Source: Lophium mytilinum
Lineage: Eukaryota
Reading direction: 5' to 3'
Assembly: GCA_010093605.1 (NCBI GenBank)
Contig: MU004183.1
Location: forward strand, 1,054,001-1,118,000
DNA length: 64,000 nt
The notes below the pieces were generated by a model that saw only the letters and a program-made list of their open reading frames with translations, ran no database searches and was not told the DNA's origin. Shown here piece by piece: positions 1 through 64,000 of the stretch. Position 1 is the stretch's first letter, and each line of letters starts with the position of its first letter. The translations under genes and the position numbers were made by a program.

Positions 1-793
1 CTGCCCTCCACACGACTCGACCCGATACTGTCGATCTCGTCCATGAAGATGATGCTGGGCGCGTGTTCTCGGGCCATGACGAAGAGTTCTCGCACCATAC
101 GGCTTCCTTCACCGATGTATTTCTGTACGAGTTCGCTGCCGCTGACTCGGATGAACTTGCAGTCGGCGTGATGCGCCACTGCTCGAGCCAGCAGTGTCTT
201 TCCCGTTCCTGGAGGACCGTATAGCAGCACACCCTTTGGTTGCGCTATACCGAGCGATTCGAACAGCTCCGGATGTTGCAAGCCAAGCTCGATGACCTCC
301 TTGATTTCCTTGATCTGCTGGTCCAGACCTCCGATCATGTCGTATGTGCTGTCGGGCACCTTCTCCACCATCATCAACGATACGAGGGGATCGACGGAGG
401 ATGGTAGCATCTTCTCGAGCTTGTAGGAGTCGCTGAGCAGGGTGACTCGCTTGCCGACGGTGAGTTTGCTTATGTCCACGTTGTCGGATATGTCAACCAC
501 TGCGAAAACACTGTCAGAGCTGTCTCGGGCATCAAGAAAAGCAAGAAGAAAGACGCACCGTATTTTCCCTCGGGATGCACTTTCACCAGGACCTTCTTCG
601 TGCCCATCACCTTGACCACCTCACCAACGTACGAGCCAGGCTGCTGCAATAGGCCCAACTCCTCTCGTAGTAACCGCACGCGCGAGTTGTAATCGTTCCG
701 TTGGGCTTCCAGTCGGCGGAGTACAGCTTGGCCTTGGATGATCTCGAGCTTCATGCTCTCGATCTTGTTGTGGAAGAAGGTGTCGAGCGCCAT
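1..793 (-). CDS. RPT6: 26S proteasome AAA-ATPase regulatory subunit Rpt6/Sug1 (3' end runs off the window)
   Basis: ATG at 793 gives [19 protein letters not shown]...[35 protein letters not shown] intron at 500-558. Exon 2 encodes [30 protein letters not shown], Walker [56 protein letters not shown]. Confidence 0.96.
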
Positions 794-1499
794 GGTGGTG
801 GATGGCGGAGGGCGAAACGGGTTATATTTCGGGAGTGAGCGAGGTGGGAAGTATGGAACCGGTAGTAGAGAGGAAGCTAAAAGCGCAGGAGCCACAAGGC
901 AGAGCGCAGAGTGAAATTAGATGGTTCGAATGTCGTGGTGATGGCGGTGATGGCGATGCGTCTTGCTTGGTGTTGAGCGCGGTCCGCTCGAGCTGTTGAC
1001 GGCTATACTCCGGCTTCTTCCGTCATCCAGCCCTTGCTCTAACAGGCATAAAGCAGCTGCATCCACAACACCCCGTGGGGAATGCAGGCCTATGAGAGAA
1101 TATGTAGTAAATATGTTAGGTAGTAGGTGTACAAGTCTGCCCCGCCATCACGCGCTGTTTCCGCCGTGTGAATTCAGTGATTGTGCGATTATGCAGTCGC
1201 CAGCGCACGTGTCCACTTCCCGGGGAGCCGGCCGTGCACATGCTCCAACCTCCACGCCTGTTTCTAGGTGGTGATCATCCTCATCTGCCCAGACTGCTTC
1301 CCTCCGCAGAAAGTCCCCACATCGGACTTTTCGAGTGACGGCCTGCCTGATATGCCCTCATTCTCCTCTCCTCTGCCCCTCCCGCGCGGCTATTCCATGG
1401 TGTAGCCTTTACCACAGCAAACACCTTGATAAGCTCCCACGTAGCTAGCTAGCATCACAGCCAAGACACCAACAAGCTCACGCGCGTCTTTTCGGCACC

Positions 1500-4400
1500 A
1501 TGGTTGACGGCAACCGCCCCGGCACTGGTGGTGCAGAGGAAGCTTCGTCTTCAGATCCGGCAAAGAGGAGTTCTAGGAGGAGCTCTCAGTCTTCGAACGA
1601 TGGCAACACCGCCAGCTCGGGCGCACAATATTCCAACCTCACCTCGAGCGCAGACTCGATACGAAGGCGGCCGCAAGGTATACAGACGCAGCCCACAGGC
1701 TATGGTCAGACTCCTTCAGCCTTCCTTTTTCTCAGCGACTGACTCCATGACAGGTTCTATAACTTCCCCCATACATCGTCAGCGCGTCGCGTCTCCGGAA
1801 AGACAAGCGAAACCTAAGAAACCAGGCATGGGACGAAGGGCGACTTCGACACATATTCCTCATAAGGGCCAGGAGTTCTCAGTGGACGATGCCGAGTACG
1901 AAATTGTCGAAGACGATCCACCACTACAAAGGGCCGCGAAGAACCCTACGCTAAGAAGACAGCCATCCACACTGAGACGGAAGACAACCGCGCAACCTCC
2001 GCAACTTGCTACCGTGAATTCGCAAGATGGCGAGGATGCAGTTGAGCAAGTGCGATCAGGCGCCCCAACCGAGCCAGAGCTGAACCCAAGTTCATCTGGA
2101 GAGGAAGGGACCTTGATGGCTGATGAAGGGGAGGCCGAGGCTTTTGACGACGAAGGCGGAGATGACGACGGGGACGATGACGGAGACCTTAGCGATGCGG
2201 AGAGCTTCACACTCAAGGACCGACAAGAAGCCATAAACGTAACTCATCCCTTTGGCATACGCATATGGAAGCCTGCCCTCTACAAGAAAGACAGATCCGT
2301 GCAAAAGAATGCCGAGGGTGACATTCATTCTACCCCTGGACTGTTCGTCAGCAACTGGCTTTTCTTATTCAACATTGTCTGGACCATGCTTTTTGGCTGG
2401 TGGCTAGCCGTTGTCGCTGGTGTGGCATCGCTCGTCTGCTGCGTCTTTGGCTGTCTAGACCAAAGCTCCTGGGAATATTCAAAAGTTCTCTTCCATCTAG
2501 CGATATACTTCTTCTATCCTTTCGGTAAATACGTCAAGCTCATGCAAGACGAAGCTTACGCAGAAGAGGACGAAGGGGAAGGGAGAAGTATTAGCGAATA
2601 CGAGCAGTGGCAGAGTGGAGACATTGAAGAAGGTCGGCTGTTCTTTGGACCTCCTAGCAGATCTCTGGTCGGTCGCCGACGGAACAGCATTGATTCTGCT
2701 GATGAGACCACCAGTCTTCTCGGGAGGGCTGGGAGAGTTAGCGCTAGTCCTCAACGAACTGATACTGCAAAGGCCAAGAGACGCCTTTTTGGACGCGGAA
2801 AATGGAATTTTGGCAGAGTCGTGTTCTTCTTCTTATTCTACGGGCTGCTAACTCCTTCTCTGTTCTTCGTTTCTGGAATTTGTTGGCTCCTCGTTTTCAC
2901 CATCCCGATGGGCAAGGTCGCCCTTCTCCTCTTCGATCATCTCCGAAGACACCCCCTAGCTCTTTCGTTTCATTCAGACAGCGCGGACACCCGTCGACCA
3001 GGAGACCCGGCCTCTTCCATTCTACTCTGCACCTATCGCGCTGTAGGCTCGAAATACTGGAAGTATACTATCGATGGTACTAACATCTTCCTCATCAACC
3101 TACTGTCAATTGTCGCCTTCACAATCTTTGACTACTGGGTGCTCGACGTTGCACTTGGTCTCAAGATCGGGATCACAAACCAGTTCTTCGTGTTTGCCCT
3201 GGCCCTATTCTCCATCATTCCGCTTGCGTACTTCATCGGCCAAGCCGTTGCCTCAATCTCAGCCCAGTCTTCAATGGGTGTCGGTGCCACAATTAACGCT
3301 TTTTTCTCAACAGTGGTTGAAGTCTTCCTCTACTGTGTGGCGTTGAATAAAGGCAAAGCGCAGTTAGTTGAAGGGAGCATTATCGGCAGCATATTTGCTG
3401 GTATCCTCTTCCTGCCCGGTTTATCGATGTGTTTCGGAGCCTTGAAGCGGAAGACTCAGCGCTTCAACGTCAAGTCAGCCGGTGTAACTTCAACGATGCT
3501 GTTGTTCGCCGTAATCGGAGCCTTTGGTCCTACGCTGTTCTATCAGATCTATGGAAGCGTAAGTTCATGCATTCGACATACTTACAAAAGCTAATTGCCC
3601 TCTAGCACGAATTGAATTGCCATACATGCATCAAGCATGACTATGGAAATGAACAAGACTGTCGGCGATGCTATTACTCACAGGTCCCAGCTGTCCATGA
3701 CCGATTTTATATCGAAGCCGTGCGGCCATATATTTGGTTCGCAGCTGTGATGCTCTTCCTCTCCTATGTGATAGGCTTATTATTCACTCTAAGAACTCAC
3801 GCAGCCGTTATTTGGAGCAGTGAATTAGACGAGAAAAAGGCGGACAAGGCGGACATGGCTGCAAGCTATATGCACAGCAGTGGACAACTGGATGGCCCAG
3901 GCGTGCTTACTCGGCAAGCAACAAACACATCCATTGGTGGCGGCCTCGCTCGTTCTGATATTCGCGAAAGTCAACTCTACAAACGAATTTTAGGGCAATC
4001 GTTCAAGCAAGTCGGTCTTGGTCCAAATGGGGAGGTGCCCGAGGAAAGGCCACGTTCGATGAGAAGCAATGATGGCCAGACCCCACACGTCGTTCCTCCA
4101 AAGGATTCAGAGGACGACAGAGAGCACACTAGCCTCCACCTCGCCGGACTATCGGAAGAGCAAAATCACACCCTCGTGCTACACGTTGCTGAAATGGCCG
4201 CAACGGCAGCTGCAGTCGCAGCTCGAGACGCCACCAAGGCTCCTCGCAAGGCTGCCCACCTCGCTCATACATCCGCGAAACACGGTGGCAATAGGCCGCC
4301 TGTAACCAGGAGTGGAACTTTCGCTGAACAGGCAGAGGATACCCTGCCTGGACAAGGACAAGCTGCCGGGGGCCACGATGCTCCGAATTGGAGTCGGACG

Positions 4401-5136
4401 AAGAGTGCCGTTATCTTGCTCACTGCTACGCTGGCGTATGCGGTGATTGCAGAGATACTAGTCGGCACTGTGGATGCTGTGCTTGAAAACGTTGATATCG
4501 ATGAAAAGTTCCTCGGCATAACGCTTTTCGCTCTAGTTCCTAACACTACAGAGTTTTTGGTATGCTTAACCCGCTCAGATTATTATGAAGATGTGTGCTG
4601 ACCATGTGGCATTGAATAGAACGCCATATCTTTCGCCATGAACGGCAACATTGCCTTGTCTATGGAGATCGGTTCAGCGTATGCGCTGCAAGTCTGTCTA
4701 CTCCAGATTCCGTGCCTGGTATTGTACAGCGCGATACATGGTCGCTACATTGACCCCAACAAGATACTCAATCACACATTCAGTAAGATTTCCCCGTCGC
4801 TTCGCAAAAAACTACTATCCCAGATGTAATTTCCATCCAACTGTGCCATTCCTAACATTCTCTTCAGCGCTTCTCTTCCCGCAATGGGATATGGTAACCG
4901 TCATCCTCTGCGTATTCCTCCTATCGTACATGTACGGCGAAGGCAAGAGCAACTACTTCAAAGGCTCCATCCTCATCCTCTCATACCTCGTCGTCATTGT
5001 CGGCTTCTACTTCTCCAGCTTCAACGACTTTGAGCGTATGGGAGTGGATGCGTCGGATACTCTTGCCGTAGGGGGGCTGGTGCAGTCGATGTCTTTCAAG
5101 ACGATTGGGAGGCCGAGTAATGGCAGAGCGTATTGA
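1500..5136 (+). CDS. VNX1: Vacuolar cation/H+ exchanger of the CaCA family, Vnx1 type (N-terminal YccF-like membrane repeats)
   Basis: Spliced from ORFs 1500, 1504, 3612, 4638 and 4651. Probable introns: 1678-1753, ~3559-3606, ~4560-4619, ~4783-4868. Motifs: DRQEAINVTHPFGIRIWKPALYKK, alpha-1 repeat GATINAFFSTVVEV...GSIIGSI, alpha-2 repeat LVPNTTEF/NAISFAMNGNIALSMEIGSAYALQV, and GEGKSNYFKG. Confidence 0.9.
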
Positions 5137-5955
5137 AAAAACACTGGCGACGGGAGGAGGTGGATAATGGAACGGGATGTGCTTTTCAATAGAGGCTGCG
5201 TTGCTTTTTTCTGGGATTGGTGAGAGGTTCGATTCACTGCATACTTTACTCGTAGTTTCATATATCTTTTGTTGTGCATGGGGAAACAGGCATAGCGCGG
5301 CGTTTTTGGGGTTTTGCTCGGGGTTTTGAGAGTGGAACGAAGCGCCGTTGGTAGCGGTAAATAGGTGCACTTGTGAGTAGTTGCGAGGTAATACTGATAT
5401 GCACCTACTGCTTATATTACACGTCGTCTGATCAGACTTGTGAGTTCCTGTCTAGTGAGAAGTTACATCGAGGATCGATACCTAGCCTCACTGGAAGATA
5501 GCCTGGTTCTGTGAAATCAAGCACCATTACACCTCTCTCTTTACATCAGAGCTAGCCTCATCAACTGCCATCTCAGCCACTTCTCAACCGCCCGAACTGG
5601 CAGGCTGAAAGCTTTCAAGTTCGTAGGCGTTGTGATGGATAGCCCTGACTTGTTGCAAGTGTAGGATCGCCAACAGTCAATTGGACGGTGAATGCACGAA
5701 TATAACCGATGACTGTACGCAATAGGGCAAGCTAGGCTGTTCCAAATTTGAATGGAGACCTTGAAGAATGTGCTCTATGACATGAAGAAGTGAATGTTGT
5801 GGGAGTCCTACTCATCACGTGAATGAACCGTGCCACTTCAGCCACTCTCCGTTCTTAGCGTCACACATGCATTAAAGGCAGCGGCCAAACCCACGCATGT
5901 CCACAACCCAAAGCAGCACCTCAAAGACCACTTCCACACAAGGCACTCAGCCAAC

Positions 5956-8900
5956 ATGGAGGGTCTCCCAGCTGCCATGAGCAAGCTGCAACTCGCCGCT
6001 CAATCTCTTGACACAAAGGATTCTGCCTGGATCGATACAATCCTGGACGAGCAACGGCCTCGTAAACGATCAAGGAAAACCAAGGAAGAGGTGAAACAGA
6101 ATCTCGAGAAAGACTTCCTATCCCCGTCAACGTCATTCAACACACCATGGTTGAACGACTTGCAGCAACGGTGGGAGGTCTCCACAAATTACTCCGATTT
6201 GTTCGAAATCGCCCCAACACAGACGCGGACCATCATCCGCTTCACCCGTGAAGGTCTCGAGGGCCGAGTCACTGGGTATAAAGAGATCACCGTCCCGGCC
6301 AACTCAGCCACTGCGAAGAATTCTACTTCTCTTCTACGGAAGCCGGCCAATAGAGCTGATTTTGTCCGCGGCGCTGCGGGGTTCTTTCCGTTCGCTCCGG
6401 GAGGTTTAGATGGCGTGGAAGCTATAGCGGCGTTGGAAGATGAGGCTATCTTGCGTCAAGAAGGTGGGTTGGCGAGAAAGAGTGGAGGCCTTGACCGAGT
6501 GATCAACTTCGGAGTCGAAGGTGGCTTGCTCGAGATACCCCCGGGCTTTATGCGAGGTTTGGACTTCACGAAGAAGCTTTCTAGCGACCAGAAGGTAGCT
6601 CGAGAGGTGGAAGAAACTCTAGAAGAACAGTCAGCCCCAGCTCCAGAGACGGAAGAACCAGACGAGGATGAAACCGAAGCACTGGCCAGCGACGCTGAGA
6701 AGCCTGGCATTGTTGATGGTGCTGATGCAGATGCTGACGAGGAGATCGACTCCTTGCTTCCTGTTGAGTTCCCAGCTTTGGCTCCGCACGGAAGTCTCGC
6801 AATGGGTAGCGGCAAGAAAGGCGGAAGAGAATGGGCACATATGGTCGACATCAACCGGGAGATCACCAATTTCAAAGAACTAGTACCCGATATGGCAAGA
6901 GAGTGGCCGTTCGAGCTGGACACGTTCCAGAAGGAAGCCGTGTACCATCTCGAGAATGGCGACTCGGTCTTTGTAGCGGCACATACCTCTGCCGGCAAGA
7001 CTGTGGTAGCAGAATACGCAATCGCCCTAGCCGCGAAGCGAATGACCAAGGCTATCTACACTTCACCCATCAAAGCCTTGAGCAACCAGAAGTTCCGAGA
7101 CTTTCGGTTGATATTTGACGACGTTGGGATCCTTACCGGAGACATTCAGATCCGACCTGAAGCAAGCTGCTTGATCATGACGACCGAGATTCTTCGGAGT
7201 ATGCTCTATCGCGGTGCGGACTTGATTAGAGATGTCGAGTTCGTCATATTCGATGAAGTTCACTATGTCAATGATTTAGAGCGTGGCGTGGTGTGGGAGG
7301 AGGTCATTATCATGCTCCCTGAGCACGTCACACTGATTCTACTCTCCGCGACAGTCCCCAATACCTATGAATTTGCTTCATGGGTAGGCAGGACGAAGAA
7401 GAAGGACATATATGTTATCTCCACACCAAAACGACCAGTACCACTAGAGCACTATCTCTGGGCCAACAAAGCCATGCACAAAATTGTCACTGCGGATAAG
7501 AAATTCCTGGATGCGGGATGGAAAAATGCTAATGACGCTCTTTCTGGCAAGGACAAGATCAAAGCTCTGGCAGCAAAGGAAGAAGCAGCTCCCACACGTG
7601 GAGGTGGCAACCAACGAGGCGGTGGCAGAGGTCAGAATCAACGAGGAGGCGCCCAACGAGGTGGTGCGGGTAGAGGAGGGCCACAACAACGCGGACAAGG
7701 ACCTCCTGCTGCGCGTGGCCGTGGTAACATTGCTAGAACCGGTCGAGGCGGAGGCAGAACAACCGCTGCCCAAGACAGGAATATCTGGGTACATCTCATT
7801 CAGCATTTGCGCACTAACGAACTACTACCGGCCTGTATTTTTGTGTTCTCCAAGAAGCGCTGCGAAGAAAATGCCGACGCACTGTCGAATCTGGACTACT
7901 GCACAGCGGCAGAGAAGAGTGCTATACACATGACTATCGAGAAGTCACTTGCTCGACTCAAGCCGGAGGATAGAGTATTGCCTCAGATTAGACGTTTGAG
8001 GGAGTTACTGGCCAGAGGCATCGCAGTTCACCACGGTGGAATGCTGCCAATCGTCAAAGAAGTTGTAGAGATTCTTTTCGCCAAAACACTAGTCAAGGTC
8101 CTATTCGCTACGGAGACCTTTGCCATGGGCTTAAATCTTCCAACGAGGACGGTAGTCTTCTCTGGCTTCCGAAAGCACGACGGGCGCCAATTCCGAGACC
8201 TTCTGCCCGGTGAATATACACAGATGGCTGGGAGAGCTGGACGGAGAGGTCTTGATCCAGTCGGTTCGGTTATCATTGTCAGTCCCGGCGCAGAAGAAGC
8301 TCCGCCTGTGGCCAGGTTGAGATTAATGATCATGGGAGATCCAACAAAGCTGCGTTCACAGTTCAGGCTCACTTACAACATGATCCTGAATCTGCTTCGT
8401 GTCGAAGCTTTGAAGATCGAGGAGATGATAAAGCGAAGCTTCAGCGAGAATGCCACCCAGGCTCTATTACCTGAACACGAGAAGAAGGTCAAGCTTTCGG
8501 AAGCGGATTTGGCAAAGATCAAGCGCGAGCCCTGCGACATATGCGACGTCGACCTCGAACAGGTTCACCGGGCATGTATGAATTACCAGCGCCTAACAAC
8601 TGAACTGTATCTCTCTGCGCTGGGAAACCCAGTCGGACGAAAATGCTTCACTGCCAAACGACTAATGGTCTACAAAAAGGTATGTGACTCACCTGTGCAT
8701 TAACTAAGATTCATATTAATTGGCATAGGACGGAGTACGCACCGCTGGGATGCTCCTTCGTGAGGGAATCAACAACAGTAAAGAAGCCGAGCCTACCGTG
8801 CAAGTGCTGGAAATCAGCACCAACAGCAAACGACTACCTAGCGACCTACTCCCCTATCTCCCAAGCTTCGCTAAATACTTCAACTCCTTGCCCTCAAAAG

Positions 8901-9936
8901 AGTCCGACATGATACTCAAAGTAATCTACGTTCCTCTTAGCGACATTGAATGTATAACGCGAACCATCATTGACGTCCCTGAATCTGTTAAGAATCTCAA
9001 CAAGAGAAAAGAGGCGCTAGAACTCGCACGAAACCAGTTCATGCCGCTGTGCAAATCGTGGACATATCAGGACTGGGATGAGACCAATACTTGGGATCGG
9101 ATCAAGAACCTCCACTTCCGCGAGGCATCCGACGCGCGGAAGAGAGAAGGCGAGCTTGCACAGTCGGGCGTGTGTCTGACGTGTCCACACTTCCTCAAGC
9201 ATTTCGCTATGCAGCACGACGAATGGATCATACAAGAGAACATTGCGCAGCTACGACAGCTCATGTCAGATCAGAACCTGCAGCTGCTGCCTGACTACGA
9301 ACAGCGGATATCAGTCCTCAAAGACCTCGGCTTCATCGACTCAAACTCCAGGGTTGAGCTCAAAGGGAAAGTTGCTTGCGAGATCCATTCTGCGGATGAG
9401 CTTGTACTTACGGAACTGATTCTGGAGAACGTTCTGGCTCAATACGAGCCGGAAGAGATCGTGGCCTTGTTGTCAGCGTTTGTGTTCCAGGAGAAGACGG
9501 ATGTTGTGCCTACGCTGACGACGAGCTTGGAGAAGGGCAGAGACAAGATCGTCGAGATTGCGGAAAAAGTCAATCAGATGCAGACTTTCCACCAGGTGAT
9601 TCTGTCGGCGGACGACTCGAATGACTTCGTTAGCAAGCCGCGATTCGGCATGGTCGAGGTCGTCTACGAGTGGGCCAGGGGCATGTCATTCAACCGGATC
9701 ACGGATCTGACGGATGTCATGGAAGGCACCATCGTGCGAGTGATTACACGGCTCGACGAGACGTGTAGAGAGGTCAAGAACGCTGCGAGGATTATTGGAG
9801 ACCCCGTCCTGTTCTCGAAGATGCAGGAAGCGCAGCAGGCCATTAAGAGGTATGTTGATTCCATAAGCACGCTTGGTGAGACTCTCGCTAATTTTGCGGC
9901 AGGGACATTTGCAATTGCGCATCACTGTATCTGTAG
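5956..9936 (+). CDS. SKI2: Ski2 antiviral/exosome-cofactor DExH RNA helicase
   Basis: Motifs FELDTFQKEA, AHTSAGKT, SPIKALSNQK, DEVH, SAT, RG-rich insertion, HHGG, TETFAMGLN, QMAGRAGRRG, and a C-terminal DSHCT-like EGTIVRVITRLDETCRE. Introns at ~8680-8728 and ~9850-9902. Ends RDICNCASLYL-TAG at 9936. Confidence 0.96.
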
Positions 9937-10984
9937 AGGGTACGGCGGTGAGGATGGGTCCGCGTAGGGAACGGCGATCAAGCTAGGCCTCGACGGGAGT
10001 TCAGCATGGTGTCTCTGTTCGCTGATTGGGAGGGCGGAATCGGGCCTGAGATCGGACCGCTGGGTGAGCATGGAGGACAGGCTGCTATTGGCTTCGTGTG
10101 GGGGACGAGTACACTGTCTTACCTGGGGCGCGTTGTGTGGCTCTGCTACGGCTGCTTTGCTGCAAGGAGGACTGCGAGCCTTATCTCTGTCACGGTATGA
10201 GACGAAAAAGGACGGAGCATGTTGATAGAGTGGCCGTCCGGCTTGATAGTAGTATCCAGGTTCTCGAGTATAGTGTCGAGTATATGAGGCGCTAGAGCAT
10301 TGACAGCCAGAGTGCCAGACTGGGCATGTGGATACCCTCGGGTAATAAGCTGGGTGGCTCTCTTGATCTGGCTGGCACACTGCAGGGCCACAGGGCAATC
10401 GTGCATTTGAGAAACGTGAAAAGGCTATTCCACGTGTGACTAGACGGCCCTCCAGAATAACAGCCCCCGTTCGCATTTTTGGTCCTTTTTGTCCGCACTG
10501 AGCAGCATCCCTCGAGAAGAAGACTAATATCAACTAAAGCAACAGTCACGCGCGGGGATAGGCTCAGGGCCGCAGCATCCGTCTTACGAGATCGAGACAG
10601 TGCGCACAGGCTGCAGCTCGTCGAGGCAATTCACCGCCAGCTCGCAGCCCTGGCGTGCGCATTGGCCTCCGAGTGCATCTTGGCCGTCTGCGGTAGAGCG
10701 CACAAAAGCTAGCGCACACCCTCGCCCGCGGGACGGTCCTCCACCAGCTGCTGGGCAATCTGCAATAAGGCTGGCAGACACCAGAACGAAGCCCTCGCAG
10801 CCCATACCGACATTATTTCACTGCTGTCCCGCCCGCACCCCAGGACACCCTGTTCCTGCAGCGCCGCCTCTCGCCGCCCGCATCACCGCCTGCCGGCATC
10901 CCCTCCTCCTCCCCAACCTCGCTACCTGAACTCGCACCCAGATATCTTTTGGCCTTCGACTGAACACCACACTGGACGCACACG

Positions 10985-13900
10985 ATGGATGTGGCTGGCG
11001 TCCGAGACCGCATATCGGCTACGCTTGATCCCAACGCAGACATCAGACGTCAGGCCGAGCTTGACCTGAAATATGTGCGTGTCCAGCTCGCGGGCCCCCC
11101 ACATTGCTCCCCTCACTAATCTTGCCCAGGCCGAAGAACAGGTTGGCTTTACCGACGCCCTGCTGAACATTCTCGAGGCCGAGCAGGACCATGGAGTGCG
11201 CCTGTCGAGTGCGTGTAATGCCTCACTTATTCCCCGCACAGAGAAATTGACATTGCTGTAGCTGTCGTCTACCTCAAGAACCGCATCACCAAGGGATGGG
11301 CTCCGGCCGAGGACTACACCCAGGCCAAGCCCATACCTGACAGCGAAAAGCAGTCCTTCCGAAACCGCCTCGTGCCTATTCTCGTCGCATCGCCGCAGCA
11401 GGTTCGCGCTCAGCTGATCCCTACTCTCCAAAAAATCCTCTCCTACGACTTTCCGGATTCGTGGCCGGGCTTCCTCGATATCACTGTGGCGCTGCTCAAT
11501 GCGCCGGACGCGAGTACGGTATACGCGGGGGTGCAATGCTTGTTGGCTCTGTGTCGGATCTACCGGTTCAAGGCGGGCGAAAACAGGACACACTTTGACG
11601 AAATCGTGGCCGGGACTTTCCCGCAGCTGCTGAATATTGGCAACAAGCTTGTGGGGGAGGACAGTTTGGAGGCTGGGGAGATGCTACACACGCTCCTCAA
11701 GGTCTACAAGCATGCCATATATGTGCGTTTACCAGAGTGCACCCACAAGACATACATACTGACCATTTCCCAGTTCGACCTCCCCACTCCTCTGCGCGAA
11801 CAACAGGTTATGGTTGGCTGGTGTACTCTGTTCCTGACTATCGTCGGAAAAGAGCCGCCTCAGAGTTCCATGCCGGAGGATGTTGATGAGCGAGAAGCCA
11901 ATCATTGGTGGAAGTCGAAGAAATGGGCCTTCGCCAACCTGAACCGGCTATACGTGAGGTATGTTGAGATGGGACACGCTTGTATCGCCACAACTGCTAA
12001 TAGACCTTCTAGGTACGGCAACCCAGCGACGCTAGGAAAGAATAATGACGTCGACTACTCCGACGTCGCGAAGTATTTCATCAATACGTTTGCGCCGGAG
12101 ATCCTCAAGGGCTACCTGACGCAGGTCGAGAAGTGGGTCGCGAAGACCACTTGGCTGAGCAAAGCGTCCCTGTTCTACATCCTCAACTTCCTGGACGAGT
12201 GCATCAAGCCAAAGTCTATGTGGAATTTGCTTAAACCGCACACGGAGACCCTCATCTCACATCTCCTTTTCCCTGTGCTCTGCCAGTCGGATGAAGATAT
12301 TGAGCTTTTCGAGACCGAACCCCAAGAGTATCTCCACAGGAAGCTAAACTTCTACGAGGAGGTCACATCCCCTGATGTTGCTGCAACAAACTTCCTAGTC
12401 ACTCTTACAAAAAGCCGTCGGAAGCAAACCTTCACTGTCCTGAATTTCGTCAACGGTATCGTCAATGCCTATGAAACCGCCCCAGATGATCAGAAGGACC
12501 CACGACAAAAGGAGGGCGCACTCCGGATGATTGGAACACTTTCGGGCGTAATCCTGGGGAAGAAGAGCCCGATCGCAGACCAGGTCGAATACTTCTTTGT
12601 GCGACACGTCTTCCCCGAATTCCGGAGTCCTCACGGCTTTCTCCGAGCGCGTGCTTGTGATACCTTGGAGAAATTCGAACAGCTCGACTTCAAAGACCCA
12701 AACAACCTCATCATCATCTATCGGAACATTCTTGAGTCAATGGCCGATCCGGCTCTGCCTGTGCGAGTCGAAGCTGCACTCGCTTTACAACCTCTGATCC
12801 GCCACGAAATCATCCGAACTTCAATGCAACAAAACATTCCCCAGGTCATGCAGCAACTACTGAAACTCGCGAACGAGGTCGATGTCGATGCTCTGGCGAA
12901 CGTTATGGAAGACTTCGTCGAGGTTTTCGCTAACGAGCTCACTCCCTTCGCCGTTGCTCTGAGTGAACAGCTGCGAGATACCTACCTCCGCATCGTCCGG
13001 GAGTTACTAGAACGCAACCAGTCGAAGGATGAGGACGACAACTACGGGGACTTTTTGGATGATAAGAGCATAACCGCTTTGGGCGTTCTCCAAACCATTG
13101 GAACTCTAATCCTTACACTGGAGAGCACTCCGGACGTGCTTTTGCATTTGGAAACGATCCTCATGCCAGTCATTACTATCACTCTTGAGAACAAACTATA
13201 CGGTCCGTATCTCATACCGTATCAGCCACAATTACTAACGCGACATTAGATTTGTACAACGAAGTCTTCGAAATCATTGACAGCTGCACTTTTGCTGCCA
13301 AGAGCATTTCTCCTACCATGTGGCAGGCGTTTGAGCTTATTCATCGCACATTCAAAGCCGGCGCCGAGCTCTATCTAGAAGGTATAACCATTATATCGAA
13401 GATTGCCAACACATGCTGACATTTCGTAGATATGCTCCCGGCTTTAGAAAACTTTGTCAACTACGGCTCCGAGACCCTCATCCAAAACCGACCCTACCTG
13501 GACGCCATCATCGACATGGTCCGCACTATCTTCAAGGACGATAAGGTGAATGGCGTCGACAGGATATGCGGATGCAAGCTTGCTGAGATTATCATGCTGA
13601 ACATGCGCGGTCACGTTGACGAGTATGTTCCCGAGTTCATCCAGCTTGCCATGGTGGTCCTCACAAACGACGAGCCCAAGGTCAAATCTCTACGGATACA
13701 CCTCATGGAGGTGGTTGTCAACGGAATCTACTACAACCCCCAGCTCGCCCTTCATATGCTGGAGACCAACAACTGGACGAACAAGTTCTTCAGCCTTTGG
13801 TTCTCCAACATTGACAGCTTCACCCGCGTTCACGACAAAAAGCTCTCCATTTCTGCAATTTGCGCACTTCTTACATTGCGAGCCGAGCTTGTTCCTATCA

Positions 13901-14577
13901 GCGTTCAGCAAGGTTGGCCTCGACTTCTGCAAGGCATTGTTCGGCTCTTCCAGACCCTTCCTGCTGCTCTGAAGAGTAAGTGTTCCTATTCAAGTCTGTT
14001 GGCATGAACAACACTAATATGAAATCTAGACCGAGAAGAAGCCAAGAAGGAAGAAAACTACGACTTTGGGAATGACTACGATGACGAGGAGGAGGAAGAG
14101 TGGGATGGTAACGAAGATCAGTGGAACAACGAGGCCGATGAAACTGAAGATGTCAAAGATGAGAGTGCGGCGTATCTGGAGTTCTTGAACGAAGAGGCAA
14201 GTGGCACCAAACTCGGGGAAGCGTTCAAAGCTAATGATCTCCAGGCCCAGAAGTTCACTGCCGTTAGCGACGAAGATGACGACGAGCTTGAGGAAGAGAG
14301 CTTGCTCGAAACTCCTCTTGACAAAGTAGAGCCATACAGCATGTTCAAGAATGCTCTGATGCGTAAGTGCAAAGCCATCGCCCCTCCCAAGACCTATCAC
14401 TAACTTTTATAACCAGAGCTCCAACAAGAACAGCCAGCGTTGTACGACAATCTCACCAAGAACCTGAACCCTGAAGAACAGCAGGTCGTCCAGGCCGCCG
14501 TCCACCAAGCCGACCTTCTCGCCCAGCAGGCAGTCGCTGCTGAGCAAACAAACGGCGACGCTGTAGCCACGCAATGA
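10985..14577 (+). CDS. NMD5: Importin-beta family karyopherin Nmd5/Sxm1 (importin-7/8-like)
   Basis: IBN_N-like start MDVAGVRDRISATLDPNADIRRQAELDLK, then AVVYLKNRI, WWKSKKWA, FLRARAC, RVHDKKLSI and an acidic C-terminal region. Nine introns: 11075-11129, 11209-11261, 11723-11773, 11959-12012, 13203-13249, 13382-13429, 13976-14029, 14197-14244 (GC-AG), 14363-14416. Confidence 0.92.
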
Positions 14578-15828
14578 GCATAGTGGCTGTTTCGTTGGAT
14601 TGCAATCATAAAAAGCCGAGTGCCAGCTTTTTCAAATAACCTTCTTCCCGCCTTAGTCCAAATATACCACATCATTCTCCCTTTCGAGGGATTCATATTA
14701 CCCCCACCCCTTCTGGAGCCAGCCTGCATGAAAACACCCACACAACCCCGGCGTTTGATGATTTTTTGTCTTTTACACAGGTGGAATGGCGTCAAGAGGG
14801 AAAGCGGTGTCGTTTAGTGAGTTGCGAATTATTTCTCCTTCTCTCTCTTTTTGTGCGTCGTGGCGCATGAAGCTGATTGAGGGAATTTGAAAATATGGGA
14901 GGGAATGATGGGATTGGGGGGCATAGTTGATGAATTGAAGATGGGGTGATTTGAAGAAATGGAGTTGAAGATCAAACGATTACAGAGAGTGGGCGACCAA
15001 AGGGAAAACGGGGGCGGGCGAGGGCGGGCGGCAGTTTAGTCGTGTAGCTAGGATTTTTTCTTTTTCTTTTGAGGCTTCGTCTTTCCCCCGACATCGAGAA
15101 TCATCCGAATCAGTAGACTCCTTACCCTAGCACCTACGTACCCGTTGCATCTTTACTCCGTGGTATGCGGACGTAATTTGAGGAATGGTGGAATCTTGTT
15201 GTTGTTTGTTGCAGCGGTTTTCAGAATGGGTTTGATGATTGAGGTGATAAGTGGTGTGTTTGGGTGAGGTCGGTGAGGGTGTGACGAGTTTTGGGCGGGT
15301 ATATAGTTGTTGGGAGAGATGGATCATGGGCTAAATCAAAGATGAATGGAGTACACTGGTTGGTCCACTACCTACGTGCTCCGGCTCATTGTGTCTCTTT
15401 ACTGTCTACTTCAATGTTGAGGTGGCATGGTTGGGTATTAGGCTAGTCAAAATTACTAGGAGCTCGGCCCAGGTCTTGAGTGAGTAGATCGACATCAGGT
15501 CGGATAATCGCTCGGGGGACTTCAGATAGTGATGAGGTAGTGTATAGAGAGTAGTGCCCGAGCACTAATCTAGAGACTTTCTTTAATTTAATACCTTCAC
15601 TAGAGCAACTCTGGATATCGCACCGCATGTCCCCTTTCAACCATCCCATCGCATCGCACCATCTCATCATAACCGACTATCCCTCCGCTCAATACGCTTC
15701 ACTCATAAACTCCTCCCAACGCTCAGATAATGCACCGCTGATATCCCACAATCAACCTCGCCGGCCCGCAACTTCTATGATACTGGAATCAATCCCATGC
15801 GTCCCCTAACTAATGCTCTACACCCCAT

Positions 15829-17672
15829 CTAACCCACCGCAAGCGCCTTCAACACCCCCTCCTGCCCCCACTTCAGCACCTTGAACTTCGAGATAAAGTC
15901 ATCCCGGTTCACATACCCGCCACAGATGCGCCGCTTCCCCGTGAACGCCGAGCGGCCGTGCATGACGCGCCAGTTATCGAAGACGACGACGCGGCCGGGT
16001 GTGAGCTGGCACCAGTACTCATACTCCGGCGCGGAGATCAAGGCGTGCCATTTCCTGTTGTCGAGACACGCAGGTTAGTTGTTATTCGGAAAACCCAACT
16101 AAAAGTGGGGGGAAGGAGGGAAAGGAAGGGGAGGAAAACATACGCAGCAGCTTCATACCACCCCCCAACCACCTCAAGCGGCAACTCGACCCCCGCGCGA
16201 TCACTCGAGTTCCAGCGCACCTGCAGCAGGCGCCCATCGCGCTCGTCGTGCAGCAGCACGGGGAAGCCGCGGTAGGGCTGGATGCTGATGCCGTCGTTGC
16301 CGCTGGCGTGCGCGTGCACGTTGACGCGGCTGAGCAGCTCGTAGGCCTGCGGGTCCTGGGCCTTGAGGTCGGCGGCGGCGCGGAAGCCGTCGACGAGGAG
16401 CGAGGCGCCGCCGCTGCCGTCTGTGTGCGAGAGCAGGTGGAAGGCTTGCAGGCCGGCTGGGTCGGAGAAGTAGGTCGTGTCTGTGTGTGCGTCTAGTGCG
16501 ATGTTGGTGTAGGCGGTGTCTTTGGAGGCGAGGTCGGAGGTGAAGTCGTAGAAACCGCCGTAGTGGGTGACGCGGATGAAGGAGATGCGCTCGAGGAGCT
16601 GCGAGGTGGCGGAGGGGGTGGCGGGGGTGTTGTCGATGTAGCAGAAGCCGTATTCGCGCTTGGGAGGGGTTAGTGAGGGGTGGAATATAGGGGGTAATAG
16701 GGGGGGTTACGATTTTGGAGAGCCACTCTTTTAGTCCTTCGTCGGAGTTCATCGCGGCTTCGTATTGGACAATTGGGGGGTTGTCGCTGATTGAACTGTA
16801 CCAGAGTGTGGTTCTAGCAAGAGGTTAGCAGGACCCAGTAGCTGTCTCAGAGACGTCTCATACTTTTCGAGGCCTTGACGTATTACACCATTGTTCTTCA
16901 AGGCGGCTTGGGCGAGGAAATCGTCGTTGTAATAGCTCTCATGGCCATCACTCCCTATAGACTGGTTAGTGTGTCTTCTCCATTCAGTACTCTAGAACAC
17001 TTGCAAGAAACTCGAACTCCACTATCGTCTTTCACAGCTGATTTGACAGAGATGTCTCGCGGAATCTAGGCATTCGTTAAAACCATATGATGCAGAGGTT
17101 TTGAGTTAGGGTACCTTGAAAGTGTCGAGAAGTCGCTGCTTGGTAACATCATGCACGCAAGCGCTGCATTGGCAATTATCCCTAATCGAGTGAGTCTTTG
17201 ACAAATTGAAGCGGGGATTTGGCAGACCTCAGCCAAATGTTCGGGCTATGTGGAACATATTGGGTTAGTATAAATACAGCCTTAAGAGCCCGAAGGGAAA
17301 CACTCACATGCCCACGAAGTCATTGACAGTGTCCGAGTACGCTTTGATAGCTGTCCCTTCCACGATCGGAGTCTTGAGAGACGATTCCAGATGCGGAGAA
17401 GCGGGGAAGTGCTGTTTCAACATCAATATAGCATCAAAATGCAAACGGATGTGCAACCTACCGCGGCTGCTGCTGCACGGCTTGTGCTCGAGTCGTGGAT
17501 TACCCGAGTACTCTTGCTAGCGGTAGAGGTTCTTCCTGGATAATTGTGGCGTGGGACTGCACCGCTAGGGACGCGGAGTGATCGCCGGCATGCCTTGGCA
17601 GAAATCAGCAATGATCCGAAGCCAATGCACGTTTCAACAAACCTGGCTGAGCCCCCGAAGAAAGTGAGCCAT
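15829..17672 (-). CDS. Trimethyllysine dioxygenase (Fe/2-oxoglutarate, TauD/BBOX family; carnitine biosynthesis), probably mitochondrial
   Basis: Multi-exon model starts MAHFLRGLSQ/ACRRSLR, an Arg-rich presequence-like stretch. Zn-site motif WLRDNCQCSAC...WSDGHESYY, then YGFCYIDNTP, IRVTHYGGFYDFTSDLASKDTAYT, facial-triad HTDTTYFSDPAGLQAFH, and FDNWRVMHGRSAFTGKRRICGGY. Contains an 18-nt micro-exon (17228-17245) and a GC-AG intron (16955-17004). Confidence 0.9.
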
Positions 17673-18096
17673 GGTGACGCACTAAAGGAGTGGATGGTTG
17701 AGAAGAGATGAGAGGGACGCAAGTTCCAGAGATGAAGTGATGCTCGCTTAGAATCGCTTAACCCGGTATTATGAGGGTCGACTACCAAAGAGCTTGACAT
17801 TCAAAGAAAAGCTAGTCGAAGTGTAGAGATGTTCATCAGGGGCAATCTAGGTCTCCAGAATATAGGAATGAGGAAACATCAACGCCATAGAATTTCGATA
17901 TCTTATCCTAATTTAATTACGATGTAATCGTATAATCTCCACCTAGTGAACTAAAACAGATGTTCATACATTCCATAGACATGTCCTCATAGCTTGAACT
18001 ACGCGGAATTGCTCCGCAAATAGTGGCGTTCTTTACTGTCTGCCCCTCCTCCGCGTTCCGAAGCAAAAATTCACTCACACCACCACATGCAAAATC

Positions 18097-18103
18097 AAAA
18101 AAA
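18097..18103 (-). terminator. RNA polymerase III oligo-dT terminator of tRNA-Arg
   Basis: T7 run on the minus strand (A7 on plus), 12 nt downstream of the tRNA 3' end. Confidence 0.8.
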
Positions 18104-18115
18104 TTGCAGATTCTG

Positions 18116-18187
18116 CGACACCAGAGGGACTCGAACCCTCAGTCTCTACCACCGGAAAGTAGCGCCTTACCATTAGGCCATGGTGCC
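18116..18187 (-). tRNA. tRNA-Arg, anticodon CCG, intronless, 72 nt
   Basis: Minus-strand sequence GGCACCATGGCCTAATGGTAAGGCGCTACTTTCCGGTGGTAGAGACTGAGGGTTCGAGTCCCTCTGGTGTCG. Acceptor stem GGCACCA/TGGTGTC, A box TGGCCTAATGG, anticodon stem CTACT/GGTAG with loop TT-CCG-GT, T arm GAGGG-TTCGAGT-CCCTC. A TATA-like tract lies at 18212-18224. Confidence 0.95.
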
Positions 18188-19014
18188 TATGGAAAGACTG
18201 CAGCCCGATTGTATAATATATATAGGATGGCAGATAATACAGCTTTGACGACTTTCACAGCAGCCGCGGAGATTCTCTAGAACGCGGGAAATAAGCGAGC
18301 GAGCAGCCAAGGCGCATTGAAATGGATCATGTTACGCCTATGAAATGGCTGAAAATATGGGGACTGCTCTTAGCGTTCGCTGTGTTCGGTATCAATGATG
18401 AATACGCCCATGCATAGTGCGAACTCTGGATAAATTATACATTCGAGCAGCAAACGAATCTACTGGGACAAAGCTCTTATATTTAAAGTTTACAGCCTAG
18501 ATAATTATGTCTGCGGCCGAAACCGATCGTAGTGGCGGCTCTTTATCGCTGCCTTTGACATGTCGTCTCGGAGCCAGGGGAAGTGGCGGTGATTTTATTC
18601 CAACCACCCCCTCCTTTAGCGTTCACAAAGAAGCCTATTTCTCTACGGTATAAGGGCCTTGGAGCTGCCTACAAGGTCCTTTAGAAGGCTATCGACGTAT
18701 GGACTCCGCACATTAAAACTGGCGTGCATAAAATGGTGTTTTAGTCCTATTCTCACGGTCTACTTCTAGAGGCTGTTAAACCTTTTAAATCTATGTCAAA
18801 ATTGCACATCCCAATACCGTGAGCAGAGATTACATCGAGAACTCATCAATACTACAGACTTCAGGAAGCCCCTATTATATTATCAACATTGCCAGACGGG
18901 GTCGCATAAGTATCCATTTTCAAGACCTCTAACCAGCTAAGAAACGTAAAGTCGACTATGTAGATATCGAAACCCTGTACCGCTCTCTACGAGACAATCT
19001 TCGCTCCGATTATC

Positions 19015-19045
19015 CTGAAGTCTTTCCATAGGCACCATGGCCTAA
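19015..19045 (+). repeat. Inverted partial copy of the tRNA-Arg(CCG) 5' leader plus first 15 nt
   Basis: 19019-19045 (AGTCTTTCCATAGGCACCATGGCCTAA) is the exact reverse complement of 18173-18199. The match extends to 30/31 over 19015-19045 vs 18173-18203. Confidence 0.93.
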
Positions 19046-20373
19046 AAGTATCTAGTGAATTAGATCTTTCGCTGAGCTGTGAAGGTCGGGAGCCCGACCT
19101 CTTGCTTGCTCAATACGCTGATAAAAAACTCGATATGATACTGCTTGAAGTACTCCAGCTCGTCTGTGCGAATCTGGAAGAAATGTAATATGCCTCACAA
19201 CATAGATTTCATCGGGTATTTGTGGGTAGTATACGCACTTGGTCGCCGCTGAATGAGGTTCTTGCATGGTAGGGAGTCGATCATGGCTGTTTCAAAACCT
19301 GGCCAACCGGCGATGCCTACATTTCTACACTTGTTCTAGAACCTTGATGATAGGCCAGAGTACTCTAAGCGGTGGCAAGAGGCGGCACATATAGCATGAC
19401 CGAATCTCGCTTCTGTCATTGTGGAAGAGAGGAAGGCCGAGGATGAGACTGGGCACTTCTTCCACAGCACAATAAACGGCAGTGATAGTGACATTATACT
19501 ACTTGCCTACTCATGCTAGGAGGGCTTCAACACAGTATCAAAAGTCTAGATGGAATGTAGAAGCTTCGGAGTCGAGTATTAGACGTGCTCCTACTTGAGT
19601 ACGAAGCCACTTTTCCCACCTACCCAGGCGCACGAAACGAGAAGCGAAACGCACAAGTTGTGGGACTGCAGAATGGGTCATTCCACTCCTTACCGCAAGT
19701 TAGATGTGAAGTCTTCTAGGCCCTGTAATAGGGCTTTTCTGTATAGCGGCTGTCAATTACCTTACACCTATAGACGAAATGCAAAACTGAATGGGAAGGT
19801 TTCAAACCTGTAAATCAGGTCTGTAATATTGACGGGAAATTGGAGCTATAACTCATGTAGTGTGCGAAGCTAATAAGCCACTCGAGGCACCTCACGCCCA
19901 TACGTAAACATAAAATAACGTGTAAAGGTTGTTAGGCTGAAAATTAAAACTAAACTTGTCAATTTCTATATATGACTTTAGTATTAGCTCATTAAACGTA
20001 TATTCATAACGCAATTGAGCCGCTACCATGTCCATTATCGGTCGTCACCTTCACGATATCTAGCCTTCCCTTTCTAGGAGTTATACTGATATTCTAATAC
20101 ACTTCTGAAAATTTGTCGATATTCGCAAGGCATTCGTCCAGCTCTATGATGGCTCATTCTGGATTATGGATATTGTTGTTGTCGTTGGAGACCGGTTCTA
20201 TTGAAGGTCGATGGTGACGAACAGAAAGTAGAAGAAGCCGACGACGACACGTGATCTAGACTAGCGTCGGCCTTGGCATGGATCGAAGCTGGGGTTCGTC
20301 AGCGACAGCTGCCTCAACTTAAGCACCCAACTACAAAACAACAGCTCCACCACTCTACAACCTCACCACCAAC

Positions 20374-21833
20374 ATGGCAACTCTCGAAAACCTTGAGGAC
20401 CTCGAGCGCGAGGAGAAGAATGATGCGGAGATGAAGGACGCTGAGTCGGGGGAGAAGCCGGAAGATGTACTGGACGAGGAGATTCTCAACTCCAGCACAC
20501 GAGACATAGTAGCACGGCGGAGATTATTAGAGAATGACACGCGGATCATGAGGAGCGAGTTTCAGCGGCTGTCCCATGAGAAGTCGTCTATGCACGAGAA
20601 GATAAAGGACAATCTAGACAAGATCGAGAACAACAGGTATGCGACGCCGCCTCACAAGCCATGACCATAATTTACCAAGCAGTCATGCTAACTATAACAA
20701 GGCAACTACCATACCTTGTCGGCAACGTCGTTGAGATCCTCGACTTAGATGTCACCGCCGAAGCCGCCGAAGAGGGCGCAAACATCGACCTCGACGCCAC
20801 TCGTGTGGGCAAGTCCGCTGTCATCAAAACCTCAACCCGGCAAACGATCTTCCTTCCTCTTATCGGCCTAGTGGATCATGAGAAGCTCAAGCCTGGCGAT
20901 CTCATCGGTGTGAACAAGGACTCATATCTCGTTCTGGACACATTACCCGCCGAATATGACAGCAGAGTCAAGGCTATGGAGGTCGATGAGAAGCCGACGG
21001 AGAAATACACTGATGTCGGAGGCCTGGACAAACAAATCGAGGAGCTTGTGGAGGCAGTAGTATGGCCGATGAAGGAGGCGGAGAGATTCAAGAAGATCGG
21101 TATCAAGGCGCCTAAAGGTATACGTCCTTTGGAATGAAGTTTGCGTACACTGGAACTTCACTAACTCCGAATCATAGGTGCTCTAATGTACGGACCACCC
21201 GGTACTGGCAAAACTCTCCTGGCCCGAGCCTGCGCCGCGCAAACCGATGCTACCTTCCTCAAACTCGCCGGTCCTCAGCTCGTACAGATGTTCATCGGTG
21301 ATGGCGCTAAGTTAGTCCGAGATTGCTTCGCTCTGGCGAAAGAAAAGGCACCTTCTATCATCTTTATTGACGAACTTGACGCTGTTGGCACAAAACGTTT
21401 CGACTCCGAAAAGTCGGGTGACAGAGAAGTGCAGCGAACTATGTTAGAATTGCTCAACCAGCTGGATGGTTTCGCATCGGATGATCGGGTCAAGGTTCTC
21501 GCCGCTACCAATCGCGTGGACGTATTGGATCCTGCTCTTCTACGTTCTGGTCGTTTGGACAGAAAGATCGAATTCCCCCTGCCAAACGAGGAAGCCCGTG
21601 CTCAGATCCTTCGAATCCACTCCCGCAAGATGACGGTTGACGAGGGTGTGAACTGGCCGGAACTTGCGCGCAGTACAGATGAATTCGGTGGTGCACAGCT
21701 GAAGGCTGTCTGTGTGGAAGCCGGTATGATTGCATTGAGGTCTGCTCAGCAGAAGATCAGTCACGAGCATTACGTGGATGCTATTTCGGAAGTCCAGGCC
21801 AAGAAGAAGGACACCGTGAACTTCTATGCATAG
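20374..21833 (+). CDS. RPT5: 26S proteasome AAA-ATPase regulatory subunit Rpt5 (6A/TBP-1)
   Basis: Motifs [96 protein letters not shown], and the C-terminal HbYX motif NFYA. Two introns (~20637-20701, ~21118-21177). Confidence 0.97.
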
Positions 21834-22855
21834 AGAGCTTTGGGTGTCTGCTTCTGTAGCGTGGAGCAAGCGGGTCATGGTTGGAGTTCAAGGGCACCCA
21901 TGCCGCAGACTATAGCGGTTGTACTGATATTCGATAGATAAGTACCAAGAATCAAAACCATAGCTGGCCAGTCATCACCCGCAGTTAATTACCCAGCTTT
22001 TAGCGACGTACAACAAGTGTTCGCCAGGATTTCGAGCGGGACAAGCACCTTCCTTTGGTGACGCCTCGTTATCGAACTAGCAATTGCTAACACAAACTGC
22101 CGGTGTCCCTCCCGTACTGTCTGTCTTACCTGGCCGAGGAACGAGTATCTACCAAAGCGTACTGACAAGCGCTGTTGAAAGTTTCTGACTTGGCGCCCTG
22201 ACCTGAGTCTATTCGAAAAATGGAATTTCCCTGATACCCCAACAAGGTTCACTTACACCATTCCCGCCGCACCTTATCTTGACACGGGAGCAGATCTGAT
22301 GGTATACTAGGCAGGGCTAGACGGCAACACAAATCATTCGCGCTTCACCCACGGGAAATTTAGGCGTCTGTGATTGGCTCGCCCCAACGTCGCGCTCTAC
22401 CTTCACACTAAGAGACGTTGCGCACGGGGAACGGCTTTATGCTTCTATAGGCTCACAGACACCTTCCAACCCCCACAATTAAACGAAGCTTTCTAGACTT
22501 CTAGTCTCGTCCTTTGCCCTGCAAAACATAGCCGCTGATAGCGGTTCGGAGCAGCGATCGACGACTTGTCCAACCACAACTGCCCCTCAACGTTGACCAC
22601 GAGCATTGTAAAGAAACACAGGTCCGTTTCGGGTTGCCATGTGTTCAATTTAACTGGCTGTCATGCTTCAACTTGGGCCCATTGGATCTTCGGCGTTTCC
22701 TGTTGGCAACATCACCATCATGTGGATGAATATCGTGCACCCGACATCGGATTACTTCGGTATATCATGTTATAACAGCAGACTCAGTGTCCCGCTCTTT
22801 TCTAGGTCCCTTCGCGCTCTAATTTTCATAGCCTTTACTCATCTTTGTCGCAATA

Positions 22856-25813
22856 ATGCTAGGTATCTCAGCAGTGATCCCTCGGGATCCGCTGCAAATG
22901 GTCACCATTGCTCTTTGGATACTTGGCGTATTCCTCACTTCCGTCTTCCTAATTGCTTTGAACTCGAAAAAAGACCCCACAGAGGCTACTGATGCCATCA
23001 AAGCGTACTTCAGGTTCTTCTATGCATGCTTTGTGAAACCGCATACAGGCGATGGGACCGGCAGTCAACAAGATGCTCTTGTGCGACCAACTTCGTCTTG
23101 CAATATAATGTCACTCTAACTTCCGCAGGAAAGCTTCTATAAAGCGCAGGCTGAAGTCTACGATGCAACTCGCTCAAGACTACTTCACGGCCGCAAAGAT
23201 TTGTTGGGCCTTGTTGCAGCTCAACTTGAACATCGGACAAAGGCAGGACTCATCAACAACAAACCAGTCTGGGTAGATGTGAGTCTTGATACTTCATCCG
23301 TAATCAGAAATTCTACGAACTGAACGTTGCAGATTGGAGGCGGCACAGGGCACAAGTCAGTCTTATGCAACTTCAGTCTTTCTTCCTCCTGACATCCTCA
23401 TTTCTCAGTGTTGAGCAGATGTTTGCGTTTATTCCCGTACCCGAGTTCTTCAAAGCCGTCTGTATGTATCTGCTCGCCGATCGTCGTCTGCATATTCTCT
23501 TACACGCGCAATAGATGTCGTGGACCTCTCTCCGAGTCTTTGCGAGATGGCAAGGAAGCGATTTGAACGTCTAGGCTGGAGCAACGTTAAAGTCGTCTGC
23601 CAGGATGCTCGGGCGTTCCGTCTCCACGAACACGAACAAGAAGCACGCCAGCGAAAGGAAGTCGTCCTTAAGGGCCAACCAGTGCGCGACCTGGACGAGA
23701 ATGCCGATGCTGGCGGCGCCGAACTCGTGACTATGAGTTACGCGCTGTCCATGATTCCAGAATTCTACCCCGTCATCGATTCGATATCGTCGTTGATTTC
23801 TCCTAATGCCGTCATTGGTGTTTGCGACTTCTATGTTCAGAATAAGGTTGACTACCAGAGCCGAAACTATACTGGAGGCGTTATTGACAGGCACTGCATG
23901 TGGATTTCACGGGTCTTTTGGCGAACGTGGTTCGAGATTGACCGCGTGAATCTTGAAGCAGCTAGGAGGGTAAGCATTTCGTCCCTCGTGCTGAACCATT
24001 CTGACGCTGTCAGGATTACTTGGAGTACCGCTTCGGAACGATACTTGGTGTCAACGCCCGCAACCACTTCTTTGGCGTGAGACTACCTTACTATATCTGG
24101 ATAGGTTGCTCTAAAGATAGCGGCGCATCAACCACGAGGCTGGCTGAAATCGATGCTGCTGCCACGGAATCTCCATATCTCTCCGCACTGGACCTCCGGA
24201 CTGGGCCAACACCCGGGGATGTAGAGATCCGTTCCAAGGCCTATGAGTCAGCCATCGTCAACCTGCAGTCTAGCCTTCCATTACCTGCGACATGGTAAGC
24301 GAAATTGGCATTAAGAACACTCATTTACGATCCTGATATGAGAACAGGTATCAAAATCATCACTGGAGGATACACCACGATGAGTCGCTTCCGAAACACG
24401 TGCGATTCAACAACAAATACATATATGCCTTCACATGGGAGGACAGCCGTGCTGACGCTCGCATTCTAAGAGTGCGACCCGACGACGTCGTGCTGGCCAT
24501 CACAAGCGCTGGGGACAACATTCTGTCTTTCGCATTAGAGAAACCAAGGCGTATACATGCCGTTGATCTGAAGTGAGTGGGATTCCGAGAGCGCTAGAAC
24601 CTTACTAAATATGCTTTAGCCCTTCGCAGAACCACCTGCTCGAACTCAAGGTAGCGGCATTCACAGCCCTAGGCTATTCCGATGTCTGGAAGCTGTTCGG
24701 CGAGGGAAAGCATGAGTCCTTCCGCGACGTCTTGATAAACAAACTCAGCCCTCACATGTCTAGTCTCGCCTTCCAATTCTGGTTACAGAATGGCTCCTCG
24801 TCTTTTACGAAAAATGGCCTGTATTATTCGGGAGGCTCTGGACATGCGCTCCACCTGGTCGGCTGGCTCTTCAAGGTGCTCGGGCTTTCGGAAGAAGTGA
24901 AGAAACTCTGCGCGGCCCCGACTCTAAACGAGCAGCGCGAGATCTGGCAGAAGAGTATTCGCAAGGTACTCCATAGCCGGATTTTGACGTGGGCGGTTAT
25001 TGGGAATGAGAAGTGGTTATGGAAGGCGCTCGGCGTGCCACCGGCCCAACGGAATATCATTGAGCAGGACTATGTTCATCAGGATGATGCGTCGAAGATT
25101 GGGGTCATTGGCTCGGGGCAGGCGATCTATGAGTACGTCCTCAACACGTTTGAGCCAGTAAGTGTTCCCGATCAGCATAAGAGGGGTGAGAGTTCTCTTA
25201 CGATGTACTAATACAGTATGCAGGTCGTCAACACTACTCTCATGAGCGACGATAACCACTACTACCTCCTGTGTCTCCAGGGGAAATACTCTCGGAAGAG
25301 TCATCCAGAGTATCTTACTCCGAAGGCGCACATTAAGCTCTCGAGGCCGGACGCCTTCGATGGGCTGAGGATCCACACTGATGAGATCAGCGAAGTCATT
25401 ACTCGCATGCGACCAGGCACACTGACTATCGTCGTCGTCATGGACTCTATGGATTGGTTCCCACCGAATGGTCAGCATGCTGTGCGCCAGATCAGGGCGC
25501 TGAACCGGGCTATGAAGCTCAAGGGACGTGTACTTCTCAGATCTGCGGGGATGAAACCGTGGTATATTGAGAAATTTCAGGAGCTGGGTTTTACGACTAA
25601 GAGGGTGGCCGCTAGGTTACCGGGAACTTGTATTGATCGGTGAGTGTGCTTCTTTCGAGTCTGAAGATTTTGATAACCCGCTGACTTGAGGAAAGTGTTA
25701 ACATGTACGCATCTACGTGGATTTGCACTAAAGATATATCATTAGAGCAGGAGGATGTGAAGAGAGGTCTGCGGAAAGCATCGTATAGTTCGTTGGAGCA
25801 GCTGAATATATAG
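22856..25813 (+). CDS. BTA1: Betaine lipid (DGTS) synthase Bta1: SAM methyltransferase (BtaB-like) fused to DUF3419 (BtaA-like)
   Basis: N-terminal TM segment, then QQDALESFYKAQAEVYDATRSRLLHGR, WVD/IGGGTG (SAM motif I), VDLSPSLCEMARKRFERLGW, TMSYALSMIP, YIYAFTWED, AITSAGDN, QNHLLELK, VVMDSMDWF, CIDR/VNMYASTW. About 9 short introns. Confidence 0.9.
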
Positions 25814-26024
25814 GATCAAAGGGTTTGCTTTCGAAGTTCTTAGTGTGCGGATGTACTCCTTCTGCGCTACTTCAACTGGGAGTCACCCATCCGTAGCTAT
25901 AAACAGTCAGCTAGAGGGCAGAGCAGCATTACAAGATATAGTTTTGGGCATCTTAGATTTGATAGCACACCATACTTATTTACAACCATGCACCAATCGC
26001 AAAAACCGAAATGAGGACTAGAGC

Positions 26025-26767
26025 TCAGAATTCCCCTCCCGTCTTAGTCCGCTCCTCCTCCAGCTCCCGCTCGGCCTGCCGATAGTACTTCGCCGTATCC
26101 ACACCATGATGGGGGTGGTTAACAAAGTTGAACCACGGTAGCACGTGAATGAAGGTGCCCGCGTATCTCGAGTTCCGCGATGCGACGCCCTGCAGGTGCT
26201 CCGACAGTGTGGATTTGCCGTACAGCGGCTCGCCCGCCTTGACTTTGCTAACCATCTCCTTCATATCTAGGTCGATTTCGCGCCGGTTCTCGGCCGCGCC
26301 GTAGAAGCGGTCTGGGGGCCGGCATTGTTAGGATATGGACGCTTGTCTGTGAGGGGTGGGTTGCTACGCACTGATGGAATTGGAATACACTAAAAGAAAG
26401 CCGCCAGTGAGACCAATTGCTCCAGTCAGGCGCATAATGGGTGCGAATCCGCCCTTGCCGACGTAGGACGGGGAGACTCGCTCCCAGTAGAGCATCAAGG
26501 CGGGACCGATGGCGGAGAATCCGGCGCCGTAAGCCCAGTCCGACGGCCGAGCGTATTTCACCACTCGCTTGAAGTGACTGCTGCTGTCAGCGTGTGCGGG
26601 AGAGGTAGAGGATCGAGGCGGCTTTACGGGTCACTGTCGATGAGCTGGGTGGTGTTAGCAATGGAGAAGGCATTGAGACAGCATTATGGCCCGGGGCGAC
26701 TCACCGGATAGTCCCCCTCGATGTGCTTGTGCGGCACGACTGGCGTGGTCCTCTCTTCTGTAGCCAT
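26025..26767 (-). CDS. NUXM: NADH:ubiquinone oxidoreductase 21 kDa (20.9 kDa) accessory subunit, NUXM
   Basis: Spliced product MATEERTTPVVPHKHIEGDYP/LIDSDP/HFKRVVKYARPSD...RFYGAAENRRE...KAGEPLYGKSTLSEHLQGVASRNSRY...PWFNFVNHPHHGVDTAKYY. Includes a 17-nt micro-exon at 26628-26644. Confidence 0.92.
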
Positions 26768-27208
26768 GGCGGTGGATGGGGGTGTCGTGGGAGCTCGGAG
26801 GTGGAGTGCTGCGGAGGGACGGGAGAGGTTGAACGTCGAAGCCAAGACTTCGAAGACAAGCGCAAGGCTGATCGCAAAGCTCCATCGCGAAAAGTTGCAG
26901 GCGCGTCACCGACCTGCGAAGACTGAACCACCATGAACACGCGCCTATCCACCTGATTTACGACTGACCTGAGGCCGAAGGATTCATTACTGTACTGGCA
27001 GAGCGCTGGTTTACTCGCGCGCAGGAACCGTCGCGAAGTGACTGCTCAACCTGGATCCATCCACCACGACTTTGATCTTGGAGCCAAGCTGGACTTCACC
27101 CGCCAACCCACCATCGAATAGCACGCCGCGCTTCAATTCGTGAAGCAGCGCCTCGCAGTGCCAGCATCTACGGCTCTACAAGAAACCTGTTCGAGCAGGG
27201 CCGCAACT

Positions 27209-30200
27209 ATGGAAGAAAACAACAATGTATTCGCCATACATACACGACCCACCATCGCAGACCTCCACGGAGAAAATCACTTTGCGCAGCTGGCACGAAA
27301 GCATTGGCTGAGCCCCTCGAAGCCAGCGAAGATCAACCAGAAGATTGTCAAGGAAGAGCTATGGGACGAGCTAGAGAAGTGCGATTTTGCTTTCGGATCT
27401 CTCCTAGTCCTGGAGAACCTTCAGTTGCTTGAGAAGTATCTGTGGCCTGGGTACTCCGAGGATGCTTCGAACTACCAAATCCTCTTGCTTGCGTTGATGG
27501 TCAACGTGAAGCGAAGAGAAAACCTACCGTCTTGGGGTGAGTTGTCCCATCCCGATCGATGGAAGCCCAGACTAACTGTAAACCAGATCACTTCAATAGC
27601 AAGCCCTCTGAATTCTCGTCCTTCTTCCGTCGAATACTCTCCATGAGTATCGACAATTCACTTCCTATGAAGATCCGTACACAGCTCATCTCCTTCGTCA
27701 TTGGCGCCTTCCAATCCTTAGACAGCGGGCTGGTCAGAAAGGAATGCGCTCCCCTGGTGTCGATATCAATCTGGCAAAACCTCCACAGCGAAGTGGTCAG
27801 GGATCGTTTGTTCGAGAAGAACCCAGTGCTGAAGAAAGCATGGAGGGCAACGTCGAAACGGTTCGACTCTGCCGACGACGATGTGAAGGCAAGATTACGG
27901 TTCGAACGGTCCTGGCTGTACACTTTGCTATTGGACTTCTTGGACCGAGTGTATGGCGATACAGCATCGGACGATGCCAGCTACTGTGAGCGCTTCGTTG
28001 AGCTCCTCACCGACCTCCAAAGCCAGCTTCCTACAAGAAGGTATGTTAGCACATTGCTGCAGGATTTGAATCTACTCCCGGCAATTCGTCTTTCGCCAAT
28101 GTACACCGACGAGGACAACGGGCTGTTCCGCGATCTGTACATTCTTTTACGTCACTTCACGTATTTCCCAATCGACGATCAAACGGGACAACATCAAACG
28201 GACCTCGAATACCACGAGGCGCATTACTCGAAGTTGGCCAAGTTACAGCGGACAGCCTTCAAGCACTTCAAGTCGAAACTCACTATCCTAGCCCTATCTA
28301 ACTATGGCTCTCTTAATCAGAGAGCTGATTTGGAAGGGCATTTGGATGAGCTTACTGACGATGAGCTGGTTCAGCTTTGCACTTTATTAGGCTTCCGTAC
28401 GGAGTATCCCAAATCATCGTCGCTAGCACAGGGAAAGGATTTCTTCATGGAATTGATCATCGAGGCGCACGAGGGGAGACCAACGTTTCAGGAAGCAGTG
28501 AGGAACATGCCCATCCTCCCAACAGAGCGTATCTTGTACGAACCCACATTTTTGCGAAACGAGTCATACGACGGCTCGAGACCCCTGGCCATTCCGAAAT
28601 TGAATCTTCAGTACCTCACAATAGGCGATTTTCTCTGGAGGTCGTTCATCTTGCATCGATGCGAGTCATTTTACGAGATCAGAAAAGATATGGAAGATGT
28701 CATTAGACGACTCCAGCCGAAACCTACTGGAACAGGCACCAAATTCAACGGATTCTCGCGCATGGCTCTACCAATATCGAAACCTGCCATCATTGATGTT
28801 GCACCCCCCAAGGTTGGAGACGAGCACCCTGCTCAAGTGAAGGCCGAGATCATCTTGGATGTGAGCCGCTTGAACTACGGTGTACGAAAAGACTGGGACT
28901 CTCTGCGCGCTGATGATGTTGTCTTCCTGCTGGATGTTCATCCCGTGGATGAAGACATGCCAATGGGAAATGGACATCGACCTCAACGTTCAGGGCAGCA
29001 GGGAGGGCTCCGACGATTAAGGGCGGCAGAGGTCATACAGGTCCAGGACGAAAAGGGCCGCCCCCTCCGTGATCATCAAAACAAAGATGGCGAGTCGTAC
29101 CGACCACGACAACGGAGACTGCTCGTAAGACTGGATGCTGTTGCGTACCAAGAAGACATGGATCGAGTTGCAACTGGCAAACCAAGCGTATATGAGAACA
29201 TCAATCTCATTGTTCGCCGCCGAGGACGCGAAAATAATTTCAAGCCAATTCTCGAATCCATCAAACAACTTACGTTATCTGATATACCAGCACCATCCTG
29301 GCTCCAAGAGGTATTCCTCGGTTATGGTGATCCCGCATCAGCGACCTACAAGCGCCTCGCAAACCGCTTGCAATCGATAGATTTCCGCGACACCTTCCTT
29401 GACTGGCATCATCTCATTCAGAGCTTACCAGGCAAATCAATCGAGCCCCACGAGGACGCAGATTCTAGCTTCGGCCCTCCCTACGTGGTGGAATATCCAG
29501 CGGGCGATGCAGAGCCAATTCCAGTCAGGCCATCCAAGAAACGACGACGAGATCAAGTTGAGATCACACAGCCACAGCCTGTACATGAGTCTCTGCAAGT
29601 GTCTACATATAAACCACCCAACACCGGACCATATCCAACGGACGCGCCCAGGCTAAATGCTATTCGATTTACCCCGACGCAAATCGAGGCCATAACTTCC
29701 GGCACCCAGCCTGGATTGACCGTGATAGTCGGACCACCAGGTACTGGAAAGACGGACGTTGCTACACAAATCATAAACAACATATATCACAACTTCCCGG
29801 ATCAACGGACCTTGCTGGTAGCACATAGTAATCAAGCACTCAACCAGCTATTCCAGAAGATTGTGGCACTCGACATCGACGAACGCCACCTTCTCCGCCT
29901 TGGCCATGGTGAGGAAGAGCTTGAGACAGAGGCCAATTATAGCAAGCATGGCCGTGTAGAGTCTTTCTTGGAAAATCGCACACGCTTCTTGCAAGAGGTC
30001 GACCGTCTCGCACAGAACTTTGGCGCGCCTGGCGCACACGGGAGCTCATGCGAAACAGCTGGATACTTCAATTCGGTTTATGTGTTGCCAGCATGGGCCA
30101 AGTATTGGGATCTTGTCCAATCTGACGACTTCACGATCAAGCAAATAATCAACGAATTTCCTTTCCAGATGTATTTCTCCACCGCCCCGCAGCCTTTGTT

Positions 30201-31577
30201 TGAACAGGAGGCGACGCGCGAGGAGATCGTCGACGTAGTCGAGGGCTGCTACCGACATGTCGAGAAGATTTTTACCGAGCTGGAGGACATTCGTCCTTTT
30301 GAGATTCTTGGGAGGCCACGGGACAAGGCCAATTATCTTCTCGTCAAGGAAGCTCGCATCGTTGCTATGACTTCGACTCACGCCGCTATGCGAAGACAAG
30401 AGATTGCAAACCTAGGCTTCCATTACGACAACGTCATCATGGAGGAAGCAGCGCAGATCACAGAAATTGAAAACTTCATCCCTCTCGCTCTTCAGCACCC
30501 CAAAAATGGGGAGCTACCACTGCAGCGCGTTGTTCTCTGCGGAGACCACCTTCAGAACTCCCCCATCATCCAAAATCTCGCCTTCCGACAATACGCCAAC
30601 CTCGAGCAGAGCTTATTCCTTCGACTTGTCCGCTTGGGCGTCCCTACCATTATGCTCGACCAACAAGGTCGCGCTCGTCCCAGCATCGCCGAGCTTTACA
30701 AATGGCGGTACACCCGCCTGGGCAACCTCCCCATTGTCGAAACAGCGCCCGAATATCAGTCCGCGAACGCTGGCTTCCGCTACGACTACCAATTCATCAA
30801 CGTGCCAGACTACAAAGGCAAAGGTGAAATGGAACCAACGCCCCACTTCATCCAGAACCTCGGCGAAGCTGAATACGCTGTCGCGCTATTCATGTACATG
30901 CGGCTGCTGGGTTACCCGGCCTCCAAGATCTCGATACTGACGACGTACGCGGGACAGCGCGCTCTGATTCGGGATGTGTTGGGGCATCGCTGCGCGAAGA
31001 ACAGACTGTTTGGACTGCCGAGGATCGTTACGACGGTGGATAAGTACCAGGGTGAACAGAATGATTGTAAGAACCCACTTTCCCTTTCAAAGTCAAAATA
31101 GGATCATGTGATTGATGAGTAATTGTAGTCATCATCCTCTCGCTCACCCGCACCACCCGCGTCGGCTACCTCCGCGACATCCGTCGCCTCACCGTCGCCC
31201 TCTCCCGCGCCCGTCTGGGCCTGTATATCCTCGGCCGCCGCGACGTCTTCGAGGCCTGCTTCGAGCTCAAAGAGGCGTTTGATCGGCTACTGCGCCGCAC
31301 GGACAAGCTCGCGCTCGTCACTGATGAAATGTTCCCCGCGACGCGCTTGCTGGATGGCAAATCGGAGTCGACGGAGATGGAGGGGGTAGAGCATCTGGGG
31401 CAGTACGTGTACGAGATGACGCAGGCGAAGGTGGCGGCGTTGAAGAAAAATGGGGGCGTGCTGCCACCAATTGAAGAGGAGGCGAAGGCTGAAGATGTGG
31501 ACATGGAGGATGGAGAGGAGGGGTACATCAAGGAGGAAGAAATGGAGGAGCCAGATGATGTGGAGGGCTTTCAGTAG
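27209..31577 (+). CDS. AQR: Intron-binding spliceosomal helicase Aquarius (Cwf11/IBP160; Upf1-like SF1)
   Basis: Motifs [110 protein letters not shown]. Introns at ~27537-27586 and ~31067-31128. Confidence 0.95.
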
Positions 31578-31805
31578 GTTTTCTTATTATAGGTGGGTTT
31601 GGGTCTCAGGGTCATACGTGATAAGGTCGCGTAGTGCTCCACGTTTGTAGGAATTGTACAAAAAGATACCAAGTTTGAAATATCAGGATTATCTATGATA
31701 TACCAGCCACCGTGCTTGCTTGTCGCCATGTCCCACAGAAATATCATACGCACAGCCCCAGCGCCGTCCATGCGTCAATCGTAACATCGTAAGAGACAGT
31801 TGCCA

Positions 31806-34800
31806 TCACGTAGGCATCATGCCAATGCCAGTAAATCCTCCACCACCACCCCGAGGTTGCCACCCATTTCCCCCGCTCGTTCTTCCGTTGCCGCTCTTCT
31901 TGCCATATCCTTTCTTAGAGACACCGCCTCCTGAGCTCCGACCTTTGCTTCCCCTAGAAGCCTTCCTATGACCTCCACCCTTTTGATATGGAGGCTTCGA
32001 CGGACCTCCCCGACTCTTTGGCGCAGCTCGAGCGGGAACACGGGCACTAGTATTGGCCCGAGGCGCTGGTGCCCAGTTCATCTGGGGGGGAGCTCGTTGA
32101 TTGACCGGCTCCGGTTCCGGATGTGCAAAGAAATGGCTGCGTTCCCCTGAAGGTTCGTCCAAGACGTCCTCAAAGACGGAGCTGTCGTAGTCGGACTCTT
32201 CTGGCTCTGGAGCCTCTTCTTCATCGTCGCTAATCTCAATTGGCATGATCCTATGGTTCGGATCTTGCGGGACGTCGCTGTCACCGTCCTGGTCGGCATC
32301 ATCCAATTCCAAGACTGCTCTTCCTCCCCTTGCTAAAGTGAGGAATGCTTTCCCGTGAAGTCGAACCATTTCGGGGTTGATTCCTTTGATCTTGAGAAGT
32401 CCTTCTTCGGTGGCGGGAAGGACAATGCCGATCTCGCGAAGGATAGTATCTGAGAAAGGCTGGCTGCGAAGGTTCTTCTTGACCATTATGTCCTTGGCTT
32501 TCTCCTTCGCTTTTTCCATGAAGTCTTCCAATACAGCACTTTGCAACTCGTCCAAGCTAGCAATTCTTTGGTCGATAGTGATCGGGGGTCCAGGCATTCG
32601 TCTTTTGTTGGGTTTCGACCTTACAGGCCCGGGTATTGGCTCAAATCTGTCGTCCTCGTTGTCATCGACCACAAACCCGTCTTCTTCGTAGCCATTTGCA
32701 TGGGAGCCCGCTTTGCTACCGCCGTACTCTCCATGAACCTCATCTTCGTCCTCATCGCTCAGGATACGGCGTTGGCGCCGTTTAGTGGCCGCTGCGACTG
32801 GAGAAGACAGGTTTGTAGAGGGGTAGTCTGCTCGAGCAGCTGCTACGCCTGTTCGAGGCTGTTTGCCATTCTTCTTTGCCGTAGGCCTTGCCGCTTTAGG
32901 CTTCGAAGCTGACGACATACGGACCTGGAGATTCAGACGCTTCCCACGTCTCACATAATCGTCACTCCTACGCCCAAGCTATGCAAGTCAGTGTCGAACA
33001 TTGAAAGCTGAGACCAACACTTACCTGTAAGTAGTTCGTCGCGAATTTCATCTTATTCATGACGCTTTCCTCTCGAAGGACCTCTTCGTCTATGAGTCGT
33101 TGAAACAAACGCTCAACATCACCACGCTCCAGGTCTGCCCCCACACCAAAATCTTCGAGGTGACTGTATGCACCGACTTTTTTGCCTTTCGCACCACGCA
33201 ACACATCCACACAGTGCAAGAGAGTCACTTTGTCCGTTTGCATCCTACCCACCAAGCGTACTGCAGCGGCGGCGTGTTTGGTCACGTCTTTGGTTTCGAA
33301 TGTAGCGTTTTCGATGCAATTGTCGCAGGTATCGTTGCAGTCCTCGCGATCAAAAGATTCACTGAAATATTTCAGAATCTGGACTCGACGGCAGTCGCTT
33401 CGATTTTCACAGAACTGGACGACATTTCGGAGCATCTCCCGTTGTCGTTCTTTCTGCTCCCAAACACCTTCTCCTTCGTCGATCATTCGTTTAAGTGACC
33501 TCGTGTCGCCGTATCCATAGTACAGGTAGCAACCGGATCTCTTCCCGTCACGACCTGCACGTCCAGTTTCTTGATAATAGCCTTCTAAGCTTTTCGGAAT
33601 GTGGTGATGTATCACAAACCGCACATCAGGCTTATCGATGCCCATACCGAACGCAATAGTAGCAACAATGACATGGTAAACGCCTTTTTGCCATTGCTTT
33701 TGCACTCTCGACTTCTCTTTTGAATCCATCTTTGCATGATAGTGGTGTGCTGAGATGCCGTGCTTCTCACGGAGCTTCTTCGCATTGTCTTCACAGGCCT
33801 TCCGAGATAGACAGTAAACAATCCCGGACATGTTTCTGTAGTTCTTATCGATAATTTCGGCAATATCGCTTATAACATCCTTGCCCTTCTTCCGGATTTC
33901 GTAAGAAAGGTTAGGTCGATTGAAGCTCTGCGTAAAGACTGCACATCCCTCGATGCCTAAATTGAACATGACATCCTTCTTAACCATCTGTGTTGCAGTC
34001 GCGGTCAACGCCATGACAGGAACACCTTGAAACTGTTTTCGAACTTCTCCAAGCGCTTTGTAGTCTGGCCGAAAGTCGTGGCCCCACTGACTGACACAGT
34101 GAGCTTCGTCGATGACTATCCGTGCAAGACGCCCTCGTCTATGCAAATCTTTGAAAATGTCTATCATAGACTGATTTAAGCTCAACATTTCCGGTGTCAC
34201 ATAAAGGCATTGAATGTCCTGTTCGACCCGAGCGCTGCGGAGCTTGGCCTTGACGTCATTCTTGTGGTCTATGGTAGACTCTCCGTTAATCAAGAAAGCC
34301 TTGACGTTTAGGTCTTTGAGATGACTGACTTGGTCCTCCATCAGACTCAACAGAGGAGATATCACAATAGTGATTCCTCTTGTCTGTCCAGACGTTATGA
34401 TGGAGGGCAGCTGGTAGCAAAGAGACTTGCCTCCCCCCGTGGGCATGAGTACGAAACAGTCTTGGCCACTAAGCGTAGCATTGATCGCTTCGAGTTGATG
34501 AGGTCTGAATCCTTTGAGCTTGAATCGTGTCTTTAAAACATGTCCTACATCCCGTGACCATGGATGATTCATCTGCGCTGGGTCAATCCCAGGCCTATCG
34601 AGAAGTGACTTCTTTGGAGAGGGTCTAGAGCTTGATTTGGGGGGGCGAATCTGGTTTGCAGATGTTTCGGCAAGAACATCGCGTGGAGTGGCTGTCCAAT
34701 CGGGCACTCGGATTGGCTCCTGAAAATCAGTATCTTCCACTCCGATGAAGTCTTGGTCGTCAAGTTCCCCATCGAAAAGAAGTTCTTCGTCCTCTTGGAA

Positions 34801-37155
34801 CCCCATGTGATTCATGTATATGCTATCTCCGGCGTCGTTCTCGTCCGGGGAATCCTCGTCCTGGCAATATTGGTTGGAGGTATGGAACTGTGCGCTTCTC
34901 TCTCGCCCAGATACTTCCATTTCAGTGGCATGGTTAGACTGGTGTTGCGGCTTACGTGTCCTATCAAAGCTTGTCGGATCCCGAAGGTTCGTTGAAATTG
35001 ACTCCTGTGCGGTGCCAACCACATAATCGCGAGTGGTTATTTTCGGCGAGAATCCTGACCTAGTAGCTTCATTGGCCGGCTGATCATAAGCCATCGGCGA
35101 GGCAGCAAATCGAACTCCGTTCGCTGGTCTCCACGTTTCGTTTGAGAGTACTTGCGTCTGTTTCACAAATTGTGTTTGAGGAGCGGGATTTGCCTCCGGT
35201 CGGGGCCGCATGAACTGATTCTCTAGACTTGGGGACACTTGAGTCGATTCAACGACAATTCTTGCACGGTCGACGAAGTTCCGAGCGATCTCTTGAAGAT
35301 AAGCCTTGTCTTGTAGGATGCCAGCAGTTTCGAGAACTGAAAATGATTCTTCCTCAATGGCTTTCAGAGTGTTGGAGACCTCCATGGCTTCTTGCAATTC
35401 CAATCTACTTGGAAAACGTCGCCGTATCCGTTCAATCATTCTCCGGCGCCAATCATGCCCCTGTTCCATAGAAGTGATGTAATCGCCTTTCATTTTGAGT
35501 AGTCGCTCAAGTGATTGCTTCTTCTTCCTTAAGGCTGTTACCTCTGCCTGGAATCTAGGCTGCGCATGCAGTAGATCTTGCCCCGTTTCTATGCGAGAGA
35601 GCAGCTCTTCTTGCATTTGCTTGATATCGGAAGATACTTGTCCCAAGCGCTCCTGAATACTTTCCTCGGGACCAGCCAACAGTTTAGAAATGAGATCTTT
35701 GTTTGCGTGCTTGAGTTCTGGAAAAGCCAGTTCCTTCGGCTTGGGGTCAGGTGACTCTAGAGCATGATGAACGGACAACTGAGGCTCTTGCTGGGATAAC
35801 ATGGGTTTGTGCTTGGCAGGAACGACTACCGAGATGTTTCCATGAGTTCGTTGGGAGGCGGACGCCTGAAGTGGGGCAGCCTGAGAGCGAACTGGCGATG
35901 GAGATGATACGACACTTTTCGTTGGTTTCGTTGGGGATTCGAAGCACCTTGTTGGGCGAGTGGAATGATTGAATGGGTTCTCGGGCTGGGTTTCCATGAC
36001 ACCATATTCGTCTTCATCATCTTCTGAGTCCGCGATCGAATCTGGCACGACTCGAGTATGTTTATTCTGGGTCCTGGAACATGACGCACTCGGAGTGCTG
36101 AAATCACTTTTGAGCTTCTTCTTCTGTGGCGAAGAATGTTGTTCCTGCTTCCCTGGCTTTGGGGAAGGAAGTAAGATATCAGATGTCACTCGACTCAAGG
36201 ATCTTCGGACGCTTGTTGTTTTGATTGTAGTTCGTTCTTCCGTAGTAATGAAGGTTTTCTCATCCTCATCATCCTCGTCAATGTCGTGTGAATCAAACGA
36301 TTCCTCCTTCTCCGGACTCTTGCGATTGTGCGCGATGGTAGAATATGGCGGCGGCGGTTCATCCAGCGGATCGCTCAAAACCACATCAATCGGCATGAAT
36401 TCGTGGTCATTTGAGGATGAAATGTTCGCGTTCGCAGCTTTTGCTCTTGGGGGCCGCGACCGAGGCTCGGGCCGGAGATCGGATTCGAAGTCTTCACTCT
36501 TCCGCTTCTTTCCTCTTGCCTCTGGTACTGGGCATGGAGATTGGGGCTTGTCGTTGCCCCCAGTTAGATCCACAGCGTCGACATAATCCCACGCCTCCGG
36601 CTTTCTCGTTCTAGGCCTTGCGGTAGAGCTACCAGTCGGAGGGGGAGGTTGTCGCGTGGTAATTGCCGGCCTTAGATGAGTATGCGCGGGAATCTCTGAC
36701 CGCTCTGTGGAAGGAGATTTGTTAGTACTGGGAACCTCCATGTTCAACCTATACGTACCGTTGTCTTGAACTGGAGATCGGGGCCTAGCTGATACACCGG
36801 AAGGTGTTGCACTCGGCGTATGGCGCCCTTGGATCATAAGTCGGGGTCTCGAGGCAGACGCAGAGCCGGGTCGTAGTCGGGCCATATCAGAGTCGGTGTC
36901 GCCGGATATGTAGCTATTCTGAATCTCCGTTTGTCGTGCAGCAAGAAGGTTGGTTCGAGCTGTTGGAGGTTGAACATGTGTATCGCGTGTGACATGTCCC
37001 AGAGAGGGCTCTTTGTTTGAGAGAGACGGTTCGGAGCCTGTCGCTGAGTCCCGGGCGCGGTCCGAAAGGAAAGGTAGAGAGGCGACAGGCGGAGGTATGA
37101 ATGGCTTTTTGGATATCAACCATGCAAGGTGCTCATTCAAATTGTTCCGCGTCAT
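31806..37155 (-). CDS. SGS1: RecQ DNA helicase, Sgs1/MusN/BLM type (helicase, RQC, HRDC)
   Basis: N-terminus MTRNNLNEHLAWL, then FRPHQLEAINATL, MPTGGGKSLCYQLP, IDEAHCVSQWGHDFRPDY, ATIAFGMGIDKPDVRFV, YYQETGRAGRDG, RQC cysteines, and HRDC-like FSDTILREIG. Introns at 32979-33024 and probably 36705-36758. Confidence 0.96.
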
Positions 37156-37285
37156 GAGGGCGGAGCATGATCAGCGGGGGCTCGCATTGAGTCTCTATCG
37201 TAGTCGGTAGTGGGGTGGGCGGACGGGGGCGGGGTGATATCCGGGGACGTGTCGTCGTGGTGATAGCTGAGGTTGAAGTTGATGA

Positions 37286-37333
37286 GGCGCGTCGAAAGCG
37301 CTAAACCGTTCTCGCTTTTCGCGATGTCACGTG
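37286..37333. promoter_or_regulatory. Cluster of MCB-like (GCGCGTC), SCB-like (TTTCGCG) and Cbf1-type (TCACGTG) motifs in the SGS1/decarboxylase divergent promoter
   Basis: GGCGCGTC at 37286-37293, TTTCGCG (reverse complement CGCGAAA) at 37317-37323, TCACGTG at 37327-37333. These lie 130-180 bp upstream of the SGS1 ATG. Function is inferred only. Confidence 0.4.
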
Positions 37334-37627
37334 TAACAACAATTCCAGGTCTGAGCTTTCAGGTGAAGCGGTGACTAACAACCTTCACGAGAGGGAAATA
37401 CTTTGCGATCCAGCAGTCAGCCAGGCATTTTACCGCCTTCTTGATATGTCTAACAGGATGGAACTGCCTAGCTAGGTTGAAGGCTTTAGTGCACGTCGAA
37501 GTTGCGATGTTAGAATCTTCTACAAAAGGACGGTTACTCCTCAACTCTTAGGAATCATTTCAATTTCCGTTCACCATTTCACCCTAAAGATATCAATTTC
37601 ATCAAGTCTAATAGCCTGGAATTTATC

Positions 37628-39314
37628 ATGTCGATCCAACCGCTGCCAACCGCCATCCCTACCAGTGTGTTGCCAGAGGAGCATCTTTTGACTTATGCTC
37701 GCACACGTCTCCACCATACACTCCCAAAAGCTGGTCTAGGCTCCGACGAGGCAATATCTCATATCACAGATGATCTTGCACCTGCATTCAACGCCTCGAG
37801 CCGTTCCCCAAACTACTATGGCTTTGTGACTGGAGGCACGACACCAGCAGCCGCTCTTGCGGACAACCTAGTCACATATCATGACCAAAACGTCGCAGTC
37901 CACCTGCCCGCAGAGACAATTGCGACCGAAGTGGAAGACAAAGCATTATCCATGCTATGTGAGCTGCTGCATTTTGACGCAACAGTGTGGCAGCACCGAA
38001 TTTTCACGACTGGGGCCACCGCCAGTAACGTCCTGGGTCTGGCTCTTGGCCGGGAGTATGTTATCGGAGAAGCTTCAGCTGTTCGAAACGAAGAGATCCT
38101 TAGTGTAGGAGAACTTGGAATTGTTGAAGCAATGCACCGCGCTGGGTTGGAAAAGATACAAATACTGACAACCGTTCCGCATTCCTCGATATACAAGGCT
38201 GCGAGCATCATTGGCCTTGGTCGCGCTTCCGTCAAAGACATCTCTTTAAAAGGATCCTCCCATAGGATCGACATGGCGCTCTTCAAAGAGTACATTGGAA
38301 CGCCAGGATCCGGTACAATTGTATCAATTTCGGCGGGAGATGTGAACACCGGTCTCTTTGCGACTTCTTCGCTAGCGGAGTTACAAGATCTAAGAAACAT
38401 ATGTGACATGCACGGCGCATGGATTCACGTTGATGGTGGTGAGTTCATTTCTTCCATGAAGCACAATATAGCTAGAGATCTTGCCTACTCTTCGACGGCG
38501 TATCTTGCCTTTGCTTTGTAACTCCTTTTTCCGGCAAACCTCTTCACGTCTTGAATTTATTACTAGGTTTTCCGGGTACTGACAGTACCAGCGTTTGGCA
38601 TAATGGGTAGAGTGCTCTCCGGCCCAGACTACAGCTCGATTATAGCTGGTTGCGAAGGCCTGGAGCTGGCCGACTCGATCACAGGAGATGGGCACAAGCT
38701 ATTGAACGTAGTAAGTATCCCGTCCGGTTTTTCAAGGGGCCCTACCTAACAGAATTTAGCCGTACGATTGCGGCTTCTATCTCAGTCGCCATCCCTCATA
38801 TGCTCAAAAGGTGTTTCAAAACCCAAACGCAGCATATTTAGCGACAGCCGGTTCGAACGACGGGATCTTGTCGCCGCTGAACGTCGGCCTCGAAAATTCT
38901 CGTCGATTCCGAGCTCTACCTGTTTATGCAACGTTGCTTGCGTATGGCAGCGATGGGTACCGTGAGATGCTTGAGCGGCAGATTGCCCTGGCTCGATGCA
39001 TCGCAGACTTCATCGTGGATAGTGATGATTATGAGCTGTTACCGCGCAGCGATGGTCCCAAGAAAATCCAGATCGCTCAGACCTATATGATCGTCATATT
39101 CAAGGCCAAAGACAAAAACCTTAATGAGCAGCTAGTTCAAAGGATCAAAGCCACCCGTAAAGTGTATGTATCAGGAACAGCTTGGGAGGGGCAGCCTGCT
39201 TGTCGATTTGCAATTTCCAATTGGCAAGTCGAACCCGCCAGGGAATTTGGGACTATCAAAGAAGTCCTTCAGTCAATCGTCAAGGAGTTCTCATCGGAAG
39301 GCGCCCATGACTGA
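37628..39314 (+). CDS. Group II PLP-dependent amino-acid decarboxylase (aromatic-L-amino-acid/tyrosine decarboxylase-like); substrate unknown
   Basis: Motifs PNYYGFVTGG, FTTGATASN, HSSIYKAASIIGLG, AGDVNTG, WIHVDG/AFG, PLP-lysine motif DSITGDGHKLLNV/PYDCG, ENSRRFRALP, VSGTAWEGQPACRFAISNW. Introns at ~38439-38591 and ~38711-38759. Confidence 0.88.
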
Positions 39315-40033
39315 GAAACAGGGTGGAATGGTGTGCTGTGCTGTTTCATAGCCGCAGGTATCTCGAAGTTATTACAGCAATCCAGAAAGCTTACACCCTC
39401 GAAGTTTCCAGCCAATCGCGGACCTACATCCGTCACCACCTCCAAATTCCTATCTCTTACTCCCGATGCGCCGACTTTTCAGCTAGCCTTCGAGCTCGGC
39501 TCGGCATACGTGATATCTAGTAGTAGGGTTTGTGTACCCATATCACGTGATAGATATGCATGACGATCACTTACGGCAGCCAGCGGAGAGCCGAACACCA
39601 ACGATTGTTGACAACCTCACAAAAGCCTCTGTCAGAATTGAATGAGTATCAGGACTAGCATTCCGTTGAACAGTTGCGGATGCTCATGCTCCATCAGCAC
39701 ACTGACAGTCCATTGTGACAGCTTCTTCTTCGCAGCTCTGAGACAGCCACAGCAGGAACTGCAGTAATGGTGCCCGGTACGCCGAGAACCCTAGGCTCAA
39801 GATCAGCCCTCGCGGAGTCAAGCCCGTTCTTATTCGTCACTGTCAATATCAAGATCCCTTGTGCTCTTCTCAGAACCAAGATCCTAGTGGTTCGGCCCCA
39901 CGCATCCATGCATCCACGCAACCACGCAACCCTTGTGATCGCAAGTCTTTGATATAGGTTAAGGTCTTTCGTAACTCCATGTTCTTGCTAATCTTTGGGT
40001 CCCACCGATTCTTTCAGTCATTCATTGAGGGTC

Positions 40034-41595
40034 ATGGCATCTCATAATCAGGTACGCACTGAAATACTCCTCATATGCTGCGCTCTTCTAGATGCAAGAT
40101 CTGACCACTTAGCAGCTGCCAGCCGGCGGTCCTCCATATGCACCTCAGACTGCGAGCTCAGGAGGTGTTCCTCAAGTGATACCAGATGTACCAATTACGA
40201 GTAGCTTCCTGTTGTTATACGTCATGTTTTTCGCGATTCATCTTCGTATCGATATCAGGAACAGACACAGGGGTCACAAGTTTATCTTCTCCAGAGCTAT
40301 GCTGGGTATGAAGTTAATTCCTCTCCTATTTGTATCATGTTAACGTCCAGGCAGCGTTCTGCGTCATTCGCATGGCCACCATGTCCCTCAGAATAGTATG
40401 GGCCTGCAACAGAAAGAACGTCAGTATCGGTATTGCAGCTCAAATTTTCGTCTACGTCGGCACCGTTATCCTCTTTATCATGAACTGGTTTTTCGCCCAG
40501 CGCATAACACGAGCTCAACATCCTCGATTCGGCTGGTCGACGCCTTACCGAATCCTCCAACGAGGCGCCCTCGTACTCCTAATCTGCTGCCTCTTGATGC
40601 TCGTCACTGTTGCTCTCCAATCCTTCTTCACTCTCGACAAAAACATCCACCGCATCGACCGCAATATCCAACTAGCCGGCCTAACCTACTTCGCCCTCTT
40701 CTCCTTCGCACCTAACCTCATCCTCGTGGTCAACGCTCTCCTTCCCCGCTACGGCAAAGAGCGAATCGGAGAAGGCAACATGACCAAGAACATCCTCATC
40801 CTCGCCCTCGCCGTGACCACTCTTGCCCTCGGCGCCTGCTTCCGGGCAGGGACATCTTGGCTCAACCCTACACCCTTACGCGCTGCGACACCGTGGTACC
40901 TCTCCACCACGTGCTTCTACGTCTTCTCCTTCACCACCGAGATCCTCGTCGTCATCCTCTACGCCTGGACCCGCTTCGACCTGCGTTTCTGGGTGCCGGA
41001 TGGCGCGAAGAAGCCGGGCGACTACGGCGGACAACACCCCCGCGATAGCTTCACAGATCATTTGGATCCCAGCGATATGACGTTGCATATGTATCAGAGC
41101 GACATCTTCTCCGATACGCGTACGTTGGCTGATAGCCTAAGGTATGGGCCAAGCACGCTCCAGATGGATGAGAAGACGGGGGCGTGGAAGGTCAAGAGGA
41201 GTAGTCGAGGGAGCTCGACAGCTGCGAGTATGAGCTCGCGGTGGTCGGGTTTTAGTGGGCCGGGTGCTTTGTCGGACAGCGATATACCTGCCGTTCCGGA
41301 GCTTCCGGGTATGAATGGAGACAGGGGAAGCCGAGTTGAGAGTATTGATGCTCTACCGCGTTCGCAAGATGGCGTGCAGCATGACCGGAACGATACGCTC
41401 TCGCGGCTCACCGGAAGCGGAAAAGATGGAGTCGGCGGCAGTGTGGTCAGTTTGAAGGGTGTCCAGGAGAGTGGTGTCGTCGATGAGCCAACAAGCTCGA
41501 AGAGTGTGACTCAAAGTGGGCCTGACAGTGATCCGCTACACTCGGATATCCATAAGTTCGATTTTGATTTCAATGAGCCGAACGAGAGCGTGTGA
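40034..41595 (+). CDS. Multi-pass (about 7 TM) fungal membrane protein, DUF3112/RTA1-like
   Basis: Exons MASHNQ / QLPAGGPPYAPQTASSGGVPQVIPDVPITSSFLLLY...GHKFIFSRAML / FCVIRMATMSLRIVWA...IAAQIFVYVG...AQRITRAQHP...FYVFSFTTEILVV...RFDLRFWVPDG, followed by a Ser-rich tail. Confidence 0.75.
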
Positions 41596-42271
41596 TGATC
41601 GTGTAAATGGGTGGCTGAAAGTAATGCGTTTACGATGAGTATGAATTAGGTACGAGCGAATTTGAAGTCTCGCATTTTAGCAGTATGGCAAATGCTGTCG
41701 TTCCTAGGTCGTTTTGGGGCAACTTCATGTACTTGTATATATCAAATGTCCAATGAGAGTTTCAAGCACTCGTTGCCTGCGTGTGATCACCTTCAACGTG
41801 TCAACGTTTAAAAATACCTGCACTCAGTTTTCGTTGTCTCAGGTGGCCCAGTGAACCTACCAGTTGCTCAAAACGATATCCTTGAATCTCGATTCGAGGT
41901 CCCATTAGAAGCCGTCAGGGAGGGTACACAAATCTGCGAACAGCACATGCAGTTAAATAGTCATCCACTCAGAAGGTTCCCTAAAGCGCCACTTAATTTC
42001 CATACTGCAAGTAAGAGCTGGCTGGCATTCACCATCACGAACACCGCTGGCAGATGTGCAGGCTTTGCTCACGCAGTGGTTCACGGGTGCGGTGTTGCTG
42101 AGTCGTATTCCTTCAATGAGAGGAGAAATCTATCTATTGTGTACAAAAAGCATCGGGCAGAACCAAATCGGCCACGGAGTGGCAGACGAATGGAACCAGC
42201 TCTCATAAAAAGCAAGCTCCAATCAGCTAACCACAGGAACAACCTCGCACATTCTGAGAAAACAGTCAATC

Positions 42272-45037
42272 CTACGTCTTATCCACCCAGTCGGTCTCCA
42301 CCGGTTTTTTTGAAGGCAGCGGGAAGTCCTTGTCAATACTCCGAGTCATCTCGGTACAGTTGTAGCCCAGGAGTTCGTCCCTCTTGTCCACATACTCCCG
42401 CTTCGCGATCTTGAGCTGCGCATAGTTCCGAGGTGTGCTGTCCCCCCGTGCAATCGCCCGGCAAAGACCACCGATCTGGAGACGCTTGGCGTACAAAATG
42501 CGGAGCTGCTCGGTCCATTCCTCAACCCGGGGGGACAATCTCTGGCTGGGGGTGCGGACAATGTTTGGTTGACTTGGTGTGTGCTGTCGCGGATCACTAT
42601 CAGGGCCCAGACTAGTCACACCTATCATCTGCTCAGGCCGCTGGATAGAAGTTTGAGGGGTCGTAGAGTCGTGCTGCATTGCCAGCTGGTGAGTGGAGGG
42701 GCTTCCCGCGACTCCATGCTGCATTGAATACTGATTAATGGTGGAGGCTGCCATAGCAACCGGGGGCCTATGAAACAATGTAGGTGGTTGACTAATAGCA
42801 CGGTGGTTAACGCCCATTTCAGATTTCTCAAAAGAATGAAGCCTAGCTGGTGTAGGTCGGGCACTAATTGCCTTGATAGGAGGCGCCAGGTGATAATTGG
42901 GATGGGGTTTGTATTCGTGCCCGATTGATGGCTGGCTTCCATATTGTGAGGGTTGAGCAATGGTTGGAGATGAAGCTCCTTGGCTGAATGCTGGACTTCG
43001 GTCTGCAGCGAGCGTGGGATTTCGAGTTGTGACGGGAAAGGACCGAGTGAGCAAGTTTCGAGCAACTTCATGCGATGTGGGAGGCCGAAGTAGCCTAGGG
43101 GAGTGAGTTTGACACTCAAAGGTCTGCGGATAGTCATTCACCTCGAGAGTGCCAAGCCGTTTAGCAGTACTTAAATCCCTAAGTGTGGGATGAGGTGAGC
43201 TGCCTTGATTTGGAGCAGGTCGAACACCTCTCGCATTAGAAGCATGTTGATCGATTTCCGTTGGAGTTGAACTCGTATCCTGGACGACATCAGGGGCGTT
43301 CTGCTCCCATCTCTGAGGCACTTCTGAAAGTTGCAGTCGGCGCGCAGTCTCAGTCGCATACCCGCTACTGGAGTAATAGACCTCAGGGTTGGCAGTATTC
43401 AGCGAACCCATCGGCTTCACGAATTGATTCCGTTTCCCGTTGTGCTCTACCATGATCGTCTGTTGTTCGTGACCGAGTTCATTTGAAGCTGGCACGCGCA
43501 CTGTCAAGGCGCTTTTCAAACGCTTTCGAGATCTAATATGACTTGGCGGCGGAAGGTCTAGGTCAGAAACATTGGCACTGCTTAAACCCGGCGATTTCCC
43601 AAGGCCCGTACCACTGTTCTCCTCACGTAGTTGTGTTCCGAGAGGCAGTTGAGCCGGCGGCATAGAAGCTGGCCTAGCTGTCAGCATGCCGCTATTGTAG
43701 GTTTGTGTTTGGGCTTGGGTTGATAGACCTTCACTGACGATTGATGGTGCGGGACGATTCAGGAAAGCCGGAGTCCACAGCTTTCTCTGGAATTCGATGA
43801 ACTTCGGAGCCCTGAGTAGGTTCTCTGGAGTTGCAGCCGCCAGACCCCTAGTCAACGCGCTTCTCGGACAATGGTTAGAGTTGTGGCCGACCATGTCACA
43901 AACGCTACACGTTACCGTTGAACCCTGACAATCACGAGCAGCGTGGTTGCTAGCCCCACAGTGGTGGCAGAGGGCCGGTTGTGGTCCTCCTACATTGCGC
44001 TCGTGAGAGATCGGAGTCGCTTGCGAGACGGTCGCTGAGGGTAGTAGCAGCGGGTGGGTGGAGAGGGCGCGATCGGTATTGTTGCTTGTGCGGCGAGGGG
44101 GATTGAGTTCGGGCTCGGTTTGCGACTGAGGTCTTGGTGAATCATGTTTGAGGACAAGTGATACGCTGTCCGGGGCTTTTTGGAGCGGCGAGATCGTTTT
44201 CGGAGACAAGCGTGACAGGGTCCGGGCGTCCTTGGCTGTGATTGTCGTGGTATTCGTCTCTTCGTGGAGAGTGCTCGGGGTTGAGTTCAGGCGGCACTGC
44301 TCGCAATAGTATGTCTTTTTCTTCCACTCCTGCCCGCGAACTCCCATGCAGTTCATGTGCTGCCAAACGTTGCACCTATCGCACCGGATCATGCCCCCAT
44401 CATCATGTTGGCGTTTACAGACACAGCGAATGACCGCGTCAGCGTCATCTTGGCGTTGATCACCGCTGATATTGGAGCTAGTTCTGCGTCCTGTTGGCTT
44501 GGTCTTGCTGCGCTCCTTAGGCGGGTCTTTCGTTATTGATGCATCGCCTTTGCGGAGGATAACTGACATTTCGAGGTGAAGCTTCGAAGGTCTCGCTTGT
44601 TCGACGATTACCCCAAGCCCGCGGTTGTCTCTGTAGTGTTTTACCAAAACCCCCGTGGTGAGCTTTCTTAGTGCCTTGATGAGTCCGGGATAACCTTCCT
44701 CATGGCCTGCATTGCTATGAAAAACCTCGCCTTGTTGCATAAGGTTACGCAGAAGTGATGAGAATAGCAGTGACTGATGGTACTCGAGGTCTAAGGAGTT
44801 CTTTGTATCCTTGCAGTCGCTCTGGGAAATGCCTTCTTTGAAAGCCTTCAAGACCATTGCGACAAACGGCTTCATTTGGAGAGGATCGCTCCATGGTTCA
44901 TAGCGTGGATCCCAGAAACAGGTATCCCGGTAGATCGCCCATGGTCCAAGGAAAGCCTCCCGCTTTAGGACACCCGATGCAAGATCAGCTACTTTTTTGA
45001 CGCCTAGCGCTTCCAAGGCTTCTTGAACGGTTGGCAT
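42272..45037 (-). CDS. Uncharacterised protein with a PHD finger and two CCHC zinc knuckles
   Basis: Uninterrupted ORF of about 920 codons (first ATG at 45037; true start uncertain). PHD: IRCVC-x8-MIRCDRCNVWQHMNCM-x11-YYCEQC. Knuckles: CHHCGASNHAARDC and CSVCDMVGHNSNHC. Confidence 0.8.
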   Translation of the reverse strand: MPTVQEALEALGVKKVADLASGVLKREAFLGPWAIYRDTCFWDPRYEPWSDPLQMKPFVAMVLKAFKEGISQSDCKDTKNSLDLEYHQSLLFSSLLRNLMQQGEVFHSNAGHEEGYPGLIKALRKLTTGVLVKHYRDNRGLGVIVEQARPSKLHLEMSVILRKGDASITKDPPKERSKTKPTGRRTSSNISGDQRQDDADAVIRCVCKRQHDDGGMIRCDRCNVWQHMNCMGVRGQEWKKKTYYCEQCRLNSTPSTLHEETNTTTITAKDARTLSRLSPKTISPLQKAPDSVSLVLKHDSPRPQSQTEPELNPPRRTSNNTDRALSTHPLLLPSATVSQATPISHERNVGGPQPALCHHCGASNHAARDCQGSTVTCSVCDMVGHNSNHCPRSALTRGLAAATPENLLRAPKFIEFQRKLWTPAFLNRPAPSIVSEGLSTQAQTQTYNSGMLTARPASMPPAQLPLGTQLREENSGTGLGKSPGLSSANVSDLDLPPPSHIRSRKRLKSALTVRVPASNELGHEQQTIMVEHNGKRNQFVKPMGSLNTANPEVYYSSSGYATETARRLQLSEVPQRWEQNAPDVVQDTSSTPTEIDQHASNARGVRPAPNQGSSPHPTLRDLSTAKRLGTLEVNDYPQTFECQTHSPRLLRPPTSHEVARNLLTRSFPVTTRNPTLAADRSPAFSQGASSPTIAQPSQYGSQPSIGHEYKPHPNYHLAPPIKAISARPTPARLHSFEKSEMGVNHRAISQPPTLFHRPPVAMAASTINQYSMQHGVAGSPSTHQLAMQHDSTTPQTSIQRPEQMIGVTSLGPDSDPRQHTPSQPNIVRTPSQRLSPRVEEWTEQLRILYAKRLQIGGLCRAIARGDSTPRNYAQLKIAKREYVDKRDELLGYNCTEMTRSIDKDFPLPSKKPVETDWVDKT

Positions 45038-46669
45038 GCTCAAGGTAATGGGCAAACTGTTTGAGTGTACTTGCGTAGTAGAGCGGTCTGCTGAGCACTA
45101 CTCGGCGCTTTGTTTGTTTACGTTTTCGCCAATGCTGATGTACTGAGTAGGTCGGATGCCACACTATGTCCCGTCTCTATGTGCCAATCCTACTCGATGT
45201 ATTCGTTGTACTTTCGTTTGGGTTTCAGGGGAAGACTTCCCAAATGCAGCTGGAAGAGGCGGCGAGACGCGGCTAGACGGCGGGTGCAAGGTAAGCCTTT
45301 GGCTATTCTTCACCGCGGAAGCCTAACGACCGGGGAAGTGACGGACTCCACAAGCGGCAGACAAGCAAGCGACAGGTAGCTAGTGATGGACGACGGAGGC
45401 GGAGGGTAAGCGACAATGATCACAGAGCCTGAGAAGGCAGCGATGACTCTGGTACTGCACGTCGCAGATTCCGAAAAAGAGAGACCGGCTCTTCAAGGTA
45501 ACGAACGGCGATGTCGACCCCGGTTGAGCGGCTGAGTGTAATGGACAACTGTGAAAAGAGCCTGAGCGTCAACTGTGAAGTAGGGCAGAGGGAGCGCCGA
45601 TGGAGTCTTTGTTTATCCGAGGCGCGCCGCGGCGCCTCTCGATTCGCTAGGATCACAATACAGTGAATGTGTGCACGTGCGCTGAGCTCAAGGCTTCTTG
45701 CGATTCAATGAACTCATCTCACTCTTACACCTTGAATACAATTGATGTTACACCTCACCCTTCAAAAAGGCTAACAGGAGCACAGAGGACCTGGACAAGT
45801 AATTTCAATCGTATTGGCGAGTGGATATCAGAGTCACTATAGAAATTATCGAGGCGACCTACTATTTGACCAACGAGATAGAATTTCGATGCTCCCGGTG
45901 TCACTGGCTTAATCAACGGGGCCGCCGAGAGGTGTCCTAATCCGTGCTCTCGTCAGAAAATGGATGCAGTGAGGAGTGCCAGAGACATTGCCTACCTAAC
46001 AAAATAGACAGCGACACAGCATGGTCACGGATTAACAGCAACATTACCGTCGGAAAGTACTCCGACACCTAAATGTTCACGTTCTCCATTGCAACTCGAA
46101 CGGGATCCCCAGCAGCTGGTCATGCCGTCCAATATATACAAACACCATGTCGATTCTGAGTGAAGCTGCACCACAGCCTATGCATCGGGAAATATGCAAA
46201 AGAAAAAGAGGCTCTCAGGCATTGGGTATACAGCCAAGCACCCCCCACCCAACCCATCCCAAAGTGCCATCGCATATTGCTAGCAGCCCAGAGGTCGACC
46301 ATACGCCGAGCGCCAGCAGCAGTAATACGCCGAGATAAAACTAACCCGCACCAAACCCTGCCTTCTTCTCGTCTGGAGTCCATGAAGATAGAATATCTGC
46401 GAAGAACTGAAGAGGATAACTCAGAAAGGAAGGCCTAATGAAGTCTTGAGTGAACAAAAACGCCCAACAGTACCCACGAATAAAATTACACATCTGAAAG
46501 AAGGCTCCCCATGATTTCGCTCATGGATTCAGGAAACAAATCGTCGTGTAGCTGGCCTAAGAACGCAAGGCCTATGCTACTAAATCAGCATATCTCCACC
46601 TGATCGAATATGGAAATTCCATGCAAAGCGACCCATCGCTAAAGTAGCCAACAAAGACCAAGGGAGCAT

Positions 46670-49600
46670 TCATGCCGCTCCGATGCTCTCTGGACTGATC
46701 ATACCAACTGCGCTCCCATCGTCTTTCTCGGGCTCGGCGCTGTTTTGATTGTCTTTCTGGCTGGGCATCTCCAGTCTGAGTTTTCCGATTGGCTTCGCAA
46801 TGCCCTTTGACAACCCATTTCCGTTGACAGCAGCAGAGCCAGAGCCAGACGCAGAACCGGCGGCATTGGCATTGATGGTACTGTCATCTTTGCCCTCTTC
46901 AAGCTTACGCTTTTTGCGAGCCATCTGTTGCTGTTCCTTAAGTGGACGTTTCCGCGGGCTTGAGATCTTGCCCGTAGGAGGTAGACGCGGCTTAGGAAAG
47001 CGTTGCTTGACAGGTAGCTCTTCGTCTTCAGGCAGTTGTTGGTCGTTGTTATCGTGAAGCTTTGCCAAGAACCACTCCTGAACGAGACCAATTTCGTTCG
47101 TGATGTTTCGAATCGTGACGGGCTCGAATTTAGCAGGCTCCTCCATGAGTACACCAGTGGTCGAGACGGTGCTGTCGCTAATGTCAGTGCCATCAAAGAC
47201 AAAAGATATCCTGAATACGTACCTCGCATTTTGCAACTGGTGTTGACTATACATCCGATTCTGTAGGAGATGGAGCGGGACACTAAGTGACGCGAGTCCG
47301 AATTCCTTATCGAGGCCGAGTTCCTTGAAACCAAAGAAGTCCTCATCGATATCTTCTGCGAAGTCTCCTCCGACGAATTGCTCACTGCCATCATTGAACG
47401 CCCCTGCACCGTCTGCTCCTGCGCTGCCATCCAGAGCCGGACGCTAAATAAAACATATTAGTAAAACAACAAGCGTGAGTTTGGTCTGGATCAATCGACT
47501 TACAAGGAGATCTGCTAGGTGCGACTTCATTCGGTCGTGCATGCCAGCAAGCTTGGTACTGAGTCGGTCTACATCCTCCTTTACATAGCCCTCGAGTGAT
47601 TCCAAGTCGACTCCGTTCTCCTGTAAAGAATGGAGGACTGCTTCTTCTTGGGAGAATCGAGGTTTCCAGGCGGACAGGACACCTGTAGAAGCAGCGCTGG
47701 GCTCTTCCACTTTCATCTTTGGCTGCTCTTGGTAGGCGCCCAGGGTTCGAACAAGGTTCGCAAAGAAATTGCCGGCGACATCTGTTACAGCCTCAAGCGC
47801 GGATGGCTGAAATTCCTCGAATCCGGCATGATAAAATATTTTCCCTACGCTTCTTTGTAGTGCAGCGCGGCAGACATATGGAGACATGATGGCTCCTTCG
47901 TCAGATACCACGAGGGGTTCCACGTCGGCTTCAATGAAAGGCAGAGGGTCGTACTTCTGAAACTGATTCTGATACATCTACAATGCCAAGTTAGTAAGGT
48001 TGTTTTTACGAGTGGACTAGAATAATTACCTGTGATTGGAGCTGCATCTGCTTCACGATACCAATTTTGGCACATATCTTCCGAGTGTCCTGCATTTGTC
48101 GCATGTTTGCCTCGATCTTGGACGCCAAAGCACCCTCCGGAGCTGTAAAATATCCCTTCGGCACTATTCGCATGAATTCCTCGGCTTGATTGACGACATT
48201 GCCTTCGGAGTCCTCCACCCATTTAAGCCGCTCAGACATATCAGGAATGGCAGACACTGGATCGTAGTAATCGGGCACTTGTCGTTCGTCCTCCCCCTCG
48301 ATGCCCTCTGCCAATGTCTCGCCTGTCGGTTGGACACCGTCTTTACCATCTGGGGTCGTTGAATCGTCCTTCTTGTCTTCTTCCAAAGCTTCTTTCCGGT
48401 GCCGCAGCCACCGGCGCATACCAGCTTTGGTTCTGAGGATAGCAGGCTCCTCTACGTTGAGGTGGTCTCCACGAAACATTCGGTTGCGATCCGCCGCAAT
48501 CGTTGCTCTGTCTTTCTTCGTCACTTGCTTCCAAGTTTTGTATTCCAAGTCGTCCAAGTCAGCGTCCTCGGCGTCCAGAGTAAGACCGCTAACAGAATTC
48601 CCAGTTCCGTCGGCTTCGGATGCATCTGCTTGACTGCCAGCGGCGCCACCGCGAAATATGCCATTTGGACCGAAAGGTGTAAGAGTTCCTGGAGGAGGCG
48701 GTGTAGAGAAACCATTCACGCTGCCTTCCATCTCGGAATCGGCTCTGAGAAACTCGTTTTTGAGGTTATTGATAGAGGGAATTGGTGGCTTGCTGTCTGG
48801 TCCTGGCGTATCCTCCAGGCCTGCTGGGGGAGCTTTTCGGGCTGTACTTCCACCTTTGCTACCTTTGCTAGGCGCTTTTCGGCCCCGCGATGCCATTATG
48901 GGTTCTTCTGTTTACTTGTTAGAAATGCACCCGAGAGTAATGTCAAGTTCCCTACCATCATCACTGTCTTCGGCGCCATCCACATCCACATCTCCATTGC
49001 GCATCCTCCTCTCCTCTGCCTCCACTTCTGCTCTATCCCTGACTACGATTTCAGGAATTAGTGGCACCAGCTTCTCCGTCTCCTTCTTCATATAAAGTGC
49101 CTTTTTGCGGAGGAAGTGTGCAGGGTCGGCGTTGTATTTGAGGCAGTTTGACCAGATCAGCATCAGGTCATCCACAAACTCCTTCTTGGACTTGTATTGA
49201 AGCCCCTTCAGCTTCTTCATCATTGTTCCAATGTCCATGGGGTGCTTGATAACGATGTAGTAGTCCGGGGCTTCGCGCTTGTTCACTCGTTGGAGGAACG
49301 GATGAGCATGTTCCGTAGCCTTCAGTTCCATCAAAACCTTCTCCATACTCTCATAGAGCTCTTCTTGGCCAATCCGGTCTTCGCTTGCCCATTTACTCCT
49401 GTTTTTGCGAACCTCGCTGATGAGGTTGCGCAACTGGGCATCTGTCGCGTGGACCGCATCTCTTTTGGCATCAATCCGGGCGATGAGATGCTTGAGAGTC
49501 AAACTAGAGGCTCCGAGATTGGCTGTGCTTAATGATCCTTGTTGCGCTGGGGCGCCGGCGGCGCCATTGGTTACACCGGCAGTGGGCTGTCCAGACATTT

Positions 49601-50318
49601 CTGTCTCTACTTGTCTATCCAGCTCGTCCAGCTTCTGCTGCTCCAGCATCGCGTCCCGGTCGTTCTCCAGTGTGTAGAAGAGGGTGTGGAAGCTCCTACG
49701 CGCCGCGTCCTCCGCGGCCTTCTTATCCTGTTGCAGCTTCTTCCGCACATCGTCCGACGACTTGGCCTGGTCCGAAGACGGTGTGCTTGTTCGTTCTATG
49801 CCGAGTTTGGTGGGAAGGGAGGGTACTTTGAGGGTCGGGGGGTCGAGGTTGGAGAGGGCGGCGGCATTGGATGCGCCCTTGGAGAGGAGGGGAGATTGAT
49901 GGGAGTCATCTTCGTCATCGCCATCGTCGTCGTCGCCATAGTCGTCCTCGTCAATCGCTCGGGCGGGCTTCTTGGGGGTGATTGCTGGGCGCGGCTGGTC
50001 TTCCCGCGCGGTATTGGGGGGAGGGTCTTTGCCGGCATTGTTTCCATCGCGCCCATCATGCTGCGTCTTGCCCCCCAAAGCGGCCATCAGGCGCGCCTCG
50101 GTGAGGATAAAGCGCTCCCTGAAGATGGCGGCGCGAGGATCCTCGTCGCCGATTGTGTCACCCCCCTCCCCGGAGACGTTGGCGGAGGCGAAGGACATGG
50201 CGCCGTCGTCGCTCATATTCGGGGTGCGCAGGCGGGTCGCATTGGAGAGAGGGCCGGAGAGACGGTCGAATCGATGCGCGCCATTAGAGGATGCCCGGTG
50301 CGATGCAGCGTTGGGCAT
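46670..50318 (-). CDS. SPT7: SAGA complex core subunit Spt7 (bromodomain plus histone fold)
   Basis: Motifs [59 protein letters not shown], bromodomain [23 protein letters not shown]...IWSNCLKYN, histone fold [46 protein letters not shown]. Four introns. Confidence 0.95.
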
Positions 50319-51469
50319 ATTCAGAATCTCTTGGCGCCCCTCACGTCCGCGACGCTGATGAAGAGCCGCGGCGGGAGCGGGAGTCTCCAGGCTCAGACAA
50401 CGGTTGCCAGAAGGTAAGACCGCTCATGAAGGAGGCGGGCGGGTGTGCGAGGCGAACGGCGATGTCGGTTTGATGGAAAGGCGATGGGGAGGCCGTCCCT
50501 AGTGATGAAAAGGCAATGGGGGAGTCGTCGAGGAGCGCAGTGAGTGATCGGAGACGTTGGCGTAGGGTTTCCTTCGCGCCGCCAAGCGCAGAATCGCTCG
50601 CGGACCACTTCACCAGCGAGCGCCCTCTCAGCAAACACTGCACAAACAACACGGGCAACATTGTAAAACGGAATCATAACCTCTCACCGAATAACTACAG
50701 CTACTACGCTCGTGGCCTCTCTAAAGGCGCATATCGCGAGTGCTGAGGGCCGTCCACAGACCTGCAACCACCCGCGAGCTGTCTGAGACAGTCCAGGCCA
50801 CGAGGGCAGAGCCATATCAACGTGCACAGGTAGTTGAGCGTCTATGATGATACTGGACATCGAACACAACCCTGACCAGACAGCCAAGTGTGCGGGTTAA
50901 GCTGCTTTTTGACTAGCACTGCTCTTCAACAAAATAGTAGAGGCCGCGCATCAATTCAGGGGCCTTTCGCAGTCTCCAAGACCATAATATTTTTGGGCGT
51001 GTATCTTCAATCCTAGCATTCACAGCTATAGAATATTCAAAAGCCCAGACTATGTCCTAGGCATTCATCAGGATGGCCGATCCCAGAGATAGTCGCAAGT
51101 CACAAAGCAAGCCCGCGGTATAATTACAGATGCCTTAATAGTTGGAATACAGTGGTGATTTTTGCCTTGGCAGTTACCGTGATACAGGAAGAAGGCATGT
51201 ATGGAATGTACATACTGCCTTTGCTGTTCTGCCGCATCAATAAAGAGCAAGTAATTTTGTGCAGAGAAACCGAAGGAAACTTTGATCGCGGCTTCTGTTC
51301 TTCTATTTCTAACCCATATACATACACATTGAGAGGGGGATGGATTGCGTCTTGACCCCCAACTGCTCAGGATGCTTAGATACCACTTTTAAGGCGTTGA
51401 GCGAAGGTCGAAAGATTCCCTGACACCCAGGTTCATCAAGTTTTGCAGGTCCACCTCTTGGTCATAGTT

Positions 51470-51970
51470 TTACTCTTGTTCATTCTGGACGCCCACGCAA
51501 TTTCCCTTCTCAACGTTGACTCCGATGCGATGGGCACCTGATCGGCCCTTATCGTCCTTCACGCGCGCGGAATTGAGGCTGAGTGGCTTGGACAACGACT
51601 TGTTCGCAGGTTGTGCTGACGACTCCTTCTTCGGTTTCGACTGGCGGCGCTTCTTTCTAGTCGACCTCCCCCTATCTTCAGTATCACCACCGCGCTTCCT
51701 ATGCAGCTTTGCATGTTCATAAAGACCTTGTATGCTTCGTTCTAGTACCGCGATGGGATCTTCTCCAGGTAGGACCGGTAGGTATGCCCCATCGCCGCTG
51801 CCCGACTCTCTAGACTCAAGAGGCGATTTCGCCCCAGCTGAAGAAGCCACACTCGCATCTTCTACACGCGGATTTGTGGACAGTGTCGTGGACAAGCTTG
51901 CGGGCCGAGTTGTTGAACCTTGCTTAGTCTCGTCCTCATCTACTCGCGGCTCTTCATTCGTCGAATACAC
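51470..51970 (-). other. Possible lineage-specific or decayed coding segment (low complexity, basic NLS-like RKKRRQSKPKK)
   Basis: The frame is open for 166+ codons but has no in-frame ATG and no recognisable domain. Confidence 0.3.
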
Positions 51971-53594
51971 TGCGTGCGGTAGTAGTCGAGGATTGGAGAT
52001 GGTGATAGTCGGGATTGCAAGGTCCCAAAACCCAGGCTTGAGGCGAGGTGGTGCGCGAGGTCAAGTTCTCCACTGTGAGGTACAGAGGGATGGAGCTGTT
52101 GGCGTTACGTTGTGATTTGACTAGTGGTCCGTTGATTAAAAACTGATGAATTGCGGGTGTTCTTGTGTAAGAAGACGAAAAAACCCGGGTAGTGCGTCGT
52201 AAGATAGCTCTGTGGGAAAGGGCTCGCAGTGCTGTGGATACGGTAGGTAGTGAGCTCGATCTTGGCGGTTAAAGCGATGGTGTAGCTGATGTGTGATGGG
52301 ATGTTGGTGATGAATAAAAGCTATTGCGAGCTCTCTCAGATTCGACGTCGGATACAATAGTCTTGCAAGAAAGAGCATTTTATAGCATGACTAGCAGTGG
52401 TAAAGAGAGACACAGCGCGTGGAAGGTAACAAGGGCAGGCTCTATGCTTACCTTCTACATGCATACGGACCGAAGCCTCGTTGAAGTTTTAGGAATACCG
52501 CATGAGGGGAACAAGAACTGAATCAGGGGAGGTAACGACACCGTGTGTCAGCGCAAATGATACAGTACTATGACAAAAGCTTGCGTATGCTTGTGGTCAC
52601 CGCGTCTCAAGCTGTTCTCCTTTCAAAACTATCAAGAAATTATGCTTGAACCCCCTTAAAATAATAGTGCTTAACGTTGTGTGAGGTGGCCTAGCAAGTT
52701 TAAAGATTATTCAGTGGATTCATGTACATCTAAAGTAGCTTTACAAAGAATACCTTGGTGGACTACAACATCTCGACAACATCTGGGTCCTCCATCTTGA
52801 ATGCGCACGCCACGAATGATGATATGCTCGCTCTTTGCACCACCCTACCCTTGCCGAGAGATATGACACACTCAAATTCGAATAGTGGATGTGGCATACG
52901 TTGACAGCAGACAGCAAGGACTCCTTACTTCCGATCAATGAGATTGAAACGATCGGCGAGGCTGCAGCGTAGATTATTCTAAGTGGCCATCTCGCGCTCA
53001 TACTAATATTTACGACGCTTTTAGGAGTGCCTAAACATGATATTAAAAATGTGGGCAGCGCATGATGATGTTGCGTTCTGATTCAATAGCAGATGACAGC
53101 GTAAAGACATTCTCGGCGAGCTTCCAGACTGTTAAAGACGACATATTGACATCTTTCTCTGACTTTTGACAGTAAAATGAAGCACTCTTGATTGCCATAG
53201 AAAGCGCAGATAGCTGACGAGTATCCTCACGCTATATTGATGAAACTTCAAATGCCGAATGCTTTTTTATCACAAAAATTTGGCGTACCAATGCTTTACT
53301 ATACCTGTCACATAGTAGTTCCTTTGATACCACTTTCGACCTTAATGGACCACCCGCAATATCTCTTGAGAGTACTGATTTGAACATCGCAGGTCATGAT
53401 ACGTGGGCCATGATCGGGGAGTACCTAGGGGGCGTGAAGTGGGGTCTTGGCAAATTTAGGATCGACAGAACCTCAGCTTAGCTCGCAGCATCACCTCTCC
53501 ACCTGCGTAGCATTGACCGTCTCCACTACCCGCTGAATATCTTCATGTGCCACTTATAGCTGTAGGCGCTCAGCACCTACAATCAGTTTCGACC

Positions 53595-54449
53595 ATGCGC
53601 ATCCGGAAGCCTTTCGCAGGTAACACAGCTTCTGCAATCTGCGCAGCACAGCTGCAGCCTGCACGATGCTAACATTTCCTCAGGTGGCTTCATTGCCCTA
53701 TGTTTGATCGCTGGGCTCGCGGGACTGTAGGTTGCTTTTCGGTAACCGAGTTTCTGACCATACTGACTCTCTGATAGCTCGCCCTCTGAGTACGCCCAAC
53801 TCCCAGCGTACAAACAATCCGACAAAGTAAATGACGGTGTGAACCTGATGCGCCAAAAGAACCCCGCAAGCTAACCGCAGAGCTCAGGTGTTGCACTTCC
53901 TCACATTTTTTGTCCTCACATTTCTATTCTACTGGATCCTCGAAACGAATCGCCGACGGGTGCTCCAATTCACATTCCTAGTCTGCACACTCGCGCTAGG
54001 GTTCGGCTCGGAGGTAGCCCAGGAAATCATACCAGTATGTGCTCGATTTGAATACATACTATAGCTTCATGCTGATGCTGTTATAGAATGGCCGTAATTT
54101 CGATTACTACGACATATTAGCCAACGCTCTCGGCTCCGTCTCCTCTCTAGCTATCTGCAACTGGTACCACAAGCGAATGCTTGAACGGAAACGGGCCGCT
54201 CGGGGTTATAACGCAGTCGCAGGCGACGAGGATATAGAACTTGGAGAGGGAGTCGGAGACCAGGAGTCTGGTGTCATTAGGCCAACGCCAACAGTCGAAG
54301 AGGAGCTGGATAATTGGGACGAGAATGCCGAGGACTGGGACGAAAGCGAGGTCAATGAAGCAAACGGAGGAGGCAAAGTGACTCCGCCCAGCAGCTCTGG
54401 GGATATTGGGGATATTGGCGTCGTAGACGCTAAGAAACGGCCTGACTGA
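53595..54449 (+). CDS. VanZ-family small membrane protein (fungal YJR112W-A-like)
   Basis: Five short exons missed by the ORF track: MRIRKPFA/GGFIALCLIAGLAGL/SPSEYAQLPAYKQSDK/VLHFLTFFVLTFLFYW...GSEVAQEIIP/NGRNFDYYDILANALG...YHKRMLERKR, then an acidic tail. DK-x-x-HF, SE-x-x-Q and R-x-FD-x-x-DI-x-AN are VanZ motifs. Confidence 0.85.
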
Positions 54450-54768
54450 AATGACACCACAACACGAATTGCCATGATGATGCGTAGGTTTATATTGGCG
54501 TGTCAGGGATACCATATCATTATGTTCATATCTTGCACAATCACCACATCGAATGTTTGGCACAGTCATGTAGGATTACAGCTGGTGACACAAATGGCTT
54601 TGTTATTTCTTTCAAGCAAAGAGCATTTGCCTCGTTTGACCAAGGCTTCGAAGCCATAATTCGTTTCGCTTGCCGTTAGGTCCGAGGAATTAGTGATTCC
54701 TCTAAAACAAGTTGAAAGTCCCCGAACGGCCCAACGCTGCCCCGACACCTTCATCCATCATTCCTCCC

Positions 54769-55372
54769 TCAAGTAGCAGCCGGCGCAGCTCCAGCAGCCG
54801 CCGGCCTGGCGTTGGCCTGTTGCGGGTTGACCTTCTTGCCATCCTTGTTGTATCGGACACGTGGTGGGGGAGCGCGGTTGCGGCGGCCTTCTCGCGAACG
54901 GACACTGTTCCAACAGTTAGAATTTCAATTATGGCAGGGCATGACCGGAATCGAAGACGCACCGGACGATCTTGCCGTGGATGGCGCAGGAGACGCAGTA
55001 TTGCAGCTTCAAGTACATCTTGGGAACGGTGTACTCGGGGAAGACAGAGGCATCGGAGATATCACCTGGAAGAGTGGTCAGCGATCCATTCGGCTAGGGT
55101 TTTGAAGCTCGTTCGGCGTGTTCTCGAGTGCAGGAGTATTCCAAAGGCGCTGGGGCGACGTACGAATGGCAGCCGATTCGACCATGTTCCGGATTGTGAA
55201 TCTCTTTATTGCCTTGTCCTTGGGAGTGCAGCGAGAGCAGTTCGAGCAGCGGATCGGCTTAACGTGACCACGGCCCTTCTTGTTGCGGCCACTGGATTTG
55301 CAATCAGTCTCTCCTCCATAACAACCGACGCAGGTGAGGGTTCTCGTACTTGGACGCACGCTTTTTGACCAT
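54769..55372 (-). CDS. RPS26: 40S ribosomal protein S26 (eS26)
   Basis: [100 protein letters not shown]. Three coding-region introns. Confidence 0.97.
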
Positions 55373-55934
55373 GCTGGGCAGATTCTACGGCATTGTTAGC
55401 GCAGGCTCGTCGAATTTGAGCATGCATTGTGGAAGCACCTTTGTGAGGGTGGAATCTCAGCGAAGTGATGAGGGTCGGTGGTGGCGGCAGCAATATCTCG
55501 TAGCAGACAGCCGACGTCGAAATCAAAATGGTTGTGGGCTCGTCTGCCAAGCCGCTAGGATCGTAATCCCGTGATCTCGAATCGAATGCCTCAGGCCAAA
55601 ACAGCCCTGTCAACGGCGGTGTGTGAACGGTTCGCCCTGATGTCCGTCAAAACATCGCATTGCGTTTACACCACTCATATAAATATCTAGCTTGAGCGAA
55701 ATCTCTATACATCTTCCGCGCTCGTTGCACCTTCCGAAGGTCCACCAACACGCGTACAACGTCGGCCCTTCTTGCCAATCCGCCGTTTGTTTTTGCTCTG
55801 GCCTGGTAACCAGGTGCCAGGGTGCATGACCTTTACCGCTTCGCCCACTCTCGATAGGATCGCTTTGATACACTCCCCCGACAGCACATTCCTGCGTGTG
55901 CTGCCATTTGCTACTTCTCTGTTTCACCTTCGCC

Positions 55935-58081
55935 ATGTCTACCACTGGTACCTTCAAGGGCACGCCTAAGGCCCGGGGACAGGTGCCTTTCACCAACAGT
56001 CCCTCGAGCATCCCTCGACCGGCCCTTGAGACCCACGCAACCCAAAGCGATGCCGGCACGTCAACCCTCAGTGCTAGTCGGCAGAAGCAGACCAAGAGAG
56101 ATGAGGTATGTACTCCTTCTGCATTGCCATCCTTTCCCCTACCTACACAGTGCTAATCAGTGTAAAGGCTATCCGGAGAAAGATCGAGACGGACCTCAAT
56201 AAGAAGAAGAACCCCTCGGGACGCGTTCGTCCCACCCGAAAAGCGCCTCCAGGAACTGTCCTTGCCCTAAAGCCGAGTCCAGCCCTTCAGATTAAGCCCT
56301 CGACTACGGTTGCGGAAGCCGCCCAATTGATGGCCGCGAAGCGCGAGGACTGCGTTCTTGTGACAGATGACGATGACCGGATTGCGGGTATATTCACGGC
56401 AAAGGATCTTGCCTTTCGAGTCGTTGGGGCGGGCATCAAGGCTCGCGATATTACTATTGAAGAAATCATGACCAAGAACCCCCTCTGTGCCAAAACAGAC
56501 ACCAGCGCAACCGATGCCCTGGACCTTATGGTCCGGAAAGGATTCCGCCATCTCCCTGTAATGGACGAAAACCACGATATTTCTGGCATTCTGGATATTA
56601 CGAAGTGCTTCTACGATGCAATGGAGAAGTTGGAGCGGGCATACAGTTCGTCTCGGAAGCTCTACGATGCTCTTGAGGGCGTACAGGCCGAAATGGGCTC
56701 GAGTCAACCGCAACAGATCATACAATACGTGGAAGCCATCCGGATGAAGATGTCTGGGCCAACATTGGAGTCAGTCCTAAATGGCCTACCACCAGTGACG
56801 GTATCTGTACGTACATCTGTCAAAGAAGCAGCTACGCTCATGAAGGAGAACCACACGACTGCGGTGCTTGTTCAAGATCAAGGCTCTATTACTGGAATCT
56901 TCACGAGCAAGGACGTTGTTTTGCGTGTCATTGCTGCTGGTCTTGATCCGGCAACATGTAGCGTGGTTAGAGTGATGACGCCTCATCCGGATTTCGCCCC
57001 TATGGACATGACTATTCAAGCTGCTCTACGAAAAATGCACGGTATGTCGCTTCTTGGGACTTTCAGTGAGTCTTAGGCTAACGAACATAGATGGCCATTA
57101 CCTTAATCTTCCCGTAATGAGCGAGGCCGGCGAGATAGTCGGCATGGTAGACGTACTAAAGCTCACATATGCGACATTGGATCAAGTAAGTCAAATGCTG
57201 ATTACATGCTAGTCTCAATGCTAAACTTTGACCAGATCAACAATATTGGCACACAAGGAGATAGCGAAGGGCCTGCCTGGAACAAGTTCTGGTTGTCACT
57301 CGACAATGAGACCGAGTCCATGATGTCTGGCGAAGGGGGTAGCCGATTGCCTCACACGCCAGACGCCCGATCGCTAATGTCGCCGGATTTATCGCGACCA
57401 GGCCTTATGGATCGTGGTGATAGCGTGCTGCCGAATGACTCTGCGTCTCATCATGGAGATTCCCCTTCGCATTCGGCTTTCGCTGGTGCTCAGGCCATCG
57501 CACCGGAAGACACGCCATTCCCGTTCAAATTCAAGGCGCCCAGCGGTCGTGTTCATCGAATCCAGGTTGCCTCCTCTGGAGGAATCGAAGACCTAATCTC
57601 CCGTGTGGGCAGCAAGCTAGGCGCGGAGGTCGATACCATCGGCGGACTTCCATCTTTTGAGGAGGGCAGGCTTTCCAAGTCAGGATTCGCTCTCAGCTAC
57701 CTCGACAACGATGGTGACACTGTGTCCATCACCACCGACCAAGATCTGGCCGAAGCAATTGAGCTCTCCATTGCGGCCCACCGAGACAAAGTAGATCTCT
57801 TTGTTCACGACCCTGAGAAGGCTCCTATTCAAGTCGTAGCTGAGCCACAGCCTTCATTAGTCAAGCCACCGACCCCCCCAGAGTCGGTAATGAGGGAGCG
57901 CAAGAAGTTCTTCGACGAAGAAGAGGAGGCTGCTGATCGACATGCCAGACACCAAGCCGCCATCAAGCCAGAGGAGATCATTGCGGGCGTGCCAAACGAA
58001 CTCCTCCTTCCCGGTGCCATCGTGACGCTGGCAGTCGTAATTGTGGCCGTCTTTGCTCTTGGGCGTGCCTCGAGCCGGTAG
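55935..58081 (+). CDS. CBS-domain (4 repeats) plus PB1-domain protein with a C-terminal membrane anchor (S. pombe Mug70-like)
   Basis: CBS repeats VAEAAQLMAAKREDCVLV, GIFTAKDLAFRVV, GFRHLPV, GIFTSKDVVLRV. PB1-like FKFKAPSGRVHR...LSYLDNDGDTVSITTDQDL. C-terminal TM LLPGAIVTLAVVIVAVFAL. Three introns. Confidence 0.88.
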
Positions 58082-58644
58082 CGTTGTTGAGATGAATTCA
58101 CCATGTGATGTTCTAGTATGGCTAATTGTTAGAGCGGGTCATGTGCAATTTGATATCCTGGAGCGTGCTGGTCGGCTCTGGCAGTGGGCAAGGTGTATAG
58201 TAGTCTAGATCTGTAGTCGCTAATCAACCGTGAATCTCTGACTCTAAGAGTCACTTTTCCCATGCTGTGAGGCCGACGCCCATATAGCAAGACGATTGGA
58301 ATTCAATTTCTAGACGACCGTTCACCCGTGGACCACTCACAACGCCGCCTTGAACGCGACCCCCGGTCCATGGTTATTTCTCGGCGAGCCCCCACCAAAA
58401 CATTTACCTCTTGCACACCCTCCCGCACATTCACTCACTCGTGAACTGCTGCAGCCTGCCGGCGTGTTTGCAACCTGCCGTGCTGGATCCGCTCCGCCTG
58501 TCCCGGGCCATTCACCGCGTCACGACGTCGCCGCTTGGCTCCCTTGCTACCTAGGTAGAAGTCAAAGCCTTTGTGCGCCGCTTCAGGGCGACCCTCGCAG
58601 ACAACACCTAGCCACACCCAACCCGACCCCGCCAGCAGCCCACC

Positions 58645-61600
58645 ATGTCTATGCTCGCCGCCGAGGTGCACGCTGCGCTGAGCCAGCTGCTTAGAGGGCT
58701 CCAATCCCCAGACAATGTGGAGCGCACTCAGGCGGAGGAGCTTCTTAACACAGAATGGGTAGCGAGCCGCCCAGAGATCCTACTTCTAGGCCTGACGGAG
58801 CAAATACAAGGCCAGGAGGATCCTTCGGTGAGGACTTCTCATTTCAGAAGAGCAACAAATATATGCTGACTATGTGTATTGTTAGACGCGTTCATACTCC
58901 GCAGTCCTGTTCCGGCGAATAGCTACGAGAGCGCGAAAGGACCCCAACTCGAGCCAAACAAGAGACCTGTTCTTGACCCTTCAGCAGGGTGAGAGGGAGG
59001 CAATCCGCGCGAAACTATTGGCATGTTTGCAGTCGGAGAATTTGCCGTTTGTGAGGAACAAGATCGGAGACGCCGTAGCGGAGATCGCGAGGCAGTATAC
59101 AGATGAAGGTTTGCCATACCCCTGGGACACATGTTCGACTTATTGCTGATGCACCCATTGCCCCAGGAGAACCCTGGCCAGAACTACTCGGAGCTCTGTT
59201 CAGCGCCAGCCAATCGACAGATGCTGGCATGCGCGAGACCGCTTGGAGAGTATTCTCAACCACCCCAGGGATAATAGAACAACAGCACGAGGATGTTGTG
59301 ATAACAGCTTTCAAGACCGGTTTCAACGACGCTGACACCTCAGTAAGCAAAATCGAAAAGCTCTCTGGTATGATTTGCTGACGTTGTCAAGGTTAAAATC
59401 GCCGCCATGGAAGCATTCGCCTCGTTTTTCCGATCCATCACCAAGAAAAGCCAGCCCAAGTACTATCCACTTATTGGAGAGATACTGAACATCCTGCCAC
59501 CAGTCAAGGAAGCTGGGGATGCCGATCAGATGACGAAGGCGCTCATTGCGTTGATCGAACTCGCAGAAGTATCCCCTAAGATGTTCAAGCCTATGTTTAG
59601 TGCACTCGTCGCCTTCAGCATATCCGTCATTCAGGACAAGGACCTCGGAGATCAACCCCGACAAAACGCGTTGGAGCTCATGTCTACTTTCGCTGACTAT
59701 AACCCCCAAATGTGCCGCAAGGATCCCAATTATACCAACGACATGGTCACCCAATGTCTGTCTCTGATGACCGATGTAGGCATCGACGACGACGATGCCG
59801 AGGAGTGGAACGCTTCCGAGGATCTGGATATCGATGAGAGCGACATGAACCATGTTGCGGGAGAGCAGTGCATGGATCGACTCGCCAACAAGTTAGGCGG
59901 CTCGGCCGTATTGCCACCTACGTTCAATTGGCTTCCTCGGATGATGACTTCTTCGGCATGGCGAGATCGACACGCAGCACTAATGGCTATCTCTGCGATA
60001 TCAGAAGGCTGCCGGGACTTAATGATTGGGGAACTAGACAAGGTTCTTGATCTTGTTCTACCTGCCCTACGAGACCCCCATCCTCGAGTACGATGGGCCG
60101 GCTGTAACGCTCTTGGCCAGATGAGCACAGATTTTGCTGGGACTATGCAGGAGAAGTACCATCAAGTGGTTTTGCCGAACATCATCCCCGTGCTGGAGTC
60201 CGCAGAACCCCGAGTCCAAGCGCATGCTGCGGCCGCTCTTGTCAATTTCTGCGAAGAAGCCGAGAAAACAGTCCTCGAACCATATCTGGATCAGCTTCTT
60301 AGCCATCTCCTCATGCTCTTACAGAGCCCGAAACGTTTCGTTCAAGAACAAGCACTATCGACAATCGCTACAGTTGCCGATTCTGCTGAGGCCGCATTTT
60401 CCAAGTATTACGACACATTAATGCCCCTCCTCTTCAACGTCTTACGAGAAGAACAATCAAAAGAATACAGACTGCTCAGGGCCAAGGCCATGGAGTGTGC
60501 TACACTTATTGCACTCGCCGTTGGGAAAGAACGGATGGGCGCCGACGCCATAGCCCTTGTCAACCTCCTAGGAACAATCCAGCACAACATACAGGACTCC
60601 GATGATCCACAAGCCTCTTACCTTCTCCACTGCTGGGGTAGGATGTGCCGTGTCCTTGGTCAAGATTTCCTTCCATATCTCCCAGCAGTGATTCCCCCCC
60701 TGACCGAGCTTGCTGGAGCCAAGGCAGATATCCAGCTCCTCGACGATGACGAGCAGGTGGCGCAGGTTGAGCAAGAAGAAGGTTGGGAACTTGTTCCGCT
60801 CAAGGGCAAAGTCATTGGTATTAAGACCAGCACTTTGGATGATAAGCATATGGCGATCGAGCTCATTGTGATATATGCACAAGTGCTTGAGGCTGCTTTC
60901 GAGCCCTATGTCAACGACATCATGGACAAGATTGCCTTGCCAGGGTTAGCCTTTTTCTTCCATGATCCTGTCCGCGTGGCATCAGCAAAGTGCGTCCCTC
61001 AACTACTCAATGCCTACAAGAAGGCACATGGCGGTCAATCTCTGCAGCTTGGCCAGCTTTGGGAGCGGACCGTTGATCGTGTGCTTGAAGTCCTCAGCAC
61101 TGAGCCGGCGATTGATACTCTCGCTGAGATGTATCAGTGCTTCTACGAATGCGTTGAAGTCATTGGTAAGGGCTGCTTAACTCCTCAGCACATGGCGACG
61201 TTCATTGAGTCTGCGAAATCTGTTTTGGAAGATTACCAGACCCGTGTAAAGCAGCGCTTGGAAGAGCAGGCCGAGACTGAAGACGGTGAGGAGACCCCCG
61301 AAGAGATCCTATTTGCAATCGAGGACGACCAGAACCTTCTGTCGGACATGAACAAAGCTTTCCACACCATTTTCAAGAATGAGGGCACCGACTTCCTGCC
61401 TCACTGGGAAAAGCTCCTTCCGTACTACAACCAGGCCATCGTCAACTCGGACCCGACACAACGCCAATGGGCAATTTGCATCTTCGACGATGTGCTAGAG
61501 TTCTGCGGTCCCCAGAGCTGGACCTACAGTTCGAACATTATTCAACCTCTCGCCGATGGCATGCGAGACGACGTTCCCGCGAATCGACAAGCGGCCGTGT

Positions 61601-62153
61601 ATGGAATTGGTGTTGCGGCACACAAAGGAGGCGAGGCATGGTCTGATTTTGTGTCCGCCAGCCTACCAATGCTCTTCCAAGTAACGCAACGTCCCGACGC
61701 CCGGGCGGACGACGACGTTTTCGCAACCGAGAACGCCTGCGCGAGTATCGCTAAGATCCTGCACTACAACAGTTCGAAGGTCTCGAATGTGCAAGGTGTA
61801 GTTGCTGCATGGATTGACACGCTCCCCGTGACAAACGACGAAGAGGCAGCTCCCTACGCATACTCCTTCCTTGCCCAGCTAATTGATCAGTGAGTCATTC
61901 TGGCTCAAACCCCAGTTACAGAGAAAGTACTAACTACTGATACAGACAAAACCCTGCCGTCATGGCTCAGGCAGCCAAGTGCTTCACCTTTGTTGCGCTA
62001 GCACTGGAATCTGAAACCCTACAAGGTCAAACAGCCACCCGCATCGTTGGCGCCGCCAAACAACTCGTCACAACCGCCGGCTTAGACGCAAACCAGCTAC
62101 TCGCAAATCTATCACCGGAAACACAGCAGACAGTGCGAGCTTTCTTTGGCTAG
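58645..62153 (+). CDS. PSE1: Importin beta-3 / karyopherin Pse1 (Kap121, Sal3; importin-5)
   Basis: HEAT-repeat motifs MDRLANKLGG, WRDRHAALMAISAISEGC, DPHPRVRWAGCNALGQMSTDF, PRVQAHAAAALVNFCE, LLRAKAMECATLIALAVGKE, ATENACASIAKI. Four introns. Confidence 0.95.
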
Positions 62154-63258
62154 ACGGCATCTTTTAGCTCTTATACCCATCTGAAGCAGCGGCCAAATGT
62201 CGAGACGAGTTGGAAACGAATCATGGACGGATTGACGAGTGATGTCGGCTGGGTCGGGTAGATGGATGGGTCGGGTCGGAGCATCTTTGGGATCGGGGCG
62301 GGCATTCTGGAATGTTTACTGTACTTTCCTTCTTTCCTGCACTAAACTGAGCTTAGACAACCTATTCGATATCTTGGACAAAATCTTCTCATGTGTGGGT
62401 TTTAGCTAGTAAAACTAATTCTACCTTTAGCGCTTCGGCCGGTTAACGATCGATCGTCTTTACCTTGACAAACCTTGCCTTTCCTATTGGATCTTGGAGG
62501 ATATGTCTGAGGTCGCCTATACAATAGCGTTTCAACTTTTATTGCATCTATCACTGACTTCATCTACGATGTGCAACAGTTGACATGTTATCTAGATGAT
62601 GGGAATACTACTGGCGCCCTCCCAGACCCAATGTACCCAAATTCCTCAGCCTGATTCAAGGGTTTACATGTTGTCCAGATTTTTGAGGGTCCATTGAAGC
62701 AACTCCAGGCTGTACAGATCAATCGAAACGTAAGGTCGTCGCCAGCAACCTATTCAAGACGTGAGAAGCATTCCCAGTCGTCGAGCTCCGAAGTGCCTTA
62801 CTAGGGGCACCTCCGGACGTTGCAATTAGGTGCTGAAATCAACTTAAACCACTGATTCTTGTTCCATCATACATCTTGATCGGCTAATGCTCATTCATTT
62901 ACGGCTTGATCGTTTCTATAGCTGTCGAATAATGGCACCCAATATATTTCGTGTCCGACTACATAGATCAACTTCTAGCATTTGACCCAACCAGGTTTTT
63001 GTCAAGACTTTTGTCTCCTAGCTTTCAAAGTCAGAGATTCATCCATACGATCCGCGGATAACAAAATACCATTTTCCAGCCAACTCCACGGTCTATGCAA
63101 AAGACATCCTCCCACGTCACATGAAGACGACTTGAATCCAGTCAGCCGATCTAAGGTATCCCTCCAAAGTCAAAATAACTCCAGAACTCCAACCATGAGC
63201 CAGATGGTAGGTAGCATGCCAAAACTGTAATCTCCAAACCAAAAAAATGCTTTTGAAC

Positions 63259-63953
63259 TCATCTGATATCGAGTTGAAACGGTTTAAACTTCCCGCCGAT
63301 GGCACCACATTGTGGACATCGTGAGATGCGTCCTCGGCTCTGTGCGCTTACTAATACGTCGACGCAGTCTTGACACAGCCCACATATGCATTCTGTGCAA
63401 GCATAGCTTTCCTTGAGAATGGACAGTCGGCGGCAAGCTGCACAGTATATCTGTACAGGTTGCAGGAACATGGGGGAAGAATCCGAGAGACCCTGGGCGG
63501 TCATGTGGAAATTCTGACCAGACTGAATTGACTCAATCGACGATTCGACGGAAGGGAATGGCTGAAGGTCGTTGTGTTCCGGCAGCGGCGGCGGCGTCAG
63601 CGTGTTCTGCAATGGAGATGCAGTGTAGGATTGGAACTGAGACGCAATGTATGGGGGCAGGGACGCTCGGTTAAGCAAGTGTGGGGAGTGGTGGGGCGAG
63701 CCAGGTATCTGGGAATTATGGTCAGATATAAGCTTTCAACGGGGGAATAAATATGTAGGACTTACAGGCGTAAGGTCTCGGCTGTCCTCTTCGGTTGCTG
63801 AAGCTGCTGCGTCAATCAGATCCTCCCACCTCTTGCCGTATATAGCTGCAGCCGTCTGTGGCTCGGCCGAGAATGCCTTCCTGTCATGGCTCATTCTGCG
63901 AGCGTGCTCTTTGGATTTTGTTCGTTCATGCTTTGGCTTGCGAGCATTCTGTC
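63259..63953 (-). CDS. Conserved fungal protein with a C-terminal Cys-rich RING-like zinc finger (5' exons off-window)
   Basis: An exon starts after branch/acceptor CTAAC...TGTAG at 63954: QNARKPKHERTKSKEHARRMSHDRKAFSAEP...GKRWEDLIDAAASATEED. Intron at 63709-63765. C-terminus CAAC...CTECICGLCQDC...CPQC...FKPFQLDIR. Confidence 0.8.
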
Positions 63954-64000
63954 CTACAGAGTTTTTGCGGGGTCGGTTAGGTTTTATAGAGCGAGGAATA

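What the first reader, a model, noticed from the sequence alone, without database searches (positions are those of the whole stretch)
18173..19045. Inverted duplicate of the pre-tRNA-Arg(CCG) 5' end brackets about 820 bp of unannotated DNA
Seen: 19019-19045 is a perfect 27-bp reverse complement of 18173-18199 (30/31 when extended). The copy has 12-16 nt of 5' flank plus only the first 15 nt of the mature tRNA, stopping inside the A box (TGGCCTAA then AAG instead of TGG). Because it includes unprocessed flank, it came from genomic DNA or pre-tRNA, not mature tRNA. The copies point outward around 18200-19018, which holds the tRNA's TATA-like upstream tract. Established: tRNA genes are replication-pause sites, rearrangement hotspots and mobile-element targets, and tRNA-Arg(CCG) is single-copy and essential in S. 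cerevisiae. Inference: this could be (a) the scar of a template-switch or inversion event, (b) an invertible segment that would swap the Pol III upstream region of a rare-codon tRNA, (c) the terminus of a decayed tRNA-targeting element, or (d) a source of antisense RNA to the pre-tRNA leader/RNase P site if transcribed leftwards.
Basis: partly seen in the sequence, partly recalled or inferred. Interest (0 to 1): 0.72.

Follow-up and report, generated by a model that had tools for sequence, protein, structure and literature searches.

The report
Inverted tRNA-gene snippets pasted upstream
The backwards copy of a piece of this fungal tRNA gene is real and not unique: about one tRNA gene in ten in this genome has such a short backwards copy a little way upstream, most likely harmless DNA-repair scars in which the tRNA gene served as the template.

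Summary
The 27-bp inverted repeat is real (30/31 extended) and is assembled in one orientation from raw reads. It is not a one-off. Of 60 clear tRNA genes tested, 7 carry inverted 31-57-bp copies of their own DNA upstream: 8 fragments, the main ones 0.4-1.5 kb away, none downstream. Eight further candidate loci had none. In 751 kb of this genome, all 7 short inverted pairs more than 400 bp apart were tRNA-derived. The fragments span -32 to +85 and keep leader and introns. Three are internal while the gene stays whole. So they are copy-paste insertions from tRNA-gene DNA, not inversion ends, transposon termini or processed retrocopies. The TATA tract sits beside the intact gene, as in relatives, and the gene's orientation is ancestral. 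Best reading: a templated inverted insertion (foldback or template switch at a break or stalled fork), with the Pol III-occupied gene as preferred donor; probably neutral. I found no paper describing this polar signature.

The parts
18116..18187 (-). tRNA-Arg(CCG) gene, intronless; donor of the copy
   Evidence: ARAGORN; Rfam RF00005 63.5 bits; orthologues at the same place in related fungi
18097..18103 (-). Pol III terminator T-run
   Evidence: B-box plus T-run pattern match
18173..18203 (-). Donor segment: 16 nt of leader plus tRNA nt 1-15 (exact core 18173-18199)
18212..18224 (-). TATA-like tract, -37 to -25 from the mature 5' end; native upstream context of the intact gene
   Evidence: TATA at -34 to -44 in 7 of 16 relative loci; none next to the copy
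18204..19014 (.). Single-copy non-coding interval (811 bp) between the arms; no repeat, RNA family or protein family found
19015..19045 (+). Inverted copy of leader plus tRNA nt 1-15 (30/31; exact 19019-19045); lacks the end of the A box and the B box, so it is not a Pol III gene
19046..20373 (.). Rest of an expanded tRNA-RPT5 spacer (2.19 kb here, about 0.5-0.85 kb in relatives); single-copy
16143..18030 (-). Context: 5' part of a TauD-family 2OG dioxygenase gene (TMLH-like); an RNA-type contig begins at 18030, 86 bp past the tRNA 3' end
20374..21833 (+). Context: proteasome AAA-ATPase gene (RPT5-like), divergent from the tRNA

Best explanation
The copy is a local templated inverted insertion, one of a recurring class in this genome. 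A DNA 3' end about 0.8 kb upstream (a broken end, or a nascent strand at a fork stalled near the TFIIIB-bound gene) briefly primed on the tRNA gene. It copied about 30 nt in the opposite orientation, let go, and was rejoined. The tRNA gene is the preferred donor, probably because Pol III occupancy leaves its DNA single-stranded or stops resection or the fork there. The gene and its promoter stay intact and the copy is most likely neutral. SHOWN: copy-paste geometry, recurrence, strong enrichment for tRNA donors, all copies inverted and upstream, intron and leader DNA retained. INFERRED: the break or stalled fork, microhomology priming, why tRNA DNA is exposed, and neutrality.
For: Recurrence: 7 of 60 clear tRNA genes carry 8 inverted fragments of 31-57 bp at 83-100% identity, all upstream at 60-1538 bp, none downstream (found). 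Specificity: 751,488 bases held 14 inverted pairs (25-80 bp, at least 85% identical, gap 100-3000). Seven are tRNA-derived and include all 7 with a gap above 400 bp. tRNA genes plus 40 bp are 11 kb of this, so P(at least 6 of 13, this case left out) is about 9e-7. DNA template: one copy has 32 nt of leader starting about 8 bp past the TATA tract, and three keep intron sequence. Copy, not inversion: internal fragments with an intact gene, and native TATA position. Precedent: yeast foldback inverted insertions, mostly 5-34 bp and up to about 150 bp (PMC11724301, passages). Donors of templated insertions are enriched near tRNA genes and R-loops (PMC12214859, passages). TFIIIB is an asymmetric fork block (10.1101/2020.01.29.925644, abstract; 10.1101/2022.01.10.475700, passages).
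Against: No pre-insertion allele is available, so junction microhomology and the deletion at the site could not be measured. Yeast foldback donors lie within about 60 bp of the break (41-nt loop), not 0.4-1.5 kb away. The upstream bias is weak: ORF-free room is larger upstream than downstream, and larger at the positive loci (p=0.03). Direct-orientation copies could have been lost by deletion. A last batch of 8 candidate loci (2 clear tRNA genes, +-1.85 kb) had 0 copies. None of 16 orthologous loci from related fungi has a copy. Dispersed repeats lie upstream of 4 of 7 positive versus 7 of 53 negative genes (p=0.017), which leaves room for a transposon role.
Confidence: 0.62

Rival explanations
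1. Transposon-driven capture. Insertion, excision or abortive gap repair of small DNA transposons (MITE families A/B/C, TA-flanked and Tc1/mariner-like by their ends) upstream of tRNA genes copies a piece of the nearby gene as filler, or carries it inside the element.
For: Families A/B/C lie within 2 kb upstream of 4 of 7 positive and 0 of 53 negative genes. Leaving out the two loci that supplied the seeds gives 2 of 5 versus 0 of 53. At tRNA-Arg(ACG) the copy abuts a MITE composite, and a sister composite with the same tRNA piece sits at C6:513288. The spacer in this window is about 1.4-1.7 kb longer than in relatives.
Against: This window's interval and flank have no repeat hit, and neither have the Ala and Glu loci. 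Only 1 of 7 copies touches a MITE. With an unbiased repeat set the contrast falls to 4/7 versus 7/53. The families are dispersed genome-wide, not tRNA-targeted.
Confidence: 0.14
2. RNA-templated copy. Nascent unspliced pre-tRNA was reverse-transcribed into a nearby break, like the tailless retropseudogenes of mammals.
For: Three copies start 4-12 nt into the leader at C/A steps that could be transcription starts, and they end in the D-, anticodon or T-loop, as tailless retropseudogenes do (PMC5322556, passages).
Against: No target-site duplication longer than 5 nt at any of 7 copies. One copy has a 32-nt leader, three are internal with introns, and none is spliced. All are inverted and local, whereas retrocopies should be dispersed and in either orientation. 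Genome searches covering three of the copies found only one distant sister, inside a MITE composite; a fourth was crowded by a repeat family.
Confidence: 0.1
3. Inversion breakpoint duplication (staggered break), or an invertible segment that swaps the tRNA's upstream region.
For: The outward-pointing arms would allow it geometrically. In some related fungi the tRNA plus TMLH block is inverted relative to importin and RPT5 (L110, L107).
Against: The TATA tract is beside the intact gene, not the copy. Internal fragments at three sister loci would have broken the gene. There is one orientation and no joint at the arms in contigs that do show a depth-9 side variant elsewhere. Spacer lengths and arm sequences differ at every locus.
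Confidence: 0.05
4. Functional cis element: the copy makes antisense RNA, or a long hairpin with the pre-tRNA, and so tunes tRNA supply.
For: Recurrence with constant polarity, and high identity of some copies (43/43, 52/53).
Against: The copied segment differs in place and length at each gene. It is absent from 16 orthologous loci. Folding around the copy is no better than shuffles (z about -1.1). Identity falls gradually across loci (83-100%), as expected for neutral decay.
Confidence: 0.05
5. Chance match or assembly artefact.
For: The DNA runs may be the assembly's own source, so they are not biologically independent.
Against: Score 28 against a shuffle maximum of 16. A read-derived contig of depth about 152 spans both arms unchanged. 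Six sister loci exist, several with diverged copies that a chimeric read would not give.
Confidence: 0.01

Closest known systems
Foldback templated inverted insertions at double-strand breaks in S. cerevisiae (Pol delta plus NHEJ/Alt-EJ; PMC11724301, passages read)
   Same: Short (tens of bp), inverted, copied from the same locus, donor left intact, no target-site duplication.
   Different: The yeast donor lies within about 60 bp of an induced break and is set by a local microhomology. Here the donor is 0.4-1.5 kb away, is always a tRNA gene, and the events are fixed in a natural genome.
Templated insertions whose donors are enriched at tRNA genes and R-loops (PMC12214859, passages; PMC11372161, passages)
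   Same: tRNA-gene DNA acts as a preferred donor of copy-paste fragments.
   Different: Those are distant inserts scored at one induced break, and PMC11372161 says it did not analyse insertions from near the break. Here they are in cis, inverted and upstream.
Tailless retropseudogenes of mammals (PMC5322556, passages)
   Same: 3'-truncated tRNA pieces, sometimes with precursor leader, ending in loops.
   Different: Those are dispersed, L1-made and flanked by 8-30-nt target-site duplications. These are local, all inverted, lack such duplications, and include internal intron-bearing pieces.
Dada DNA transposons that insert into tRNA genes (PMC3706591, PMC8869645; passages)
   Same: Target tRNA genes, often at the A box, and leave a tRNA 5' fragment beside other DNA.
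   Different: Dada splits the gene into two directly oriented parts with a 6-7-bp duplication and encodes a transposase. Here the gene is whole, the fragment is inverted and no transposase trace was found.
Inversions with staggered-break inverted duplications (Ranz et al. model; recalled, not read here)
   Same: Short inverted duplicate at both ends of an interval.
   Different: That model predicts the original upstream sequence next to the copy. Here it is next to the intact gene.

Membership tests
Local templated (foldback/template-switch) inverted insertion | Short inverted copy of nearby sequence with the donor intact | tested here: met
Local templated (foldback/template-switch) inverted insertion | Template is genomic DNA (non-transcribed or unspliced sequence kept) | tested here: met
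   32-nt leader at tRNA-Leu; introns kept at Ala, Glu and Thr. For this window's own copy (12-16-nt leader) DNA and pre-tRNA cannot be told apart.
Local templated (foldback/template-switch) inverted insertion | Microhomology at the priming junction, short or none at the other | tested here: inconclusive
   Imperfect match at the gene-proximal end in 3 copies (window, Leu, Ala) but at the distal end in others; no empty allele available
Local templated (foldback/template-switch) inverted insertion | Dependence on Pol delta and end joining | not testable with these tools
   needs genetics
Tailless retropseudogene | Target-site duplication of 8 nt or more | tested here: not met
   longest flank repeat 5 nt or none at 7 of 7 copies
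Tailless retropseudogene | 3' truncation in a single-stranded loop | tested here: inconclusive
   true for Arg-CCG, Leu, Val and Arg-ACG; not for the internal pieces
Tailless retropseudogene | Dispersed, either orientation | tested here: not met
   8 of 8 local and inverted; one distant sister inside a MITE composite
Dada transposon | Insertion splits the tRNA gene into two direct parts with a 6-7-bp duplication | tested here: not met
   gene intact, fragment inverted, rest of the tRNA absent beyond the copy
Dada transposon | DDE transposase or multicopy element body | tested here: not met
   17 ORFs without a Pfam hit better than E 0.088; single-copy
MITE with terminal inverted repeats | Interval plus arms occur in many copies with TA or other target duplication | tested here: not met
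Invertible DNA switch | Both orientations present in the population | tested here: not met
   one orientation in contigs of 2 runs of one sample; contigs drop rare variants and other isolates are untested
Staggered-break inversion | Original upstream neighbour of the duplicated piece lies beside the distal copy | tested here: not met

The most novel reading that the evidence does not exclude
Pol III genes in this fungal lineage drive a specific, polar mutational process, either intrinsic to TFIIIB-stalled forks or run by a transposon machinery tethered to them. It repeatedly pastes gene fragments backwards into their own upstream DNA. The same break-and-copy activity may seed rearrangement breakpoints beside tRNA genes and the unusual spliceosomal-type introns that these tRNA genes gain.
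Probability: 0.2. Interest if true: 0.8.

Novelty: new variant of a known kind. Interest (0 to 1): 0.5.

Why it matters
tRNA genes are known from yeast assays as fork barriers and as donors of templated insertions, but the fixed products in natural genomes are poorly described. A countable signature (inverted, upstream, 30-60 bp, at about 10% of tRNA genes) can be scored in any assembled fungal genome. It can be compared with replication direction and repair-gene content, and it makes a direct test of how Pol III genes damage their neighbourhood over evolutionary time. The single copy in this window is probably junk; the pattern is the result.

Tried and rejected
Repeat or element in the interval: own-genome searches of 17950-19300 and 19046-20370 found only self matches, and MITE profiles gave a best E of 0.34 in the window. 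Decayed gene: 17 short ORFs gave no Pfam hit better than E 0.088; the 74-codon frame across the copy is single-copy. Degenerate whole-tRNA duplicate: no alignment beyond the arm. Early idea that all copies start at the transcription start and end in loops: dropped after the internal and 32-nt-leader copies appeared. Early idea that L198 holds a spliced retrocopy: it is tandem direct duplication with internal loss. Exact tRNA pattern in metagenome contigs: 0 hits. Expression: no RNA holder on record; the guessed-RNA run X3 has no cover over 18104-19405, which is no evidence either way. RIP-like dinucleotide shift: only mild in 18600-19014, not pursued. A second inverted 12/13 match (18249-18261 / 19076-19088) is within shuffle range. 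Literature searches that returned nothing describing this pattern: (listings only; subscription journals are mostly not covered). No supplements were read. About a dozen further B-box candidates, and whatever tRNA genes the patterns missed, were not examined.

Full report
Observation. The window is G000:C3:1054001-1118000 of a 43.4-Mb, 49-contig assembly of an intron-rich filamentous ascomycete. An intronless tRNA-Arg(CCG) gene lies at 18116-18187 on the minus strand. Bases 19019-19045 are the exact reverse complement of 18173-18199, and the match is 30/31 over 19015-19045. The next longest exact inverted repeat in the window is 15 bp, and 30 shuffles of 17600-20400 reached a score of at most 16 against 28. 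The 27-mer occurs nowhere else in the assembly at up to 3 mismatches. Contigs assembled from two public DNA runs of one sample cover the region without a difference; one spans it in a single piece, with no joint or loose end at either arm. These runs may be the assembly's source, so they argue against mis-assembly but say nothing about other isolates.

The interval. 18204-19014 and 19046-20373 are single-copy at the search's sensitivity. They hold no Rfam family and no protein family among 17 short ORFs. The tRNA does not continue beyond the copy, and no flanking duplication longer than 5 nt is present. Of 177 metagenome stretches encoding a relative of the neighbouring TauD-family exon, the best 80 were returned, and 16 of them carry the orthologous tRNA. 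In several (for example L102, L104, L111, L116/L117, L124/L125) the order TMLH-like, tRNA, RPT5 and the tRNA's orientation match the window. Their tRNA-RPT5 spacer is about 0.5-0.85 kb against 2.19 kb here. TATA lies at -34 to -44 in 7 of the 16 and at -37 beside the intact gene here; none lies beside the copy. None of the 16 has an inverted copy; some are near-duplicates and three hold under 1 kb of upstream DNA.

Recurrence. I scanned other tRNA genes of the same genome. The Rfam search listed 42 matches from 63 scored candidates; 38 were taken with about 5 kb of flank, and 4 were dropped as AT-rich, short-contig or partial matches. B-box patterns gave 55 more loci with about 3 kb of flank, of which 22 genes were accepted as clear tRNAs by acceptor-stem and A-box score. 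About ten more are probably tRNAs with long introns and had no copy. Among the 60 clear genes, 7 carry inverted copies of their own sequence. They are Arg-CCG (-16 to +15, this case); Arg-ACG (+3 to +59, 95%, 846 bp upstream, plus a +50 to +85 piece 60 bp upstream, 83%); Val-CAC (-9 to +34, 100%, 1538 bp); Leu (-32 to +21, 98%, 778 bp); Ala-CGC (+64 to +104, 90%, 459 bp); Glu-TTC (+23 to +66, 93%, 415 bp); and Thr (+147 to +185, 95%, 1117 bp). All 8 fragments are inverted and upstream. The direct-orientation matches were neighbouring paralogues, one tandem duplication (L198) and one 14-bp chance hit. A final batch of 8 candidate loci (2 clear tRNAs, 1.85 kb of flank) had none. The rate is therefore about 7 in 62-75.

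Background. In 751,488 bases of these loci (about 4.5 kb counted twice) there were 14 inverted pairs of 25-80 bp, at least 85% identical and 100-3000 bp apart. Seven are the tRNA cases. The other seven have gaps of 356 bp or less and look like ends of small transposons. tRNA genes with 40 bp of flank make up 11 kb, giving P of about 9e-7 for 6 of 13 once this case is left out. The loci are centred on tRNA genes, so background pairs near locus edges are somewhat under-counted. The upstream bias is softer than it looks, because ORF-free room is larger upstream than downstream and larger at positive loci (p=0.03).

Mechanism. Three copies are internal pieces while the gene's 5' part is intact, and the native TATA sits by the intact gene. 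That excludes inversion with a staggered break and points to copy-and-paste. A 32-nt leader and retained introns point to a DNA template, although unspliced precursor cannot be excluded for every copy. Yeast work shows foldback inverted insertions of mostly 5-34 bp made by Pol delta plus end joining (PMC11724301, passages). It also shows donors enriched at tRNA genes and R-loops (PMC12214859, passages), and TFIIIB as an asymmetric fork block (10.1101/2020.01.29.925644, abstract; 10.1101/2022.01.10.475700, passages). I infer that a free 3' end 0.4-1.5 kb upstream primes on exposed tRNA-gene DNA, copies a few tens of bases and is rejoined. Two versions fit. One is foldback of a resected break whose resection ends at the gene. 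The other is a nascent strand of an approaching fork switching to the displaced non-template strand. I cannot separate them. Direct-orientation products may simply collapse by deletion (inference).

Transposon link. MITE families lie within 2 kb upstream of 4 of 7 positive and 0 of 53 negative genes. The seeds came from two of the positives, so the independent figure is 2 of 5. With an unbiased repeat set it is 4 of 7 versus 7 of 53 (p=0.017). At Arg-ACG the copy abuts a MITE composite that has a sister 1.6 Mb away carrying the same tRNA piece. MITE movement may supply some of the breaks, or both may simply accumulate in roomy spacers. This window's own interval shows no repeat.

Comparison and novelty. 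It works like a templated inverted insertion. It fails the defining tests for tailless retropseudogenes (PMC5322556, passages), Dada transposons (PMC3706591 and PMC8869645, passages), MITEs and invertible switches. Six full-text searches returned no description of inverted tRNA-gene fragments upstream of their own genes. The library lacks most subscription journals and no supplements were read. Earlier notes of this scan describe similar one-off scars in other genomes and spliceosomal-type introns in this genome's tRNA genes; they are unchecked leads, not support.

Verdict. The copy is probably a neutral scar, but it belongs to a statistically clear, polar, tRNA-specific class: a new variant of a known kind, interest 0.5.

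Noticed in passing
L110:4668-4807, L107:2320-2458, L116:4711-4830, L117:6854-6970, L129, L157, L158: Orthologues of this intronless tRNA-Arg(CCG) in related fungi carry GT/GC...AG spliceosomal-type inserts at different positions (after the D-arm, at the T-arm), as seen.
   Followed up: no
L110, L107 versus window 13432-21833: In some relatives the tRNA plus TMLH-like block is inverted relative to the importin and RPT5 genes, so one breakpoint lies upstream of the tRNA in that lineage.
   Followed up: partly
L051:1501-1935 (G000:C6:512934-513370) and L004:1990-2490: A composite of two MITE-like families carrying about 55 nt of tRNA-Arg(ACG) exists twice on contig C6, 84% identical; a third composite at C5:830394 lacks the tRNA piece.
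   Followed up: partly
L198:2670-3394: A tRNA gene with two tandem direct upstream copies that keep both ends but have lost or replaced the middle.
   Followed up: partly
L213, L215, L219, L220, L224: A family of B-box units ending in the same short T-tailed motif without a tRNA acceptor stem; probably the SINE-like family of earlier notes.
   Followed up: no
window 17642-18030: An RNA-type contig of the TMLH-like gene begins at 18030, only 86 bp past the tRNA 3' end, and has an intron at 17592-17642.
   Followed up: no
window 19514-20273: Low-depth (3-5) contigs of the guessed-RNA run lie in the spacer upstream of RPT5; they could be DNA carry-over.
   Followed up: no
window 19083-19100: A small perfect hairpin (7-8-bp stem) 38 bp beyond the copy; folding of the region is no better than shuffles.
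   Followed up: partly
window 52672-52713: Short match to a dispersed repeat relic also found in the Leu and Thr intervals.
   Followed up: no
L103:1-96 and 1385-1480: Perfect 96-bp inverted duplicate at a metagenome contig end, probably an assembly artefact.
   Followed up: no
L192:2600-2684 and 5070-5156; L251:1600-2400: Paired or tandem B-box-bearing units that are not canonical tRNAs.
   Followed up: no
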